Source: Bacteroidales bacterium
GTDB taxonomy: Bacteria > Bacteroidota > Bacteroidia > Bacteroidales > WCHB1-69
Reading direction: 5' to 3'
Assembly: GCA_024686335.1 (NCBI GenBank)
Contig: JAILCI010000024.1
Coordinates: 50,024 to 114,023, forward strand
Length of the DNA: 64,000 bases
A program made the position numbers and the translations under genes. The notes under the pieces were generated by a model. The model saw nothing but the letters and a program-made list of their open reading frames with translations, did not search any database and was not told the origin of the DNA. Below are positions 1-64,000 of the stretch, piece after piece (the first letter of the stretch is position 1; the number at the start of each line of letters is the position of its first letter).

Positions 1-305
1 TTGAATAATGCTCTTTTAAAGGTGCCAATATGAGTCAAATAGCTAGTATTAAAATAAAACTTTAGATTTTTTATTTTTTCAACAAGTGTTGAATTGTTCT
101 CAGTTGGCGTTTTTTCATTTTTATCTCTTATGATATATCTAAATCGCTCATTTTGTCTAGTAATATAATCGGATAAGGCAAGAATGCCCTTCACTACTGT
201 GGATTTTCCAGCATTATTCTCTCCAACAAAAATTGTGATTGGAGCGAGATCTATATTTGGAAAATTTTCAAATTTTCTAAAATTTTTAAAACCAATTTTT
301 CTCAT
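1..305 (-). CDS. P-loop ATPase (AAA_15/AAA_21-like), N-terminal ~101 codons; gene continues past the left edge
   Basis: Absent from the ORF track because the frame is open to position 1. The minus-strand ATG at 305 reads MRKIGFKNFRKFENFPNIDLAPITIFVGENNAGKSTVVKGILALSDYI... GENNAGKST is a Walker A loop in the N-terminal context typical of OLD/AbiL/PtuA-type ATPases. A minus-strand TAttTTTG -7 box lies at 377-384. Confidence 0.75.
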   Translation of the reverse strand, partial: MRKIGFKNFRKFENFPNIDLAPITIFVGENNAGKSTVVKGILALSDYITRQNERFRYIIRDKNEKTPTENNSTLVEKIKNLKFYFNTSYLTHIGTFKRALF

Positions 306-411
306 TGTTATTATATGTTATTTGTTTTGTTACTATATTCTTATTTCTTATCCTTCAAAGATTATTTTTTTGACTGCAAAAATATCTACAATAGGTTCAT
401 TCTTATTGAAC

Positions 412-1440
412 CTATTCCAAATAATTGTTTGCGGCTCTTGTCAGGCGCTCTTTTATGCTGTCTCTCAGTTCTACAGGTTCCAGAACCTCAATGTTTTCGC
501 CAAAGGACATTAGAAGCTGTTCCAATTCGTAGTTCAGGTAGACTTCTATGGTAATCACAGCTCCGGCGGCGTTTTCGCTGATTGTCTTCTGGGTGCCGTG
601 GAGCGGTTTGGTCTTAATGTAGGGCCATGAGATAGGGGAGACTCGGATCTTAACAAGTTGCGGAGTTGTGCGAGTGTCTTTGGAGACGCCCACCATCTCG
701 TCAAAATAGTCCTGGAAGTCAATGTCGGTAGGGCGATAGGGAATCTTAGCCTCTTTTATCTTCAATATACGGTCGAAAGCGAAAATGGCCAGATAATTGT
801 GTTCGTTGTCCCATGCGAAGAGAAACCAGCGCTTGTTATATTGTTTGAGATAGTATGGGTGTACGATAAACTCTGTGCTGGAGTCAGATTTGAAGTTTTG
901 GTATTTGATATTTAAAGTCTGTTTTGATATGATAGCGTTGAACAAGGGCGTGAAGTTTTTGAGACCTTCAAGGTCCATATTCTCATCGAATCCAACTACC
1001 TCATCTGTGGATGTTTCATCAATTTTCAGAGTTGTTCCTAATCGTTCTGCGATTTCGTTTACCCAGTCGAACTGCGGCATCCCTTTGAAGCGCTTCAGGA
1101 GTGTGATGGTCTGGGTTAGTTGGATAATCTCGTCTGGTTTGAGGGCTGGTCTATAGATAGAGAAGTCCGGGTCCTCATAACGATGGTAGATGTTTCTGCC
1201 TTCACGAATTCTTATTATACCTCCATTGGGGTAGAGACGTTGGATCTGCTCCATGTCGTTGCGTATAGAGTTCTTGGAAGTGATGGGCTTGAAATCGCGC
1301 CGTTCCAACTCCTCATTGCACAAGTCGAACATCATCTCCGTTGTAAACTTGCGTTTCTTATCGCTAAGACAGCGGTCGATGACCTTAATGCGAACCTCGG
1401 AACTTCTGGAATTTGGCATAAAATGGTAGTTTTTTGACAA
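412..1440 (-). CDS. WYL-domain transcriptional regulator (HTH - WYL - C-terminal extension)
   Basis: 342 aa. The central YYLKQYNKRWFLFAWDNEHNYLAIFAFDRI resembles the WYL-domain core. The N-terminal third is HTH-like, and size and layout match BrxR/CapW-type regulators. The hairpin GGTTCA-N7-TGAACC at 393-411 sits directly after the stop. Confidence 0.8.
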   Translation of the reverse strand: MSKNYHFMPNSRSSEVRIKVIDRCLSDKKRKFTTEMMFDLCNEELERRDFKPITSKNSIRNDMEQIQRLYPNGGIIRIREGRNIYHRYEDPDFSIYRPALKPDEIIQLTQTITLLKRFKGMPQFDWVNEIAERLGTTLKIDETSTDEVVGFDENMDLEGLKNFTPLFNAIISKQTLNIKYQNFKSDSSTEFIVHPYYLKQYNKRWFLFAWDNEHNYLAIFAFDRILKIKEAKIPYRPTDIDFQDYFDEMVGVSKDTRTTPQLVKIRVSPISWPYIKTKPLHGTQKTISENAAGAVITIEVYLNYELEQLLMSFGENIEVLEPVELRDSIKERLTRAANNYLE

Positions 1441-1447
1441 TCGGCAG

Positions 1448-1542
1448 CAAAAGTAACAAATTCCAATATATTTTTGACATAAAAGTTATGAGATGTTGGG
1501 AAAAATTCCGAATAGATTTTGTACTTTTGCCACATAATTTTG
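1448..1542. promoter_or_regulatory. Divergent promoter region between the WYL regulator and helicase genes
   Basis: The Bacteroidota -7 motif TAnnTTTG occurs on the minus strand at 1448-1455 (TActTTTG, 8 nt before the WYL ATG). It occurs twice on the plus strand, at 1522-1529 (TActTTTG) and 1535-1542 (TAatTTTG). Confidence 0.55.
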
Positions 1543-4491
1543 CAGATTTTGGCTTTTCATTTTGTACTAATAACAATCACTTCTACAGCGGCTGTTGTGA
1601 TAGCAGTCTGTTTAATAATTGCTGGTATTTTTCTTGCTCGTTATATTGTCATGAGAATTGGTGAAGATACATTCAATCAGTTGGTTGCGGGTCTTAAGAG
1701 GAAAATAACGCCAGCCTTTAATGAGATTCAAACTATAATTCAACCTACTCGTCTGGTTTCCGATGAGGAAGTTGCTGCAATGAGTAAAAAGTATAATCCA
1801 TTGCTAGTTGAAATATATAAACTTGAAAAGCATAGATACTTTGACGAGCGTGTTTTTCAGGAGTCTGGTATTAATTCATTTAAATCTTTGCTGAAAAATA
1901 TTAAGCAAAGAAAGGAGGAAAATAATCAAATATACAATGCTATTGCTGATTTGAAACCTGTTGCCGCCTCAATGGCAATGAAATCTCAATCTTTACTTCA
2001 TCCCTCACACTATTTTACTTACTCTGAATATGAAGAATTCCTTGTTTCATATCAGTCGATAAAACCCAAAATCGACAAGGTCTTCCCTAAATATTCCAAG
2101 TTTGTTAGCGATGATGAAACTAAGAAATTACCAGCGCTAGTGAGAGATTTAAAGGGTGAGCGTTCTAAGCATAACAATCAGTTCATACAACAAGAGATAG
2201 AAGATAACAAATCTTATTTTGACACTGTGCTCGGTTCATATCCTTTGGATGCGCAACAACGTGATTCTATCGTAAAATTGGAAGATAACTGTCTGGTTAT
2301 AGCCAGTGCTGGAAGTGGTAAGACGTCCACTATTGTAGGAAAGGCGAAATATTTGGTGGAAAAGCAAAATATTGATCCAGAAAAAATAATACTTCTAACA
2401 TATACTAAGAAAGCTGCCTTCGAATTGTCAGAGCGCATCAAGATTCCGAATCTCAGCACAGGAACTTTCCATAGTTTGGCATATCATATTATTGCAGAAG
2501 TGACAGGACAAGCGCCGTCTATCTGTAGTAATGATGTTCCGCTTAACGTATTTAGAAAGTTGATACAGGGAAATCATGATTTTCTTCATGCAGTAAATGA
2601 TTACTTGATTAATAAGCAGTCACTTATGAAGCTGGAGCATGACTATACGGATTCTTTTTCGTATTTTGAGGATAGGAAGAAGTATGGTATCCAAGCTATT
2701 TTCTCGGATATGGATGATAAAATCATCTTTACTCGGAGTGAAGAGGAAAAGCGAATTTGCTCAATCCTTACCCAACTGGGTATTCAGTTTCGCTATGAAG
2801 CTAGCTATATAATTGACACACGCACTCCGGAACGTCGCCAATATAAACCGGATTTTACCATATACTTTAAAGATAAGCGAGGTCAGCAACAGTGTATTTA
2901 TTTGGAACATTTTGCCATTGACCGTAACGGTCAGACCCCAAGATGGTTTGGAGAAGGAACCAATGGTGGTTGGTCTGCCGCAAATCAGAGATATTTAGAA
3001 GGTATCCGATGGAAACGTAGAACGCATCGTGAGTATGGTACTGTCTTGATAGAAACAACCAGTGCAAATTTTCATGATGGTTCGATAGAGCAAGTGCTCG
3101 TTAATCAATTAATTGTGAATGGAGTCCCGATCAATCATCGTTCTGATAAAGAATTGTATGATTTAATGATTCAGCGCAATCGTCAGTTGGAAAAGACGGT
3201 CTTTACACTGCTTCTTTCATTTATCACATTGATGAAAGCTAATGAGAAGACTATTGATGGATTGTTGGATACTTTAAATAATGCTGAGGCGCTTTCGTCG
3301 GAAAATGACGCGCGAAATCGTTTTATACTTAAAGAGGTTGTTAAACCATTTTTCGAAGCTTACCAATCCGAACTGGATAGTAAGTATGAGATGGATTTTA
3401 CGGATGCTATTATTCAAGCTACGACTCTTTGCAGAGAAGGATTGTGGAAACAGTATGATTATATTTTGGTCGATGAGTTTCAAGACATTTCAGTTGACAG
3501 ATATAAGTTTTTGCAGGCACTTCGATCTGAGAAACCAAAGACGAAACTCTATTGTGTAGGTGATGATTGGCAATCTATCTTTAGATTTGCCGGCAGTGAC
3601 ATGTCACTTTTCTATGATTTTGAAAATTATTTTGGATACACGGAATTATGTAAGATAGAAACAACGTATCGATTCCATCAGCCATTGATAGACAAGTCGT
3701 CTGCTTTTATCATGAAAAACAGTGCTCAAAAGAGAAAGACCATCAAAACTCCTGCAGGGGATAGAAAAAAAACCTATTTGAATTTTGTAAAATGTGAATC
3801 TGATGACGGTGGCGTTTTAAATAGGGTAGAAGAGATTGTTAATGACATACCCATAAATGAATCCATTCTCATCATAGGCAGGTACAATCACGATGCTAAG
3901 TCTGTTGGTTTTAATGGAAAAATAGATATGAAAGACAATCGGATAAAGGTTACAATATCTGGTCGTGAAATTTTCTTCCTGTCAGTCCATTCAGCTAAAG
4001 GATTGGAGGCGGATCACGTTATTTTAGTTAATTGTAATCAAGGAGCATATGGTTTTCCTTCGCTTATTGAGGATGATCCGATTCTGGACTTCGTATTAAG
4101 TAAATCAGATCAGTATCCCTTTGCAGAAGAACGTCGATTGTTTTACGTTGCTATGACCAGGGCTAAGAAAAAGATGTATGTTTTGTATGATCGGAGACGA
4201 CCTTCACCTTTTATAAGTGAGTTCATGCTTAAGTTGGAGATAGGGTCATATTTATGTCCCAAATGTCTTGAGGGTAAGATGATTCCCATTAAAGAAGGAA
4301 CAACCTCAAATGGATCTTCATATCGGTCATTCATTTGTAGTAACAACGAGGCCGGTTGCGATTTCTTTGAAACGCGTTACGGTAATTTAACACCTCCGGG
4401 AACGCGTATTACAGAAGATATGACAGCTCAAGATGTGGAGCGTTTGCGTGAAATCCGGAGAAAGGCTAGGAGAGTGGCCGGAGTCCGTTAG
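1519..4491 (+). CDS. UvrD/Rep-type SF1 helicase with embedded PD-(D/E)xK-like nuclease module and C-terminal C4 zinc ribbon
   Basis: 990-codon frame. Helicase motifs: Walker A IASAGSGKTSTIVGKAKY (~nt 2300), ILVDEFQDIS, CVGDDWQSIFRFAGS, SVHSAKGLEADHVILV and RRLFYVAMTRAKKKMYVLY. The insert EEEKRICSILTQLGIQFRYE...YKPDFTIYF...IYLEHFAID (~nt 2737-2940) has a restriction-endonuclease-like D...E-x-(K/H) pattern. The C-terminus CPKC...CSNNEAGC (~nt 4257-4375) looks like a topoisomerase-type zinc ribbon. The track start (TTG 1519) lies upstream of the predicted -7 boxes. The real start is therefore probably TTG 1549 (keeps the hydrophobic segment ITITSTAAVVIAVCLIIAGIFLA) or ATG 1651. Confidence 0.85.
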   Translation: MYFCHIILQILAFHFVLITITSTAAVVIAVCLIIAGIFLARYIVMRIGEDTFNQLVAGLKRKITPAFNEIQTIIQPTRLVSDEEVAAMSKKYNPLLVEIYKLEKHRYFDERVFQESGINSFKSLLKNIKQRKEENNQIYNAIADLKPVAASMAMKSQSLLHPSHYFTYSEYEEFLVSYQSIKPKIDKVFPKYSKFVSDDETKKLPALVRDLKGERSKHNNQFIQQEIEDNKSYFDTVLGSYPLDAQQRDSIVKLEDNCLVIASAGSGKTSTIVGKAKYLVEKQNIDPEKIILLTYTKKAAFELSERIKIPNLSTGTFHSLAYHIIAEVTGQAPSICSNDVPLNVFRKLIQGNHDFLHAVNDYLINKQSLMKLEHDYTDSFSYFEDRKKYGIQAIFSDMDDKIIFTRSEEEKRICSILTQLGIQFRYEASYIIDTRTPERRQYKPDFTIYFKDKRGQQQCIYLEHFAIDRNGQTPRWFGEGTNGGWSAANQRYLEGIRWKRRTHREYGTVLIETTSANFHDGSIEQVLVNQLIVNGVPINHRSDKELYDLMIQRNRQLEKTVFTLLLSFITLMKANEKTIDGLLDTLNNAEALSSENDARNRFILKEVVKPFFEAYQSELDSKYEMDFTDAIIQATTLCREGLWKQYDYILVDEFQDISVDRYKFLQALRSEKPKTKLYCVGDDWQSIFRFAGSDMSLFYDFENYFGYTELCKIETTYRFHQPLIDKSSAFIMKNSAQKRKTIKTPAGDRKKTYLNFVKCESDDGGVLNRVEEIVNDIPINESILIIGRYNHDAKSVGFNGKIDMKDNRIKVTISGREIFFLSVHSAKGLEADHVILVNCNQGAYGFPSLIEDDPILDFVLSKSDQYPFAEERRLFYVAMTRAKKKMYVLYDRRRPSPFISEFMLKLEIGSYLCPKCLEGKMIPIKEGTTSNGSSYRSFICSNNEAGCDFFETRYGNLTPPGTRITEDMTAQDVERLREIRRKARRVAGVR

Positions 4492-4503
4492 AGAGAGTTT
4501 GTA

Positions 4504-5196
4504 TTAGATTACTCCTCCAAACAAACGTTGAATGTTCTCGTAGGCAGGTATATAGGCAGCAATCTTGCTGTACTGTTTGGTGTGTAATATAGGTATTACT
4601 TTTATCTTTCTGTTTGAACTTAGTTCATAACAATTACCGCATATATCCAGAAAGCCCTTGGGCTTTGAATGCTCATAATATGGCGGATTGCTTTTTAAGC
4701 CATTTTCTTTGGGTTTAGCTTTTTCGACAAAGTCTGTTCCCGATTGATAAAAGTTGAAATAATGCAGCCAATAATTAACCTGTTCGGACATGGGAAAAAC
4801 ATATTCAATAGTATCATGTTGAGCTATGATCTCATTTAACCGTTCAACACCTTTTTGGGCTATTTCTTCAGGAATCAAAATGGTTTTGTTCTTAGGCCTG
4901 TTTTCCCCACCATCTGTCAAGTCCAGATTACATAGATTGGTGACATATATTTCTTCCGCCTTGTATTTATGGTTCGTCACGTCCAACACCTGCTTGAAAC
5001 TATTAGCAGCTAGATTGTATTTACTTTTTTCGGGTCCGCTCTTAGGCTCGTCTCGGAAATAATAATCTGCGTATAATGAATGTTTGGGGAAATCCTTAGA
5101 CGATTGCAGTCCAGGATCGTGTCCAATCAGCAATACTTTTGGTTTTACCTTTAATTCCTTAAGTGGGTTCCAGTCTTGACACTCTCTGTTTTTCAT
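4504..5196 (-). CDS. Divergent uracil-DNA-glycosylase-superfamily (UDG-fold) protein
   Basis: 230 aa. KVLLIGHDPG resembles UDG motif A (G-x-x-P-G/Y). It is followed by YVTNLCN and a C-terminal IPILHT that could be the motif-B histidine. No closer family was recognised. A minus-strand TAtcTTTG box lies at 5265-5272. The stop is only 12 bp from the convergent helicase stop. Confidence 0.5.
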   Translation of the reverse strand: MKNRECQDWNPLKELKVKPKVLLIGHDPGLQSSKDFPKHSLYADYYFRDEPKSGPEKSKYNLAANSFKQVLDVTNHKYKAEEIYVTNLCNLDLTDGGENRPKNKTILIPEEIAQKGVERLNEIIAQHDTIEYVFPMSEQVNYWLHYFNFYQSGTDFVEKAKPKENGLKSNPPYYEHSKPKGFLDICGNCYELSSNRKIKVIPILHTKQYSKIAAYIPAYENIQRLFGGVI

Positions 5197-5507
5197 AATT
5201 GTTTGATGTGAAATTGTTTTTGACGAAAGTTGATTGAAAACAGAATTAATTCGTTTTACAATTGCAAAGATATATTTTTTTAGAATATTTTAAATGTTGT
5301 TCCTGCCATGCATTGTTGTATGTTTAAAAAATAACTATGTAATGACCTGCTGCCACGGAGAGCAAGCCGGATCCGACTTTGCGAAAAGTGATGGGGTTTG
5401 CGGAAAGAAACGGCTTTGACGGCTTTGTGGTTCCCACAGCGCCAATCCCGTGAAATATTTCAATATGTAACAGCTTCAGACCATCTGGATTCTATTCGAA
5501 AAAAAAT

Positions 5508-5556
5508 ACCGTGGCAATCTTGGTATTTCAAAAATATTTTGTAATTTTGCCACGGT
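5508..5556. promoter_or_regulatory. Operator-like inverted repeat overlapping the XRE-gene promoter
   Basis: ACCGTGGCAA (5508-5517) and TTGCCACGGT (5547-5556) form perfect 10-bp arms around a 29-bp AT-rich spacer. The right arm overlaps the TAatTTTG -7 box at 5542-5549, about 40 nt upstream of the XRE ATG. An extra half-site TGCCACGG lies at 5351-5358. Confidence 0.6.
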
Positions 5557-5595
5557 TTTGTTTTGGGCTTTTGAGTCTGGAAAACCGATTGAAAC

Positions 5596-5940
5596 ATGAA
5601 AAACAGTATGAAAGAAATTATCGGAAGAAATCTTAGAATCCTTAGGGAAGAGAGTGGTTTTACCCAAGAAAATGTGGCTGAATATCTTAATATCGGCCGT
5701 TCGGCATATGCTAATTATGAAGCGGGAGAGCGGGAGATGCCGTTGGAAATCTTGGAGAAAGCTGCAGTCCTCTTCGGTTGTGAGCTGAGCCTGCTCTTTG
5801 AGGAGGATCAGGAGGCGGTGAAGACTGAACTCTCCTGCGCATTCCGCGCCAACAACTTGTCTGCCAGTGATATGCAGGAGGTCTCCGCATTCAAGAAAAT
5901 TGTCCTTAACTACCTTAAAATGGAAAGACTACTATCGTAA
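5596..5940 (+). CDS. XRE-family helix-turn-helix transcriptional regulator
   Basis: 114 aa. IGRNLRILREESGFTQENVAEYLNIGRSAYANYEAGEREMPLEILEKAAVLFGC is a canonical Cro/C1-type HTH. Confidence 0.9.
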   Translation: MKNSMKEIIGRNLRILREESGFTQENVAEYLNIGRSAYANYEAGEREMPLEILEKAAVLFGCELSLLFEEDQEAVKTELSCAFRANNLSASDMQEVSAFKKIVLNYLKMERLLS

Positions 5941-6674
5941 TGAAAAAGATCAACCTGGAAACTGCGGACCTCATGGCCGCCAAAATGCGCAGCGAATATC
6001 TTAGGATATCCAGCAGCGAACCTGTCAACATGAAGACAACCCTCCGTCAACTGAACATCCTGACGCTATATCGCCCATTGTCAGACGAACTGTTTGGCTT
6101 CTCACTTGTCACGTCGGACCGGCAGCACCGTTTTATGCTGGTCAATAGTAATAGCACCCGTGGCAGGCAACACTTTACCATTGCCCACGAGCTTTACCAC
6201 CTCTATTTTGATGAGAATCCCAAACCACATTTCTGTGGTGTGTCGAACTTGGCTGATCCTGCCGAACGTTCAGCCAATCTTTTTGCTTCCGCTTTGCTGA
6301 TGCCCAAAGACGGTCTGCTCCAGAACATATCCGCCAGCGAACTCAGCAGCAAGGAGGTAAATGTTGACACGTTACTTCGCTTGGAACAACTCTATGGGAT
6401 ATCACACCGTACACTGGTTGTACGCCTCAAAGAACTTCATGTCATAACTCCTTCGTATGCAGAAACAATGCTAGGGCTAACCATTACTCAGGAGTCGTTG
6501 TCGCGTGGTTACGATCTCGCCCTCTATTATAAAGGTAATGAAGGTCTCATAATTGGCGATTTCGGTTCCAAAGCGCGCAGACTTTTTGATGAAGACCGCA
6601 TCTCGGAAGGACACTACCTTGAACTTCTCAATCTCATAGGCTATGGAAAAAGTGAAGATTGTGTTAGATGCTGA
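5940..6674 (+). CDS. ImmA/IrrE-family zinc metallopeptidase (COG2856)
   Basis: 244 aa. It has an HEXXH motif in FTIAHELYHLYFD and a downstream ANLFASALLMP typical of the family. Its start overlaps the XRE stop by 1 nt (TAATG at 5938-5942). Confidence 0.85.
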   Translation: MKKINLETADLMAAKMRSEYLRISSSEPVNMKTTLRQLNILTLYRPLSDELFGFSLVTSDRQHRFMLVNSNSTRGRQHFTIAHELYHLYFDENPKPHFCGVSNLADPAERSANLFASALLMPKDGLLQNISASELSSKEVNVDTLLRLEQLYGISHRTLVVRLKELHVITPSYAETMLGLTITQESLSRGYDLALYYKGNEGLIIGDFGSKARRLFDEDRISEGHYLELLNLIGYGKSEDCVRC

Positions 6675-7152
6675 TGTGCTGATACATTTTTCCAAAGGTG
6701 AAATGTTGAGCATCTTGCCCGAGATTCTGCCTGAATATGAGTTTGTTATTCTGTCCACCACTTATGATGAGATAATATCTATACGGAATCAGGTTGATAA
6801 TCAGATCAGATTTCTCAAGAATCTCTCTTTGGAAACATTTAGTCCTACCGGAGAAATGTTGCGGGAGTATGCCTTGTTGCTGAATCGCTTCGGCAAAGGC
6901 GAGAGTGCGTGTATGGCCTATTGCAAGTTTACCCGTGATGTGATAGGAAGCAGCAATCTGAAAGATATTAAAGAGTATTGTCAAAAAGAAAAAATAACCT
7001 ACCTGACGACACTCGATTTTCTTTATTATGCCTATGTGAGAGGGAAAATAACTACTGAGCATTGTTCCCAGTTCATTGCGAAAGTAAATGAGAGAGGAAG
7101 TCGGTTGCTTGTAGTCGATATAAGCAGTTATGTGCCTTCTGCCCAGTTGTGA
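6643..7152 (+). CDS. PIN-like nuclease domain protein (possibly DUF4411-type)
   Basis: 169 aa. The N-terminal KIVLDADVLIHF has the first acidic PIN signature. Size and position downstream of XRE-ImmA fit PIN-like third components. The start overlaps the ImmA gene end by 32 nt. Confidence 0.55.
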   Translation: MEKVKIVLDADVLIHFSKGEMLSILPEILPEYEFVILSTTYDEIISIRNQVDNQIRFLKNLSLETFSPTGEMLREYALLLNRFGKGESACMAYCKFTRDVIGSSNLKDIKEYCQKEKITYLTTLDFLYYAYVRGKITTEHCSQFIAKVNERGSRLLVVDISSYVPSAQL

Positions 7153-7237
7153 AAAGCACATGTCAGATTATATATTTTCTTATTTTTGCGAATCTATTAA
7201 CTTAAAGTTGTGCCCGACACGAACTAGGGACAATAAC

Positions 7238-7969
7238 ATGAAAAAAACTATCCTTTTTTGTCTTTTAATGGGTCTTATTACCCTCGCTTTCCCTCAGAAA
7301 AAAGAAGATCTTCTTCAGCAGATCTCGCAGTTGGAAACTCAGATCACTCAGATTAAGGAAAATAATGCAGCTACTCTCTCTGCCGTCCAACAGTCTAACA
7401 AGCTAATGGAGGATCGTCTCGCCGCCCAGGAACAGCAACTCAACAGCAACAAGTCTGAAATCGAGCGACTTAACACCCAGCTTAATAGTTTGGTTGCGCA
7501 GAATAACCAGTATCGCAACCAGATTGACAGTCTCGTGGTTCAATTGCTCGCTGCAAAGAACACCTCTTCTAATGGTATTGCCCATCTGGAGACATTCACC
7601 AACACCAACGCCAAATTCACGGTTCCTGCCGGAAAGACATGGTATGTGTATGGCGTACACACTACCGAGATGGCCGATTATTATGTGCGCGACGAAAACT
7701 GGGGTAAAACTCTCGAGTCGCATCGGATACATGTCCAATTGAAGTCATTGAATGGTCAGCCTGTTAGCAATTCCTCGCAAAATAAGTATGGTGTTTCCTT
7801 CTACTCGGGAAATTATTATAATTTTAATTATCCGATTGTTTTGCCTGAGAATACAACTATAGAATTTGAAATCATTGTCGAAACAGACAGGACTCAAAAG
7901 GATAGAGGGATTTTTTATGAGAAGACCGATGTTCCAGCAGTTATCAGTTATGTGGAGTATGATAATTAG
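7238..7969 (+). CDS. Secreted coiled-coil protein with beta-rich C-terminal domain (hypothetical)
   Basis: The track ORF starts at 7130, but the in-frame ATG at 7238 gives a signal peptide MKKTILFCLLMGLITLAFPQ. A Q/N/L-rich heptad region follows, then a Y/N-rich C-terminal half. No family was recognised. Confidence 0.6.
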   Translation: MKKTILFCLLMGLITLAFPQKKEDLLQQISQLETQITQIKENNAATLSAVQQSNKLMEDRLAAQEQQLNSNKSEIERLNTQLNSLVAQNNQYRNQIDSLVVQLLAAKNTSSNGIAHLETFTNTNAKFTVPAGKTWYVYGVHTTEMADYYVRDENWGKTLESHRIHVQLKSLNGQPVSNSSQNKYGVSFYSGNYYNFNYPIVLPENTTIEFEIIVETDRTQKDRGIFYEKTDVPAVISYVEYDN

Positions 7970-8013
7970 TCAAATTCAAATACTGATGTGCAAGGGGAAT
8001 TGATGTTGGTATA

Positions 8014-8400
8014 TTGAGAATTAATAATTTGAGCAATTTTGAAAGTATGCAAATATCTCACTTTAAAGCCAAAGACATAGATGTTGTGGCGCAGATGGCG
8101 GCCGCATCGTGGGGTGAGGAACAGGGGGCTCTTTCGCCGGAATGTTCCCGTGTTTTTACAGGTCATCTGGCGCGATATAGCTTCTTTTCCTCAGAACTCT
8201 CCCTGCAGGCTTGCGATAGTCAAGGCATCCAGGCGATAGCCTTTGCATGTTTGCCTGGAGAGAAGAATGATGCCAATTTGTGGTTGCGAGATCAGTTACC
8301 ACAATTGAGTTCGGAAGAGCAGCGAGTAGTACTATCCCCTTCATGGATACGAACTGATAGGGCAGGGGCATGTGCCGGAATTCAGCACAGAGGAGAATGA
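8014..8400 (+). pseudogene. Probable 5' fragment of a GNAT-like acetyltransferase
   Basis: MQISHFKAKDIDVVAQMAAASWG...GIQAIAFACL resembles the N-terminal half of small GNAT proteins. No acetyl-CoA motif (Q/R-x-x-G-x-G/A) follows in any frame. The frame ends in an odd Arg/Gly-rich tail. Confidence 0.3.
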
Positions 8401-8480
8401 CTATCAGTATTATATCTTCAGGAAGAGGATAGGGTGATCGCGGGTGTCGCAAAGACGCAGATCAGACGCAATTGTCGCTT

Positions 8481-8503
8481 CTCTACAAAGTGACTCCGTA
8501 CCC
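8481..8503 (+). repeat. Partial copy of the composite intergenic repeat (TACAAAGTG arm only)
   Basis: CTCTACAAAGTGACTCCGTACCC matches the CTC-TACAAAGTGACCCCGCAC arm of the family but lacks the palindrome. It is followed by TTTTCAAT-type 8-mer repeats (8507-8537). Confidence 0.6.
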
Positions 8504-8605
8504 TAACTTTCAATTTTCAATTTTTATTTTTCAATTCATAATTTGTATCTTTGCGGCGTAATAGATTGTCAGTGATTGTTAAACCCATAATCCTTTAAGA
8601 CTGAA

Positions 8606-9334
8606 ATGAAATATGCATTAATAACAGGCGGTTCGCGAGGCATCGGCCGTGCCGTGGCTCTGCGTTTGTCGCAGCAGGGACTTCCCGTGATTGTTAACTA
8701 TGTCAGCAACGATGCTGCCGCTGAGGAGACCAAACAGATGGTCGAGGCGCAGGGAGGCAAATGCGAGTTGCTGAAATTCGACATCGCTGACAAGCAGGCT
8801 GTGGAAGCTGCCTTACAGCAATGGGAGGCTGCCCACCCGGAGGATTTTATCTCCGTGCTGGTCAACAACGCTGGCACCCGCCGCGACAATCTGATGATCA
8901 TGATGAGTGACGAGGATTGGCACAGCGTCATCGACACACCACTGAATGGCTTTTTCTATATCACCCGTCGTCTGGTGAAGACGATGCTCACGCACCGTGA
9001 GGGCCGCATCATCAACATGGCGTCGCTCTCCGGCTTGAAGGGCGTTCCCGGTCAGACCAACTACAGCGCTGCCAAGGCTGCCATTATTGGCGCCACGAAG
9101 GCATTAGCCCAGGAGGTTGCCAAGCGCAAGATCACTGTCAATGCTGTTGCTCCTGGCTTCATCGCCACTGACATGACGGCCGAGTTGGATGCCGAGGCTC
9201 TCAGCAAGATGATCCCCGCTGCCCGCTTCGGCACCCCCGAAGAGGTCGCCGCCGTCGTTGCTTTTCTGGCCTCTCCCGAGGCTTCATATGTGACGGGCCA
9301 GGTGATTCAGGTGAACGGAGGGTTGTACAGTTGA
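8606..9334 (+). CDS. fabG: 3-oxoacyl-[ACP] reductase (SDR family)
   Basis: 242 aa. It has ITGGSRGIGRAVA (TGxxxGxG), NNAG, the S-Y-K triad context NYSAAKAA and the C-terminal GQVIQVNGGLY. A TAtcTTTG box lies at 8546-8553. Confidence 0.9.
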   Translation: MKYALITGGSRGIGRAVALRLSQQGLPVIVNYVSNDAAAEETKQMVEAQGGKCELLKFDIADKQAVEAALQQWEAAHPEDFISVLVNNAGTRRDNLMIMMSDEDWHSVIDTPLNGFFYITRRLVKTMLTHREGRIINMASLSGLKGVPGQTNYSAAKAAIIGATKALAQEVAKRKITVNAVAPGFIATDMTAELDAEALSKMIPAARFGTPEEVAAVVAFLASPEASYVTGQVIQVNGGLYS

Positions 9335-9453
9335 TAGTTGACAGTTGATAGTTGATAGTTGACAGTTATCAGTTATCAGTTATCAGTTATCAGTTATCAG
9401 TTATTAGTTGATAGTTATTAGTTGTCAGTTATTAGTTGATAGTTGACAGTTGA
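9329..9453. repeat. Tandem 8-mer array (AGTTGATA / AGTTATC / AGTTGACA variants)
   Basis: About 15 consecutive 7-8-nt units begin inside the last codons and stop codon of fabG. The same kind of array accompanies other copies of the composite repeat. Confidence 0.9.
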
Positions 9454-9454
9454 A

Positions 9455-9493
9455 GTGCGGGTGTATTTTGTAGAGACGTTCCATGGAACGTCT
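9455..9493 (-). repeat. Composite intergenic repeat copy (arm + palindrome)
   Basis: GTGCGGGTGTATTTTGTA followed by the 20-bp perfect palindrome AGACGTTCCATGGAACGTCT (9474-9493). Confidence 0.9.
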
Positions 9494-9526
9494 AAAACCC
9501 TAAATTTTAAATTTGAGTAGTTTTCT

Positions 9527-12460
9527 CTATAGTACAGTAATACTTCCTCTAAACAGATAGGGTCGTCCGTTGTGGTCTTTGCAATGGATGATGTAGTTGT
9601 AGACGGTATTGGGCATCAGTTGCCCGTTTGTAGTGCCGTCCCAGACGAATTGTGTGCTGTTGGAGGAGAAGACCAACTCGCCCCAGCGGTTGTAGATGGT
9701 GATGGAGAAATCTTCAATCTGCAGTTGCATATATTCAGAGAGATATAGCTGGTCGTTGAGGCCGTCGCCATTGCTGGGAGTGATGGCGTTTGGCAGGTAT
9801 AAGGTCAACGGGCAGTAAGGAATCATGATGTGTCGCGTGCTCATGCAGGCGATGTTGCTGGCGGTGACCTGATAGAAGCCGCCGTGCGTTACATCTATGG
9901 AGGTGCCTGTCTCGCCGGTATTCCAGATATAGTTGTCGAAGTTGAGACCGTCAGCTATCAAGGTGGTCTCCTGCGTCAGGCAGAATTCCGGGTTGGTGGA
10001 GGTCAACGTCAGGGCGGTGTCGATGACCGTCAGGTGCAGTGTGACCGCGCTGTCGCATTCGTGCTGCGAGGTGAAGATATGGTAATATTCTCCTGACTCA
10101 TCAAAGATCTCTCCATGCCACGGATAATAACCGCAGGCGTTTTCCCAGACCTCGTTCTCTTCAGGATATCCGATGGAGAGGTGCAATGTGATGAGGCTGT
10201 CGCACCCTTTCTCCGTCTGATAGAGTTTGTCATAATCGCCGCTCTCTGTGTAGATGTTGCCTTCCCATTCATACTCCATGCAGGCGAATTTCTGGATGTG
10301 CTCGTGGTATTTTGGCAGTATATTCAGATGCAGGAGGATGAGGCTGTCGCACCCGCCGACGCCCGTGAGCGTGCGCGTGGTGGAGTACTCTTCCAAACCT
10401 TCCAGTGTGGCAGCAGGAATGTCGAAGCCATTGCTGGTGTAGGGTTGCCCTGCGCAAATCTCATCGGTTAGCGGAGTCTCTGTGGTCTCCACAATGCTCA
10501 CCATGACGGTATCACTGCTGGAGCACAGCATCTGGCCGTCATGAAGAATCCGGGCGGTGAGCACATATTCGCCCGCCGTAGAGGTGGTCAGACTGGAGGT
10601 GCTATTTCCCGTATTCCAGAGATAGCTGTATTGATAATTGGTACTTGAGGGTGCCAAAGTGATGCTCTGTTCTTCGCAGATGTTACGATCAGCTCCAAGA
10701 TCTACCGTCGGGATGTCATGAATCGTAAGCGTGAAAGTGGTGTCGTAGGCACAGCCAAAGTCATCCGTGATATGGAAGTTGTAGGATTGCTGACCTGCAG
10801 AGAGCGCTGTTATCGTGTTGCCTGTAACTCCGTTTCCTGTGAAATAGCTGGAGTCCACGTTGACCTCATAAGACCAGTTCTGAGGTAGCAGTTCCGGGTT
10901 GAGCGCCAACTCCCATTCCACGATATAACCGTTGTCCTCATTCTCCAAATCCTGAACCTGAATGTACCAGTTGCCGTTGAGCGGACAACCGATGAGCGTA
11001 GAGAAATTTTGGTGCGGATGATATATCTGCGTCATATTGGCCACGTTGGAGGAGTCTATGCAGGGGTGATAGCTGCCGTCGTCCCAATGCGGGTTGTACT
11101 GGCTGTGGATGTTGGAGTTGTCGTAAAGACCACCGTTGCCAGAGGCGTAGATATAACCGAGGCTGGTGTTGTTGGACCATACGTAGTTCCACGGTTCTCC
11201 CATGGGATTTAGCGACGGGTCGCAGGTGCCACCGTCAGGACGATATGCGCGTCCCAGGTTTATACGGTAGAGTCCGGCGATCCAATCGGAGTCGTAGTTG
11301 GGGTGGGGCAGGATGGTGGCGTTTTGGCCGTTGGGACAGTAGATCTTGATCTTGAGATCCTCAATGGCGGAGTGCTCCATCTTGATGCGTACGTACAGCA
11401 GGTCGTTGGCATTGGCTATTGTGGCTCCGTTGGCAAAGTCTGTGAAGGTCACGTCGGAGCGGTAGTAGGTGCCGTAGGGCGGACAACTGATGCCGTCAGG
11501 AAGGAAGACCGTGTCTTGGATAATCAGAGACGTGTGTTGTGTGTAGCTGACGTCCTGCAGCTGGAATTGTGAAGTGGTATTGTAGCCTATGCTCGGCGTT
11601 ATAGACTGACCTACACACAGTTGTGGAAGGTTTTGGATAGTCTGTAACGGATTTTTGGAGGTGCGCAGTCTAAAAGCGATGGGCTGGAAGGCGGGACATG
11701 TCAGTGAGTCTGATGCGATGATGGAGATGTCATAGCCATGAGCATCCTCAAACTGATAGTTTAGGGAAGTGAGTCCTAAACCACTGATAGTCGTATCGTT
11801 ACCCAGTTTCCAAGTGAACTGCGTCGTCGCATCTTGTTGCCCGTAGCCATGGGTGTTGCTGTTCGGATAGATGCCTTTGACACCGAAATGAACGGTCTCG
11901 CCTGGACAAAGGTCGAGGTAGTAATATTGCTCCTCCGTATTCAGAACGGGCAGATTGGAACACTGGGCAGTATCAAAGACTATTTGATAGGTTTGGCATA
12001 CCGGTGTGCAGGTGGCGTGGAGTTGAAATCCAGAACCATGATTGAGACCATGCATGGTTGAGAAGTTGGTACTCTTGAAACGCAGTGTTAGAGCGCCGCT
12101 GGCATTCTCAGGACTGGCGGTGTAGGTCTGTGTTAGTCCGCTAGTCTGGTTGTTGTTGTTCATCCAAACCATCGGTGTGCCAGTTGCTGTGTTGCCGTCG
12201 TAGATGAGCAGGGTGTCGTTCTGATGTATGTCAATGTTGATCACCTCCAATGAGATACTGCCTTGGTTGGCGGTCGGATAGATAGTCAGGGTCTGGTTGA
12301 GATTTGGAGTGTAATAGCCATTTGCTCCACCATTATCGTAGATGTTGTAGTCGCATCCAATGATATTGCTCACCGAGCCCATGTTGACATTGGGCTGGGC
12401 TGCAAGGTGTGTGCCAAGTGCCATGAACAGTAAAGCGATTATGACAGCAATTTTATTCAT
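9527..12460 (-). CDS. Large secreted protein with T9SS type-B (gliding-motility-associated) C-terminal sorting domain
   Basis: The true start is probably ATG 12460 (MNKIAVIIALLFMALGTHLAAQ signal peptide), not 12574, which would overlap aroE. The N-terminus is CUB-like (TLLIYDGNTATG). The middle has a convertase P-domain-like segment (IEDLKIKIYCPNGQ) and repeated Cys-containing modules. The C-terminus is YLPNAITPSNGDGLNDQL...IYNRWGELVF...FVWDG. Confidence 0.85.
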   Translation of the reverse strand: MNKIAVIIALLFMALGTHLAAQPNVNMGSVSNIIGCDYNIYDNGGANGYYTPNLNQTLTIYPTANQGSISLEVINIDIHQNDTLLIYDGNTATGTPMVWMNNNNQTSGLTQTYTASPENASGALTLRFKSTNFSTMHGLNHGSGFQLHATCTPVCQTYQIVFDTAQCSNLPVLNTEEQYYYLDLCPGETVHFGVKGIYPNSNTHGYGQQDATTQFTWKLGNDTTISGLGLTSLNYQFEDAHGYDISIIASDSLTCPAFQPIAFRLRTSKNPLQTIQNLPQLCVGQSITPSIGYNTTSQFQLQDVSYTQHTSLIIQDTVFLPDGISCPPYGTYYRSDVTFTDFANGATIANANDLLYVRIKMEHSAIEDLKIKIYCPNGQNATILPHPNYDSDWIAGLYRINLGRAYRPDGGTCDPSLNPMGEPWNYVWSNNTSLGYIYASGNGGLYDNSNIHSQYNPHWDDGSYHPCIDSSNVANMTQIYHPHQNFSTLIGCPLNGNWYIQVQDLENEDNGYIVEWELALNPELLPQNWSYEVNVDSSYFTGNGVTGNTITALSAGQQSYNFHITDDFGCAYDTTFTLTIHDIPTVDLGADRNICEEQSITLAPSSTNYQYSYLWNTGNSTSSLTTSTAGEYVLTARILHDGQMLCSSSDTVMVSIVETTETPLTDEICAGQPYTSNGFDIPAATLEGLEEYSTTRTLTGVGGCDSLILLHLNILPKYHEHIQKFACMEYEWEGNIYTESGDYDKLYQTEKGCDSLITLHLSIGYPEENEVWENACGYYPWHGEIFDESGEYYHIFTSQHECDSAVTLHLTVIDTALTLTSTNPEFCLTQETTLIADGLNFDNYIWNTGETGTSIDVTHGGFYQVTASNIACMSTRHIMIPYCPLTLYLPNAITPSNGDGLNDQLYLSEYMQLQIEDFSITIYNRWGELVFSSNSTQFVWDGTTNGQLMPNTVYNYIIHCKDHNGRPYLFRGSITVL

Positions 12461-12489
12461 AGATGCGGTGAAGCGAAAAAGCAAAAGGT

Positions 12490-13242
12490 CTATTTGAGGA
12501 GGTTTCGGTTGAAGATGTCCCAGGAGATGTCTGCCTGTGCGTGGAGCATCGGCAGTCCGTTCATCGTCTGGCATCCTCGGTCGGCGCCTTGTCTCAAGAA
12601 GAGAGTCTGTGCAGGGTTATATACGAGGTCGTAGAGAAAATGGTCGGGAGTAAGAAGGTGGTAGGGCAGGGGTGGGCACTCGTTGTCGTGGAGCCCCGCT
12701 GTGCCCAGGGGAGTAGAGTTGACGATGAGTCCGTGATTGCGCAGGCAGGTCTCGTCGATGTCATCATAGCAGAGTGTCTCGTGGTTTTTGTGACGTGAGA
12801 CAAGTTGGTACGAGATGCCAAGTTTTTGAAGTGCATAGACGACGGCGCGAGAAGCACCGCCAGTGCCGAGGATGAGTGCTCGTTTGGGCAGCTCTTTGCC
12901 AATTAGTGTGGCGTGGAACCCTTGCCAGTCGCTATTGTGCCCGGCCAGGATAATCTCGTCTTCTTCATAGGTGACGCTGACCACGTTGACGGCTCCAATC
13001 TGACGGGCGTCATCATCGATATGGTGTAGAAATGGAATGATCGACTCTTTGTATGGGAAAGTGACGTTGAATCCTTCCAAATATGGATGTTCGGTCAAAA
13101 AAGCAGGTAACTCCTCGATGGAGGTCAACTCAAAGAGTCGGTAAGCGCAGTCTTGAAGACCCGCTTGCTGAAACTTCTGCTCGTAATATGCTGGCGATGC
13201 ACTGTGTTTCAGGGTTCTGCCGATCAGTCCGAACAGTCGCAT
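12490..13242 (-). CDS. aroE: Shikimate dehydrogenase
   Basis: 250 aa. Motifs: LFGLIGRTLKHSASPAYYEQKF, FNVTFPYKESI, GAVNVV, HNSDWQGF and LILGTGGASRAV. Confidence 0.9.
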   Translation of the reverse strand: MRLFGLIGRTLKHSASPAYYEQKFQQAGLQDCAYRLFELTSIEELPAFLTEHPYLEGFNVTFPYKESIIPFLHHIDDDARQIGAVNVVSVTYEEDEIILAGHNSDWQGFHATLIGKELPKRALILGTGGASRAVVYALQKLGISYQLVSRHKNHETLCYDDIDETCLRNHGLIVNSTPLGTAGLHDNECPPLPYHLLTPDHFLYDLVYNPAQTLFLRQGADRGCQTMNGLPMLHAQADISWDIFNRNLLK

Positions 13243-13244
13243 GA

Positions 13245-14045
13245 TTATGCCTCTTCGACTTTTTCAGTAGTGTTTTCCTCTACGCTTTCAGGGTTGACTT
13301 TTGCCGCGCGGGAACTCTTGACACCCTTGTAGATGAGATAACCTACGAATGCAAAGCAGAGAATCCAGAGGACGATCTTCAGTTCGCTGTTATATTGTTC
13401 GATAAGGTCTTGCTGGCCATGGGCGAGATATCCCAAAAAGGCCAGGATGGTGTTCCATAGAGAGGCACCGATGGCGGTGAAGAGGATGAAGACACCGAAG
13501 TTCATCTTGGCAAGACCTGCCGGGATGGAGATGAGTTGTCGGATGGCTGGGATCAAGCGCCCGATGAGGGTGGAACTCTTGCCATGCTCGATGAAGTAGT
13601 CTTCGGCTTTCTTGATTTTTGCACTGTTGAGCAGCAACAGATGTCCTACCTTGCTGTCGGCGAACCAATAGACGATGGGGCGACCCAATAGCAATGCAAG
13701 AAAATAGTTGATGGTTGCTCCAAGTAGTGCTCCAAGCGTAGAGAAAAGGATGACTAGCAGCACATTGACGACTTTTGAGGAGGTCGTGAAGAGTGCGGTG
13801 TTATCGGCATTGCACGCCTGATAGGCTGCCGGAGGAACAATTACTTCCGAGGGAAAGGGGATGAAGGAACTTTCGATGGTCATCAAGAGGGTGACGGTGC
13901 CGTAGTTCAAATGCCCATTATACCAATTGATCACCTTGTCAGTGACAGACATCTTCTGTTCTGCCACCTTCGTGGAGTCCGTCTGGCAAAATGAAACGGC
14001 AGCAATACCGAGAATTGCGATGACTAAAAGAATTTTTTTTCTCAT
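13245..14045 (-). CDS. DedA/VTT-domain membrane protein
   Basis: The ATG at 14045 gives MRKKILLVIAILGIAAVSF. The family signature is YFIEHGKSSTLIGRLIPAIRQLISIPAGLAKMNF. The track start 14108 would overlap the upstream TPR gene. Confidence 0.8.
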   Translation of the reverse strand: MRKKILLVIAILGIAAVSFCQTDSTKVAEQKMSVTDKVINWYNGHLNYGTVTLLMTIESSFIPFPSEVIVPPAAYQACNADNTALFTTSSKVVNVLLVILFSTLGALLGATINYFLALLLGRPIVYWFADSKVGHLLLLNSAKIKKAEDYFIEHGKSSTLIGRLIPAIRQLISIPAGLAKMNFGVFILFTAIGASLWNTILAFLGYLAHGQQDLIEQYNSELKIVLWILCFAFVGYLIYKGVKSSRAAKVNPESVEENTTEKVEEA

Positions 14046-14052
14046 ATATGGA

Positions 14053-15561
14053 TTAATCAAATGTGAAATCAAAGAAATATTCGTCGGCGGCGTCATCAGA
14101 ATCGTCAAAAAGATTTACGACGCCTTCTGGGTCGTCGGGTATCTCCAGGTTGAATTCCTGCGCAATCTCACGGAGAGGAATCAGATCATACGGTTTTGCC
14201 GACATGTAGTAGAAATCCTCAAATTCTGATTGTGTCATGGCACCGAAGGCTCTTTCGATATGGTCACGGCCTTTGGCATTCCACTCTTTCTCAAGGTAGA
14301 AGATTCCCAGGCAATATTGTATGTAGGTATCGTTGATGACAGATTCCTGGAATTTGTTCATAATGTCGATGCCGAGGTCAAAGGCTTCAGGCGTATCGTA
14401 ATAGTAGATGAGTTGGAGAATGAGCCGGAAGAAGTTGTATTCAGAGTTGTCTTCGGTGAAAAGTCTCTCAAGAATGTCCAGAATTTCATCATGATCTTTG
14501 TCGGGTTCCAGAAGCATGAGCAGTCTGGGTGCGAGAGTTGCGATGACCGTGGATTGGTTCTCTTCGGCGAAGTATTTCCGCAGCAGGTTCTGAGCCATCG
14601 GAATGTTGTCCATGGCGCGGCATACCTTGACAATCTCTTCAAATTTGAAGATGTAGAGAGGGTCGTTCTGATCTGCGTCGATGAAAATCTGGAGTGCCTT
14701 GTCGTATTTTTTCATGCGATAGTAGCACTTTCCAATTAGGATGTCTACCGGGTAGAGGTTGGCATGTTGGAACTCCACATATTGCTGGAGCGCGTTGTCA
14801 TAGTCTCCCATACGGTAGTAACAGTCGGCCAGGTTGAAGAGGATATGCTGGTTGTCAGGGTTCAAGGAGTATTGGAATTGGAAAGCATTGAGAGCCTCTT
14901 TTGTGCGGTTCAGGCAGTAGTAGGCCATGCCCAGCATGTGCCAAGTGTCTTCTTGCATTGGATATTCGTCGGTCAGTGCCGTCAACAGTTCTACGAGCTT
15001 CTCCCCATCAAAAGACTTGAAGTTGGGGAAGATGAGAATCTCCATGTTGGCAAGTGTCTGCTTGTCTTGACTGATGGCTGTTTGAATATGAGAAAGAGCT
15101 GCGTTGACATCTTTTTTCTTGAGAAATTCTAGAGCCAAGAGTGCGTGGGCCTCGGGCAACTCATAGTTCAGCGAGATGGCCTTGTCGAGCAGTTGGAAAG
15201 TGTCCACCTCTTTATGGGTTAGTTGGGCAAGGATGACCTCTTCCACATATGCCTCCGGCACGTTAGGGTGCAGCTGCTTGATCTGCTGAAGTTCTTGGTC
15301 TGCCTCCGGATAGTATCCCTGGAGAGCGGAGAACTTCGCGTGTAGCAGTTGAAACACGGGATCGTCAGGAAAGAGTCTGAAGGCCACGTCAAAGCCCTGT
15401 TGCACTTTTTCAATGTTGAAAAGGTCTATATAATAGGATATCACATCGAAGAGGTCTTCACTGTCCATGTAAAACCCTTCAAAGTCCTCGTCAGCCGCCT
15501 GGGCGAATCTCTCCAGCAATGCGTCAAATTCCAAATCGTCTTCCTCGTCGTCTGTATGCAT
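14053..15561 (-). CDS. TPR-repeat protein
   Basis: 502 aa, acidic, with many TPR-like A-x-x-x-Y...P repeats (MGDYDNALQQYVEF, KKYDKALQIFIDA). Confidence 0.75.
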   Translation of the reverse strand: MHTDDEEDDLEFDALLERFAQAADEDFEGFYMDSEDLFDVISYYIDLFNIEKVQQGFDVAFRLFPDDPVFQLLHAKFSALQGYYPEADQELQQIKQLHPNVPEAYVEEVILAQLTHKEVDTFQLLDKAISLNYELPEAHALLALEFLKKKDVNAALSHIQTAISQDKQTLANMEILIFPNFKSFDGEKLVELLTALTDEYPMQEDTWHMLGMAYYCLNRTKEALNAFQFQYSLNPDNQHILFNLADCYYRMGDYDNALQQYVEFQHANLYPVDILIGKCYYRMKKYDKALQIFIDADQNDPLYIFKFEEIVKVCRAMDNIPMAQNLLRKYFAEENQSTVIATLAPRLLMLLEPDKDHDEILDILERLFTEDNSEYNFFRLILQLIYYYDTPEAFDLGIDIMNKFQESVINDTYIQYCLGIFYLEKEWNAKGRDHIERAFGAMTQSEFEDFYYMSAKPYDLIPLREIAQEFNLEIPDDPEGVVNLFDDSDDAADEYFFDFTFD

Positions 15562-15583
15562 GGAATTAATTTTTTTAAGGGTG

Positions 15584-15611
15584 CAAAGATACTTCTTTTT
15601 TTATATCTTTG
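15584..15611. promoter_or_regulatory. Back-to-back -7 boxes for the TPR gene and the DRTGG operon
   Basis: The minus strand has TAtcTTTG (plus coordinates 15584-15591) and the plus strand has TAtcTTTG at 15604-15611. Confidence 0.55.
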
Positions 15612-15660
15612 CGGATTATATTCATTCATAGTTATTAACAAACAAATTTAAGGTTTTATC

Positions 15661-16008
15661 ATGACATTAAAAGAGATTGCGTCATTGGTGCAGGCCGAGG
15701 TGATTACCGGTGAAGAGTTTATGGATCGCGAGGTCGAATGCGTCTTCGCTTCTGACTTGATGAGCGACGTGCTCACTATCAAAGATCACGATGGTCTGCT
15801 ACTGTTGACAGGACTTTGTAATCTTCAGTCAATGCGTACTTGCGAGATGGCTGACATTCAGATGGTGTTGGTCGTCCGCGGCAAGGTGGTGACGGAAGAC
15901 ATGATTGAAATAGCCCAGGATAATGACATCGTAGTGATGTCTACCTCTTATTCTATGTACAAAACATCGGGTATCCTTTACAATGCAGAGATACCATCTA
16001 TCTATTAA
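15661..16008 (+). CDS. DRTGG-domain protein
   Basis: 115 aa. ASDLMSDVLT...LLLLTGLCNLQSMRTCEMADIQMVLVVRGK is typical of stand-alone DRTGG proteins. Confidence 0.75.
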   Translation: MTLKEIASLVQAEVITGEEFMDREVECVFASDLMSDVLTIKDHDGLLLLTGLCNLQSMRTCEMADIQMVLVVRGKVVTEDMIEIAQDNDIVVMSTSYSMYKTSGILYNAEIPSIY

Positions 16009-16022
16009 CAAAACAACTGCTT

Positions 16023-16436
16023 ATGGATTTTCAATATCATGTTGAGGGCGGAGACTTTACCAATGCGGGTTCCACATCCAGCGAGGTGAAGAGAATGCTC
16101 AAGAAATTAGGGGTTCGTCCGGATATCGTAAAGCGGACGGTCGTCGCTCTATATGAGGCGGAGGTCAACATCGTGGCTCATGCCTACCGTGGTGATATCT
16201 TCGTCGATCTGGAGGAAGACAAGGTGGCGATAACCCTTAAGGACGAAGGTCCCGGCATCCCTAATGTGGAGTGGGCAATGCAAAAAGGCAACTCCACGGC
16301 CTCTCCGAAGGTCCGTGAGATGGGCTTCGGCGCCGGTATGGGCCTGCCCAACATCCAAAACAATTCTGATGAGATGCATATCGACACTGAGGTCGGTGTG
16401 GGTACAACCATCAGTTTTGTCAACTACTTCGCGTAG
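16023..16436 (+). CDS. Anti-sigma-factor-type Ser/Thr kinase (HATPase_c, RsbW/SpoIIAB-like)
   Basis: 137 aa. It has the N box EAEVNIVAHAY and G boxes DEGPGIP and GFGAGMGLPNI. Confidence 0.8.
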   Translation: MDFQYHVEGGDFTNAGSTSSEVKRMLKKLGVRPDIVKRTVVALYEAEVNIVAHAYRGDIFVDLEEDKVAITLKDEGPGIPNVEWAMQKGNSTASPKVREMGFGAGMGLPNIQNNSDEMHIDTEVGVGTTISFVNYFA

Positions 16437-16483
16437 GTCTCATCCTAACGCGATGTTAAAATATTAATTAAAAACAACTTACT

Positions 16484-17860
16484 ATGCAAGATTTCCATCA
16501 CGCCCTAAAGTTCAAGTATGACCTCTGTATCGGATGCGCCCATTGCACAGGTGCGTGCCCGACCGGCGCCATACATGTGGATGACGGACACCCGCGTCTT
16601 GATCCGAACCGCTGCGTGGACTGTGGACGATGCTATATTGCCTGTCCCGTCAACGCCATCTATATCGAACAGGATGACTTCCAGACAGTGTACGACTGCA
16701 AGTACCCTGTTCTGCTCATGCCTTCCATATTCATGGCTCAGTTTGAAGAGAAGATCAAGGAGAAGACCATCTTGTCGGCTCTTTACCACATCGGCTTCAA
16801 GCATGTCTTTGAGGTTGAGAAGAGCGTGGACTTTATCAAGGCGGAGATGCAGCATCTTGATAATGAGAACGATGGAATGAAGCCAGTGATCTCTACTTTC
16901 TGTCCGGCTATCGTGCGACTGATACAGGTGAAGTTTCCGGTCTTGGTGCCCAACCTATATCTTTCTAAACCGCCATTGGACTTGACGGCCTTGTATATCA
17001 TTAAGTTGTTGACAGAAGAGGATAATATTCCCGCCGAGGACATTGGTATTTTCTATGTGACGCCTTGTGCAGCCAAGATCGCGGCTATCAAGAGTCCCGC
17101 TACTGAGGAGGAGTCGCCAGTGGCCAAGGTCATCAATATGAATTTCCTATATAGCAAGGTGATGCGTGTCATCAAGCAGGGTGAATATCAGCTCTGTGAA
17201 GACTCGCGTACCCGTTTCCATAGACTCTCCAAGTCGAGTCTTAACTTCACCCTCACAGGTGGCGAGGCCAGTCTGCTGAAAGAGGGTAGGAACTTGGCCA
17301 TCGATGGCATCCATAATGTCTCTGAATTTCTCGAGAAACTGGAGGATGAGGATATTCAGGATATCGACTTTTTGGAGTTGCGCGCCTGTGACGAGAGCTG
17401 CTCTGGTGGTATCTTGACGGCCAACAACCGTTTTCTGATGACCGAGCGCCAGCGCAAGCGTATGCAGAAATCCCCCGATGAGGTAGATTCTGAAGATAAC
17501 GACCTGCTCAATTACGTGGACTATCTTGCAGAACACAAGAAGGTTTTAGGACATGTGGAGCCCCGTTCCATGGAGAAGATGGACGATGACTTGGCCACGG
17601 CCATGCAAAAGATGAAGAAATCTTTCGAGATCAACCAGAACCTGCCGCAGGTAGATTGCAGGATTTGTGGATATCAGTCGTGCAAAGCCCTCTCGGAGGC
17701 TGTCGTGAAAGGCGACGCCGAGGTGGAGCAGTGCATCTTCATTCAACGTATTCTGGAGCATTGCGACAAGATGGATTTCGCAGAGTCCATGAAGGTGATG
17801 ACGAAGATCTGGGGCACGAAGAAGACGAGCTCGTCGATAGCGAAGAATCTGAATTTGTAG
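16484..17860 (+). CDS. [FeFe]-hydrogenase-like (Nar1/HydA-related) Fe-S protein with N-terminal 2x[4Fe-4S] ferredoxin and C-terminal Cys-rich FeS domain
   Basis: Two ferredoxin motifs: CIGCAHCTGACP and CVDCGRCYIACP. H-cluster-like segments are ISTFCPAIV, VTPCAAKIAA and ELRACDESCSGG, with one Cys of the TSCCP motif missing. The C-terminus is CRICGYQSCKALSEAVVKGDAEVEQC. Confidence 0.8.
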   Translation: MQDFHHALKFKYDLCIGCAHCTGACPTGAIHVDDGHPRLDPNRCVDCGRCYIACPVNAIYIEQDDFQTVYDCKYPVLLMPSIFMAQFEEKIKEKTILSALYHIGFKHVFEVEKSVDFIKAEMQHLDNENDGMKPVISTFCPAIVRLIQVKFPVLVPNLYLSKPPLDLTALYIIKLLTEEDNIPAEDIGIFYVTPCAAKIAAIKSPATEEESPVAKVINMNFLYSKVMRVIKQGEYQLCEDSRTRFHRLSKSSLNFTLTGGEASLLKEGRNLAIDGIHNVSEFLEKLEDEDIQDIDFLELRACDESCSGGILTANNRFLMTERQRKRMQKSPDEVDSEDNDLLNYVDYLAEHKKVLGHVEPRSMEKMDDDLATAMQKMKKSFEINQNLPQVDCRICGYQSCKALSEAVVKGDAEVEQCIFIQRILEHCDKMDFAESMKVMTKIWGTKKTSSSIAKNLNL

Positions 17861-17864
17861 AGCC

Positions 17865-18110
17865 TCCCGCAGATCTCGCAGTTGTTTTTTCCCCGCAGAT
17901 TACGCAGATCTCGCAGATGGACGCAGATTATTTTTTATAGATCCTGCGGATCTTGTTCGCTGCGCTCACGGATTACGCAGATAATTTTCTCCCGCAGATT
18001 AAATCTGCGGGCGAGATCGTGAGCGCAGCGAACAAAAAATCCGCGAAATCGTAATCTGCGTAATCTGCGGGAGAAAAAGTGAGCGCAGCGAACAAAAAAT
18101 CGAGATCAGC
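17865..18110. repeat. CGCAGAT / GTTCGCTGCGCTCAC repeat mosaic (copy 1)
   Basis: There are runs of nCGCAGAT 9-mers (17892-17929). The hairpin CCCGCAGAT-TAA-ATCTGCGGG lies at 17991-18011. TTGTTCGCTGCGCTCAC at 17953-17969 has inverted copies at 18019-18035 and 18079-18095. A ~38-nt block is identical to 29706-29743. Confidence 0.9.
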
Positions 18111-18127
18111 GGGAACCTTCAGAGCAC

Positions 18128-18161
18128 AAAAAAACGGGAAGCTTTGCGCCTCCCGTTTTTT
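18128..18161. terminator. Bidirectional rho-independent terminator (gdhA / Fe-S gene)
   Basis: A7-CGGGAAGC-TTTGC-GCCTCCCG-T6. An 8-bp stem (one mismatch) is flanked by A and T runs, between two convergent genes. Confidence 0.75.
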
Positions 18162-18182
18162 GTCTTGCTTGAAAGCTTAAGA

Positions 18183-19526
18183 TTAGATAATACCTTGAGC
18201 TAACATAGCTTTTGCAACGCGCATGAAACCGGCGATGTTGGCACCCTTAACATAGTTGATGGTACCATCAGCCTGACGACCGTGCTCAACGCACATGTCA
18301 TAGATGTCGTTCATGATCTTGTGCAGTTTGGCGTCAACCTCAGGAGCAGTCCAGTTGATGTGGCCAGCGTTTTGGCAGATCTCAAGACCGGAGGTAGCTA
18401 CACCACCAGCGTTGACAGCCTTACCAGGTCCGAAGGGGATCTTAGCTGCTTGGAAAGCAGCGATAGCGGCAGGTTGGCAACCCATGTTGGAAACCTCAGC
18501 AACGTATTGAACGCCGTTAGCGAGGAGTTCCTTAGCATCTTCTTCAGCGAGCTCGTTCTGGAAAGCGCAAGGACAAGCGATGTCACATTTTACGCTCCAA
18601 GCTTTCTTGCCAGCTGTGAATTTAGCTTTGCCAGGGAATTTGTCGGCCATGTCTTGAACTTTGTTGCGGTTAGAAGCACGCATGTCAAGCATGTAGTCGA
18701 TCATCTCTTTGTCGATGCCTTCAGGAAGTTCGCAGACGCCATCAGGACCGGAGACAGCAACAACCTTAGCACCGAGTTCGGTAGCCTTGGTAGCAGCACC
18801 CCAAGCAACGTTACCGAAGCCAGAGAGAGCGATTCTCTTGCCTTCCATCTTGTCGCCTCTTTCTTTTACCATGCGCTCAACATAGTAGATAGCGCCGAAA
18901 CCGGTAGCTTCCGGACGGATGAGGGAACCACCCCAACCATAGGATTTGCCAGTGAGGGCACCGGTAGAATGCTCGCGAGCGAGTTTCTTGTAAGCACCAT
19001 AGAGGTAGCCGATCTCACGACCGCCAACACCTACGTCGCCTGCAGGGCTGTCCTGATCCGGACCGATGTTGCGCCACAACTCATACATGAAGGCTTGGCA
19101 GAAACGCATAATTTCAGCGTCGCTCTTGCCAACGGGATCGAAATCGGAACCACCCTTGCCACCGCCGAGAGGCAGATTGGTCAGAGAGTTTTTGAAGATC
19201 TGCTCGAAACCTAAGAACTTCAACATGGAGACGTTAACTTTCGGGTGGAAACGGAGACCGCCTTTGTATGCGCCGAGAGCAGCGTTATATTGTACGCGGT
19301 AGCCTAAGTTTGTGCAAACTTCGCCCTTGTCGTTTACCCACGTTACGCGGAAAGTGAAGATACGATCGGGTTCTACGATACGCTCAACGATCTTAGCAGC
19401 CTCGAACTCGGGGTGTTTGTTGTATTCTTCTTCGATCGTTTCCAGGACTTCGCGAACAGCCTGCAAATACTCATTTTCACCGGGATGTTTGGCCTCCAGG
19501 TTAGCCATGATTTCATTTACTTTCAT
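18183..19526 (-). CDS. gdhA: NADP-specific glutamate dehydrogenase
   Basis: 447 aa. Motifs: PLGGGKGGSDFDP, GFGNVAWGAA, and the typical N-terminus EYLQAVREVLETIE. A minus-strand TAccTTTG box lies at 19588-19595. Confidence 0.95.
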   Translation of the reverse strand: MKVNEIMANLEAKHPGENEYLQAVREVLETIEEEYNKHPEFEAAKIVERIVEPDRIFTFRVTWVNDKGEVCTNLGYRVQYNAALGAYKGGLRFHPKVNVSMLKFLGFEQIFKNSLTNLPLGGGKGGSDFDPVGKSDAEIMRFCQAFMYELWRNIGPDQDSPAGDVGVGGREIGYLYGAYKKLAREHSTGALTGKSYGWGGSLIRPEATGFGAIYYVERMVKERGDKMEGKRIALSGFGNVAWGAATKATELGAKVVAVSGPDGVCELPEGIDKEMIDYMLDMRASNRNKVQDMADKFPGKAKFTAGKKAWSVKCDIACPCAFQNELAEEDAKELLANGVQYVAEVSNMGCQPAAIAAFQAAKIPFGPGKAVNAGGVATSGLEICQNAGHINWTAPEVDAKLHKIMNDIYDMCVEHGRQADGTINYVKGANIAGFMRVAKAMLAQGII

Positions 19527-19700
19527 ATTATAGAAATTTAAAATTTGGGTTTTTTGTAAAACTTTTTTTGCTTATTGAAAGCGGGTGCAAAGGTATAAAA
19601 TTTATTGATACAAGCAACGAGAATAATTTTTATTTGCTATGGATATTTAGACATAAATTTAAAATAAGGGAGTTATATACATGATGGCATAACAAAAACG

Positions 19701-19998
19701 AGTACAAAGTCAAAAAATGCATTTTAACCCCAATGATTTACCGAAGTACTTGCCCATAGAGCACGCGGGCGGGCAGGCCGACATGCGGTGCGGACGCGGT
19801 GTGAATGGCCGGCCTCCAACAGCGGCGTGCAAAGGCGCTTGCGTTTACAAAAATGCATGCCTTCCGTGTGTTTTCTCGTTTGCTACATGCTGCATTTTTG
19901 TTCCCGTTTGCCGCCGCTGTCAGAGGGCGGACAGAGCGGGCGGGATTCATGTCGGCTTGATCTTTTGGCAACTTTTCTATCAAGAGAAAAGTTGAAGA
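19701..19998 (+). repeat. 298-bp GC-rich structured repeat, copy 1
   Basis: About 90 percent identical by eye to 32112-32410, in the same orientation. Nested helices are GCCGACATG 19777-19785 / CATGTCGGC 19948-19956, ACAGCGGCG 19819-19827 / CGCCGCTGT 19912-19920 and ACAAAAATGCA 19847-19857 / TGCATTTTTGT 19891-19901. The terminal hairpin is AACTTTTCT 19970-19978 / AGAAAAGTT 19985-19993. Confidence 0.9.
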
Positions 19999-20132
19999 AT
20001 TTTATTTATGGGAGTTACGTGCCATAAAGCCCTCAAAAAACCTCTATTAGCAACATACTTGGACATACAAGGTGCCATAAGGTATATAGTCCCTTAAAAT
20101 AAATACAAAACGACGGTTTGTCAATTGAGTTG

Positions 20133-20195
20133 AAAAAAAACTGACAAGGTTTCATATCATCGGATAGCATCTCCGTTCTTAAAAACCTTGTCAGT
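20133..20195 (-). terminator. Long-stem terminator closing the island-B gene cluster
   Basis: On the minus strand, ACTGACAAGGTTT (plus 20183-20195) and AAACCTTGTCAGT (plus 20140-20152) form a 13-bp perfect stem with a 30-nt loop. T8 follows (plus A8 at 20133-20140). Confidence 0.6.
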
Positions 20196-20285
20196 GGTGT
20201 TATATGAGGATAGTCAATATCTTCAACATCTTTTCCATTTTCATCACGGTCGATGTTGTTGATGTGACCCTTTCTCAACGATCAA

Positions 20286-20810
20286 CTATTTTTTGTGATC
20301 TTCTCTTAATTTCTCAAGTGCAGCTAGCGTGGTCTTGCTTACAACTTTATTGTCTCTAATGTTAAGTGGATAGTAATTCGTGGAAAGTTCTTTAATCTCT
20401 TTTTTTTCTGCTGTCTCTCTTTGTTTTGAACAATGCCATTCCCATTCGCAGTTTTCATCTATAAAATCATTGATCATTTGTTCAGATTTGGTAACGTCAA
20501 TATCTAAGAGTGCACTCAAGGTATGACGTAGTGTGGAAACTGTCTCACAGAAGGCCCCATTCTTTTTCGTATGATGGATAGAAGGCTCGATGTGCCATTT
20601 GGCACGATCATTTATGTCTTTTGTTGATATGCCAAAATACAATGCAGCATAGCCATTTTCATCGACTTTGATCTTGTTTAAATCAATCTCTGGAAGCGCT
20701 TTCAATAAATTTTTCACACATCTTTTGTTAAACCACCAGGTGTAGTATCCTGGTCCTTTTTTCACATACTTGTCAAGATTGCCTCTTAATTCTTTTACGG
20801 GTTGTCTCAT
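20286..20810 (-). CDS. GIY-YIG-superfamily nuclease-like protein
   Basis: 174 aa. GYYTWWF (GIY-like), ALYFGIS (YIG-like), RAKWH, LRHTLSALL and C-terminal EKKEIKELSTNYYPLNI follow the GIY-YIG order of conserved elements. It has its own minus-strand TAaaTTTG box at 20846-20853. Confidence 0.6.
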   Translation of the reverse strand: MRQPVKELRGNLDKYVKKGPGYYTWWFNKRCVKNLLKALPEIDLNKIKVDENGYAALYFGISTKDINDRAKWHIEPSIHHTKKNGAFCETVSTLRHTLSALLDIDVTKSEQMINDFIDENCEWEWHCSKQRETAEKKEIKELSTNYYPLNIRDNKVVSKTTLAALEKLREDHKK

Positions 20811-20879
20811 AATTGTTGAATTTTAATGTTAATAAAATGATGATTCAAATTTAGTTTTTTTGATATCCTGTTCTAAATA

Positions 20880-21581
20880 TTAGTTACCATTCTTTATTAG
20901 TGTGGAGATGATATTTGCACAAGCACTAGTGGCAGTTATACCTGCGATTACAATGGGAGATAGTCCAGCTATGGTTGAGGCTGCTACCAATATACCTGCA
21001 ACTCCTGCTACCAATACCGTCTTGTTATTCTGGAGCCAATCATTTATAGTCTCCTTGAGTCTGCCCTTTTTGCTACTTTCTGACAATTCGGACATAGCAT
21101 TGCTAAGTGAATCAATGTCTTCTTCACTTATTTCTTTAGATTGTTTTAGAATTAAAGACTTGTTTCTTTGCAATTCTTTGATTGTTGTATCAAGATCAAC
21201 ATTTTGTATCTCTTTTTGCACGCTTTGAAGGATTTCATCCATGTCTTTTTTTGTCGTTTGAGAGCGCAATGTCTTAACCATTGACAATGTAAGATTCTCA
21301 TTGGCTAAGACCCAATTGTCTGGAGATGCTACTCGTACTACCAATCCTGCTTCTTCTTTCATGCGTTCACAAAAGGCACCCACGGTGATATTAGGCCTTA
21401 CAGAAATATCACAAGAGCCCGGGGCATTATAAATGCGTATGTTTCCCAGTCGCTCATTATCATCTGCAATTCTTGTTGCATTAGGATTTTTATAAACTCT
21501 AAGTGTGCAGGCAAAATCCCTATAGAATTCATCTGCCAGTTGTTTTACGGTCATTCGTCCGTCGATATGTATGATTCCCAT
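20880..21581 (-). CDS. Hypothetical protein: unassigned N-terminal module + coiled coil + Gly/Ala-rich TM hairpin
   Basis: 233 aa. Residues 1-105 are paralogous to residues 1-105 of the 22574-23221 product. The middle is E/K/S-rich and helical. The C-terminus TVLVAGVAGILVAASTIAGLSPIVIAGITATSACANIISTLI forms two glycine-zipper-like hydrophobic helices. Confidence 0.7.
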   Translation of the reverse strand: MGIIHIDGRMTVKQLADEFYRDFACTLRVYKNPNATRIADDNERLGNIRIYNAPGSCDISVRPNITVGAFCERMKEEAGLVVRVASPDNWVLANENLTLSMVKTLRSQTTKKDMDEILQSVQKEIQNVDLDTTIKELQRNKSLILKQSKEISEEDIDSLSNAMSELSESSKKGRLKETINDWLQNNKTVLVAGVAGILVAASTIAGLSPIVIAGITATSACANIISTLIKNGN

Positions 21582-21602
21582 GTCTAATATTATTTAAAAT
21601 TG

Positions 21603-22097
21603 TTAAAGGATTTTTATGGCGATATGAGCGCATGCTTCGGCATCCGCTATGGCGTTATGATGATCTTCCAAATGATATCCGCAAGCCTCTGCAACTGTCT
21701 GCAGTTGATGATTTGGCAGTTTATCCCCAAAATGTTCACGCGAAGCTTTTAACGTGCAGAAAAACTTGTAATTAGGATATTGCATTCCATAGCGCTCGAA
21801 AGCAGCTTTTAAACAGCTTTCATCAAATGGAGCGTTATGTGCTACAAGGGGAAGATTACCAATCATCTTGCTGATCTGTTTCCATATTTCTGGAAACGTC
21901 TCGGCATCTTTGGTCTGCTTGTTTGATAAGCCGTGGACATTTTGGCAGACAGCTGCATATTTTCCTGGCTCGGGTTTTACTAAACTATAAAAGCTTGTGG
22001 CAATAAAACCACGACGGACCAATACTGCACCTACACTGCAGATGCTACTGCGGTCTTGATTAGCTGTTTCGAAATCTATAGCTACGAAATCTTTCAT
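21603..22097 (-). CDS. DEDDh 3'-5' exonuclease (DnaQ/epsilon-like, stand-alone)
   Basis: 164 aa. Exo I is AIDFETAN, Exo II is LVAHNAPFDESCL and Exo III is HHNAIADAEACAHI. Confidence 0.85.
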   Translation of the reverse strand: MKDFVAIDFETANQDRSSICSVGAVLVRRGFIATSFYSLVKPEPGKYAAVCQNVHGLSNKQTKDAETFPEIWKQISKMIGNLPLVAHNAPFDESCLKAAFERYGMQYPNYKFFCTLKASREHFGDKLPNHQLQTVAEACGYHLEDHHNAIADAEACAHIAIKIL

Positions 22098-22120
22098 GAG
22101 TTTTAATTTATTTTTAGTTA

Positions 22121-22558
22121 TTATTCTTCTTCTAATTCCATAATATGTTGGTTAAACCATTGTAATTTGTATCCTATACCGCGGGAATCACCAACCACCT
22201 CTGCATTTTTCATGGAAGGCATTAAATAATGGTAGTAATCCTTGCCTGTAAGGAAGATGAAGTGATCTTTTTCAAGGTCATATCCCATTTTTGTAATTTT
22301 CTTTAGAACCGTTGCGGCCCATTCTTTACGTTCTGCAGCATGCAAATCTGCAAGATATAAATCGTAGTATTCAAGTTTCTGATTTAACTTCACTACATGA
22401 TATTTGGCGGAGAGCACCAAAATATTGTCAGGGTTCTGTTGCTCCGCATATTGGAGTGATTTTTGGAATAATTTTCCAGTATATAGACTCTTGGCAGGGA
22501 GTGGTGAGCTTTCCTTGCGTTTTGATTTTGAACAGCTGATTAAATAAATAGTACTCAT
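22121..22558 (-). CDS. DUF6884-like protein
   Basis: 145 aa. IYLISCSKSKRKE...AKSLYTGKLF...ILVLSAKYHVVKLNQKLEYYDLYL matches my recollection of the DUF6884 pattern (C-S-x-x-K, LYxxxLF, ILSAKxG). This needs an HMM check. Confidence 0.55.
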   Translation of the reverse strand: MSTIYLISCSKSKRKESSPLPAKSLYTGKLFQKSLQYAEQQNPDNILVLSAKYHVVKLNQKLEYYDLYLADLHAAERKEWAATVLKKITKMGYDLEKDHFIFLTGKDYYHYLMPSMKNAEVVGDSRGIGYKLQWFNQHIMELEEE

Positions 22559-22573
22559 GTTTATTATTATTTA

Positions 22574-23221
22574 TTACCAAATTGCATATAACTCTTTACC
22601 CTTATAGAATACGATATAACCATTAGGATACTCATCATCAACATATATTCCATCATCAACCATTTCTTCCATACGTTCGCCTTGATTACTTCCAATAAGA
22701 TGGATGATGTCATTGTCGAAGTCGTACAGCAGTTCATCTTCTGCACCTTCCTCATTTAAAGACTCAACTTCTCTAAGGGCTTTTTGGAGCTTTTTAAACC
22801 AGTCATGATCAAAGGAGCCATAGTAAAGGTAGCCAGACTTTGTGTTGCTGTTTTGAGATGGAACAGTAATTAGCTTTTCAATATCGCTCTTTCGTGCTTG
22901 CTTTGGGATACGAGGCAATTCTACGAGTAGGAAATTGTCGGGGACAAGTACCCAATCATCTTTCGAGGCCACTTTCACAATGAGGCCAAACAGCTGCTTC
23001 ATAGCATCCCGAAATTCACCAACTGTCATGGTTTCAGGACAGTCGATTTTTCCCGATGGAGATGCCCCATGTATACAGGCATCTTTAAGGTGCTGACTTT
23101 GGTCGGATAGATGATGGGGGTTGTTGCCGTCAAATAAACGTAACGTTCCACCGAATTCATTTCTGAAATTTTCTGTCAATTCGCCGACCTTCATCCGGCC
23201 GCGTATTTTTAAGTTTTTCAT
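22574..23221 (-). CDS. Hypothetical protein: same unassigned N-terminal module + acidic soluble C-terminal domain
   Basis: 215 aa. MKNLKIRGRMKVGELTENFRNEFGGTLRLF...MTVGEFRDAMKQLFGLIVKVASKDDWVLVPDN aligns with the 20880-21581 product. The C-terminal 90 aa are D/E-rich (DELLYDFDNDIIHLIG...DDGIYVDDEYPNGYIVFYKGKELYAIW). Confidence 0.7.
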   Translation of the reverse strand: MKNLKIRGRMKVGELTENFRNEFGGTLRLFDGNNPHHLSDQSQHLKDACIHGASPSGKIDCPETMTVGEFRDAMKQLFGLIVKVASKDDWVLVPDNFLLVELPRIPKQARKSDIEKLITVPSQNSNTKSGYLYYGSFDHDWFKKLQKALREVESLNEEGAEDELLYDFDNDIIHLIGSNQGERMEEMVDDGIYVDDEYPNGYIVFYKGKELYAIW

Positions 23222-23358
23222 AGATTAATATTTGAAATTCTTCCGTATTTTTATAGAATATAGTTATATCTTTCCTGTGTCTAGTGGCTTTCTGTTCTTG
23301 ATATTTGTGACAATCCTGTCGTAGTATTGTTTTTAGAAGCATGGATCAAGTGTCCTCC

Positions 23359-23928
23359 TTATGGGAGCCCAGAAATATTAGATTTATTAGGGATTTTAGC
23401 TCTGTCGACAGTTTCCTTTATATAGGTCGTTAAACCATTTTGCTTTATGATTTCGACATAGTCTTGATACGAACCATTCAGGACTGGGAAATCATATTGA
23501 ACACCAAAAGTGTTGACAATGCTAATGTATAATCTGATAAAACCAGTGACATCATCAAATACTATTTCACTGAGTTTCAAATCATGTATCTTGTCAATGA
23601 TAGAACTGAGATTGTCCTCTAGTTCATTCTCCTTAATGCAATCCCCGGCATCTAATAGCGACGAATAGAGATTATCAACCTCTTCCAGTAATTGCTCTGC
23701 TAATTTAAAGATGAACAGTAACTTGAGACGGTTAATATAGTCATTGTCTATCAGGTTGGAATTCGTTTTTACATCGTCGGAATAATGTTGAATTGAGGTG
23801 CTTTTTTTCTGCAGTTCTTTTATAACTTCGTCCTGGATTTTTCGAAGTGTACAGATACAAGTTTTATATTTATTCGAAAAATCTTTTGTTGTCGGTACCG
23901 AAACTGTATGTTTTCTAATTATAGACAT
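23359..23928 (-). CDS. Hypothetical helical acidic protein
   Basis: 189 aa with no recognisable motifs. It is the first gene of the AT-rich minus-strand cluster. Confidence 0.5.
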   Translation of the reverse strand: MSIIRKHTVSVPTTKDFSNKYKTCICTLRKIQDEVIKELQKKSTSIQHYSDDVKTNSNLIDNDYINRLKLLFIFKLAEQLLEEVDNLYSSLLDAGDCIKENELEDNLSSIIDKIHDLKLSEIVFDDVTGFIRLYISIVNTFGVQYDFPVLNGSYQDYVEIIKQNGLTTYIKETVDRAKIPNKSNISGLP

Positions 23929-24101
23929 TGCTTAACTTGGGATTTTAATGTTGTAACAATATATAAATGAAGTTTGAAATATTTAATAAAGTTATTTTAT
24001 GTGAAAACTTCAAGTCGATTTTATTTTTCACTTTGCAAAGTAAGTACATTTTGAATTTAAATCCATAACCCATTTTGACCCATTTGCTTGGGTTGTACAA
24101 T

Positions 24102-24135
24102 AAAAAACCGGACATGATATTGCTATCGTGTCCGG
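24102..24135 (-). terminator. Rho-independent terminator of the CaCA antiporter gene
   Basis: The minus strand reads CCGGACA-N14-TGTCCGG followed by T6 (plus A6 at 24102-24107). Confidence 0.65.
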
Positions 24136-24158
24136 TTCCGGATAATATATTGTATCAA

Positions 24159-25115
24159 TTATAAATTCTGGAACAGATACGCATAGTACACAATGAAGAG
24201 CAATAGCAGCATGGAACCTTCGAAACGGTTGATCTGACTCTTTTTTCCTAGTATTGCGAACAGCAACAGGAAAACCACGCTCAAGACAAGGGTTCCCATG
24301 TCAACCAAGTTGATGGTTTCGAAAATGATAGGCTTTATCGTAGCCGAAGTGCCGATGATAAGCAAAATATTGAAGATGTTGCTGCCTAATACGTTTCCAA
24401 GAGCTAACTGATTTTTTTTCTTAAAAGCGGCTACCACACAGGTGACCAATTCAGGCATGGAGGTGCCGCCAGCGAGGATGGTGATGGCGATAAACTTTTC
24501 CGAGAGGCCCGCCATCTGGGCAATCTTGGTGGCACTGTTGACAAACAGCTGGCCGCCGCCAATCAATCCGCCGATGCCGGCAAGACTCAGCAGAATGGCA
24601 AATCCCAACTTCATCTCCTTGGCGTCCGATGTCTCGACTTCATTCTTGTCTTTCTTGAAACACAGTATGACGTATGCTGCAAACAAAATCAGGAAGAATA
24701 TGCCTCCCAGACGAGTGATGCCGTCGGCTTCTCCAATGCCAAACAGGGTGTGCCGCAAACCGTAGAGTGCCAATAATAGAGTGATGCCAAGGAGGATGGG
24801 GATGTCGATACGACGGTTGTCCATGGTGATGAGCACAGGACTTATGACTGCAGTCAAGCCAAGAATCAGCAGCGTGTTGAAGATATTAGAGCCGACGACG
24901 TTACCCATTGACACGTCGGGCATGCCTTGAATGGCACCCGTGATACTCACCACGAATTCAGGCATGGAGGTGCCGAAGCCGACGATGGTAAGGCCGATGA
25001 CAAATTCACTGACACCGAATTTTCTTGCAATGCTGGAAGCTCCATCAACCAGCCAGTTGGCACCTAATACGACCAATGCAAGGCCTACTAGCAATATAAT
25101 TATCTGAATAATCAT
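24159..25115 (-). CDS. Ca2+/Na+ antiporter (CaCA family, YrbG-like)
   Basis: 318 aa, about 10 TM. It has the duplicated alpha-repeat motifs GNVVGSNIFNTLLILG and GNVLGSNIFNILLIIG. Confidence 0.9.
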   Translation of the reverse strand: MIIQIIILLVGLALVVLGANWLVDGASSIARKFGVSEFVIGLTIVGFGTSMPEFVVSITGAIQGMPDVSMGNVVGSNIFNTLLILGLTAVISPVLITMDNRRIDIPILLGITLLLALYGLRHTLFGIGEADGITRLGGIFFLILFAAYVILCFKKDKNEVETSDAKEMKLGFAILLSLAGIGGLIGGGQLFVNSATKIAQMAGLSEKFIAITILAGGTSMPELVTCVVAAFKKKNQLALGNVLGSNIFNILLIIGTSATIKPIIFETINLVDMGTLVLSVVFLLLFAILGKKSQINRFEGSMLLLLFIVYYAYLFQNL

Positions 25116-25154
25116 ATCTTTTTCTTTATTCTTCTGTTATTTTCGTTGTGAGTA

Positions 25155-27872
25155 TTATTGAGCGTTCTGTTCTTTGTTATTGTCTTGGGACTTTGGCTTA
25201 CGGTTGGGTCTCCTTCTTCTTTTGGGAGTCTCAGCACTAGCATCCTCAGAGTCGGAAGTCTCAGTGACAACTATCTCTTGCGCATTTGATTGAGTCTTTT
25301 TGGCAGTTTTACTCTCTTTCGGCATCTCCATTTTGCGAATGTAGACGTCGTGTTGCGGGAACGGAATCTCAACATTATGTTTATTCAACGTGTTGTAGAT
25401 GATCTCCTTGATCTTTGCCATAACAGCTGCTTTGTCTTCCACTAAAATCCAGCAGATGATAAACAGGTTAACACTGCTGTCGCCGAAGTCGTCGAAGATA
25501 ACCTGGAAGCCCTGTTTGTTGTCTACAGAGTACTTGCCGTTAGCGTTCTTGGCAACTAGCGGCTGGAGGTCTTTGATGAGCATCTGGCGTACCTTCTCCA
25601 CGCTGACACCATAAGCGACGCCTACGGGGATCTTGGCAAGCACATAACCGTGATTTCGAGTCAGGTTCTTGAAATTCTGTCTGAAGAGTGTCGCGTTCTG
25701 GAAAGCAATCACACTGCCGTCGAGGGTCACAAGCTGAGTGCTCTGGTAGTTGATGCTCTCCACCTTGCCGACGATGCCGTCACATTCGATATAGTCGCCT
25801 ACGCGCAGACGCCCTGTCATCAGTGTGATGCCATAGACGAAGTTCTCCAAGAGGTCTTTCATGGCGAAACCCATACCAGTTGCCAAACCGGCCATCACGA
25901 TGGAGATTCCTTTGCTGGAGACCTCGAAGATCATCAGGATTGCGATGAGGTATAAGCCCCAGGTTATGATCGAGATGCCGTTTTCGACAAGGGCGGAGTT
26001 TCCTTGATTGTGATTGATGACATCGCTTTTGCGACGTTTCCGTATCAACTTGGAGAAAGCGTGGATAGCGTAGTTCAAGTAACGGAACAGGAAGAAGAGC
26101 TCCAGCGCCAGGCAAATCTTGAAGAGTGACAGTTGTATGATGCCGGGTTTGTTCAGGAAAACGAACAAGAATATCTTCTTACAAATAGAAGCCATTTCAA
26201 AGATGCTCGTGGCCCAAAAGATGCTGGCAGGAACGGAAAGCACAGCAAGTATTGGCAGGAGAGCCTTGAATAGGAAATCATAGAACCAGGTTTGGCCAAT
26301 ATATTCGCCCTTGGCCATCTTGGGTTGCAGTTTCTTGAAGATCTTCTTCAGCTCTGCGCTGTTCTTCACATTCTCGCCCTTCTTCTTTGCAATCTTGCGT
26401 GAAAGTCTGCGAGACTCGTACATCTTTGCAAGGTCGTAGAAGCAGGTGATAGTCTGGATGGCAGCCAATTGGATCATCCACCAAATCATGATCTGGACGG
26501 CCAGGAGGACAAATCCGAACCATGAAGCCACACAAGAGATGATCATGACGAGGAGACAGATCATGGTATAGATCATGTCGCTGTCGGGCAGTTTGGCGAT
26601 TTTGCGCTTCACTACGAAGAACTGCCAGATAGTGAACAGCAGCATGATGGGCGGGTAAATGAGGTTGACAAGGTTGTTGGGTATCAAGATGATACGGAAT
26701 ACGATGACGATGAATGCCATCAGCATGAACGGAGCGTATGAACGCACGCCTGCTTTGATTTGATCGTCATTAAGGCGGATAAGCAAAGAGACGAGGATGA
26801 CTTCCAGCATCCAGGCGTAGAAGGTCATCATATTGATGGCCATCAGTACAAAGTTCTGTTTGACAAAGAAACGTGCGATGGTGATGGAGATGGCGAAGAT
26901 GGCCACGCCGCATGCGATGGTTACGAAAGGACGTTTATGACGATCTGCAAAGTACTCTCGCCACCGTTTGGGTAGCAGCCAGCGCATGATGACATAGCTG
27001 AGCAAGCTGGCTACGAGAATGTAGAATATCATGAAGATGCTGATGCCAAAGATGACGGGGCCGCGCCATTCGGATTCGCGGCTGAAAGGTTTGTATTTGT
27101 CGTTGACATCTTTTTTGACAGCTATCATATGCCATTTGAAACCCTTCAGCGTCTTGAAGTAATTGTTGCCACCATTTTTGAAAATGTTCTTTTGAATCTG
27201 CTCGTACTTGGACATAGCGAAAGTGTTGAGCTCTTTGGCGCGGTTTGTCACTCGTTCGTAGTACTCCTGGTCAAGTTCAATCTCCTCCAACATTTTAATG
27301 TAGTTGTCACGGAGAGCCTTGGCATATGTCACACAGACTTCGCGGTCCTCCAAACCTTGTTTATCAAGCATATATAGGCTCTTGGATGCGGTGTCGAGGA
27401 CTACCTTGGGCATCATCTCGCGGATAGAGTCGGGGAGATTGCCCAACTCGCCGTTAGGTAGGATACGTGGTGGAAGGTTTTCCAATGTCTTGATAAGTTC
27501 ATCATAGCGCTCAATCTCAGCTTTGAGGCGTGCCTTCATCTTGTCGTACGGGGCGTGATATCTACTGATGTTACGGTATTGCTCGGTGGCAGCCTGACAA
27601 GCATAGGCCATGTCAAAGGTGAAGTCTGAATTCTGAGAATAGAGCATCAGGGCAATCTGGTTGCTTCCCTGCATCATCCCAATCAGACGGGCACGTTGTT
27701 CCACGTAACGCTTCTCATAGCGCGCCATCATTGCCTTCTGCTCGTTGTAAGCCAACTCTAATTCTGAACGCAAAACGCCGATTGTCTGTGCCAAATCCTT
27801 CTCTTTAAGAACAGCGTGAGCCTGAAAAATAGTCACGAAACTGATTATGATGAGTAAGAGTATCTTTTTCAT
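25155..27872 (-). CDS. Large mechanosensitive channel family protein (MscS/MscK-like)
   Basis: 905 aa. It has a signal peptide, a periplasmic coiled-coil region and multiple TMs. The MscS core is LENFVYGITLMTGRLRVGDYIECDGIVGKVESINYQSTQLVTLDGSVIAFQNATLF. The tail is basic and low-complexity. Confidence 0.85.
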   Translation of the reverse strand: MKKILLLIIISFVTIFQAHAVLKEKDLAQTIGVLRSELELAYNEQKAMMARYEKRYVEQRARLIGMMQGSNQIALMLYSQNSDFTFDMAYACQAATEQYRNISRYHAPYDKMKARLKAEIERYDELIKTLENLPPRILPNGELGNLPDSIREMMPKVVLDTASKSLYMLDKQGLEDREVCVTYAKALRDNYIKMLEEIELDQEYYERVTNRAKELNTFAMSKYEQIQKNIFKNGGNNYFKTLKGFKWHMIAVKKDVNDKYKPFSRESEWRGPVIFGISIFMIFYILVASLLSYVIMRWLLPKRWREYFADRHKRPFVTIACGVAIFAISITIARFFVKQNFVLMAINMMTFYAWMLEVILVSLLIRLNDDQIKAGVRSYAPFMLMAFIVIVFRIILIPNNLVNLIYPPIMLLFTIWQFFVVKRKIAKLPDSDMIYTMICLLVMIISCVASWFGFVLLAVQIMIWWMIQLAAIQTITCFYDLAKMYESRRLSRKIAKKKGENVKNSAELKKIFKKLQPKMAKGEYIGQTWFYDFLFKALLPILAVLSVPASIFWATSIFEMASICKKIFLFVFLNKPGIIQLSLFKICLALELFFLFRYLNYAIHAFSKLIRKRRKSDVINHNQGNSALVENGISIITWGLYLIAILMIFEVSSKGISIVMAGLATGMGFAMKDLLENFVYGITLMTGRLRVGDYIECDGIVGKVESINYQSTQLVTLDGSVIAFQNATLFRQNFKNLTRNHGYVLAKIPVGVAYGVSVEKVRQMLIKDLQPLVAKNANGKYSVDNKQGFQVIFDDFGDSSVNLFIICWILVEDKAAVMAKIKEIIYNTLNKHNVEIPFPQHDVYIRKMEMPKESKTAKKTQSNAQEIVVTETSDSEDASAETPKRRRRPNRKPKSQDNNKEQNAQ

Positions 27873-28023
27873 AATGACGAAATTATCTGCTTTTTTTGAA
27901 ACGGCAAAAGTAAATATTTTTTCTGATTCTGCAGAGTGGGTTTGAATGCAATAATTGTGTACTTTTGCACCCGCAAATTCAGAGACTAATTATTAACTAT
28001 AAATTATTGAAATTCAAAAAGCT

Positions 28024-28965
28024 ATGAGTAATGCTCTCTCTGTCTTAAAGACAAAAAAATTCTGGGTTGAACTCCTGATCATGACGGTTGGTATGATGAT
28101 TACAGCCTGCGCAGTCTACTATTTTCTCGTGCCCAGCAAACTGATTATCGGTACCATCTCCGGTCTCTCCATTGTTATCAGTGGCGTTTCTGAAAGCCTC
28201 TTCGGATTCGCACTGCCCGTTTCTACTGTCATCTTCGTTGTGAATGCTATCTTGTTGATCTTGGCTTACTTCCTCATCGGTAAAGAGTTTGGTCTTAAGA
28301 CTGTCTATACAGCTCTTATCCTTGGCCCGATGATGCGTGTCTTGGAGACCTATTTTCCGTATGAGCGTTTTATTCGCGAAGGTGGTGCCATCCCCTCCAT
28401 TATGGGTGATATTTGGTTTGACCTCTGCTGTTTTGTCCTCTTGTTGAGTGCTGCTCAAGCTGTCTTGTTCAAGATCAATGCCTCCACCGGCGGTCTTGAT
28501 ATCTTGGCAAAGATTGTAAATAAATATCTCCATTTCGATATTGGTGCATCCGTCTCTGTGGCAGGTGCCATTATCTGTTGTACCGCTTTTGCCATCAACC
28601 CCTTCCACATGGTGGTTATCGGTTTGATAGGTACTTGGATCAACGGACTGGTTGTTGACTACTTCACTGCCGGTCTTAACAACAGAAAGCGTGTCTGCGT
28701 TGTCTCCAAAGAATATGACCGCATCCGTCGCTACATTATTGATGATATCCAGCGTGGTTGTACTCTTTATGAGGTTACCGGTGGTTATTCCAATGAGAAG
28801 TCCATCGAGTTGGAGAGTCTCCTTACAAAGGATGAGTTCGTTCAGCTGATGGCATTCATCAATCAGAACGAGATCCATGCTTTCATCACCGCTGGTAATG
28901 TCAGCGAGGTCTATGGCCTCTGGCAAGAGAAGAAACATGTGAAGAGAAAAGCTGATCAACGCTAG
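28024..28965 (+). CDS. YitT-family membrane protein (DUF2179 C-terminal domain)
   Basis: 313 aa. It has a TM-rich N-terminal region with GGLDILAKIV, and a C-terminal CTLYEVTGGYSNEK...AFITAGNVSEVYG. A TActTTTG box lies at 27960-27967. Confidence 0.8.
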   Translation: MSNALSVLKTKKFWVELLIMTVGMMITACAVYYFLVPSKLIIGTISGLSIVISGVSESLFGFALPVSTVIFVVNAILLILAYFLIGKEFGLKTVYTALILGPMMRVLETYFPYERFIREGGAIPSIMGDIWFDLCCFVLLLSAAQAVLFKINASTGGLDILAKIVNKYLHFDIGASVSVAGAIICCTAFAINPFHMVVIGLIGTWINGLVVDYFTAGLNNRKRVCVVSKEYDRIRRYIIDDIQRGCTLYEVTGGYSNEKSIELESLLTKDEFVQLMAFINQNEIHAFITAGNVSEVYGLWQEKKHVKRKADQR

Positions 28966-28984
28966 TCTTAATATATATATTGTA

Positions 28985-29578
28985 ATGATACTTGACGAGC
29001 TGAAAAAATATAAGGTCTATCTGGCTTCCAAATCGCCCAGACGCCGAGAGTTGATGTCGGATATGGGAATTGATTTTGAGGTCATCACTTCTGATGTCGA
29101 AGAGTCCTATGACCCTGCGCTACCGCCAGCAGAGGTGGTAAAATACCTCTCTCAGCTGAAGTTGACGGGTATAGACCGTACGCAATATCCAGACAATACC
29201 ATCTTCATCGCTTGTGATACTATTGTTGTCATCGACGGTCACATCATTGGCAAGCCCAAGGATGAGGCTGAGGCGGTGGAGATGGTAAGGTCTTTGTCTG
29301 GTCGTACTCACACGGTCTATAGCGGACTCTCTGTCGCTACTCCGCACGAGTGCCTGACCGACTACCGTGCCACCGAGGTGACCTTTGCCGAATTGTCGGA
29401 GGAGGAGATAAAATATTATGTCTCCGTATATAAACCTATGGACAAGGCTGGTGCATACGGTGTGCAGGAGTGGATTGGCTGTGTCGGTATAAAGGCGATT
29501 GAAGGCTCGTTTTACAATGTGATGGGGCTGCCCACGAGGTTGTTGTGGGAGATGCTGGGAGGAATAATTAATAATTGA
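28985..29578 (+). CDS. maf: Maf-family nucleoside triphosphate pyrophosphatase
   Basis: 197 aa. Motifs: LASKSPRRRELM, ACDTIVVIDGHIIGKP, GRTHTVYSG and DKAGAYGVQE. Confidence 0.9.
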   Translation: MILDELKKYKVYLASKSPRRRELMSDMGIDFEVITSDVEESYDPALPPAEVVKYLSQLKLTGIDRTQYPDNTIFIACDTIVVIDGHIIGKPKDEAEAVEMVRSLSGRTHTVYSGLSVATPHECLTDYRATEVTFAELSEEEIKYYVSVYKPMDKAGAYGVQEWIGCVGIKAIEGSFYNVMGLPTRLLWEMLGGIINN

Positions 29579-29634
29579 AAATTGAAAATTAGAAGTGCGG
29601 AGTCACTTTGTAGAGACGTTCCATGGAACGTCTC
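29574..29634 (-). repeat. Composite intergenic repeat copy (8-mers + arm + palindrome)
   Basis: AATTGAAAATTGAAAATT overlaps the maf stop codon. GTGCGGAGTCACTTTGTA follows, then the 22-bp perfect palindrome GAGACGTTCCATGGAACGTCTC (29613-29634). Confidence 0.9.
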
Positions 29635-29660
29635 CGATCGTGATAGCAGGTGTTTTTTTT

Positions 29661-29803
29661 CTCCCGCAGATGACGCAGATTTTGTTCGCTGCGCTCACGT
29701 TCTATCCCGCAGATTACGCAGATCTCGCAGATGGACGCAGATTTATATTTTAGATCCTTGCGGATCTTGGATGAACGCAGATTATTTTGTTCGCTGCGCT
29801 CAC
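29661..29803. repeat. CGCAGAT / GTTCGCTGCGCTCAC repeat mosaic (copy 2)
   Basis: CCCGCAGATTACGCAGATCTCGCAGATGGACGCAGATT at 29706-29743 equals 17892-17929. TTGTTCGCTGCGCTCAC occurs at about 29683-29699 and 29787-29803. Confidence 0.9.
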
Positions 29804-29851
29804 AGATATTTTTCAACGCAGAGGCGCAAAGAAACGCAAAGGCACTTGCCT

Positions 29852-30194
29852 GCGTGCAGAAGGCACGCCATCCAAATAACCCCGCACGTTAGTGTGGGGT
29901 ATGACGATGCGGCGGCATATCGGCGTGCCGAAGGTACGCAACTATTCCTTCCCTGATGATGACAGCAGCCTGTGGTTGACAGAGCCCTGGAGGGGCAACA
30001 GACTACAGGCAGGGGTGTGAACCCCTGTGCCAATGGCCGACGGTTACAAACAGAGCCCCGAAGGGGCGAAAGAAAAGCCTTTATAAGTAGGAATTCTGTC
30101 ACCCCTTCGGGGTTCAATAACAAACACGCTGCATCATTCACAGGGGTTCCGCTCTGCTCCACCACCTGCCTGTAGTCTGTCAGCCCTTCGGGCT
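29852..30194. repeat. String of GC-rich mini-hairpins including a 183-nt nested-stem element
   Basis: The hairpins are GCGTGC-agaag-GCACGC 29852-29868, CCCCGCAC-gtta-GTGTGGGG 29879-29900, GTGCC-gaa-GGTAC 29925-29937, GCCCC-gaa-GGGGC 30055-30067, ACCCC-ttc-GGGGT 30101-30113 and AGCCC-ttc-GGGCT 30182-30194. Two long-range perfect stems enclose some of them: ACAGACTACAGGCAGG 29998-30013 / CCTGCCTGTAGTCTGT 30165-30180, and GAACCCCTGTG 30019-30029 / CACAGGGGTTC 30139-30149. Confidence 0.85.
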
Positions 30195-30213
30195 TTGGAA
30201 TCCCGCAGGATTT

Positions 30214-30316
30214 AATTGAAAATTGAAAATTGAAAATGAAGGGTTACAACTGATTTCAATATCTCAGGACTGTAATCCCATTTTTCCAACGTCTTACGTC
30301 TTACGTCTTACGTCTA
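30214..30316. repeat. Simple tandem repeats (AATTGAAA x3; ACGTCTTA x3.5)
   Basis: AATTGAAAATTGAAAATTGAAAATGAA lies at 30214-30240 and AACGTCTTACGTCTTACGTCTTACGTCT at 30289-30316. ACGTCT is also the outer arm of the family palindrome. Confidence 0.85.
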
Positions 30317-30441
30317 AAAAACTCCCTCAGATGCTATTTTTACAATACGTAGTAAATATTTGAAATTCGTTTATAAAATTTAAAAATAATTTTCAATTAT
30401 TAAGAAATTATTTTATATTTGCGCCTCTAAATTATGAAAAC

Positions 30442-31743
30442 ATGAAAGAGGCGTTTTTGCATTATGTATGGCAGTATCAATTGTTTGATACTGAAGAATT
30501 ATATACCACAGCAGGGGAGAGACTGACGATCATCTCGCCAGGTCGGTTGAACAGAGATGCAGGTCCAGACTTCAAGGGTGCAGTGGTTCGCATCGGCAAC
30601 CTCACTTGGGCTGGGGATGTGGAGATCCATATCAGGAGTTCCGATTGGTATCGCCACAAACATCAGCAGGATGAGAAGTACATGATGGTCGCTCTGCACG
30701 TTGTTTATGAACATGACCGAGAGGTGGAACGTATGCCCGGAGAACTGTTCCCTACGTTGTCGCTGGAAGGTCGAATCTTTAATGGCTTATACGATCAGTA
30801 TCTTCTTCTGACGGGAGGTCTTGAACTTCAGCCTTGTTCTTCATTTCTTGATAACATATCTCCGATGGTCATCCGTGGACAACTCGACACTATGTTGCTG
30901 GAGCGTATGTTGCGAAAACAGAATGCGATACGGGAGACGGTGACACATTGCCATGGCGACTGGCAGGAAGCCCTATATCGACATCTGGCCATCGGATTCG
31001 GGCTCAAGACGAATGCAGACGCTTTTGAACTTACGGCGAAGAGTCTGCCATATAAGGTTGTCAAACGGCATGCAGAGTCCGCCTTGCAAGTCCAGTCGCT
31101 GGTCTTCGGCCAGGCTGGCATGCTAGGTGTTGCTGAGGGAGATGACTACTATCTTCGACTCAAGTCCGAGTACGATTACCTTCGTTATAAATACCAGTTG
31201 ACGCCTATTGAGATGCATCATTGGAACCTCCTGCGCTTGCGTCCGCAAAATTTTCCTTGTGTGCGTCTTTCGCAGTTTGCCGAGGTGCTGCATTCAATAC
31301 CGGACCTCTGGGGCGAGTTGACACGCAATAGTTCCATGGACTATTGGTGGAAACGCTTCTCGGTGTCGGCTGATGACTACTGGAGTTTTCATTATCATTT
31401 CAATAAGAAGACGGAACCTCATGCCACGGCGGTAGGGGAGATGACCATTTCATTGCTCTTCATAAATGTCATGGTGCCGATTCTCTTTGCTTATCACAAG
31501 TTTAGAGGTGAGGATGAGCTGTTGGAGGAGACGTTGAACATGTTGGAGGCGATTCCTTTTGAGCAAAACCGCATCACGCGGGGACTTGCCGATTTCCCGC
31601 ATCAGCACGCGGCGGATTCTCAAGCGCTATTAGAACTCTATAATAATTATTGTAAACCGCGTCGATGTCTGGAGTGTGCTATAGGCGACTGCATAGTGAA
31701 ATCATCTATTGTTAAATCAAATAATCACGAAAATGGAAAATGA
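30442..31743 (+). CDS. DUF2851-family protein
   Basis: 433 aa. The N-terminus MKEAFLHYVWQYQLF...GPDFKGAVVRIGNLTWAGDVEIHIRSSDWYRHKH is the hallmark of DUF2851. A TAtaTTTG box lies at 30414-30421. Confidence 0.8.
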   Translation: MKEAFLHYVWQYQLFDTEELYTTAGERLTIISPGRLNRDAGPDFKGAVVRIGNLTWAGDVEIHIRSSDWYRHKHQQDEKYMMVALHVVYEHDREVERMPGELFPTLSLEGRIFNGLYDQYLLLTGGLELQPCSSFLDNISPMVIRGQLDTMLLERMLRKQNAIRETVTHCHGDWQEALYRHLAIGFGLKTNADAFELTAKSLPYKVVKRHAESALQVQSLVFGQAGMLGVAEGDDYYLRLKSEYDYLRYKYQLTPIEMHHWNLLRLRPQNFPCVRLSQFAEVLHSIPDLWGELTRNSSMDYWWKRFSVSADDYWSFHYHFNKKTEPHATAVGEMTISLLFINVMVPILFAYHKFRGEDELLEETLNMLEAIPFEQNRITRGLADFPHQHAADSQALLELYNNYCKPRRCLECAIGDCIVKSSIVKSNNHENGK

Positions 31744-32104
31744 AAATCAAAAACAATTAAAAGGAAAGCAGGGAGAGGACATGGCCTTGGATTATCTCTT
31801 GGAACAAGGCTATCGTCTTCTGGAAAGAAACTATCACTGGGGACATCTGGAGATCGATTTAATCATGGTTGATGGCGACTTCATTGTCTTTGTAGAGGTG
31901 AAGACGCGCAAGAACAGCAACTTTGGTGAACCGGAGTCATTTGTCAATCTGCAGAAGCAGCGCAACATCATTAGGGCAGCGAATGGATATGTGAACAAGA
32001 TGGGGATAGGCAAGGAGGTTCGTTTCGATGTGGTCTCCGTCATCGTCGACGAAGGTCCGAGCAGCATCAAGCATTTGAAAGATTGTTTCAAGCCGAGATG
32101 GTAA
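31733..32104 (+). CDS. yraN: YraN-family (UPF0102) endonuclease-like protein
   Basis: GKQGEDMALDYLLEQGYRLLERNYHWGHLEIDLIMVDGDFIVFVEVKTRK. The likely start is ATG 31733, which overlaps the DUF2851 gene end by 11 nt, rather than 31709. Confidence 0.85.
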   Translation: MENENQKQLKGKQGEDMALDYLLEQGYRLLERNYHWGHLEIDLIMVDGDFIVFVEVKTRKNSNFGEPESFVNLQKQRNIIRAANGYVNKMGIGKEVRFDVVSVIVDEGPSSIKHLKDCFKPRW

Positions 32105-32111
32105 CCTTGTC

Positions 32112-32410
32112 AGTACAAGGTCGTAAATGCATTTTAACCGCAACATGATTTACCGAGGCCCCTGTCCATAGAGCACGCGGGCGGGGAGGCCGACATGCGG
32201 TGTGGACGCGGTGTGAATGGCCGGCCTCCAACAGCGGCGTGCAAAGGCGCTTGCGTTTACAAAAATGCAAGCTTTCCGTGTAATTTTCCATTTGCTACAT
32301 GCTGCATTTTTGTTCCCGTTTGCCGCCGATGTCAGAGGGCGGACAGAGCGGGCGGGATTCATGTCGGCTTGATCTTTTGGCAACTTTTCCATCAAGGGAA
32401 AAGTTGAAGA
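32112..32410 (+). repeat. 298-bp GC-rich structured repeat, copy 2
   Basis: It is co-linear with 19701-19998. The terminal hairpin here is AACTTTTCC 32382-32390 / GGAAAAGTT 32397-32405, a T-A to C-G compensatory change relative to copy 1. Confidence 0.9.
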
Positions 32411-32530
32411 GTGCTATTATATTTGAGGACGTATCTGGCTGTATACGGTTTCTTAATCATGTCATATATATTTAATGAACGAGATGCAATTACAAATAAC
32501 CACCATAGTGCTATCATGTATTTACTTCTC

Positions 32531-32636
32531 AAAAAAAAAAGAGCAACGCGTTGCTGCTCTTCACATATGAGTGCAATGAACAGTCCACTGCTAAATAATA
32601 GAGGCTTTCTGTATTCCTAACCATTGTCACATATGC
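32531..32636 (-). ncRNA. Candidate ~105-nt small RNA (promoter + strong terminator, no ORF)
   Basis: A minus-strand TAttTTTG -7 box lies at plus coordinates 32642-32649. About 95 nt downstream is the hairpin AGAGCAGCAACGCGTTGCTCT (plus 32541-32560, palindromic core GCAACGCGTTGC), followed by T10 (plus A10 32531-32540). Only an 11-codon ORF lies inside. Confidence 0.4.
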
Positions 32637-32720
32637 GGATGCAAAAATATAAAAAATAGTAATGCAAAACACCGATTTAGAACAAGGTAGAAATAAAAAT
32701 AGTGGTTAACGATGGCAACA

Positions 32721-32750
32721 AAAAACGCGGAGTAACAACTCCGCGTTTTT
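32721..32750. terminator. Terminator hairpin immediately 3' of rnpB
   Basis: A5-CGCGGAG-taacaa-CTCCGCG-T5, a symmetric 7-bp perfect stem. Confidence 0.7.
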
Positions 32751-32751
32751 G

Positions 32752-33092
32752 TAAAGGAACCTATAAGCCGGGTTCTGTACTATGTTGTCATTTATCTAGG
32801 GCGCAGGTCACCCTGCGTCTCAATCAACCTACCCTCCGAGTCGGGCGAGCAACCCTCGAGCCTCGGTTTATTTGGTCTTTCAACCCATAAGGTTTACCCT
32901 CGACGTCATCACTGATCATCGGCGTGAGCTCTTACCTCGCGATTTCACCCTTACCGTCTTGCGGCGGCGGTATCTTTTCTGTGGCACTGTCTGTCATCCG
33001 TCGGATGCCTTCCCGTTAGGAAGTATGGTGCTCTGTGTTGCCCGGACTTTCCTCTCCCATCTGGTGATGGCAGCGACAACGAGGTTCCTTTT
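32752..33092 (-). ncRNA. rnpB: RNase P RNA (bacterial type A)
   Basis: The minus strand contains the universally conserved blocks GAGGAAAGTCCGGGC (plus 33041-33057), GGTAAGGGTGAAA (plus ~32944-32956), GGTAAGAGC and ACAGAACCCGGCTTAT (plus 32763-32778). P1 pairing is GGAACCT (5') / AGGTTCC (3'). Ends are approximate to within 5 nt. Confidence 0.93.
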
Positions 33093-33099
33093 TTCTCTT

Positions 33100-34227
33100 T
33101 TAGTTGAGCATTACAGGCATGATGAGCATCAAGAGAGACTCCTGCGGGTCTGACTCTTCAGCAGGGAAGAGCAGGGCAGCGCTCTTGGGGCTCGACATCT
33201 CCAGGCGGATTTCGGCGGAGTCGATGTTGCCCAGCATCTCGCTGAGAAACTTGGCGTTGAAGCCGATCTCCATTTGTTCGCCAGCGTATTCGCCAGTAAT
33301 GCTCTCTTCTGCCTTGTTGGAATAGTCCATGTCCTCAGCCTTGATGTTGGTGGCACCCTCGGAGAGAGAAATGCGGATCTGGAATGTGGACTGGTTGGAG
33401 AAGATACCCACACGACGGATGGACTTGAGGAACTCCTCGCGGGAGATGGTCAGCACATTCTGATTATTCTTCGGAATGACACCCTCGTAATTCGGGTATT
33501 TACCCTCCTTCAGTGAAGAGTAGAGGGTGAAGTTGCCGAAGCTGAAGCAGATATGGTTGGTGTCCTGAGAATAGGTCACATGGATGTCTTCGTTAATACT
33601 CGGCAGAATGTTTTTCAGATGGCCTAGCGGTTTCTTCGGCAAGATGAAGGAGACATACTCATCGTTTTTCACCGAGTGGTTGATATAACGAACCAGCTTG
33701 TGTGCATCGGTGGAAACGAAGGAAATGCCATCTTCAGAGAGCTCGCAGAATACGCCCATCATGGTTGGACGAAGCTCGTCAGTGCCGGTAGCGAAGAGAG
33801 TCTTGCTGATGGCACGGTGCAGAATTGCGGATGGTATATCGAAAAAGCGAGCGTCCTCGATCTCGCTGGGACGCGGATACTCGTCGCCATTAAAGCAAGG
33901 TGCATCATACTCACCGTTAGCGGCCGTAAACTTGAATATGCTCTTCTCCTGGTCTATCGCGAAAACGATCGGAGTCTCCGGGATAAGCTTCAGGGTGTCT
34001 AACAAAATCTTTGACGGGACAGCGACACAGCCTTCCCCTTCTACATTGTCCAACTCTATGACTGCGGTCATCGTGGAGTCCATGTCTGATGCCATCAGAT
34101 ACAACTTCTCATCCTTGATGGTGAAAAGGAAGTTGTCCAGGATGGGCAGGGAGTTGTTGGAGCCCAGCACGCCACTGATAGCGCTCAGATTGTGGAATAA
34201 AACATTTCTCGAAATGATGAATTTCAT
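33100..34227 (-). CDS. dnaN: DNA polymerase III beta sliding clamp
   Basis: 375 aa. MKFIISRNVLFHNLSAISGVLGSNNSLPILDNFLF, three-domain length, C-terminal LIMPVMLN. A minus-strand TAtcTTTG box lies at 34256-34263. Confidence 0.93.
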   Translation of the reverse strand: MKFIISRNVLFHNLSAISGVLGSNNSLPILDNFLFTIKDEKLYLMASDMDSTMTAVIELDNVEGEGCVAVPSKILLDTLKLIPETPIVFAIDQEKSIFKFTAANGEYDAPCFNGDEYPRPSEIEDARFFDIPSAILHRAISKTLFATGTDELRPTMMGVFCELSEDGISFVSTDAHKLVRYINHSVKNDEYVSFILPKKPLGHLKNILPSINEDIHVTYSQDTNHICFSFGNFTLYSSLKEGKYPNYEGVIPKNNQNVLTISREEFLKSIRRVGIFSNQSTFQIRISLSEGATNIKAEDMDYSNKAEESITGEYAGEQMEIGFNAKFLSEMLGNIDSAEIRLEMSSPKSAALLFPAEESDPQESLLMLIMPVMLN

Positions 34228-34343
34228 ACTTTTCTCAGTTTTTAGAATTAAGGCGCAAAGATATACTTTTTTTTCGTCTTATAAAAAAAATATGTCCGAT
34301 ATACTAGAATTTTCTATTTTTGCGTTTTCCTTTTTGATTATTT

Positions 34344-35393
34344 ATGAAAAAGTTATTTCTCATCATATTATCCTTATTCTCAGTCACTTTGTTCGCTCAG
34401 GTCGACACTGCCAACATCAACAAGAAGGACGCCTCGGGTCGCAAACAGGGTGCATGGGTTAAGTATGAGGATGGTAAGCTGGCATATAAGGGCCAGTTCC
34501 GTAATGATGTCCCCTATGGCACCTTTAGATACTATCATACAGATGGTACATTGAAGAGCGAGACTGAGTTTGTGGAAGGTGTCCACAAGGTAAAGACTAC
34601 CATGTATCACAAAAATGGTAAAAAGGCTTCCGAGGGCCATTTTGTTGACCAACTGAAGGACGGTCAGTGGCTTTACTATTCCAACCAGGGCGTGCTCGTC
34701 ACCGAAGAGAACTACATTCGTGGAGTCCGTAACGGCGATTGGAAGATTTACTCTGCCCAATCGGGTGTATTGCTGGAAGAGCGTCACTATCTTAATGGTC
34801 ATCTGAATGGTGTCCATAAGACCTATTACGAGGATGGAAATGTCTGTCTGGAAGAGAACTACATCGATGGCCACCAGAATGGACGCTGCACTTCGTACTA
34901 TCCTACCCAGAAGGTCTCTTCGACGGGTGAGATGTTGAAAGGCCATCGTATTGGCGACTGGGATTTCTATGATTCTAATGGTAAGGCTCGTTCCACCATC
35001 CACTATGAAGATGGCAGGGATACCAAGCATTACATTTACCTCTATAGAATGGGGGTAGGGCAGAAGCTTAATCAAGATCTCGTGGCCTACTTCTTGAAAA
35101 AAGATGATCAAACCACTCAGGTGGTACTGCATAACGGCAAGAAACTCTTGATTGACGAGTCTTTAGAGGATGTCGAGACATGGGCGGATTTCCTCGTTTT
35201 CACTCGAATCTCTCCTCGTATCATTTCCTCCAATGAGGCTATTGTCGGTTATAAGCCGGTTGATGAAGATGATGCTGGCGAGGATGCCATCATCGTCAAA
35301 CTGCGCCCCAGACCCGATGAGGAGATCTATACAGAAGGCGTTTATGCCAAGATGATCAAAAACTTGTTTAACACATCTATGCCAGAAGAGTAG
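34344..35393 (+). CDS. Secreted MORN-variant repeat protein (YwqK-like)
   Basis: It has a signal peptide MKKLFLIILSLFSVTLFAQ. Repeats of the form G-x-W-x-x-Y-x-x-x-G are present (DGQWLYYSNQGV, NGDWKIYSAQSGV, IGDWDFYDSNGK). A TAttTTTG box lies at 34315-34322. Confidence 0.75.
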   Translation: MKKLFLIILSLFSVTLFAQVDTANINKKDASGRKQGAWVKYEDGKLAYKGQFRNDVPYGTFRYYHTDGTLKSETEFVEGVHKVKTTMYHKNGKKASEGHFVDQLKDGQWLYYSNQGVLVTEENYIRGVRNGDWKIYSAQSGVLLEERHYLNGHLNGVHKTYYEDGNVCLEENYIDGHQNGRCTSYYPTQKVSSTGEMLKGHRIGDWDFYDSNGKARSTIHYEDGRDTKHYIYLYRMGVGQKLNQDLVAYFLKKDDQTTQVVLHNGKKLLIDESLEDVETWADFLVFTRISPRIISSNEAIVGYKPVDEDDAGEDAIIVKLRPRPDEEIYTEGVYAKMIKNLFNTSMPEE

Positions 35394-35417
35394 TTGCTCT
35401 TTTGACTTTAAAATTAT

Positions 35418-36476
35418 TTGATTATGAGAAAATTATGGACGATTTTATTCGTTTTGTTACCTTTTGCGCTCTTTGCTCAGACAGAATATACTTTTAATGC
35501 CTATCGAGGCTTCATCTCTGGTGGTTATAATTTCTGGGTATCTGTTCCCGACACCTATCATGAGGGAGTTGATACGATGCCAGCCATCCTATTTCTGCAT
35601 GGACATAGTCTTTGCGGCACCGATCTTAATCGTGTGCGCAAGTATGGTTGTCTGGATGCTATTTCAATGGGTCGCGACATTAACGCTATCATCATCGCTC
35701 CGCAGAATCCTGGCGGCCCCTGGAATCCTGATAAGATCATGCAGGTGGTAGAGTATGTGCAGGAACATTATGATATTGACACTAACCGTATCTCCGTGGT
35801 TGGCATGAGTTTAGGCGGTTACGGGACTTTTGACCTTGCAGCATCATATCCCGATAAGTTCTCCGCAGCAATGCCTCTCTGTGGCGGTGGCACGCGCAAA
35901 GACTTCTGTGGACTCAACAAACTACCGTTGTGGATTATTCATGGCACAGCAGATAATGCTGTTAATATCTCCCAGTCGGAGAAGATCGTCAACGCCATGA
36001 AGGCCTGTGGTCCTACCGATTTGCTTCGTTTTGACCGTTTTAGTGGTGTCAATCACTCTCAATTAGCCAAGATGTTCTATATTCCCGATACGTACAGATG
36101 GCTTCTCAGTCACAATAAGAAAGATGGACGAATTTTGAATAAAGACATCTCCATTACTGTTTCCAGTTTAAGTTCCGCATATCAAAATATCGATCGCGCA
36201 TCCAACAAGATTACGGTGATTAATAAGGGCAAGAATCACGATGATGTTGTGGCAACTCCAACAACAACTCAGGAGAGCGCTAAGAGTTCAACATCTACAT
36301 CTAAGTCATCAACCCCTTCTAGCAGTAAAAAGCCTTCCGTTCATGTGGTCAAGAGAGGCGACACACTTTATTCAATCGCCAAAAGATATCACACCACTGT
36401 CGATAAGTTGTGTAAAATCAACCATATCAAGGAGACTAGCATTTTATCTTTGGGACAGAAAATAAAATTACGCTAA
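35418..36476 (+). CDS. Secreted alpha/beta-hydrolase (esterase) with C-terminal LysM domain
   Basis: It has a signal peptide, the nucleophile elbow GMSLGGYGT, HGTADNAV, an S/T-rich linker and LysM HVVKRGDTLYSIAKRYHTTVDKLCKINHI. The start may be 35424. Confidence 0.8.
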   Translation: MIMRKLWTILFVLLPFALFAQTEYTFNAYRGFISGGYNFWVSVPDTYHEGVDTMPAILFLHGHSLCGTDLNRVRKYGCLDAISMGRDINAIIIAPQNPGGPWNPDKIMQVVEYVQEHYDIDTNRISVVGMSLGGYGTFDLAASYPDKFSAAMPLCGGGTRKDFCGLNKLPLWIIHGTADNAVNISQSEKIVNAMKACGPTDLLRFDRFSGVNHSQLAKMFYIPDTYRWLLSHNKKDGRILNKDISITVSSLSSAYQNIDRASNKITVINKGKNHDDVVATPTTTQESAKSSTSTSKSSTPSSSKKPSVHVVKRGDTLYSIAKRYHTTVDKLCKINHIKETSILSLGQKIKLR

Positions 36477-36569
36477 TTCAGGTAAAATTATAGAAAATTA
36501 TGTACATTTGCCACCAGGAAAACATCCCTTATTTTTTTATTTAACCATTACTAAATCAGAATTTTACCT

Positions 36570-38189
36570 ATGGATAAAGAGCGTACTGCCGAAAATTCCA
36601 AGACAGCTAAGACTGTCTCGTATAACAGAATTGAAAATTTATTAGGATCTACGGGGAAATTGACCCCGCAAGCAATTGAATTTGAGGAGGCGGTACTAGG
36701 TGGCCTGATGATTGACTCTGAGACAGTGAGCACCATTTTGGGCACCATCAACTTCCAGATGTTCTATAAAGAGGCGCATCAGCACATCTTCCAGGCTATA
36801 GAGCAGCTTTATCGTGCCGAGCAGCCTGTCGATCTGCTAACGGTTACCAACCAGTTGCGTAAAGACAAAATGTTGGATGTTGTAGGAGGCCCGGCTTATC
36901 TTGCTTCCCTCACCAATAAGATTTCATCATCGGCTAACATCGAATATCACGCTCGTATCGTGATGGAAAAGTATGTCCTTCGGGAGCTGATTAAGAACTG
37001 TAGTGCGATCATTGAAGATGCCTATGATGAATCTCAGGATGTGTTAGATCTGTTGGATAAATCGGAGACACGCATTTTTAGTATCATCGAGCAGAACTTC
37101 AAAAGAGATAGTAAACCCTTATATCAAGTTGTTCAGTCTACTTTGAAGGAGCTCACCGAGTTGCGTAATGCCGATTCTGATATGCATGGTGTGCCTTCCG
37201 GTATCCGAACCATTGACCAGAAAACTGGTGGATGGCAAAAGACAGACTTGATTATTTTGGCTGCTCGTCCAGGTATGGGTAAGACATCTTTCGTCTTGTC
37301 AGTGGCGCGTAACGCTGCTATCCAGTATGAAAAACCAGTTGCTTTCTTCTCATTGGAAATGTCCTCTCAACAGTTGGCACAGCGTCTTTTCTCCTTAGAG
37401 TCGGGTATCAACGCTGAGAAAATTGCTAAGGGTGATCTTACTGAAGATGAATGGGTACGATTGATGGAGAAAATCGGAAAGTTGGAAACCTCCAACCTTA
37501 TTATTGATGATACGCCCGCTATCTCTATTTTCGACCTTCGCGCAAAGTGTCGTCGTTTGAAGCATCAATATGATATTCAAATGATTGTTGTGGACTACTT
37601 GCAGCTGATGACTGTGGGTGGTGATAGTACTAAGAGCGGTAATCGTGAGCAGGAGATTAGCTACATCTCTCGTTCATTGAAGGCTCTGGCCAAAGACCTC
37701 AACGTCCCTGTCATTGCTCTGTCACAGTTGAGTCGTCAGACAGAGAACCGTGCTACTTCCAAGCGCCCTCAGTTGTCTGACCTTCGTGAGTCTGGTGCTA
37801 TTGAGCAGGATGCTGATATGGTATTATTCATCTATCGACCAGAGTATTATAAACTTGAAGTATTTGAGGATAATACACCTTCACAAGGCGTTGCAGAAAT
37901 CATCTTTGAGAAAAACCGTCACGGTAGTACGGGTGCTTTGCGTGTTCGATTCCAGTCACAGTATACCAAGTTCTCTGATCTTGATGAGGGTTATTTTGAT
38001 GAGTCGGAAACAGCACCGAATCCTGCAGCTGCTATGGCCGCTATGACAGCGATGATGCCAGGTATTCCTCATAATATGAACTTTGAAACTCAGGATTCTG
38101 CCATCAATGGTGATGATAATTCGTCAGCTTCTAATCCAGAGAATCCAGACACGCCACCATCAAATTTTAGCGAAGAATATCCGTTTTAA
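36570..38189 (+). CDS. dnaB: Replicative DNA helicase
   Basis: 539 aa. Motifs: PQAIEFEEAVLGGLM, Walker A ARPGMGKTSF, IVVDYLQLM, ALSQLSRQTENR and SDLRESGAIEQDADMV. A ~70-aa low-complexity acidic tail ends in NFSEEYPF. A TAcaTTTG box lies at 36503-36510. Confidence 0.93.
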   Translation: MDKERTAENSKTAKTVSYNRIENLLGSTGKLTPQAIEFEEAVLGGLMIDSETVSTILGTINFQMFYKEAHQHIFQAIEQLYRAEQPVDLLTVTNQLRKDKMLDVVGGPAYLASLTNKISSSANIEYHARIVMEKYVLRELIKNCSAIIEDAYDESQDVLDLLDKSETRIFSIIEQNFKRDSKPLYQVVQSTLKELTELRNADSDMHGVPSGIRTIDQKTGGWQKTDLIILAARPGMGKTSFVLSVARNAAIQYEKPVAFFSLEMSSQQLAQRLFSLESGINAEKIAKGDLTEDEWVRLMEKIGKLETSNLIIDDTPAISIFDLRAKCRRLKHQYDIQMIVVDYLQLMTVGGDSTKSGNREQEISYISRSLKALAKDLNVPVIALSQLSRQTENRATSKRPQLSDLRESGAIEQDADMVLFIYRPEYYKLEVFEDNTPSQGVAEIIFEKNRHGSTGALRVRFQSQYTKFSDLDEGYFDESETAPNPAAAMAAMTAMMPGIPHNMNFETQDSAINGDDNSSASNPENPDTPPSNFSEEYPF

Positions 38190-38209
38190 TCCATAAGATC
38201 TCTTTTAAG

Positions 38210-38743
38210 ATGAAAAAACTGTCGATGGAGGAGTTGAACCGCGTTACGCCGGAGCAGTTCAAGAGTCAGGATAAGTTTCCCATTATCATGGTGTTAGATA
38301 ATATCCGCAGTATGAATAATGTGGGTTCTGTCTTCCGTACTTGCGATGCGATGAATGTTGAAAAGCTCTATCTGTGCGGTATCACTGCTTGTCCTCCACA
38401 AAAGGAGATCGCCAAGACTGCTTTAGGGGCTACCGAGAGTGTTGATTGGGAGTATGCTGAAGATGCTGCTGCGTTGGCTCGTCGCTTAAAAGAGGAAGGG
38501 TATACAATTGCTATTGTGGAGCAGACGGATACTTCTGAGATGTTGCAAAATATTGATTTTAAGCAATATGGAAAGTTGTGTTTGGTTGTCGGTAACGAAG
38601 TGTTTGGCATTTCTGATGAACTTCTGCCTATCTGTGATCTTGCGGTGGAAATTCCTCAGTTTGGAACAAAACACTCTTTGAACGTCACTATTGCCGCAGG
38701 TATTGTGCTTTGGGAGGCAACCAGACAGATAGGGAATCTATAG
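38210..38743 (+). CDS. TrmH/SpoU-family RNA 2'-O-methyltransferase
   Basis: 177 aa. Motifs: VLDNIRSMNNVGSVFRTCDA, LVVGNEVFGIS and IPQFGTKHSLNVTIAAGIVLWE. Confidence 0.85.
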   Translation: MKKLSMEELNRVTPEQFKSQDKFPIIMVLDNIRSMNNVGSVFRTCDAMNVEKLYLCGITACPPQKEIAKTALGATESVDWEYAEDAAALARRLKEEGYTIAIVEQTDTSEMLQNIDFKQYGKLCLVVGNEVFGISDELLPICDLAVEIPQFGTKHSLNVTIAAGIVLWEATRQIGNL

Positions 38744-38869
38744 TTTTTGCCTGTTTCTGTTCATAATTTTTTTTGTAACAGTACGATAGATAATCCATTT
38801 TTTCTATTTTTGCACTTTCTCGCTTTTTTTAGGCGAGCCTGTTCTATTAACCTGTGTAAATTTAGATTT

Positions 38870-39073
38870 ATGATGACATTATTACGCATTGGTACAACGG
38901 AGATTATCGTTATCATCCTGATTGTCCTGCTGCTTTTTGGCGGCAAAAAGATTCCCGAGCTGATGAAAGGTCTTGGCAAGGGCGTCCGTAGTTTTAAGGA
39001 TGGCATGAATGAGACCGATAAAGTGGGGGAGGAGCCTGAGAAAAAAGACGATACTAACACCGATCCTCAATAA
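38870..39073 (+). CDS. tatA: Twin-arginine translocase subunit TatA/E
   Basis: The in-frame ATG at 38870 gives [45 protein letters not shown]. The upstream part of the track ORF (from 38747) is implausible. Confidence 0.85.
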
Positions 39074-39861
39074 TGAGTTCGGACGCGTCGCCCTCGTTCT
39101 GGGACCATCTCGACGAGCTTCGCTCCGTCATCATCCGTTCACTGATAGTCTGGGCGGTCTGTTTTGTCGTGCTCTTCGTATTGAAGAAGGTTCTCTTCAC
39201 ACTTCTTTTTGCTCCGGCGACTTCTGACTTTATCTCCTATCGGTTAATGTGTCGGTTCTCCGAGTGGCTGCATATCCCGGCGCTCTGTCCCGATGCTTTC
39301 GACATCTCTTTCATCAACGTGGAGCTGTCGGCGCAGTTCGTGGTGCACATACAGGCTGCCTTTTGGGGCGGTCTGCTGCTTGCCTCACCGTACATCGTCT
39401 ATCAGCTTTATAGCTTTGTACTTCCCGCCCTTTATGATAGGGAGCGTCGCTATGCCAGCTCTGTGATGGTTAGTGCGATACTGCTCTTTCTCTGTGGCGT
39501 GCTGCTCAACTACTTCATCATCTTCCCGTTTACTTTCCGCTTTCTAAGTACTTACCAGGTCTATGAAGGTGTTGTCAACCAGATATCTCTGACATCCTAT
39601 ATCGGCTCTATACTCTCGATGAGTCTCATTATGGGACTCTTGTTCGAGATTCCGATTGTGGCCTACTTCCTGGCTCGCATGGGGGTCGTCACGGCCGACA
39701 TGCTGCGCCACTACCGTCGTCACGCCATCGTCGCCATCGTGATCCTGGCGGCGGTCATCACCCCGACAGGCGATGCCTTTACCCTGATGCTCGTTTCCGT
39801 TCCCATCTGGCTGTTGTACGAACTGAGCGTGATGATTGTGAAGAGAAATGAACAGACATGA
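39073..39861 (+). CDS. tatC: Twin-arginine translocase subunit TatC
   Basis: 262 aa. FWDHLDELRSVIIRSL, six TMs, ITPTGDAFTLM. The start overlaps the tatA stop (TAATG). Confidence 0.9.
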   Translation: MSSDASPSFWDHLDELRSVIIRSLIVWAVCFVVLFVLKKVLFTLLFAPATSDFISYRLMCRFSEWLHIPALCPDAFDISFINVELSAQFVVHIQAAFWGGLLLASPYIVYQLYSFVLPALYDRERRYASSVMVSAILLFLCGVLLNYFIIFPFTFRFLSTYQVYEGVVNQISLTSYIGSILSMSLIMGLLFEIPIVAYFLARMGVVTADMLRHYRRHAIVAIVILAAVITPTGDAFTLMLVSVPIWLLYELSVMIVKRNEQT

Positions 39862-39863
39862 GG

Positions 39864-39937
39864 GAGACGTTCCATGGAACGTCTCTACAAAGTGACCCCG
39901 CACTACAACTGACAACTGAAAATTGAAAATTGAAAAC
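39864..39937 (+). repeat. Composite intergenic repeat copy (palindrome + arm + 8-mers)
   Basis: GAGACGTTCCATGGAACGTCTC at 39864-39885 starts 3 nt after the tatC stop. TACAAAGTGACCCCGCAC follows at 39886-39903, then CAACTGA/AATTGAAA 8-mers to 39937. Confidence 0.9.
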
Positions 39938-39957
39938 TAACATCAAACATTTACTAT

Positions 39958-41427
39958 ATGCTTAAAAAAATCAGAACAACTTTAGCCATCGTGATGCTGG
40001 TCTTGGTCACGCTCCTCTTCTTAGGTGTGAGTTGGCGCATCAATCTGTGGTTCGGCTTTGTGGCGAAGATTCAATTCCTGCCCGCCGTACTCTCCTTCAA
40101 TGTGGCCGTCATCATCCTGTTGCTGCTCTTGACACTTGTCTTCGGACGTATCTATTGCAGTGTTATCTGCCCATTGGGCATCATGCAGGACTGCTTCTCA
40201 TGGTTGCATGGAAAATTCAAAAAGGACCGTTTCTCCTATTCACCGGAGAAGAAATGGCTGCGCTATCCGATCCTGGCCATCTTTGTGGTACTGCTGATTA
40301 TAGGTGTTGCACCCGCTACAACACTCTTGGCTCCATATAGCGCATATGGACGTATCGTCAACAGTCTTTTTAAACCATTGTACGATCTTTTGAACAATGC
40401 ATTGGCTCATTTTGAAGCACAACATAACCTCTATAATTTCTCGGAGGCGGAGATCTGGATGCGCAGTGTGACCACCTTTGTTGTCGCTATCGTCACATTG
40501 GTGGTGTTGGCAGTATTGGCTTGGCGTCATGGACGTACCTACTGCAACACTATCTGTCCGGTGGGAACGTTTCTCAGCTTTGTCTCTCGTTTCTCAATTC
40601 TCCGTGTGCATTTTGATAGTGATAAGTGCAAACAGTGTGGCCTGTGCTCCAAAAACTGCAAAGCTTCTGCCATTGATTTTAAGAATATGCAGATAGACTA
40701 CTCGAGATGTGTGGTCTGTGGCGATTGTCTGGAGAAGTGCAATTTCGATGCCTTGCATTATGGACGGATGCCAAAGGTTGTTGCTGAGCCTGTCCAGGTA
40801 GATAAGCCGGTTGATGAGAGCCGTCGTTCATTTCTGATAGGTGCTGGTATTATGACAGCAGCTGTTGCTACTGCCCAATCGAAAGTCAAGGTCGATGGAG
40901 GTTTGGCAGCCATTGAGGATAAGGTGGCTCCAGAACGTAAACAACTCATTACGCCTCCAGGTTCTATCTCTGTTCAGAATATGAATAACCATTGTACCGC
41001 TTGCCAACTCTGTGTTTCTGCATGTCCGAACAACGTCTTGCGTCCTTCTAAAGGTTTGTCAACCTTTATGCAGCCAGAGATGTCTTTTGAGCGCGGTTAT
41101 TGCCGTCCGGAATGCACGCGTTGTAGTCAAGTGTGTCCGACAGGTGCCATTCGTCCTATCACCCCAGAAGAGAAGACGGAGATCCATGCCGGTTATGCTG
41201 TTTGGTTGAAGGAGAACTGTCTTCCGTTGACTGATGGCGTGAGTTGTGGCAACTGTGCACGGCATTGTCCCACTGGTGCTATTCAGATGGTTGACCACGA
41301 GGGTGTGCAAGTCCCTTCTATCGATACGACCAAATGTATCGGTTGTGGTGCGTGCGAGAACCTTTGCCCAGCGCGTCCCTTCAGCGCCATCTATGTGGAG
41401 GGCAACATTATGCATCATTTACAATAA
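39958..41427 (+). CDS. Membrane-bound polyferredoxin (NapH/MauN-like N-terminus, multiple 4Fe-4S motifs)
   Basis: 489 aa. TM segments carry CSVICPLG and CNTICPVG. Cys clusters follow: CKQCGLCSKNC, CVVCGDCLEKC, CTACQLCVSACP, CTRCSQVCP, CGNCARHCP and CIGCGACENLCP. Confidence 0.8.
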   Translation: MLKKIRTTLAIVMLVLVTLLFLGVSWRINLWFGFVAKIQFLPAVLSFNVAVIILLLLLTLVFGRIYCSVICPLGIMQDCFSWLHGKFKKDRFSYSPEKKWLRYPILAIFVVLLIIGVAPATTLLAPYSAYGRIVNSLFKPLYDLLNNALAHFEAQHNLYNFSEAEIWMRSVTTFVVAIVTLVVLAVLAWRHGRTYCNTICPVGTFLSFVSRFSILRVHFDSDKCKQCGLCSKNCKASAIDFKNMQIDYSRCVVCGDCLEKCNFDALHYGRMPKVVAEPVQVDKPVDESRRSFLIGAGIMTAAVATAQSKVKVDGGLAAIEDKVAPERKQLITPPGSISVQNMNNHCTACQLCVSACPNNVLRPSKGLSTFMQPEMSFERGYCRPECTRCSQVCPTGAIRPITPEEKTEIHAGYAVWLKENCLPLTDGVSCGNCARHCPTGAIQMVDHEGVQVPSIDTTKCIGCGACENLCPARPFSAIYVEGNIMHHLQ

Positions 41428-41448
41428 CCTTTAGCAAAAAATTACACT

Positions 41449-42843
41449 ATGGATAGAAGAGATTTTTTAAAACATCTGGGCGGTGCAGCTGCTGCGGCAT
41501 CTCTGTTGGCAGCCTGCAAGAAACCGGAGAGTCCTGAGCAAGGTACAACAACCATTGATGGACAGGGTTCCATGACCTACCGCACCAATCATAATACTGG
41601 CGACAAGGTTTCATTATTAGGATATGGCATGATGCGTTTGCCCGTGGAGGCTGGCGGTACCATGCGCGAAAACCCCGATTCGCCTATAGACCAAGAGATG
41701 GTGAACCAGCAAGTTGACTATGCTCTGGAGCATGGCGTCAACTACTTTGATACTGCCCCGGTATATTGCCAGGGTAAGTCGGAAGGCAGTACGGGCATCG
41801 CTCTTTCGCGTCACCCTCGTGACAGCTATTTTATTGCTACCAAAATGTCCAACCAGAACCCCGCCTCATGGGACAAGCAATCTTCAATGGATATTTTTGA
41901 GAATTCATTGAAAGAGTTAAGAACCGACTATGTTGACTACCTGCTTCTGCACAGTGTAGGTATGCCTTCCAAGGATAAGGATGCTTTGGCAGTGTTCAAT
42001 GGTCGTTTCATGGACAACGGCATTTTGGATTGGCTGGTGGAACAGAAAAAAAACGGACGTATCCGCAATCTCGGTTTTTCCTATCATGGAGATGTCTCCA
42101 TCTTTGACATGCTCTTAAAATGGCACGACCAAGGTAAATATCATTGGGATTTCGTTCAGATAGAGCTCAACTACCTGGATTGGAACTATGCAGATGAAAT
42201 TAACGAGCGTAATACAGATGCAGTATATCTCTATAATGAGTTGCAGAGACGCAATATTCCTTCTGTTATCATGGAGCCTCTTTTAGGTGGACGTTTGGCT
42301 ACGTTGCCTGATTATATCGTTAAACGTATGCAGGAGCGCGAACCGGAGACTCCGGCGGCTCGCTGGGCTTTCCGTTTTGCCGGAACTCCTGAAGGCGTTT
42401 TGACAGTTCTTAGCGGTATGAGCTATATGGAGCATCTCATTGAAAATGTGGCTACCTATTCACCTTTGCGCCCTATTACGGAAGATGAGAATGCCTTCCT
42501 GATGCAGATTGCCGATGAAATCTACAATCTGAAAAGTATCCCTTGCACTACGTGCAGTTACTGTATGCCGTGCCCATACGGACTTAATATCCCCGCGATT
42601 TTTGCCCACTATAACAAGTGTATATCTGAAGGTAATGTTCCAAACCCGGAGCATCCCACATCTACCTACAACAAAGCACGTCGAGCCTTCCTGATCGGCT
42701 ATGATCGTAGTGTCCCGAAACTGCGTCAGTCAAGTCATTGCATCGGCTGTAACCATTGTGTCCCTCACTGCCCGCAACGTATCGACATTCCCGCCGAAAT
42801 GCGCCGGATTGACGAATATGTGGAGCAACTGAAACGCTCTTGA
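41449..42843 (+). CDS. Tat-signal aldo/keto reductase with C-terminal Fe-S domain
   Basis: The N-terminus is MDRRDFLKHLGGAAAAASLLAAC (twin-arginine plus lipobox-like). The AKR core is GVNYFDTAPVYCQGKSE. The C-terminus is CTTCSYCMPCP and CIGCNHCVPHCP. Confidence 0.8.
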   Translation: MDRRDFLKHLGGAAAAASLLAACKKPESPEQGTTTIDGQGSMTYRTNHNTGDKVSLLGYGMMRLPVEAGGTMRENPDSPIDQEMVNQQVDYALEHGVNYFDTAPVYCQGKSEGSTGIALSRHPRDSYFIATKMSNQNPASWDKQSSMDIFENSLKELRTDYVDYLLLHSVGMPSKDKDALAVFNGRFMDNGILDWLVEQKKNGRIRNLGFSYHGDVSIFDMLLKWHDQGKYHWDFVQIELNYLDWNYADEINERNTDAVYLYNELQRRNIPSVIMEPLLGGRLATLPDYIVKRMQEREPETPAARWAFRFAGTPEGVLTVLSGMSYMEHLIENVATYSPLRPITEDENAFLMQIADEIYNLKSIPCTTCSYCMPCPYGLNIPAIFAHYNKCISEGNVPNPEHPTSTYNKARRAFLIGYDRSVPKLRQSSHCIGCNHCVPHCPQRIDIPAEMRRIDEYVEQLKRS

Positions 42844-42896
42844 CAACTTGTTGATAATTTTGTATCTTTGCCCGTTTTTTTGTAAAGATACACTAA

Positions 42897-43643
42897 ATGC
42901 TCAAGGATAAGAAAATATGTGTGGTGTTGCCTGCCTACAACGCAGCCATGACGCTCCAAAAAACTTATGAGGAGATTCCCATGCATATTGTCGATGAGGT
43001 AATCCTTGTAGATGACCATTCTAATGATGATACGATAGAAGTGGCCAAGCGTCTTGGCATTCAACATATCATCCATCATGCTGAAAATAAGGGATATGGC
43101 GCTAATCAGAAGAGCTGCTACAATAAGGCTCTTGAACTGAATGCGGATGTGGTAATTATGCTGCATCCAGACTATCAGTATACTCCCAAGCTTATTGAGT
43201 CTATGGCCTACTTGATTGTGAATGAAGTCTATCCCGTAGTACTCGGTTCCCGCATCTTGGGCAAGGGCGCTATCCGTGGTGGAATGCCCCGCTATAAGTA
43301 TTTTTTCAACCGTTGTCTCACCTTTTTCCAGAATCTGGTCATGAACCAGAAGCTCTCGGAATACCATACGGGATACCGTGCCTTCTCCAGTGACATCCTC
43401 CGGAAGATTAACTATATGGCCAACTCTGATGATTTCGTCTTCGATAACCAGATGCTGGCGCAGATCTTCTATACGGGTGCTGAGATTGCTGAGATCACCT
43501 GCCCGACGAAGTATTTCCCTGAAGCATCTTCTATCAATTTCCGCAGAAGTGCCAAATACGGTCTTGGTGTTCTTTGGACATCCTTGCAGTATCGTTTGCA
43601 GAAGTGGCATCTGGCCCATTTTTCCATTTTTGAAGGTAAATAG
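42897..43643 (+). CDS. Family-2 glycosyltransferase (polyprenol-phosphate sugar transferase-like)
   Basis: 248 aa. Motifs: ICVVLPAYNAAMTL, ILVDDHSNDDT and HPDYQY. A TAtcTTTG box lies at 42863-42870. Confidence 0.8.
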   Translation: MLKDKKICVVLPAYNAAMTLQKTYEEIPMHIVDEVILVDDHSNDDTIEVAKRLGIQHIIHHAENKGYGANQKSCYNKALELNADVVIMLHPDYQYTPKLIESMAYLIVNEVYPVVLGSRILGKGAIRGGMPRYKYFFNRCLTFFQNLVMNQKLSEYHTGYRAFSSDILRKINYMANSDDFVFDNQMLAQIFYTGAEIAEITCPTKYFPEASSINFRRSAKYGLGVLWTSLQYRLQKWHLAHFSIFEGK

Positions 43644-43664
43644 AAATATCAAATATATAAATTT

Positions 43665-45221
43665 ATGAGAAAGAGTAAGTTAGGATTAAATTTTGATCAA
43701 GTGGACGAAGCCAAACAACTGGCTAAAAAGATTGCAGATCAGGTTCAGCAGTTTGTGGATTCGTACACCACCGTCACGGTAGAGCGTACCTTATGCCGTT
43801 TGATTGGCATTGATGGCATCGACGAGAACGAGGTGCCACTGCCTAACAGAGTTGTGGATTCTCTGTTGGACAAGGGCGTACTCAACCAGGGCGTTCTTTA
43901 TTACATCGGCAATGCTATCGTCGAGACTGGTGACACGCCTCAAGTGATTGCCGAAAAGATTTCCAAAGGTACTTTAGACATTACTACATTGCCAATCCAT
44001 CCAGTGGAGAAGATTCAGATGGCAGTACAGCCTTTCATCGAAAGTTGTCTGACTCGTATCAAAGGCAATGTGGCCCGTCGTAACGAGTACCTCAGCAAGT
44101 TGGGCGAAGGTCCCAAGCCGTACCTCTACATCATCGTAGCTACCGGTAACATCTATGAGGATGTGGTCCAAGCACAGGCTGGTGCACGTCAGGGCGCTGA
44201 CATTATCGCCGTGATCAGAACCACCGGACAGAGCCTTCTCGACTACGTGCCTTATGGCGCTACCACTGAAGGTTTCGGCGGTACCTTTGCTACCCAGGAG
44301 AACTTCCGTATCATGCGTAAGGCTCTTGACGAAGTAGGCGAGGAAGTAGGCCGTTACATTCGCCTCTGTAACTACTGCTCCGGTCTCTGTATGCCAGAGA
44401 TCGCCGCTATGGGTGCATTGGAGCGCCTCGATGTCATGTTGAACGATGCTCTCTATGGTATCCTCTTCCGTGATATCAACCCGCAGAGAACCCTCATCGA
44501 CCAGTATTTCTCCCGTATCATCAACGGCTATGCCGGCGTCATCATCAACACAGGTGAGGATAACTACTTGACCACAGCTGACGCTGTAGAGGCTGCCCAC
44601 ACTGTGCTTGCCTCCGACCTCATCAACGAACAGCTCGCCTTGATTGCCGCTCTTCCTGAGGAGCAGATGGGTCTCGGTCACGCTTTTGAGATGGATCCTA
44701 TGCTTGAGAACGGCTTCCTGTTGGAGCTGGCACAGGCACAGATGACCCGCGAGATCTTCCCGAAGGCTACCTTGAAGTATATGCCTCCTACAAAATTCAT
44801 GACTGGTAATATCTTCCGTGGTCATATCCAGGATGCTCTCTTCAACATGATTGGTATCTGGACACACCAAGGTATCCAATTGCTTGGTATGCCTACTGAG
44901 GCTATCCATACCCCGTTTATGAGCGACCGTTATCTCTCTATTGAGAATGCCCGTTATATCTTCAACGATATGCGTAGCATCGGTGAGGAGATGGAGTTCC
45001 GCGAGGGTGGTATCTGCCGCGAACGCGCTAAGACCGTCCTGAACAATACTATCGACCTGTTGAAGCAGATTGAGAAGGAAGGTATGTTCACCGCTTTGGA
45101 GAAGGGTATCTTTGGCGACGTGAAACGTCCGATGAACGGCGGTAAAGGCCTCGCAGGTGTCGTTACCAAAGGCGACTACTACTTCAACCCGTTTATTAAG
45201 ATGATGAAAGAACGCTGGTAA
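43665..45221 (+). CDS. kamD: Lysine 5,6-aminomutase alpha subunit
   Basis: 518 aa. By my recollection it is near-colinear with clostridial KamD: TVTVERTLCRLIGIDGIDENEVPLPN, IVATGNIYEDVVQAQAGARQGADIIAVIRTTGQSLLDYVPYGATTEGFGGT, RLCNYCSGLCMPEIAAMGA and YMPPTKFMTGNIFRGHIQDALFN. Confidence 0.9.
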   Translation: MRKSKLGLNFDQVDEAKQLAKKIADQVQQFVDSYTTVTVERTLCRLIGIDGIDENEVPLPNRVVDSLLDKGVLNQGVLYYIGNAIVETGDTPQVIAEKISKGTLDITTLPIHPVEKIQMAVQPFIESCLTRIKGNVARRNEYLSKLGEGPKPYLYIIVATGNIYEDVVQAQAGARQGADIIAVIRTTGQSLLDYVPYGATTEGFGGTFATQENFRIMRKALDEVGEEVGRYIRLCNYCSGLCMPEIAAMGALERLDVMLNDALYGILFRDINPQRTLIDQYFSRIINGYAGVIINTGEDNYLTTADAVEAAHTVLASDLINEQLALIAALPEEQMGLGHAFEMDPMLENGFLLELAQAQMTREIFPKATLKYMPPTKFMTGNIFRGHIQDALFNMIGIWTHQGIQLLGMPTEAIHTPFMSDRYLSIENARYIFNDMRSIGEEMEFREGGICRERAKTVLNNTIDLLKQIEKEGMFTALEKGIFGDVKRPMNGGKGLAGVVTKGDYYFNPFIKMMKERW

Positions 45222-45315
45222 AAAAACACTTTCCTTGAGCAGCCCCGTAGGGGCAAGAGCTCTGTAGCCCCGTACAAGCGAAGCGCAGTGCGGGGGCAAA
45301 ATAAAAAGCAAGAAT

Positions 45316-45873
45316 ATGGATACAACATACGATATAGACAATCTCCCGGTCGGGACCCGCGTGAACCACGAAAAGTATGGTGAAGGCATTATTAGTCAGA
45401 ACAATGCTTTGACATACAAGATCATCTTCGTGCGTGGCGGCGAGATCGAGTTTGCCAAGACCTCCGTGCAATTGGAGGTGGTGACGCCTTGCGAACCTAC
45501 CGGCGAGCAGAAACCGGTGCTCAGTGTTCGTGATGTGGAGCGCATGATGACCTTTGTGCTCAACAAGTACAACGCTATTGAGCATAAGGTTGACCTCGGC
45601 AAGAAATGGCAGGGTGGGGTGATGCTGCTCCAACCCGCCAACAAGGAACTGCAGGCTAAGGAGATTCCGATAGAGACATTCTTCCACAAGATTGTGATGA
45701 TGCGTGACCGTCTGCGCGTGCTCGAACAGAACATCAACAGCAATGACCATCTCACCGATGAAGAAAAAGTCAATCTCCAGCAGTACATTTCCCGTATCTA
45801 CGGCAGCATGACCTCCTTCAACATCCTCTTCGAGAACAAGGAAGACTATTTCGTAGGATCCAAAAACAATTAA
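45316..45873 (+). CDS. Hypothetical protein inserted between kamD and kamE (N-terminal Tudor/SH3-like motif)
   Basis: 185 aa with balanced composition. LPVGTRVNHEKYGEGIISQNNALTYKIIFVRGGEIEF resembles the small beta-barrel at the C-terminus of UvrD/PcrA. The rest is helical. The overlapping minus-strand ORF 45196-45900 looks like antisense noise. Confidence 0.6.
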   Translation: MDTTYDIDNLPVGTRVNHEKYGEGIISQNNALTYKIIFVRGGEIEFAKTSVQLEVVTPCEPTGEQKPVLSVRDVERMMTFVLNKYNAIEHKVDLGKKWQGGVMLLQPANKELQAKEIPIETFFHKIVMMRDRLRVLEQNINSNDHLTDEEKVNLQQYISRIYGSMTSFNILFENKEDYFVGSKNN

Positions 45874-45946
45874 TATAAAATGAGAATCGGTTGTTCTCAT
45901 TCACAACAATTAAACAGTTAAACAATTAAACAAAAAACATAGAAAA

Positions 45947-46741
45947 ATGAGTGGTGGATTATATTCAATGGATCAAAAGGATTTTGATCAGACATTAGAC
46001 CTTACCAAAGTGAAACCTTATGGTGACACGATGAATGACGGTAAGACACAGATAAGTTTCACATTGCCGGTTCCCGCTGGCGACGAGGCCGTGGAGGCTG
46101 CCAAGCAGTTGCTGAAAAAGATGGGTTTTGAAAACCCGTTGGTGGTCTACAGCAAAGAGTTGGCTCCCGGTTTCACCTTCGTGAACTGCTATGGTTCATG
46201 CACACATACGGTAGACTATTCAACCATCCACGTGCCGAAGGTAGAGTCTACAGTATGGTCTATGGGCGAGACGGATGATTTCATCCGTGAGCATATCGGC
46301 CGTAAACTCGTCGTGGTGGGTGCCAGCACAGGTACTGACGCTCATACGGTCGGTATTGACGCTATCATGAACATGAAGGGCTATGCCGGACACTATGGTA
46401 TTGAGCGTTACGAGATGTTCGAGGCTCTGAATATGGGTAGCCAGGTGCCGAACGAGGAGTTTATCGCCAAGGCTGTCGAGATGCACGCCGACGCGCTGCT
46501 CGTCTCCCAGACAGTTACTCAGAAGGATGTTCATATCAAGAACATGACTGAATTGATCGAGATGCTCGAGGCTGAAGGTCTCCGCGACAAACTCATCGTG
46601 GTTTGCGGTGGTCCGCGTATTACCCACGAGTTGGCCAAGGAACTCGGCTTTGATGCCGGTTTCGGTACCAACACCTACGCCGACGATGTTGCCTCCTACA
46701 TTGCACAGGAGATGGATCGCCGTCTGAATGGAGGAAAATAA
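45947..46741 (+). CDS. kamE: Lysine 5,6-aminomutase beta subunit (B12-binding)
   Basis: 264 aa. Motifs: MSGGLYSMDQKDFDQTLDLTKVKPYGDTMNDGKTQISFTLP, VVVGASTGTDAHTVGIDAIMNMKGYAGHYG (DxHxxG) and LVSQTVTQKDVHI. Confidence 0.9.
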   Translation: MSGGLYSMDQKDFDQTLDLTKVKPYGDTMNDGKTQISFTLPVPAGDEAVEAAKQLLKKMGFENPLVVYSKELAPGFTFVNCYGSCTHTVDYSTIHVPKVESTVWSMGETDDFIREHIGRKLVVVGASTGTDAHTVGIDAIMNMKGYAGHYGIERYEMFEALNMGSQVPNEEFIAKAVEMHADALLVSQTVTQKDVHIKNMTELIEMLEAEGLRDKLIVVCGGPRITHELAKELGFDAGFGTNTYADDVASYIAQEMDRRLNGGK

Positions 46742-46773
46742 CATACCGCCTTTACGGTGAAGCATTTACATTT

Positions 46774-46806
46774 AAAAAGCAGGCTCCCATCGGAACCTGC
46801 TTTTTT
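46774..46806. terminator. Bidirectional terminator between kamE and the GH3 gene
   Basis: A5-GCAGGCTCC-catc-GGAACCTGC-T6, with 8 of 9 stem pairs. Confidence 0.7.
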
Positions 46807-46844
46807 ATTAGATGTCAAAACTGAAAACTGACAACCAGTAACTC

Positions 46845-48536
46845 CTATTCAACTACTAATTTTTTGAATTTCTCGTGACGTTTCTCGTCTTGGAGCAGCA
46901 GCTGGAGTTTGAACTGTCCGTCGCGAGCGCCTTCGGCAATACATTGAGCCTTGAAGGTCTCGAAGGATTCCGGAATCAAGCGGAAAGTCTCGGGCATCTT
47001 CAGACGCAAGGAGTCGCGCTTGGTCTTGTACTCCACGTTGATATTCATCAGGATCTCGTCTACCTTATCGGTGAACTTCTCAGCCTGCTCTTGTGACGTG
47101 CTTTGGTCAGCAAACTCATAGTAGAACTTGTAACCTACAGTACTGAGGTCGGCGAAGCCAATGAAGAAGCGGGTCTTGAGACCGGTAGCCTCTTCAGCCT
47201 TGTGGATAGCCTCGATGAACTGACGCTCGTGCAACTTCTCGCCCGTGATGGTAACAATACCGTTAACCTTCTGGATGAGATGTACGGTAGGTGTGTTCTG
47301 GAAGTTAGGGCCAACCTCCAACAGGTCGTTCATGTTATAGCGGTATAGACCGGCAAATGTAGTTACGAATGGACAATAACGCTTGCCTGCCTTTAACTCG
47401 TGAAGTTGCAAGTAGGTCGGATTCGGGTTGTCCAAATCTGCCTCGTCGATGAACTCGTAATAGTGGAAGTGCGGGAAGAGTACCGTGTTGTTGGTGTCGT
47501 CCATAACCAAGCCAAAGCGGCACTCAGAAGCGAAATAACCAAACTCCTGATGCAGCATCGTCTTAGGGAAGGAGTCTTTGAACTTGTCAAGATAAACTTT
47601 GGTGTTACCACATTTCCAGGTGTTCAGAATTTGTAAGTTTGGCCAATAATGTTTCGGAAGAACTTTGCCCCATTTCTCTTTCAGTGCGCGCAATTCGGCA
47701 GCACGTCTTGGGTTTGGTTTCAGGCAAGCCTCAAGTTCGGCACGAATCTCCGGGTCTATATTCAGATCTTTCTTCAGGGTGCCGTTCTCAATGTCGGTGA
47801 CGTATTCGTCATAAAACTTGTTAACATTGTTCTGCAGCTCAACGATGGTGGAAGGATTGGCGGTCACAATCAAGGTGATGTCCTGCTCAATGCCCATACG
47901 CATCAGCACATAGTAGCGGGCATTGTAGTCGGCAATGCTATATACACACTGCGGATTGGAGTAGAGTACCTTTACGAAGTTCGGACAGTCGCGCTGTGTT
48001 ACGCCAGAGACGGAACCAAAGACTGTGCCGTCGGGAGCATAACCTTCGACAACCTTGCCGACGATGGACAAGATCTTGCCGCTGAATACTTTACGTTTAT
48101 TCTTGATGAAGTTGTAGAGCCATACCTTCGTCATCTTGCCGTAGATATTGTTCAGATATTCCTGTGTGATGGGAATCCATTTAGGTTCGGAGGTCGTACC
48201 CGAGGTGGTGGCGTACAAGAGCGGTTTGCCAGGGAACAGGATGTCGGACTCTCCGTGTTTGTGACGCTCTACGTAAGGACGGAGGTTCTCATAATCGTTC
48301 ACCTTTACCTTCTCCTGATAACGCTTATATAGCTCCGTGTCGTTAGGAGCTTGCAGGATGTATTCAAATTCATGCTCTTTGCCATATACAGTGTCCTTTG
48401 CATATGTCAAGATGTCTCTCAGAGTTTTTTCACTAGCAGATCTTGGATCTTTCGTGGCTTTTTTCAGTTGTTTGTACTGAATTCCGCCTGCCATGCCCAA
48501 CAATGTGTTGGCTACTAACATTCTTTTCAATTCCAT
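46845..48536 (-). CDS. GH3-family (acyl-acid amido synthetase-like) protein
   Basis: 563 aa. YATTSGTTSEPKWIPIT (adenylate-forming motif), YYEFI and GLYRYNMNDLLEV are typical of bacterial GH3 proteins. A minus-strand TAtaTTTG box lies at 48573-48580. Confidence 0.85.
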   Translation of the reverse strand: MELKRMLVANTLLGMAGGIQYKQLKKATKDPRSASEKTLRDILTYAKDTVYGKEHEFEYILQAPNDTELYKRYQEKVKVNDYENLRPYVERHKHGESDILFPGKPLLYATTSGTTSEPKWIPITQEYLNNIYGKMTKVWLYNFIKNKRKVFSGKILSIVGKVVEGYAPDGTVFGSVSGVTQRDCPNFVKVLYSNPQCVYSIADYNARYYVLMRMGIEQDITLIVTANPSTIVELQNNVNKFYDEYVTDIENGTLKKDLNIDPEIRAELEACLKPNPRRAAELRALKEKWGKVLPKHYWPNLQILNTWKCGNTKVYLDKFKDSFPKTMLHQEFGYFASECRFGLVMDDTNNTVLFPHFHYYEFIDEADLDNPNPTYLQLHELKAGKRYCPFVTTFAGLYRYNMNDLLEVGPNFQNTPTVHLIQKVNGIVTITGEKLHERQFIEAIHKAEEATGLKTRFFIGFADLSTVGYKFYYEFADQSTSQEQAEKFTDKVDEILMNINVEYKTKRDSLRLKMPETFRLIPESFETFKAQCIAEGARDGQFKLQLLLQDEKRHEKFKKLVVE

Positions 48537-49280
48537 TTTCTTATCGATTTAGTGAGATTTTAAAACAAGGCGCAAATATACATTTTTATTCTTACATTTC
48601 TTAAAAAAACTTAATAGCCCAAGTACACACGCTATAAAGCCTTTATGGAGATTTGTTGATCTTGGCAATACATTATTTGTATGATTTTTCGTAAAAAGAG
48701 AGATGAAATGTCGTTTATTCGCCTTACAATAGCTTTAATAAGCTCTTTGGCTTTATCTCTTATACTTTTGGCAAAACTATTGCGGGCAAAAGATCCGTGG
48801 AATCATTCAAATTTATCTATAATACTTTTCTGAATATTTGTTTTGTTCAAGGTGCTGACTATCGTATCGTTATCACGATGGAGACGCAATTTGTTGAAAG
48901 AATTGGTATGATGATAGATGAAAGTGGACTCAAAATTTTTGTTAAAGGTTCAATAGATAAACTTGGCATTGATAACATAAACATAAATTACCGAAAATTA
49001 TAACAAATTATCATTAATATTTTTGAATAGTAATGGTGTCAATAGCGAGATTTTACGTAGAAGAAAACATAAATTACCGTATAAAGCCTCTAATGATCTT
49101 TAATAATTTTTGAATAATTAGCGCATAATTCGTGGGGGATGTTATAAAATAGAAATAATACTCTTGTGTGTATTAATATTCTATAGGATTAAGATCTTTG
49201 TCGACAAGATAGCACTCGTTTGTTTCTTTATTATAAGCATATCTTTCACTATGTAAACTTTCTTCCCCAAAATTTATGAG

Positions 49281-49330
49281 TGTAAATAACCACGTAAAAG
49301 TTTACCAGATAACCACGTAAAAGTTTACCA
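49281..49330 (+). repeat. Probable IS21-family left end: TGT terminus plus two 22-bp direct repeats
   Basis: TGTAA starts at 49281. ATAACCACGTAAAAGTTTACCA occurs at 49286-49307 and again at 49309-49330, about 50 bp upstream of the istA-like start codon. IS21-family ends are known to carry multiple direct transposase-binding repeats. Confidence 0.5.
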
Positions 49331-49377
49331 CTTGATCATCGTTATCATTAGCAAATAATGATAGGGAAAAGTAAAAA

Positions 49378-50118
49378 ATGATCAAGATGCTAGAGAAACA
49401 AAAAATCATCCAAATGTACATTGCAGGCGGAAAGAGCCTGCGGGAGATTTCCAGGGAACTGGGCGCGAGCCGCCAGGCGGTCACGAAAATCGTCAAGGAA
49501 TATGAAAGCGCCCTTCTGTCGGACAATCCGGATGAGGCGGTGGACGCTGTGCTGACCACACGTCCGCAGTACCACAGCGGTCCGAGGCGCTGCCCGGTGG
49601 TGACACAGGAAGTGCGCAGGATCGTCTCGGAGTGCCTGAAAGAGAACGAGCGCCGCCGATTCGGCGGTGAGAAACATTACGGCTACAAAAATCACGCAAA
49701 AGTGGACAAGGGGAGCAAGTTCATCAAGAAAGGAGTGACCATAAATGCCTCCGTTCATGACTCCAAGCCGGTGAAAGAGCTTGTGGATGAGAATGACAGG
49801 GGAGAGGATTTGCTCGCGGACAGTGCCTACATCGGCAAAGGGGTGAAGAGGGTGATGCGGAAGTTCGGGATGAAGGACAAAGTGATCAAGCGGAGCACCA
49901 GAGGCAAGAAGATCAGCAAATGGCAGGAGACCATCAACAGGAAGAACTCGAAGCTGCGCATGAGGGTGGAACATGTGTTCGGGTTCATGGAAGAGAGCTT
50001 TCACGGAATGTACAGCCGTGTGGTCGGCTTTGCGAGGAACGCGGCTTTCAACACCCTGACAAACCTGGTCTACAATCTGTGCCGCTACGAGCAAGTACTA
50101 CGACTTGGAATGAATTAA
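49378..50118 (+). mobile_element. Chimeric transposase remnant: IS21 IstA-like N-terminal HTH fused in frame to an IS5-family DDE C-terminal part
   Basis: Residues 1-95 (MIKMLEKQKIIQMYIAGGKSLREISRELGASRQAVTKIV...VRRIVSECLKENERRR) look like the IstA N-terminus. From about residue 98 (nt ~49670), HYGYKNHAKVD...VTINASVHDS...LLADSAYIGK...NSKLRMRVEHVFGFM...NLVYNLCRY is the D-D-E half of an IS5-type transposase lacking its own N-terminus. The block is markedly more GC-rich than its flanks. Confidence 0.7.
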
Positions 50119-50320
50119 CTAATAAAAAATCAAATAGTTGAAAAGACAGAAACAAAAAGAATATTAACAAACTGCAACCTTTTGAAAGTTTTGCATCTTA
50201 TGAATAAAAATATGTTTTAATTATGTAGCGTTGTTTGCTTATCTTGATGTTCAACGGACTTCGCATCAAGGTCGGCGGCAGCGCGAAGAAGTAAAAAATA
50301 GAAGTTCCCAATTGATAAAT

Positions 50321-50911
50321 ATGAAAAAAAATACCAGAAAATCATGTCGACTGACCAATAATTGGATTGGTGTGGTTAACATTGTTTTGTTTTGCATTTT
50401 ATGGCAACAAAACATATCAGGCCAGGAATTTGAAATTGTCACATCACCGAGATATACTCGTGCTCAAACACAATCATTCAAAGACAGTGTCGTGTTGAAG
50501 GGTGACGTGGAATCATGGGGAAACTTGTGCTTTACTGTTGATAAGGAATATACAAAATATCCCAATGGAGAAAAAAACAGATACGAGATGGAACTTCCGT
50601 ACGTTTTGATTCTTGCAAACAGATATGATAATCCCCAAGCGTGTTATAGTATCTATGATTTGATCACAGAAATGTATGACGCATATAAAATAGAGATGGA
50701 TTCTGCCACAATTAATTTTGTCTTGTATTATTTAAACAAGGGTGCAGATTTGGGAAGTGGAGAGTGTCTGAAAAGATTGTATGAATTTTACATTGAGGGA
50801 AAATATGTAATGAAAGATGTTGAAAAAGCAAATTTATACAGACGGCGATATGAAAAACTGTTCACTTGCCCAATGTATCCTAAATGGCATAAATATTATG
50901 GGGACTTCTAA
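50321..50911 (+). CDS. Hypothetical secreted/anchored protein with Sel1/TPR-like C-terminal repeat
   Basis: The ATG at 50321 gives MKKNTRKSCRLTNNWIGVVNIVLFCILWQQ. GADLGSGECLKRLYEFYIEGKYVMKDVEKANLYRRRY is Sel1-like. Confidence 0.5.
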   Translation: MKKNTRKSCRLTNNWIGVVNIVLFCILWQQNISGQEFEIVTSPRYTRAQTQSFKDSVVLKGDVESWGNLCFTVDKEYTKYPNGEKNRYEMELPYVLILANRYDNPQACYSIYDLITEMYDAYKIEMDSATINFVLYYLNKGADLGSGECLKRLYEFYIEGKYVMKDVEKANLYRRRYEKLFTCPMYPKWHKYYGDF

Positions 50912-51014
50912 TTATTTTCGTCTGATTAACTGCTTCTTATAAGCCAAAATCCACTAAAAATGACACCCAAAATCCCCGTTTCAGTCAATTCGCGACAGAT
51001 GAACTTTTAGTAAT

Positions 51015-51797
51015 ATGATAAAATCATTCAGTAACAAAATTAAGATTGTATGTTTTATTATTTGCATTTTTATGTGCAGTTATTCGTGTAAAAGTCAAGA
51101 AAAGCATGGCAACCTGCCGTCAAAACATCCGCCATGGAATCTCAAAGGCGACACCTGCATCTTGGCAACTCTCGACATCGATTATTATCTTATAGGATAC
51201 AGAAAAGAAAAGAATCCTGAAATCTTGAACAAAGTGGATTCTTTGATCGACAGATATTGCAGTGCTTGTGAGGAACAACAAAAAGATTTTGTTAAATACA
51301 AATTTCTGACTTGTATGTTCACACGACAATATGACGAAGGTGTTCGATTCATCGTTGAGCACCCAGTTAACGATGAATACGAATTTGGTTTAGACTTATT
51401 AAATCGAGAATTCTACACAACCACCTTGTTAAGTGCAAAACACTTGAATGACAACAACTTGTTGTCATTTGACAGTGTTAATCGCACCCTTTTGCAAAAG
51501 TATGAAGATAATATCAGGGTTCAATCAGCTTTGGGTGGTGTCAAAACGGTGCCTGTTAATGAAATGGCTCAAAAACACTTTTCGGAATTATGGTCCCCCA
51601 GTTTGGACAACTTGATTGTGACCTATTACCTGTTAAGAGCACGTATAGAGAACATTGATGTTGTTCTGTCCGAACTATATATTTGTGAAAATAAATTCCC
51701 TGACAAGTCATCAATGGGTTATTACAGGTTGCTTGGATTAATAGAAACCATTGAAGATATGAGTCAAAAATCATATCACTTCGAGTATGAACTTTAG
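51015..51797 (+). CDS. Hypothetical lipoprotein
   Basis: The lipobox is IKIVCFIICIFMCSYSC. 260 aa, helical, no family recognised. Confidence 0.5.
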   Translation: MIKSFSNKIKIVCFIICIFMCSYSCKSQEKHGNLPSKHPPWNLKGDTCILATLDIDYYLIGYRKEKNPEILNKVDSLIDRYCSACEEQQKDFVKYKFLTCMFTRQYDEGVRFIVEHPVNDEYEFGLDLLNREFYTTTLLSAKHLNDNNLLSFDSVNRTLLQKYEDNIRVQSALGGVKTVPVNEMAQKHFSELWSPSLDNLIVTYYLLRARIENIDVVLSELYICENKFPDKSSMGYYRLLGLIETIEDMSQKSYHFEYEL

Positions 51798-51840
51798 AAC
51801 CATTATTTTAGAACAATTCACCATTAAAAAACTTCAAAAA

Positions 51841-52236
51841 ATGAAAAAAGTATTTTTTATCCTGGCGATGGCATTCGCCGCAGTAACCGTAATGACCTCC
51901 TGCTCCGACAAGGAGGTGACCCGAGAGTCTTTCATCGGGAAATGGAATGCAGATTACAAGTGGGAACCTGTAAACGGTTCCGCCCCGACAAATCCGTTTG
52001 AGGGTGTCACCATCACATTTACCATAAATGCAGATGGCACCTACGACGAGAATTGGAGCGACGGCACTCATGAGCAAAGCACCTGGTCCTACGTCGAAAC
52101 GACTGGAGACTTGTTCTTCCACCACACACATTGGACCGTGGAGAAATGCACCAGCAAACAAATCAATCTTTATTGCGACAAGGATTCCCAGTACACTGGC
52201 TATGCTGAACGTATGACGTTGAGGAAAACCAAGTAA
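51841..52236 (+). CDS. Lipocalin-like small lipoprotein, cassette copy 1
   Basis: The ATG at 51841 gives MKKVFFILAMAFAAVTVMTSCSDKEV (lipobox). FIGKW and ADGTY motifs of lipocalin-like domains are present. 131 aa. Confidence 0.75.
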   Translation: MKKVFFILAMAFAAVTVMTSCSDKEVTRESFIGKWNADYKWEPVNGSAPTNPFEGVTITFTINADGTYDENWSDGTHEQSTWSYVETTGDLFFHHTHWTVEKCTSKQINLYCDKDSQYTGYAERMTLRKTK

Positions 52237-52597
52237 AATTGTTCTCTTCGGGCGACCGGGCACGCTATCCGTTCAAACTGCGCGGCAGGCCGCTCGTAAC
52301 CATTCCTATCGTTGTCGCGGTATTAAGGAAGACGAAAACGCAGTCAAAGCCGACGACTGCGTTTTCCCGTAACCGTCCCAAAATGTGACGGGCGTTTAGG
52401 CCATCTTTGCCAAAACTTAACGTCATGGCAAAGACCAGCACCCGCAGGGTAACCATCTATATCAACGGCAAGGAGGTGACGGTATCTTCCGAAACTCTTA
52501 CGCCTATGGGTACAATCCAACTTCTTAAACATGAAGAATTGTAACAATCTAAATTATTCGTTAAACCAAATTTATTCATCATCAAAAACTTAAAAAA

Positions 52598-52999
52598 ATG
52601 AAAAAAGTATTATTTATCCTGGCGATGGCATTCGCCGCAGTAACCGTAATGACCTCCTGTTCTGATAAGAAGGTGACAAAAGAAACTTTTATCGGGAAAT
52701 GGGAACTCAAGAGTTTCCAGCACCAAGCGGTAAACAGCACCGAGTGGGTGGAGGAGCTGTCGGAAAGCGACCCTGTGCAAACCTACATTTTCTCCGCCGA
52801 TGGCACCTATCAGGATATATGCGAAGGTGTTACGGAGACCCTCAATTGGAATTATGACGAATCCACAGGTCTTCTGACCTTCGACCATCAGGTTTGGACG
52901 GTAGAGTCATACAAGAACAAGGAACTCGTCTTATATTCCGACACTTGGGCGCCAACCTTCGGCCAGAAGCACCGCGCCACATTGAAAAGGGTCAAATAA
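52598..52999 (+). CDS. Lipocalin-like small lipoprotein, cassette copy 2
   Basis: The signal peptide MKKVLFILAMAFAAVTVMTSCSDKKV is nearly identical at the DNA level to copy 1. The mature part has diverged while keeping FIGKW, ADGTY and WTVE. Confidence 0.75.
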   Translation: MKKVLFILAMAFAAVTVMTSCSDKKVTKETFIGKWELKSFQHQAVNSTEWVEELSESDPVQTYIFSADGTYQDICEGVTETLNWNYDESTGLLTFDHQVWTVESYKNKELVLYSDTWAPTFGQKHRATLKRVK

Positions 53000-53139
53000 A
53001 CTCTTTCTTGTCAAGGGCGACCTGGCACGCTATCCGTTCAAACTGCGCACTGGCGTGCTTGTAATCGCCTATGATATAACATTTAAGGACAACGAAAAAT
53101 CATTACCATTATGAGAAAAGAGACAATAAGATTATTATT

Positions 53140-53367
53140 TTGATAGCGGCGTTTTTTTGCTGGCTGTCACTGATGTCCGTAGCTTGCGACCCCGCATGTC
53201 ACGATAAGTTTTATTTGAAAAACACGTTGGATACCCCCATCACCTATTCGCAATTCAACACCAAAGACAGCACCCAGCGCAACATAGTCACCATTCAACC
53301 AGGAGAAAGCAAACTGGTTTATGAGTATGTCGGGAGGGATTCGCAATTTGAACCCATGATGGCATAA
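53140..53367 (+). CDS. Small putative lipoprotein, possibly frameshifted at a T-run
   Basis: The TTG start gives (M)IAAFFCWLSLMSVAC. An upstream ATG at 53111 (MRKETIRLLF) is out of frame by one T in the TTTT run 53138-53141. One extra T would give the textbook lipoprotein signal MRKETIRLLFLIAAFFCWLSLMSVAC. Confidence 0.4.
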   Translation: MIAAFFCWLSLMSVACDPACHDKFYLKNTLDTPITYSQFNTKDSTQRNIVTIQPGESKLVYEYVGRDSQFEPMMA

Positions 53368-53789
53368 ACCCCTATCACATCCCGTCCATCCTCGTCTTTC
53401 CCCGACAAATGCTTGTAGAAGTCTTCGTCGGTGAGCGGAGAGAACTGACGGTTTGGACATTCCGCACACTTGAACTTCTTCTTGTTGCAGAGTTGGTGAT
53501 CCCATTCATTGCCGCAAACAGGCTGGTAACCTGCTTTCCCAGTTGTCCGACTGTACCACCTTCGGGCAAAAACATCCTTACGCCCCTTGAACAGACTACG
53601 GAACAGCTCAACCTTTTCCAGAGGCGAGAGTGTCAGCATGGCTGATGGCTCTTGCCTTTTGCCCAAAACAACATTGCTGAGTTTTCCCTTCAGCCTCGCA
53701 TTCTCCTCTTCAAGTTCCCGGACGCGGTTTCTCAACCAATCCCGTTCGGCTATCAGCTCCTGATATGTCGGTTGGCTCATATCGCTCAT
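53319..53789 (-). pseudogene. 5' fragment of a primase-polymerase (AEP)/helicase-type conflict-system gene
   Basis: It has an N-terminal coiled coil. LFRSLFKGRKDVFARRWYSRTTGKAGYQPVCGNEWDHQLCNKKKFKCAECPNRQFSPLTDEDFYKHLSGKDEDGRDVIGVYAI follows. I recognise this as the Cys-rich N-terminal region preceding the AEP catalytic core in ~1000-aa primase/helicase proteins. Homology stops near 53360, and the frame runs into the antisense of the neighbouring lipoprotein ORF. Confidence 0.55.
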
Positions 53790-53792
53790 ATC

Positions 53793-55070
53793 CTAACGTT
53801 TCAGCAGCCAATCAGTGACCGGCACACAGCGTACAGTATATTCACCCACCTGAATATCACGTTGTTCTCCTTGCATCATGACGAGGGTGAGATTTCGGCA
53901 CCGTGTAGCGGCGGCACCTTTCAGAAGGCCGCCGACTTCACGGTTGTAGAGTTTTGTTGAGGGATTGCTGAAATCGTAGGTCACTTGCACCAATTCCGTT
54001 ACGTGTCCTTGGTCCACAACGGCGAAATCCACCTCATAACTGCGGTTCTCTCGCAGATAAAACAGCTCTTGTGTGGCATATTCCATGCGACGAAGCAGCT
54101 CCACGCACACCACATTCTCCAAACGCCATCCCCAGCTGTCGGTTTGAAGGACATCGGAGTGGTCCGTAACGAATGCCGTATCAATTGCATAGACCTTACG
54201 GTGGTTCTGTCGCTCAATGCTCTTGAACGAATAGCGCGGGACCAAGCGCACAAGGTAGGATTTTTCGATATAGTTGACGTAATTCTTGGCCGTGTGAATG
54301 GATCTCAATCGGTAAGTCTCTTGAATATCCTGATAGTTCACCTCTTGGCAAAAACGGTCGAGGAGACCGTTGGCGATTTGCTGCAACGTCTTCTTATAAC
54401 GAATCTTATACCTCTTGCAGATGTCCTTGTTGATGATGGCGTCAAGCAGGGAGCGGACATATTTGCCTTGATTCTTCATGTTGAAGGTTTCGGGCAATCC
54501 TCCCGCCATCAGATAGTTGTCAAGTGCGTGTTGCCGCAAGCCCTCCGCTTTGGTAGTCAGCCCTTGGGTGTCAACATTTTTCGCCACACAATAGTCTTCG
54601 TATGAGAAGGGAAAGAGACGAATTTCGTTGTAACGTCCGGTAATATGGGTGCTCAAGTCGTCGCTCAGCAGATTGGCGTTGCTTCCTGTCAGAATCAGAT
54701 GTAACTTCTGCCGTAACAGTCGGTTGACGAACAACGGCCATTGGTCAATATTCTGCACTTCATCGAGGAAGAGATAGTCGAACTCCCCATAGATTCGATA
54801 AAGGTTCTCCATAAGGAGATTCATCTCTGTGGCTTTCAGGGAAGCCAACACGGCGTCATCGAAGTTGGCGTAGGCAAAAGACACGCCGCTCTCTTTAAGC
54901 ACTTTCTGGCACAAGGTTGACTTTCCGCAACGCCGCACCCCGATAACGATTTGAGCCACAGGGCTGTCCAGTTCCAATTGTGACTCCTCCCTTCGGGTGA
55001 CAAACTGGCTGAAATCGGTGCTTTCCAGTTCCTCCCGTTGGTCGCGCAACACTCTTTCCAATTCATTCAT
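53793..55070 (-). CDS. AAA+ ATPase with C-terminal DUF4143 (PD-(D/E)xK-like) domain
   Basis: 425 aa. Walker A is GVRRCGKST and Walker B is YLFLDEVQ. The C-terminus YEVDFAVVDQGHVTELVQV has a nuclease-like pattern. A minus-strand TAttTTTG box lies at 55094-55101. The stop is 3 nt from the next start. Confidence 0.85.
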   Translation of the reverse strand: MNELERVLRDQREELESTDFSQFVTRREESQLELDSPVAQIVIGVRRCGKSTLCQKVLKESGVSFAYANFDDAVLASLKATEMNLLMENLYRIYGEFDYLFLDEVQNIDQWPLFVNRLLRQKLHLILTGSNANLLSDDLSTHITGRYNEIRLFPFSYEDYCVAKNVDTQGLTTKAEGLRQHALDNYLMAGGLPETFNMKNQGKYVRSLLDAIINKDICKRYKIRYKKTLQQIANGLLDRFCQEVNYQDIQETYRLRSIHTAKNYVNYIEKSYLVRLVPRYSFKSIERQNHRKVYAIDTAFVTDHSDVLQTDSWGWRLENVVCVELLRRMEYATQELFYLRENRSYEVDFAVVDQGHVTELVQVTYDFSNPSTKLYNREVGGLLKGAAATRCRNLTLVMMQGEQRDIQVGEYTVRCVPVTDWLLKR

Positions 55071-55127
55071 AACCGCAATATTTTAATCCGCCGCAAAAAT
55101 ACACTTTTTCAATGAATTACAACTTTT

Positions 55128-55210
55128 AATTGCACTAAACGGTAAATTTTTGATTTTCTAAATTGCACTAAACGGTAAGATTTTGAGGGGATGGATTGCA
55201 GTAAATGCAC
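55128..55210. repeat. Iteron-like direct repeats upstream of the DUF4143 ATPase promoter
   Basis: AATTGCACTAAACGGTAAATTTTTGA at 55128-55153 and AATTGCACTAAACGGTAAGATTTTGA at 55161-55186 have a 33-bp period. A degenerate third copy GATTGCAGTAAATGCAC lies at ~55193-55210. Confidence 0.8.
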
Positions 55211-55295
55211 AGGCAATTTATAGCCTTTTGTTTGGGGTCCGCCAACAGCCAAAGAAAAAAAGCCCGCCAACATACGCTGACAGGCTTGTGTGGGG

Positions 55296-56234
55296 TTAAT
55301 TGTATTTTCTGCTTCCTTCCTGCGAGAAACAGAGCATCCCGACAATAATGAAGTAGGCGCTGCCGATGGTGGCGAGAACTGGAAAATAGGGGATTGCGGC
55401 GTCGGGTAACAACATGGGTACTAATGTTATGGCTAATGCTGGGGCGAAGGGCTTGAAGCGACGGAATAGCAATAACATGATGGTTGTGGAGAGTGCGGCA
55501 CCTATGGCCATTGGCACTCCTAAAGTTCGATGAATGAACCATTCGCTAAGAGTCCCAACAACTGCAGCAGCTACGATAAGTCCCCAAATGGTCCACGGCC
55601 TTTGCCGGAAACCACTGTTTCTGTTCGCGAACTCAATCATCGTGACCACTAATGGCGGTACCATGCAGAAATGTAGCACAGAACCCCAAGACTCAGAGAG
55701 TAATGGTTTTATAAGCGCTATGGTTGCCAATATGACGCCCAAAGCAGCAGCCAGCCCCGTCCAATGCAGAAAACTGGCAGGATGGTACTCGGGACGATCC
55801 GTCTGAGGCAGCCAATGTCTTACCATTACCATCAGCGAGGAAAGAACCAATACAGCAATTGGGTAGATCCAAGAGGTGGTTTCAATCAAAACTGGTAGCA
55901 TGGCGGCAGAAACGGTGGGAAACATATTGCAGTTGCGGAGTCGCAACATTAAAACTACAAGTATGAAAGCCAGTACGAAACGGATTTCAAAAGAGACTGG
56001 TATGCAGATGTTGATGAAGAGTCCGATCAATGCGGCTGCCGTGAGAAGAACCGGAACTTGCCATGCACGTACATTCCATACTGCTTTCTCCATTAGTAGC
56101 AAACCCACACACAAAGCGCCCACTTCAGGGAATATAATCTCCTGTTGTCCAGTGACTTCTGTCACTATGGCCATGACGACCACCAGAAGCACTACCGCGA
56201 TATTTCTCATCAATGACCTATCCGTCTTTTTCAT
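55296..56234 (-). CDS. Polytopic membrane protein, family not recognised
   Basis: The ATG at 56234 gives MKKTDRSLMRNIAVVLLVVVMAIV. About 9 hydrophobic helices. A TAttTTTG box only 4 nt upstream (56238-56245) suggests either a leaderless mRNA or a start at the next Met (56210). A possible terminator lies at 55253-55288. Confidence 0.6.
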   Translation of the reverse strand: MKKTDRSLMRNIAVVLLVVVMAIVTEVTGQQEIIFPEVGALCVGLLLMEKAVWNVRAWQVPVLLTAAALIGLFINICIPVSFEIRFVLAFILVVLMLRLRNCNMFPTVSAAMLPVLIETTSWIYPIAVLVLSSLMVMVRHWLPQTDRPEYHPASFLHWTGLAAALGVILATIALIKPLLSESWGSVLHFCMVPPLVVTMIEFANRNSGFRQRPWTIWGLIVAAAVVGTLSEWFIHRTLGVPMAIGAALSTTIMLLLFRRFKPFAPALAITLVPMLLPDAAIPYFPVLATIGSAYFIIVGMLCFSQEGSRKYN

Positions 56235-56358
56235 GGTGCAAAAATACATAAACATAGTGGTCGATGTGCACATCGACCCTACAAGATTGTCGTTGTTTGT
56301 TGATCCGAAAAAAAAGGCCATCCGAAGATGGCCTGATAATGTATGTTGTAGTGTGTTA

Positions 56359-57234
56359 TCAACCTTTCAAGGCTTCCGCACCGCTCACAATCTCGATCAA
56401 CTCGTTGGTGATAGAAGACTGACGGGCGTTGTTGTACTTGAGTCGCAGGTCGCGGAGAATCTCCGTGGCGTTGTCGGTAGCCTTCGTCATGGAGATCATG
56501 CGGGCGCCGTGCTCTGAGGCGATGGAGTCGCAGAGCGTCTTGTAGAGTTGCGTGCGCATAATCTTCGGGATCAGCTCCTCAAGGACCTCTTGCGGTGAGG
56601 GCTCAATGATGTAGTCGTTGTTGGCAGTGGTGTTCTCTTGTGCCAGATTGGTGATGGGCAGGAATGGCTCTACGGTTACTTTCTGAGTAGCAGCGTTCAG
56701 AAATTGGTTGTAGACAATGTCAACCTTGTCGATTTCGCCCTTCAGGAATCCTTGTGTCAGTTGGTCGCAGATGGCGGACACCTCACTGAATTCAGGTTTG
56801 TCGATCAGTTCCTCGTTGCTCTGCATGACAGGGTAGAGGCGTGAAAGTTGCTCACGACCCTTCTTGCCCAGACAGATCAGCTGCAGATTGCCGGCCTTAT
56901 GCTGTTCGGCATATTTCTCCTCGACAAGGTGGTTGACGGTTTTCACGATGTTGGCGTTGAAGGCACCGCAAAGACCTTTGTTGGAGGTGATAACCACGAT
57001 GACCACCTTTTCAGGAGTGCGCTGCTCGAAGAGCGGCATCTCTTCCATGGAGGCGGTGGCAGTGGAGAGGTCGGCCAGAATCTCATTGAGTTTCTCTGAG
57101 TAGGGACGCAGATACAGGATAGAACTCTGCGCACGTCTCAGCTTCGCAGCGGAGACCAGTTTCATGGAACTGGTGATCTTCTGCGTAGACTCAATGGAGC
57201 TGATACGAGTTCTTATTTCTTTTAGGTTTCCCAT
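56359..57234 (-). CDS. atpG: F-type ATP synthase gamma subunit
   Basis: 291 aa. MGNLKEIRTRISSIESTQKITSSMKLVSAAKLRRAQ...ITNELIEIVSGAEAL. Confidence 0.93.
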   Translation of the reverse strand: MGNLKEIRTRISSIESTQKITSSMKLVSAAKLRRAQSSILYLRPYSEKLNEILADLSTATASMEEMPLFEQRTPEKVVIVVITSNKGLCGAFNANIVKTVNHLVEEKYAEQHKAGNLQLICLGKKGREQLSRLYPVMQSNEELIDKPEFSEVSAICDQLTQGFLKGEIDKVDIVYNQFLNAATQKVTVEPFLPITNLAQENTTANNDYIIEPSPQEVLEELIPKIMRTQLYKTLCDSIASEHGARMISMTKATDNATEILRDLRLKYNNARQSSITNELIEIVSGAEALKG

Positions 57235-57236
57235 AA

Positions 57237-58835
<1,599 letters not shown>

Positions 58836-58844
58836 ATAAGTGTA

Positions 58845-59402
58845 TTAATAATTAACTTGATAGATATTATGTGCAAATTCTTGTTTCAGCTTGTGAATTT
58901 TGGAGATGACACTTGCATCAATGAAGAAATCGTCAACGTTGATGAGGATACCACCAATGATATCGGGATCCACCACTTGTTTGATCTCAATAGTTGACTG
59001 TGTCTTCTCTTCCAGAATGGTGCGGATCTTCGCGATCAGCGTGTCACTGATAGGTTGGGCTGTAGTTATGTTAGCCACTTTGATGTTATGCTCTTTGTTG
59101 TACAGTTTGATGTACTCCTCGCAGATGGACTCGATGGCGGGTTCTCTCTTTTTCTTGAGGATGACATCTAGGAAGGTGAATGAAGTTTCACTTAGGGTGT
59201 TGGAGAAAATCTGGGAGAAAATAGCGTGCTTTTTGGAGGGGACGATGATGGGACTGTCCAGTACAATCTGCAGTTCCCGATTCTCCTTCAAAGTACGGAT
59301 GATCTGTTGCAGTTCATCCTTGACGGCTTCTACCTGGTTTTTCTCGCCAGCGTAGTCATATAAGGCTTTAGCGTATCTGCTTGCTACTTTAGGGTTTTTC
59401 AT
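58845..59402 (-). CDS. atpH: F-type ATP synthase delta (OSCP) subunit
   Basis: 185 aa. VASRYAKALYDYA...IIGGILINVDDFFIDASV. It has its own minus-strand TAtcTTTG box at 59424-59431. Confidence 0.88.
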   Translation of the reverse strand: MKNPKVASRYAKALYDYAGEKNQVEAVKDELQQIIRTLKENRELQIVLDSPIIVPSKKHAIFSQIFSNTLSETSFTFLDVILKKKREPAIESICEEYIKLYNKEHNIKVANITTAQPISDTLIAKIRTILEEKTQSTIEIKQVVDPDIIGGILINVDDFFIDASVISKIHKLKQEFAHNIYQVNY

Positions 59403-59456
59403 TGTCGATTTTTAAAGCGGTCGCAAAGATATAAAAAAGATGTGTACTTTCTACAC

Positions 59457-60011
59457 TTAAAATTTGCGGCTTCCAGGTTTTACAAATGGCTTGCCCTCTT
59501 TGCAGAGCGGGCACTCCTCAGCATCCCAACTTTGGATGTTGAGTTTGGTGGCACTGTAAACGGGGTAGGGCAGAGCATTGGCGCTGCGGTCTACCAGACA
59601 GGCGATACCAATCACTTCAGCTCCGAAAGACTTCAGCACTTCGATGGTCTCCAAAGAGGACTTACCAGTGGTAACGACATCCTCAGTGATGAGCAGACGT
59701 TGTCCTGGTTTTACTTCGAAACCACGACGCAAGGTCATCACATTGTCGACACGCTCGGTAAAGATAGCCGGCTTGCCTAACTGACGTCCCAACTCGTATG
59801 CTACAATGATACCACCCATGGCCGGTCCGACAACCATGTCAATATTGAGGTCTTTCACCTGCTCAGCGATGACTTTGATAACACGCTCGGCACGATCCGG
59901 GTATTGTAATAATTTGGCACATTGACAGTAACGGTCACTATGACGACCGGAAGAGAGCAGAAAATGCCCTTCCAGTAGAGCTTCTGATTGTTTTAATTCA
60001 TCTATTACCAT
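59457..60011 (-). CDS. pyrE: Orotate phosphoribosyltransferase
   Basis: 184 aa. [17 protein letters not shown], the PRPP loop [13 protein letters not shown], and C-terminal [10 protein letters not shown] minus-strand TAtaTTTG box lies at 60034-60041. Confidence 0.88.
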
Positions 60012-60110
60012 ATTGTATATTTTTAGCAGGCGGCAAATATAATATTTTTTAGATTGTTTGCAAGGGTGTTAGTGTGTTTATTTGTTGAATTGTTTATTTG
60101 TTGAATTGCT

Positions 60111-60380
60111 CCGGGGCAAGCTGCGTCCTGGAGCAAACTGCGTCCCGGAGCGAACTGCGTCCTCGCAGTTCGGGCTTATTAAAATATTAAACTATTAAAC
60201 TATGAAGATATGAGGAGGGATTTGCAGGAATGTCTGTCATTCTTATAGTTTCAGAATTAAATAACTTCATATTAATTGTTGTCTCCGGAGCAAACTGCGT
60301 CCTGGAGCAAACTGCGTCCCCGCAGTTTGGAAGAACGGAGCAAACCGTGTTACTGGAGCAAACTGCGTCCCCGCAGTTTG
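60111..60380. repeat. 17-mer GGAGCAAACTGCGTC tandem/hairpin repeat family (two blocks)
   Basis: Block 1 (60111-60175) has three units ending in the hairpin GAACTGCG-tcct-CGCAGTTC. Block 2 (60285-60380) has units plus two hairpins CAAACTGCG-tccc-CGCAGTTTG. Block 2 lies immediately 3' of the EEP gene on the minus strand. A separate tandem TGTTTATTTGTTGAAT x2 lies at ~60076-60107. Confidence 0.85.
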
Positions 60381-60392
60381 TAAAACCACCCT

Positions 60393-61229
60393 TTAATTTC
60401 TAACAAACATACCCTTCACCGGATAATGGTCGGAGATGAGCCAGCGTCCATATTTGTCTGAGTCGAGGGTTTGGAATACCGTCGGGGTTGCGTTTTTGTA
60501 GAAGATCTGGTCGAGGACGATGTTGTTGGGCGCGTTGCCCCAGCCGTTGAATGTGCCTCTGTGGTCGGTGACAGGTGCATCTTCACGGGCCTCCTTCATG
60601 ATCTTCTTTAGCGGTTTGAAGATGACATTCTCCGTGTTGGAGTTGAAGTCGCCGGTCAAGAAGACGGGAGCCTTCTTATCGGTGACAATCTGCTTGATAC
60701 GCTGAGGGATTAGCTTCAGAGACTCTTCGCGCGCCTTCTCGCCCACATGGTCGAGATGGGTGTTGAAACAGTAGAGGGTCTTGCCACTCTTGCGGTCCTT
60801 GAAGTAACCCCAAGTCACGATACGATGGCAGGCAGCATCCCAGCCACGGGAACATACATCGGGCGTTTCGCTGAGCCAAAAGTCACCATGTTTAAGAACT
60901 TCGTAACGGTCTGAGCGATAGAGGATAGCCATATGCTCGCCCCCTTGCTTGCCATCATCACGACCAACGCCAATGTATTCATAGCCAGGAAGATTCTTGT
61001 GCAGGTAGTCAAGTTGTACAAAGTAAGCCTCTTGAACACACAGGAAATCAGGATTTTCCATTTTTGCCATGTTAACGCAACTGGCTTTGCGGTTGTCCCA
61101 GATATTGTCGCCATCGCCCGGATTGTTGTATCGAATATTGAAAGAGATAACCGTTACGGTATCCTTTTGCGCAAACGTGATACTTGCGCACATCAATAAC
61201 AGAATCGTAGATAAAAGGAATTTTTTCAT
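60393..61229 (-). CDS. Secreted endonuclease/exonuclease/phosphatase (EEP) family protein
   Basis: The ATG at 61229 gives MKKFLLSTILLLMCASITFAQ. Motifs: VISFNIRYNN, LCVQEA, NTHLDH and SDHYPV. The track N-terminal extension (to 61280) runs into a repeat palindrome. Confidence 0.85.
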   Translation of the reverse strand: MKKFLLSTILLLMCASITFAQKDTVTVISFNIRYNNPGDGDNIWDNRKASCVNMAKMENPDFLCVQEAYFVQLDYLHKNLPGYEYIGVGRDDGKQGGEHMAILYRSDRYEVLKHGDFWLSETPDVCSRGWDAACHRIVTWGYFKDRKSGKTLYCFNTHLDHVGEKAREESLKLIPQRIKQIVTDKKAPVFLTGDFNSNTENVIFKPLKKIMKEAREDAPVTDHRGTFNGWGNAPNNIVLDQIFYKNATPTVFQTLDSDKYGRWLISDHYPVKGMFVRN

Positions 61230-61268
61230 ATCAAGAACAAGTTGAGTGGTTGTCTGTTTTTTTTCTGG

Positions 61269-61309
61269 GAGACGTTTCATGAAACGTCTCTACAGAGTGT
61301 TCCCGTGAC
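61269..61309 (+). repeat. Composite intergenic repeat copy with variant palindrome
   Basis: GAGACGTTTCATGAAACGTCTC at 61269-61290 is still a perfect 22-bp palindrome, but the centre has changed from CCATGG to TCATGA on both arms. TACAGAGTGTTCCCGTGAC follows. Confidence 0.9.
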
Positions 61310-61310
61310 T

Positions 61311-61958
61311 CTAATTGGTGAACACATATTGTATAATGTTCGCACCCATCTGGAGAGCTTTGGTACGGGTGGCCTCCGAGTCTTTGTGTACGACGAAGTC
61401 TTCCCAGCCGTCGCCAAGGTCACATTCGTAGGTGAAAAGGAAAACCATTCTTCCTTCGTAGAAGAGTGCGAACGCTTGCGGTGGTTTGTTGTCGTGTTCG
61501 TGAATCTTGGGCAGACCATTGGGGAAGTTGTACTTCTGATGGAAGATAGGGTGGTTGTATGGTAGTTCCACGAGTTCCAGCTCGGGAAATACCTTCTTCA
61601 TCTCGCGGCGGATGTAGGGCGACATGCCGTAGTTGTCGTCGGCATGAAGGAATCCTCCAGCCATCAGGTACATGCGCAGGTTGGCAACTTCTGCATCGCT
61701 GAAGACGATGTTGCCGTGACCGGTCATGTGTACGAAGGGATATTGGAAGATGTCGCTGCTACCGACCTCCACAGTGGCCGGTTTGACATCCAAAGACATG
61801 CCTAAATTCTTGTTGCAGAACGAGATGAGGTTCGGTAATGAGGTCGGGTTGCTATACCAGTCGCCACCGCCATTGTACTTCAACAGCGCAATCTGCTGCG
61901 CGGACCCCGCCATCGCAAATGCGAAAATGATCAATATGGTGCAATATATCTTTTTCAT
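61311..61958 (-). CDS. DUF4159-domain secreted protein
   Basis: 215 aa with a signal peptide. LLKYNGGGDWYSNPTSLPNL, FVHMTGHGNIVFSDAEVANLRMYLMAGGFLHADDNYG and HPIFH. Confidence 0.75.
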   Translation of the reverse strand: MKKIYCTILIIFAFAMAGSAQQIALLKYNGGGDWYSNPTSLPNLISFCNKNLGMSLDVKPATVEVGSSDIFQYPFVHMTGHGNIVFSDAEVANLRMYLMAGGFLHADDNYGMSPYIRREMKKVFPELELVELPYNHPIFHQKYNFPNGLPKIHEHDNKPPQAFALFYEGRMVFLFTYECDLGDGWEDFVVHKDSEATRTKALQMGANIIQYVFTN

Positions 61959-61979
61959 TGTATTCGTTTTATTTTATTG

Positions 61980-62019
61980 GAGACGTTCCATGGAACGTCT
62001 CTACATTGTTCCTCCTCAC
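61980..62019 (+). repeat. Composite intergenic repeat copy
   Basis: GAGACGTTCCATGGAACGTCTC at 61980-62001, followed by TACATTGTTCCTCCTCAC. Confidence 0.9.
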
Positions 62020-62059
62020 AATTCAAGCTTTCTGGCTGTCAGGTTCTTTAGACTCATCT

Positions 62060-62145
62060 GAGACGTGCTATAGCGCGTCTCTACAAAGTGCCCTCACACT
62101 TTAACTGTCAACTGTCAACTATCAACTATCAACTCTCAACTCCCC
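62060..62145 (+). repeat. Composite intergenic repeat copy with replaced palindrome core, plus 8-mer array
   Basis: GAGACG-TGCTATAGCG-CGTCTC at 62060-62081 keeps the outer arms. The inner sequence is different but still self-complementary (GCTATAGC, with a T/G position). TACAAAGTGCCCTCACAC follows at 62082-62099, then CAACTGT/CAACTAT 8-mers to 62145. Confidence 0.9.
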
Positions 62146-64000
62146 TAGTATCCTCCGTTCCACTTTCTTAAGAACCATTCGATACCGAGGAGAAGCAGGA
62201 TGGCGGCTAAGTACCATGGGGAACTGAGCAGCATCTTGTAACGCTTCTTGTAGGTGGCGATGGTCTTGATATTCTCATTTGCCTTGATAGCTTTGGCGAC
62301 CTCTTTCATCTGATCTTTTGTGAAGAACTGGCCGTTGGTGGCAGTAGAGATGCTCTTCAACAAATCGTGGTCTGCGATAAGATTGGATGTCTCCAACATG
62401 ACCTCTTCAACGGTGAACTGTCCGCTCTTGGACAACTTTTTGTTGCCAACTTGCGTGCTGGCAGTCCATTGATATGTGCCTGTCGGAATCGCACCCATAT
62501 TCAGATAGTAGCCGTTGTTCTGTTTGGAGAATTGGGCATCGTATGTGGTGTCGCCATGGCCTTTGATGCTCATCTTGACATCAGGTTCGTTGATGGCTTC
62601 GTAGCTGTCGTTGTATAACTCGGCAGTGAACTCAACATCGCTATTCTCGCGGAAGACCTGAGCATGCTGTACACGGAATTGGCTCTTGTCAGTACGCGAT
62701 GCAAGATAGAGTGCACTTTTGTCTATGATTTCGTTAAATGCGTCGTGGTTCTCTTTATACATGAAATCATATAGTTTCCATGTCCAGAAACCGGAACCGG
62801 TAATGACACCACTGCGAACTCCGTTGTGCTCGTTAAAGACGATGAGTGGGTATTTGGTGTCAACACCACTGACTTTCTGATAGAGGAACACATTGGCAGA
62901 TACTGCCGTTTTGTATGTGCCGAAAATGGTCTTGACTGGTGGAAAACGGTTCAACAGTTGTCGCGTCTCTTCCGAAAAAGAGAAACTGGTGAAGTTGTCG
63001 TTATAGACAGGTGTCGCCTGGTTTGTCAAGGCCTTGGATTGTGTGATGGACACGCCGGCGTTCATCCCATTGAAACTGTTAAGATCACTCTTGGGTCCTA
63101 ATATGTAAAGTGTGGAGATGCCTCCTTTACGAATTTGAGACAAGAGATTGGCAGCTGATTGTCCTATAGCGGGCAATTGGTGTAGGATGAAAAGGCTGTA
63201 GTCGGAAGGAGTACCCTTAAATTCGTCGATGGAGGAGACGGTAACGTCGTAGTTGTCGGTGAGTTCCAATGCCTCTTTGATAGCAGCCACATCCGGGTTG
63301 GGTGACTGATAAACGATAGCAATTTTGTCACGCTCTTCGATAACTTCCACGTAAAACTTGGTGTGGTTGTTTTTGTAGGTGACTTCGCCCTCTAGCTCGG
63401 TCAGATCTACGGTGTAGGCGTGGAGGCCCGACTGCTTGGCTTCGATACTGAGTTTGACAGTCTCAAAATACTGTTTCCCACTGATCTGGATGGTCTTCTT
63501 CATGATTTCCTGTCCTTTTTCAGAGACGGTCAGTTCAGCACGTTTGCCAGCCAGTTTATTGGCTGCAACCTTGATCTCCACGGGGAAGAAGTTGCCCTTG
63601 AGGGCCTGTTTGTTATAGTCGATGTCGGCAAGGAGAAGGTCGGTGCTGAGATCCGTGCTGCCTAGACCGACAGTGTAGACGGGGTATTTCACCTTCTCGG
63701 CTTTGTAATAAGGGTTGGCGCCGGTGTTGTAGATGCCATCGCTGAGCATGACGACAGCGCCCACATTGCGGTTGGCATACAGCATCTCCATCTCTTCAAA
63801 GAGGGAGGAGAGGTTGGTGGACTTGTCTGTCAGCGGCAATTGCAAAGCCTCGTTCTCGGGGATGAGGCGGTTCTCGTCGCCCACCAGATAGGTCTTGACC
63901 TCATATTGTGAGCCGATGTCGGAGATCAATTCGCCCACGCGGGCAGCGTAGTCGTTGATGTAGAAGTTGGAGTCGGGCGCAGCGCGCAATGACTCGCTGT
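62145..64000 (-). CDS. Large vWA-like/membrane-anchored protein, C-terminal part (frame open past the right edge)
   Basis: At least 614 aa. VGAVVMLSDGIYNTG is a vWA/MIDAS-region-like motif. The C-terminal TM anchor is WYLAAILLLLGIEWFLRKW. It is adjacent to a DUF4159 gene, as in Bacteroidota aerotolerance-type clusters. Confidence 0.6.
   Translation of the reverse strand, partial: SESLRAAPDSNFYINDYAARVGELISDIGSQYEVKTYLVGDENRLIPENEALQLPLTDKSTNLSSLFEEMEMLYANRNVGAVVMLSDGIYNTGANPYYKAEKVKYPVYTVGLGSTDLSTDLLLADIDYNKQALKGNFFPVEIKVAANKLAGKRAELTVSEKGQEIMKKTIQISGKQYFETVKLSIEAKQSGLHAYTVDLTELEGEVTYKNNHTKFYVEVIEERDKIAIVYQSPNPDVAAIKEALELTDNYDVTVSSIDEFKGTPSDYSLFILHQLPAIGQSAANLLSQIRKGGISTLYILGPKSDLNSFNGMNAGVSITQSKALTNQATPVYNDNFTSFSFSEETRQLLNRFPPVKTIFGTYKTAVSANVFLYQKVSGVDTKYPLIVFNEHNGVRSGVITGSGFWTWKLYDFMYKENHDAFNEIIDKSALYLASRTDKSQFRVQHAQVFRENSDVEFTAELYNDSYEAINEPDVKMSIKGHGDTTYDAQFSKQNNGYYLNMGAIPTGTYQWTASTQVGNKKLSKSGQFTVEEVMLETSNLIADHDLLKSISTATNGQFFTKDQMKEVAKAIKANENIKTIATYKKRYKMLLSSPWYLAAILLLLGIEWFLRKWNGGY

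Follow-up and report, generated by a model that had tools for sequence, protein, structure and literature searches.

Two copies of a GC-rich repeat

The window, the whole 64-kb stretch of DNA analysed here, contains two copies of a GC-rich repeat, copy 1 upstream of gdhA and copy 2 in the spacer between a UPF0102/YraN-like gene (31709-32104) and rnpB. As reported in the first-pass annotation, the two units (19701-19998 and 32112-32410) share the same orientation and lie 12.4 kb apart; they are 92% identical across 298-300 nt, with flanks unrelated to each other. A 39-nt core probe matched the 64-kb window at just these two copies, against a chance expectation of 0. The 298-bp unit is only the stretch common to both copies and not the whole element, so that the bounds first drawn for it were too tight: copy 1 is a 426-bp element occupying positions 19668-20093. 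Terminal inverted repeats, previously held to be absent, are present at both of its ends (23-24 bp, GGGAGTTATATACATGATGGCAT and GGTGCCATAAGGTATATAGTCCC), and a 9-bp direct repeat, TTAAAATAA, directly adjoins either end as left (19659-19667) and right (20094-20102) target-site duplications, neither assigned to a strand.

The remaining features of both copies are given on the + strand. The left inverted repeat of copy 1 (GGGAGTTATATACATGATGGCATA, 19668-19691) is inverted relative to the right one (20071-20093) and, counted by eye, agrees at 21 of 24 positions with the consensus GGTAATTATATACATGATGGCACA, which we compiled from the ends of the family alignment and from extracted element ends. Next to it lies a left subterminal module (19692-19752) that is variable in the family, with at least three unrelated versions in the alignment; the version of copy 1 is common to copy 2 and locus L020. 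This module contains, at 19714-19725, the palindrome AAAATGCATTTT that had been described as a left subterminal hairpin; the palindrome exists but, belonging to a variable module, is absent from most family members. The conserved GC-rich core (19753-19998), present in all copies found by BLAST and nhmmer, comprises a small 5' stem, a long imperfect hairpin (19777-19956) with a variable apical loop (19858-19890) of 61% pairwise identity, and a terminal hairpin (19969-19994). The right subterminal module (19999-20070), in a variant common to L021, L023 and L025, holds a partial end-like sequence, GGGAGTTACGTGCCATAA, and precedes the right inverted repeat.

At copy 2 (32112-32530) the left end is missing and the right repeat is degenerate. 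Its homology to copy 1 begins 7 nt past the stop codon of the YraN-like gene with a left-module remnant (32112-32164), from which the left inverted repeat and ~33 nt are missing; a search with the family repeat pattern found no left repeat at this copy. The core (32165-32410), 93.75% identical to that of copy 1, is followed by a diverged right module (32411-32506) with weak similarity to other right modules and by a degenerate right inverted repeat, AGTGCTATCATGTATTTACTTCTC (32507-32530), which retains 18 of 24 consensus positions. Directly after this repeat comes a run of ten A residues (32531-32540), the T-tract of a terminator-like hairpin on the - strand.

Copy number, ends and insertion sites

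A 21-mer of the core identified 32 true copies in four rumen Bacteroidales metagenome-assembled genomes (MAGs; 18, 10, 2 and 2 copies), and nhmmer, which recovered every copy in the DNA searched, added one further copy in L094, a related metagenome contig. Many of the 32 MAG copies lie at contig ends, and in the window organism both copies interrupt short-read contigs; exact-protein matches to window genes led only to short contigs of this same strain, which end within the MITE. The element or core found no match in plasmid and phage collections or in IMG/VR. A simple segmental duplication within this genome could account for a window with just two copies, and ORFs of 70-92 aa, open over the core on both strands, could suggest a small protein-coding gene. 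However, the 33 further copies reside in five other genomes with unrelated flanks, and the open frame and strand vary from copy to copy, with indels whose lengths are not divisible by three; in sequence this rich in GC, long open frames are to be expected. We rejected the coding hypothesis on these inconsistencies of frame and strand and on the non-triplet indels, in line with the original statement that the unit holds no credible ORF: none is conserved among the copies. Duplication and coding alike are thus extremely unlikely.

Inverted repeats of 23-25 bp bound both ends of copy 1 and of more than 10 complete family members; in the family alignment and among extracted ends they delimit elements of 410-680 bp, and element sizes as a whole range from 352 to 682 bp. 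Perfect flanking direct repeats of 7-10 bp, mostly 8 bp and composed of A/T only, accompany at least 12 of the ~24 distinct repeat-bounded elements. A perfect flanking repeat is missing from about half of the complete elements, as is expected of older insertions. Insertion is into intergenic A/T runs, frequently the T-tract beside the hairpin of an intrinsic terminator. Orientation is unbiased with respect to neighbouring genes, and a fixed-orientation cis-regulatory RNA was rejected for this reason.

Autonomous elements with the same ends

The MITE copies themselves show no similarity to the IS1595 transposase. The left repeat of copy 1 also bounds three autonomous elements of the IS1595 family, whose ends match the inverted repeats of the MITE: L074 (2382-5609), which was assembled from a sample (SRR15145247) that also yielded contigs of the window organism and is flanked by the 8-bp duplication TTAATATT; L080 (2375-4693), flanked by the 8-bp duplication AAAAAAAT; and L065 (3666-6268), which has no clean duplication. 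In all three, the transposase gene sits directly inside the left repeat, and passenger ORFs are carried along. The L065 transposase matches the Pfam domains DDE_Tnp_IS1595 (PF12762, 3.6e-46) and Zn_ribbon_IS1595 (PF12760, 6.6e-9), the transposase genes P0004 and P0010 carry PF12762 and PF12760 too according to precomputed annotation, and all three match the NCBIfam model NF033547, 'IS1595 family transposase', at 1e-58 to 2e-63 and 199-214 bits, the cutoff being 75 bits. Neither the 64-kb window nor the 34 MAG chunks contain an IS1595 transposase gene.

The same inverted repeats also bound small cassettes with unrelated cargo (L035/L037, L036, L056 and L072). The small protein cargo of one cassette resembles a defence toxin. 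The core is absent from the autonomous elements and the cargo cassettes alike. L054 and L050 are deletion derivatives without the inner hairpin that have kept both inverted repeats, and L054 is flanked by a perfect 8-bp target duplication.

The first-pass annotation had compared the repeats to IS200/IS605-derived elements (PATEs), possibly carrying an omega-RNA or guide-RNA-like scaffold, and the copies do resemble PATEs and omega-RNA/HEARO scaffolds in being small, non-coding, dispersed and hairpin-rich. IS200/IS605 elements and PATEs, however, lack inverted repeats as well as target duplications, and their transposase is of the Y1 HUH type, whereas the elements described here have terminal inverted repeats, target duplications mostly of 8 bp and an IS1595 DDE partner. 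The full-length elements that share their ends encode IS1595 DDE transposases rather than TnpA(Y1), TnpB or IscB, no element with these ends and a tnpA(Y1), tnpB or iscB gene was present among the loci examined, and insertion is into A/T runs instead of 3' of a fixed tetra- or pentanucleotide. Together with the lack of an Rfam match to HEARO or any other family, these features make a PATE highly improbable. What stands of the earlier description is that the unit is dispersed, miniature, non-coding, structured and derived from a mobile element.

Occupied and empty sites

Insertion-site polymorphism was evident for copy 2. The YraN-rnpB spacer measures 995 bp in the window and about 386-392 bp in the related species L093 and L094, where the entire block 32107-32700 is missing from the orthologous spacer. 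The block inserted at copy 2 relative to the other species (~607 bp) exceeds the MITE remnant, which indicates a history more complex than a single insertion. At a second site, the Maf-DUF2851 spacer, a copy is present in L094 and absent from L093; the corresponding site in the window has no copy either, the spacer there being otherwise unrelated sequence. For copy 1 the search for an empty site was uninformative, since synteny upstream of gdhA is not kept in relatives: those with gdhA at 96% identity have different upstream neighbours.

Fold of the GC-rich core

The nested helices and the terminal hairpin of the original description are all present in copy 1. The outer helix CAGGCCGACATG/CATGTCGGCTTG pairs 19774-19785 with 19948-19959, the middle helix ACAGCGGCG/CGCCGCTGT lies inside 19806-19827 and 19912-19933, the inner helix ACAAAAATGCA/TGCATTTTTGT pairs 19847-19857 with 19891-19901 around a 33-nt loop, and CAACTTTTCT/AGAAAAGTTG forms the terminal hairpin (19969-19994). 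The fold is modestly better than that of shuffled sequence on either strand (z = -2.3 for the + strand, -2.9 for the - strand), with a minimum free energy (MFE) of -109.9 kcal/mol on the + strand versus -101.4 kcal/mol on the - strand. The hairpin scores on both strands, as seen from reverse-strand nhmmer hits, because it is a DNA palindrome. For the apical loop no consistent extra structure was found: apex-only z-scores scatter around 0, and a conserved extra helix was rejected since apex-only folds are no better than shuffled ones.

The consensus fold of 26 copies comprises 72 nested pairs with 99% of cells paired. In this alignment, whose variation is too low for statistical power, 51 of the 72 pairs never vary and compensatory changes occur in only three, two of which are seen in a single sequence each; the covariation term contributes -1.09 of -81 kcal/mol. 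The compensatory change in the terminal hairpin that had been highlighted (T>C/A>G) is real in copy 2 but is found in only 1 of the 26 copies, and the uncompensated stem change (C>A) is likewise real. G-U wobbles occur in all or most copies at four pairs (49/212, 50/211, 64/201 and 103/172).

A search of Rfam 15, HEARO and other IS-associated RNAs included, yielded no match to the core at the gathering threshold and only noise at E<=10; the scans covered the whole window (gathering threshold), both copies (E-value mode) and loci L003, L009 and L074 (gathering threshold), and found only rnpB. Neither a terminator nor a conserved Bacteroidetes-type promoter (TAnnTTTG) was found inside the element. 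The TAnnTTTG boxes nearby are those of gdhA and of a candidate small RNA, plus one non-conserved site in copy 2, and a sigma-70-type scan of the element, a model not applicable to Bacteroidetes promoters, returned low-scoring consensus matches only.

Sequence conservation of the core

The core has an estimated GC content of ~62%, in surrounding intergenic DNA of ~35% GC, and 300-nt windows across the element reach ~50% GC. In a 20-copy alignment, pairwise identity is 95-97% in the hairpin arms and 61% in the apex. Among the 12 copies that share a common right module, identity is 93-97% in the arms, compared with 80% in the right inverted repeat, 76% in the right module and 72% in the apex, so that the core is conserved more strictly than the transposon's own inverted repeats. 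Only 6 of the 38 columns of the apical loop are invariant, although the loop retains a conserved pyrimidine-rich TTTCC(T/C)TTTTG-like motif. Outside the apex, unpaired columns are invariant at 33 of 40 positions versus 92 of 106 for paired columns, and the conserved stretch includes G-rich internal loops and two GCGGGCGGG motifs. Since unpaired positions are conserved as well as paired ones, the signal is one of sequence rather than structure conservation. The arm conservation points to a sequence-level constraint, and purifying selection may act on the primary sequence of the arms.

One reading, which we hold unlikely, is that the core functions as a structured RNA, for instance as a family of trans-acting small RNAs or as the RNA of some other ribonucleoprotein, and that the MITE is a mere vehicle; it is compatible with the MITE identity of the repeats and competes only over the role of the core, which would be a conserved scaffold presenting the variable pyrimidine-rich apical loop. 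A GC-rich stretch in AT-rich intergenic DNA is a classic signature of structured RNA, and the core fits it. The almost complete pairing across the 26 copies agrees with such a role, as do the G-U wobbles, which pair only on the + strand, the strand with the lower MFE. In addition, change in the arms is at least 5 times slower than elsewhere in the same copies, and yet the apex that they enclose varies; recent spread or gene conversion would not readily explain this pattern. There is also precedent in the small RNAs derived from MITEs in Coxiella (PMC10969869). Several results are nevertheless at odds with this reading: apart from the missing Rfam match, the compensatory changes are nearly absent, unpaired positions are as conserved as paired ones, the apex has no consistent fold, the element has no conserved promoter of its own and no internal terminator, and its copies are randomly oriented relative to neighbouring genes. 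The earlier proposal of a guide-RNA-like or other structured non-coding RNA is neither favoured nor disfavoured overall: Rfam offers no match and covariation is almost lacking, yet the core sequence is unusually conserved.

Alternatively, the core could act as DNA, as a cis site forming a cruciform or hairpin or bound by a protein, which might help the MITE to transpose or to be retained, or might serve as a binding site for a host protein. The equal conservation of paired and unpaired primary sequence, G-rich loops and GCGGGCGGG motifs included, is what such a site would show, and so is the palindromic nature of the hairpin, which scores on both strands. Under master-copy dynamics, anything that active copies need in cis stays conserved across lineages, and such dynamics would preserve a sequence needed in cis. 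Against this role, autonomous elements and cassettes with the same ends lack the core, which is therefore not required for transposition, and L054 and L050 have kept both inverted repeats despite losing the inner hairpin, L054 with its 8-bp duplication. We know of no binding protein or motif for the core, and we regard a DNA-level role as rather improbable. In order of preference, the candidate roles are a structured RNA produced by read-through of the element, and then a cis-acting DNA or protein-binding site.

Discussion

MITEs derive from insertion sequences but are not autonomous. Ends that match IS1595 elements, target duplications, unrelated cargo between the same ends and empty sites identify the repeats as an IS1595-family MITE rather than an IS200/IS605 derivative, and it is very probable that they represent such a MITE, which occurs in uncultured rumen and gut Bacteroidales, is common in those of the rumen and has copies in multiple species. 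The MITE itself is ordinary in kind, and its GC-rich hairpin cargo is more strictly conserved than its ends.

Judging from the sequences compared, mobilisation probably proceeds in trans: the MITE encodes no transposase, and an IS1595-family DDE transposase would recognise the ~24-bp terminal inverted repeats (consensus GGTAATTATATACATGATGGCACA) and insert the element into intergenic A/T runs, often the T-tract of a terminator, with duplication of 8 bp of target (sometimes 7-10). The structured element is the internal cargo, a ~245-nt module dominated by the ~180-nt imperfect hairpin, around which assorted left and right modules have been combined. Copy 1, being intact, may still be mobilisable, and copy 2, having lost its left end, is a fixed relic.

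The IS1595 family was reportedly defined, together with its derivatives, by Siguier, Gagnevin and Chandler in 2009. An 8-bp target duplication is reported to be a trait of this family (ISfinder, Siguier 2009). Besides transporter insertion sequences that carry passenger genes, it includes mobile insertion cassettes (MICs) and MITEs (ISsaga paper, PMC3129680). The partners identified here resemble the family in their zinc-ribbon and DDE_Tnp_IS1595 transposase, their passenger ORFs and their 8-bp duplications, and, as in IS1595 derivatives, the same inverted repeats bound transposase-less cassettes and this MITE. They are nevertheless distant in sequence, the nearest annotated transposase of the plasmid collection, from Bacteroides faecis, showing only 43% identity. 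In a literature search that was not exhaustive, we found neither this inverted repeat nor the hairpin cargo, the rumen lineage or an IS1595-derived Bacteroidales MITE.

Typical prokaryotic MITEs include QMITE1/2 of Coxiella, the Correia elements of Neisseria and the pneumococcal RUP, BOX and SPRITE (PMC10969869). The repeats share with them a short, non-coding sequence, ~23-29-bp terminal inverted repeats, 7-9-bp direct repeats, intergenic AT-rich targets and transcripts predicted to form stable stem-loops, and some typical MITEs yield small RNAs (PMC10969869). Whereas MITEs are typically AT-rich (PMC10969869), the internal core is GC-rich here and conserved above the inverted repeats. BrickBuilt, a MITE of Porphyromonas gingivalis that contains a minisatellite, is also a Bacteroidales MITE with a composite internal region, as far as its available description goes; compared by that description, the present element differs in having interchangeable unique modules around one long GC-rich hairpin (PMC4596501).

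With this analysis, what looked like a mysterious structured element becomes a mobile element whose ends, target preference and transposase family are known. The repeats fragment MAG assemblies of rumen Bacteroidales, and since many copies lie at contig ends, defining them helps annotation. Cargo as varied as transposase genes, small protein cassettes and a hairpin module without coding function is mobilised by a single set of IS1595-type inverted repeats. An 8-bp duplication at a terminator T-tract leaves a T-run beside the terminator hairpin, and such insertions would presumably do little harm. It is conceivable, if quite unlikely, that the core is an undescribed functional RNA or protein-binding nucleic-acid module of rumen Bacteroidales, with a rigid ~180-nt hairpin scaffold constrained in sequence and a fast-evolving, pyrimidine-rich apical loop of 33-38 nt, spread and copied by an IS1595-family MITE; if so, a transposon would in effect have disseminated a family of regulatory or guide-like RNAs with specificity in the variable loop. 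If the conservation of the arms reflects function, the element would illustrate how a useful RNA or DNA module can be spread by a MITE.

Two copies of an element bounded by inverted repeats

The first-pass annotation had described a GC-rich repeat occurring twice in the window, and the two copies are indeed related and equally oriented: positions 19701-19998 and 32112-32410 share 92% identity over 298-300 nt, the similarity ends abruptly on both sides, and a 39-nt probe from the centre of the repeat occurs in these two places only (0 expected by chance). The same annotation held that terminal inverted repeats are absent, which proved incorrect; repeats of ~24 bp bound the whole element and were overlooked because only the interior is common to both window copies. 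Copy 1 is intact, with left (19668-19691) and right (20071-20093) inverted repeats flanked by an exact 9-bp direct repeat, TTAAAATAA (19659-19667 and 20094-20102). Copy 2 starts 7 nt past the stop codon of a UPF0102/YraN-like gene and has lost the left repeat; its degenerate right repeat, AGTGCTATCATGTATTTACTTCTC (32507-32530), matches at 18 of 24 positions and adjoins an A10 run.

Copy 1, from 19668, lies ~73 bp upstream of the -7 box TACCTTTG (19588-19595, minus strand) of gdhA (18183-19526, minus strand). On its far side, a low-GC gene cluster that includes a GIY-YIG_2 protein extends from 20286 onward; this cluster is not found beside gdhA in relatives with 96% identical gdhA. The sole RNA gene identified near the repeats with Rfam is rnpB (32748-33092, minus strand).

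Distribution, modules and insertion sites

A 21-mer of the core, searched against a single representative genome for each species, revealed 32 genuine further copies, distributed over four Bacteroidales MAGs from rumen or gut (RGIG9735, 18; RGIG9758, 10; RGIG7025 and RGIG7251, 2 each); two additional matches were due to chance. This spread over several genomes excludes a plain segmental duplication. Many copies are located where a contig terminates, the expected effect of such a repeat on short-read assembly. Alignment of the copies with their flanks showed that their common part is a ~245-nt GC-rich core (19753-19998 in the window), surrounded by left and right modules that vary between copies. 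Complete elements measure 410-680 bp and are bounded by the ~24-bp inverted repeats, with consensus GGTAATTATATACATGATGGCACA ... TGTGCCATCATGTATATAATTACC. At least 12 of the repeat-bounded elements that could be extracted are flanked by perfect direct repeats consisting of A/T only, mostly 8 bp long, such as TTTTTTAA, TATTTTTA, AAAAAAAT, AAAAATTT and TTAATATT.

The left modules of types II and III (L003 3037-3260 and L007 4612-4767) are also GC-rich and carry inverted repeats of their own, e.g. TCGCGGCGG...CGCGCCGCGA; the family looks like a mosaic of several exchangeable hairpin units. Short derivatives without the inner part of the long hairpin were observed in two loci (L054 611-965 and L050 1789-2140), and the 4-nt microhomology at the deletion junction in L054 is compatible with loss of the palindrome through slippage during replication.

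All 20 copies analysed are intergenic and have no preferred orientation relative to the neighbouring genes; A/T runs serve as targets. In L007 (~4767-4800), in L037 (~9270-9310) and at the right end of copy 2 (32531-32562), the insertion falls precisely within the T-tract adjoining a terminator hairpin. This suggests a preference for terminator T-tracts, where an insertion is probably harmless: when 8 bp of a T-run are duplicated, the hairpin keeps a T-tract, and such insertions should do little harm.

Comparison with two related species (L093 and L094; 72% and 78% identity to the window in the DUF2851 protein) confirmed polymorphism of the insertion sites. The gene order DUF2851-YraN-rnpB-dnaN is conserved in both, but YraN and dnaN are 386-392 bp apart in these species and 995 bp apart in the window. 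When aligned with the window, both species have the A-run and terminator hairpin of rnpB within ~10 nt after the YraN stop codon, the spot at which the window has ~607 extra bp (32107-32700). This block consists of the truncated copy 2 and ~170 bp with a candidate small RNA, a segment missing from the orthologous YraN-rnpB spacer of both species. Conversely, the spacer between Maf and DUF2851 holds a complete copy, bounded by both inverted repeats, in L094 and none in L093; the window also lacks a copy there, its spacer being otherwise unrelated sequence. For copy 1 no empty site can be defined, because the genes upstream of gdhA are different in the relatives that share this gene at 96% identity. 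The candidate small RNA gene (~105 nt; 32531-32650, minus strand) has a Bacteroidetes-type -7 box, TATTTTTG (plus-strand positions 32642-32649), and a terminator-like hairpin (32538-32562) followed by a T10 run, and did not match any Rfam family. The edges of the ~607-bp block (32096-32121 and 32682-32710) bear similar short sequences, GATGGTAACC and GTGGTTAACG, as well as ACCTTGT/ACAAGGT, which may be fortuitous or traces of the origin of the block.

Autonomous partners of the IS1595 family

A search for the inverted-repeat sequence in metagenome and viral contigs uncovered full-length elements sharing these ends. In L065 (3666-6268), a 326-aa ORF beginning 68 nt inside the left repeat matches the Pfam domains DDE_Tnp_IS1595 (3.6e-46) and Zn_ribbon_IS1595. 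Two close homologues of this transposase (78% and 76% identical) reside in clean autonomous elements, one at L074 2382-5609, with repeats GGGAATTATATACATAATGGCACA / TGTGCCATCAAGTATATAATTTCC and the 8-bp duplication TTAATATT, the other at L080 2375-4693, with the 8-bp duplication AAAAAAAT. The L065 protein and two relatives score 199-214 bits against the NCBIfam model 'IS1595 family transposase' (cutoff, 75). The three autonomous elements span 2.3-3.2 kb and contain 1-2 passenger ORFs each; those of L074 and L065 had no match in Pfam or PADLOC. The nearest annotated transposase in a plasmid collection, from Bacteroides faecis, is 43% identical. Neither the 64-kb window nor the MAG segments examined encode an IS1595-type transposase; the source run of L074 (SRR15145247) comes from the same sample that yielded contigs identical to the window organism.

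The same inverted repeats also delimit cassettes that lack a transposase and whose cargo is unrelated. One of 355 bp (L035 81-435, identical to L037 9310-9664; duplication TTTTTTAA) has a small ORF, one of 494 bp (L036 9205-9698) a lipoprotein-like ORF and one of 1 kb (L056 2411-3430) a 278-aa phosphoribosyltransferase-domain ORF (Pfam Pribosyltran, 2e-6); a further one is L072 1762-2255. The L056 protein weakly resembles the ShosT defence toxin (PADLOC, 7e-5), and the passenger proteins of L065 and L056 have the motif MNKKQTIRLNE(N/S)QLK in common.

Taken together, the inverted repeats, duplications, copies, partners and occupied or empty sites identify the element, by every testable criterion, as a MITE, the partner of which is an IS1595-family element. 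The initially proposed IS200/IS605-derived miniature element (PATE) is rejected, because that family has neither inverted repeats nor target duplications, whereas the present element has both. As a non-autonomous element, it would depend for its movement on an IS1595-family DDE transposase acting in trans; its targets are A/T runs of intergenic DNA, some of them beside terminator hairpins.

Fold, constraint and possible role of the core

All helices previously listed are present in the core: CAGGCCGACATG/CATGTCGGCTTG, ACAGCGGCG/CGCCGCTGT, ACAAAAATGCA/TGCATTTTTGT, which closes a 33-nt loop, and the terminal hairpin CAACTTTTCT/AGAAAAGTTG. Equally real are the compensated T>C/A>G and uncompensated C>A changes in copy 2. 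The fold is modestly more stable than shuffled sequence (z = -2.3 on the plus strand, -2.9 on the minus strand). Rfam contains no family matching the element. The consensus fold comprises 72 pairs, with 99% of cells paired in 26 copies; 51 pairs are invariant and 3 display a compensatory change, 2 of these in single sequences (the changes include the one noticed originally and a new one in L094). Of the -81 kcal/mol of this fold, -1.09 stem from the covariation term, and, given too little variation among copies, covariation neither supports nor refutes an RNA structure. The apical loop has no consistent fold and retains a pyrimidine-rich TTTCC(T/C)TTTTG motif.

In a 20-copy alignment, mean pairwise identity is 95-97% for both arms as well as for the 3' hairpin, versus 61% for the apical loop between the arms; among 12 copies with a common right module, the values are 93-97% for the arms, 72% for the apex, 76% for the right module and 80% for the right inverted repeat. 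Outside the apex, unpaired positions are no less invariant than paired ones (33 of 40 columns versus 92 of 106); in the apex, 6 of 38 columns are invariant. With conserved arms flanking a variable apex, recent spread or long-tract gene conversion fits poorly, and purifying selection on the primary sequence of the core would be the simpler explanation. The core does not code for protein: the frame and strand that stay open vary from copy to copy, and indel lengths are not divisible by three. It is also dispensable for transposition, since the autonomous elements and other cassettes with the same inverted repeats lack it, and the deletion derivatives in L054 and L050, which lost the inner hairpin, keep both inverted repeats, L054 with a perfect 8-bp duplication.

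Ranked first among the possible roles, albeit improbable in itself, is a structured RNA made by read-through. G-U wobbles, which can pair only on the plus strand, occur at four pairs in all or most copies, and the MFE is lower on the plus strand, mildly favouring a plus-strand RNA if any RNA is involved; however, no conserved Bacteroidetes-type promoter and no terminator were found inside the element. A cis-acting DNA or protein-binding module ranks second and is slightly more doubtful still; failing both, the core would be a constrained but selfish passenger.

Comparison with known elements

MITEs, mobile insertion cassettes and ISs that carry passenger genes are all described for the IS1595 family in the ISsaga paper (PMC3129680) and in the IS1595 reference cited there; likewise, the ends described here carry a transposase with passenger genes, cassettes and a MITE. 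Prokaryotic MITEs are typically AT-rich, with 7-9-bp direct repeats and 23-29-bp inverted repeats, and their transcripts form stem-loops and sometimes yield small RNAs (PMC10969869), a description which the present family fits; a limited literature search retrieved no account of this family. Unlike typical MITEs, it has a core that is rich in GC and under stricter conservation than the ends of the element.
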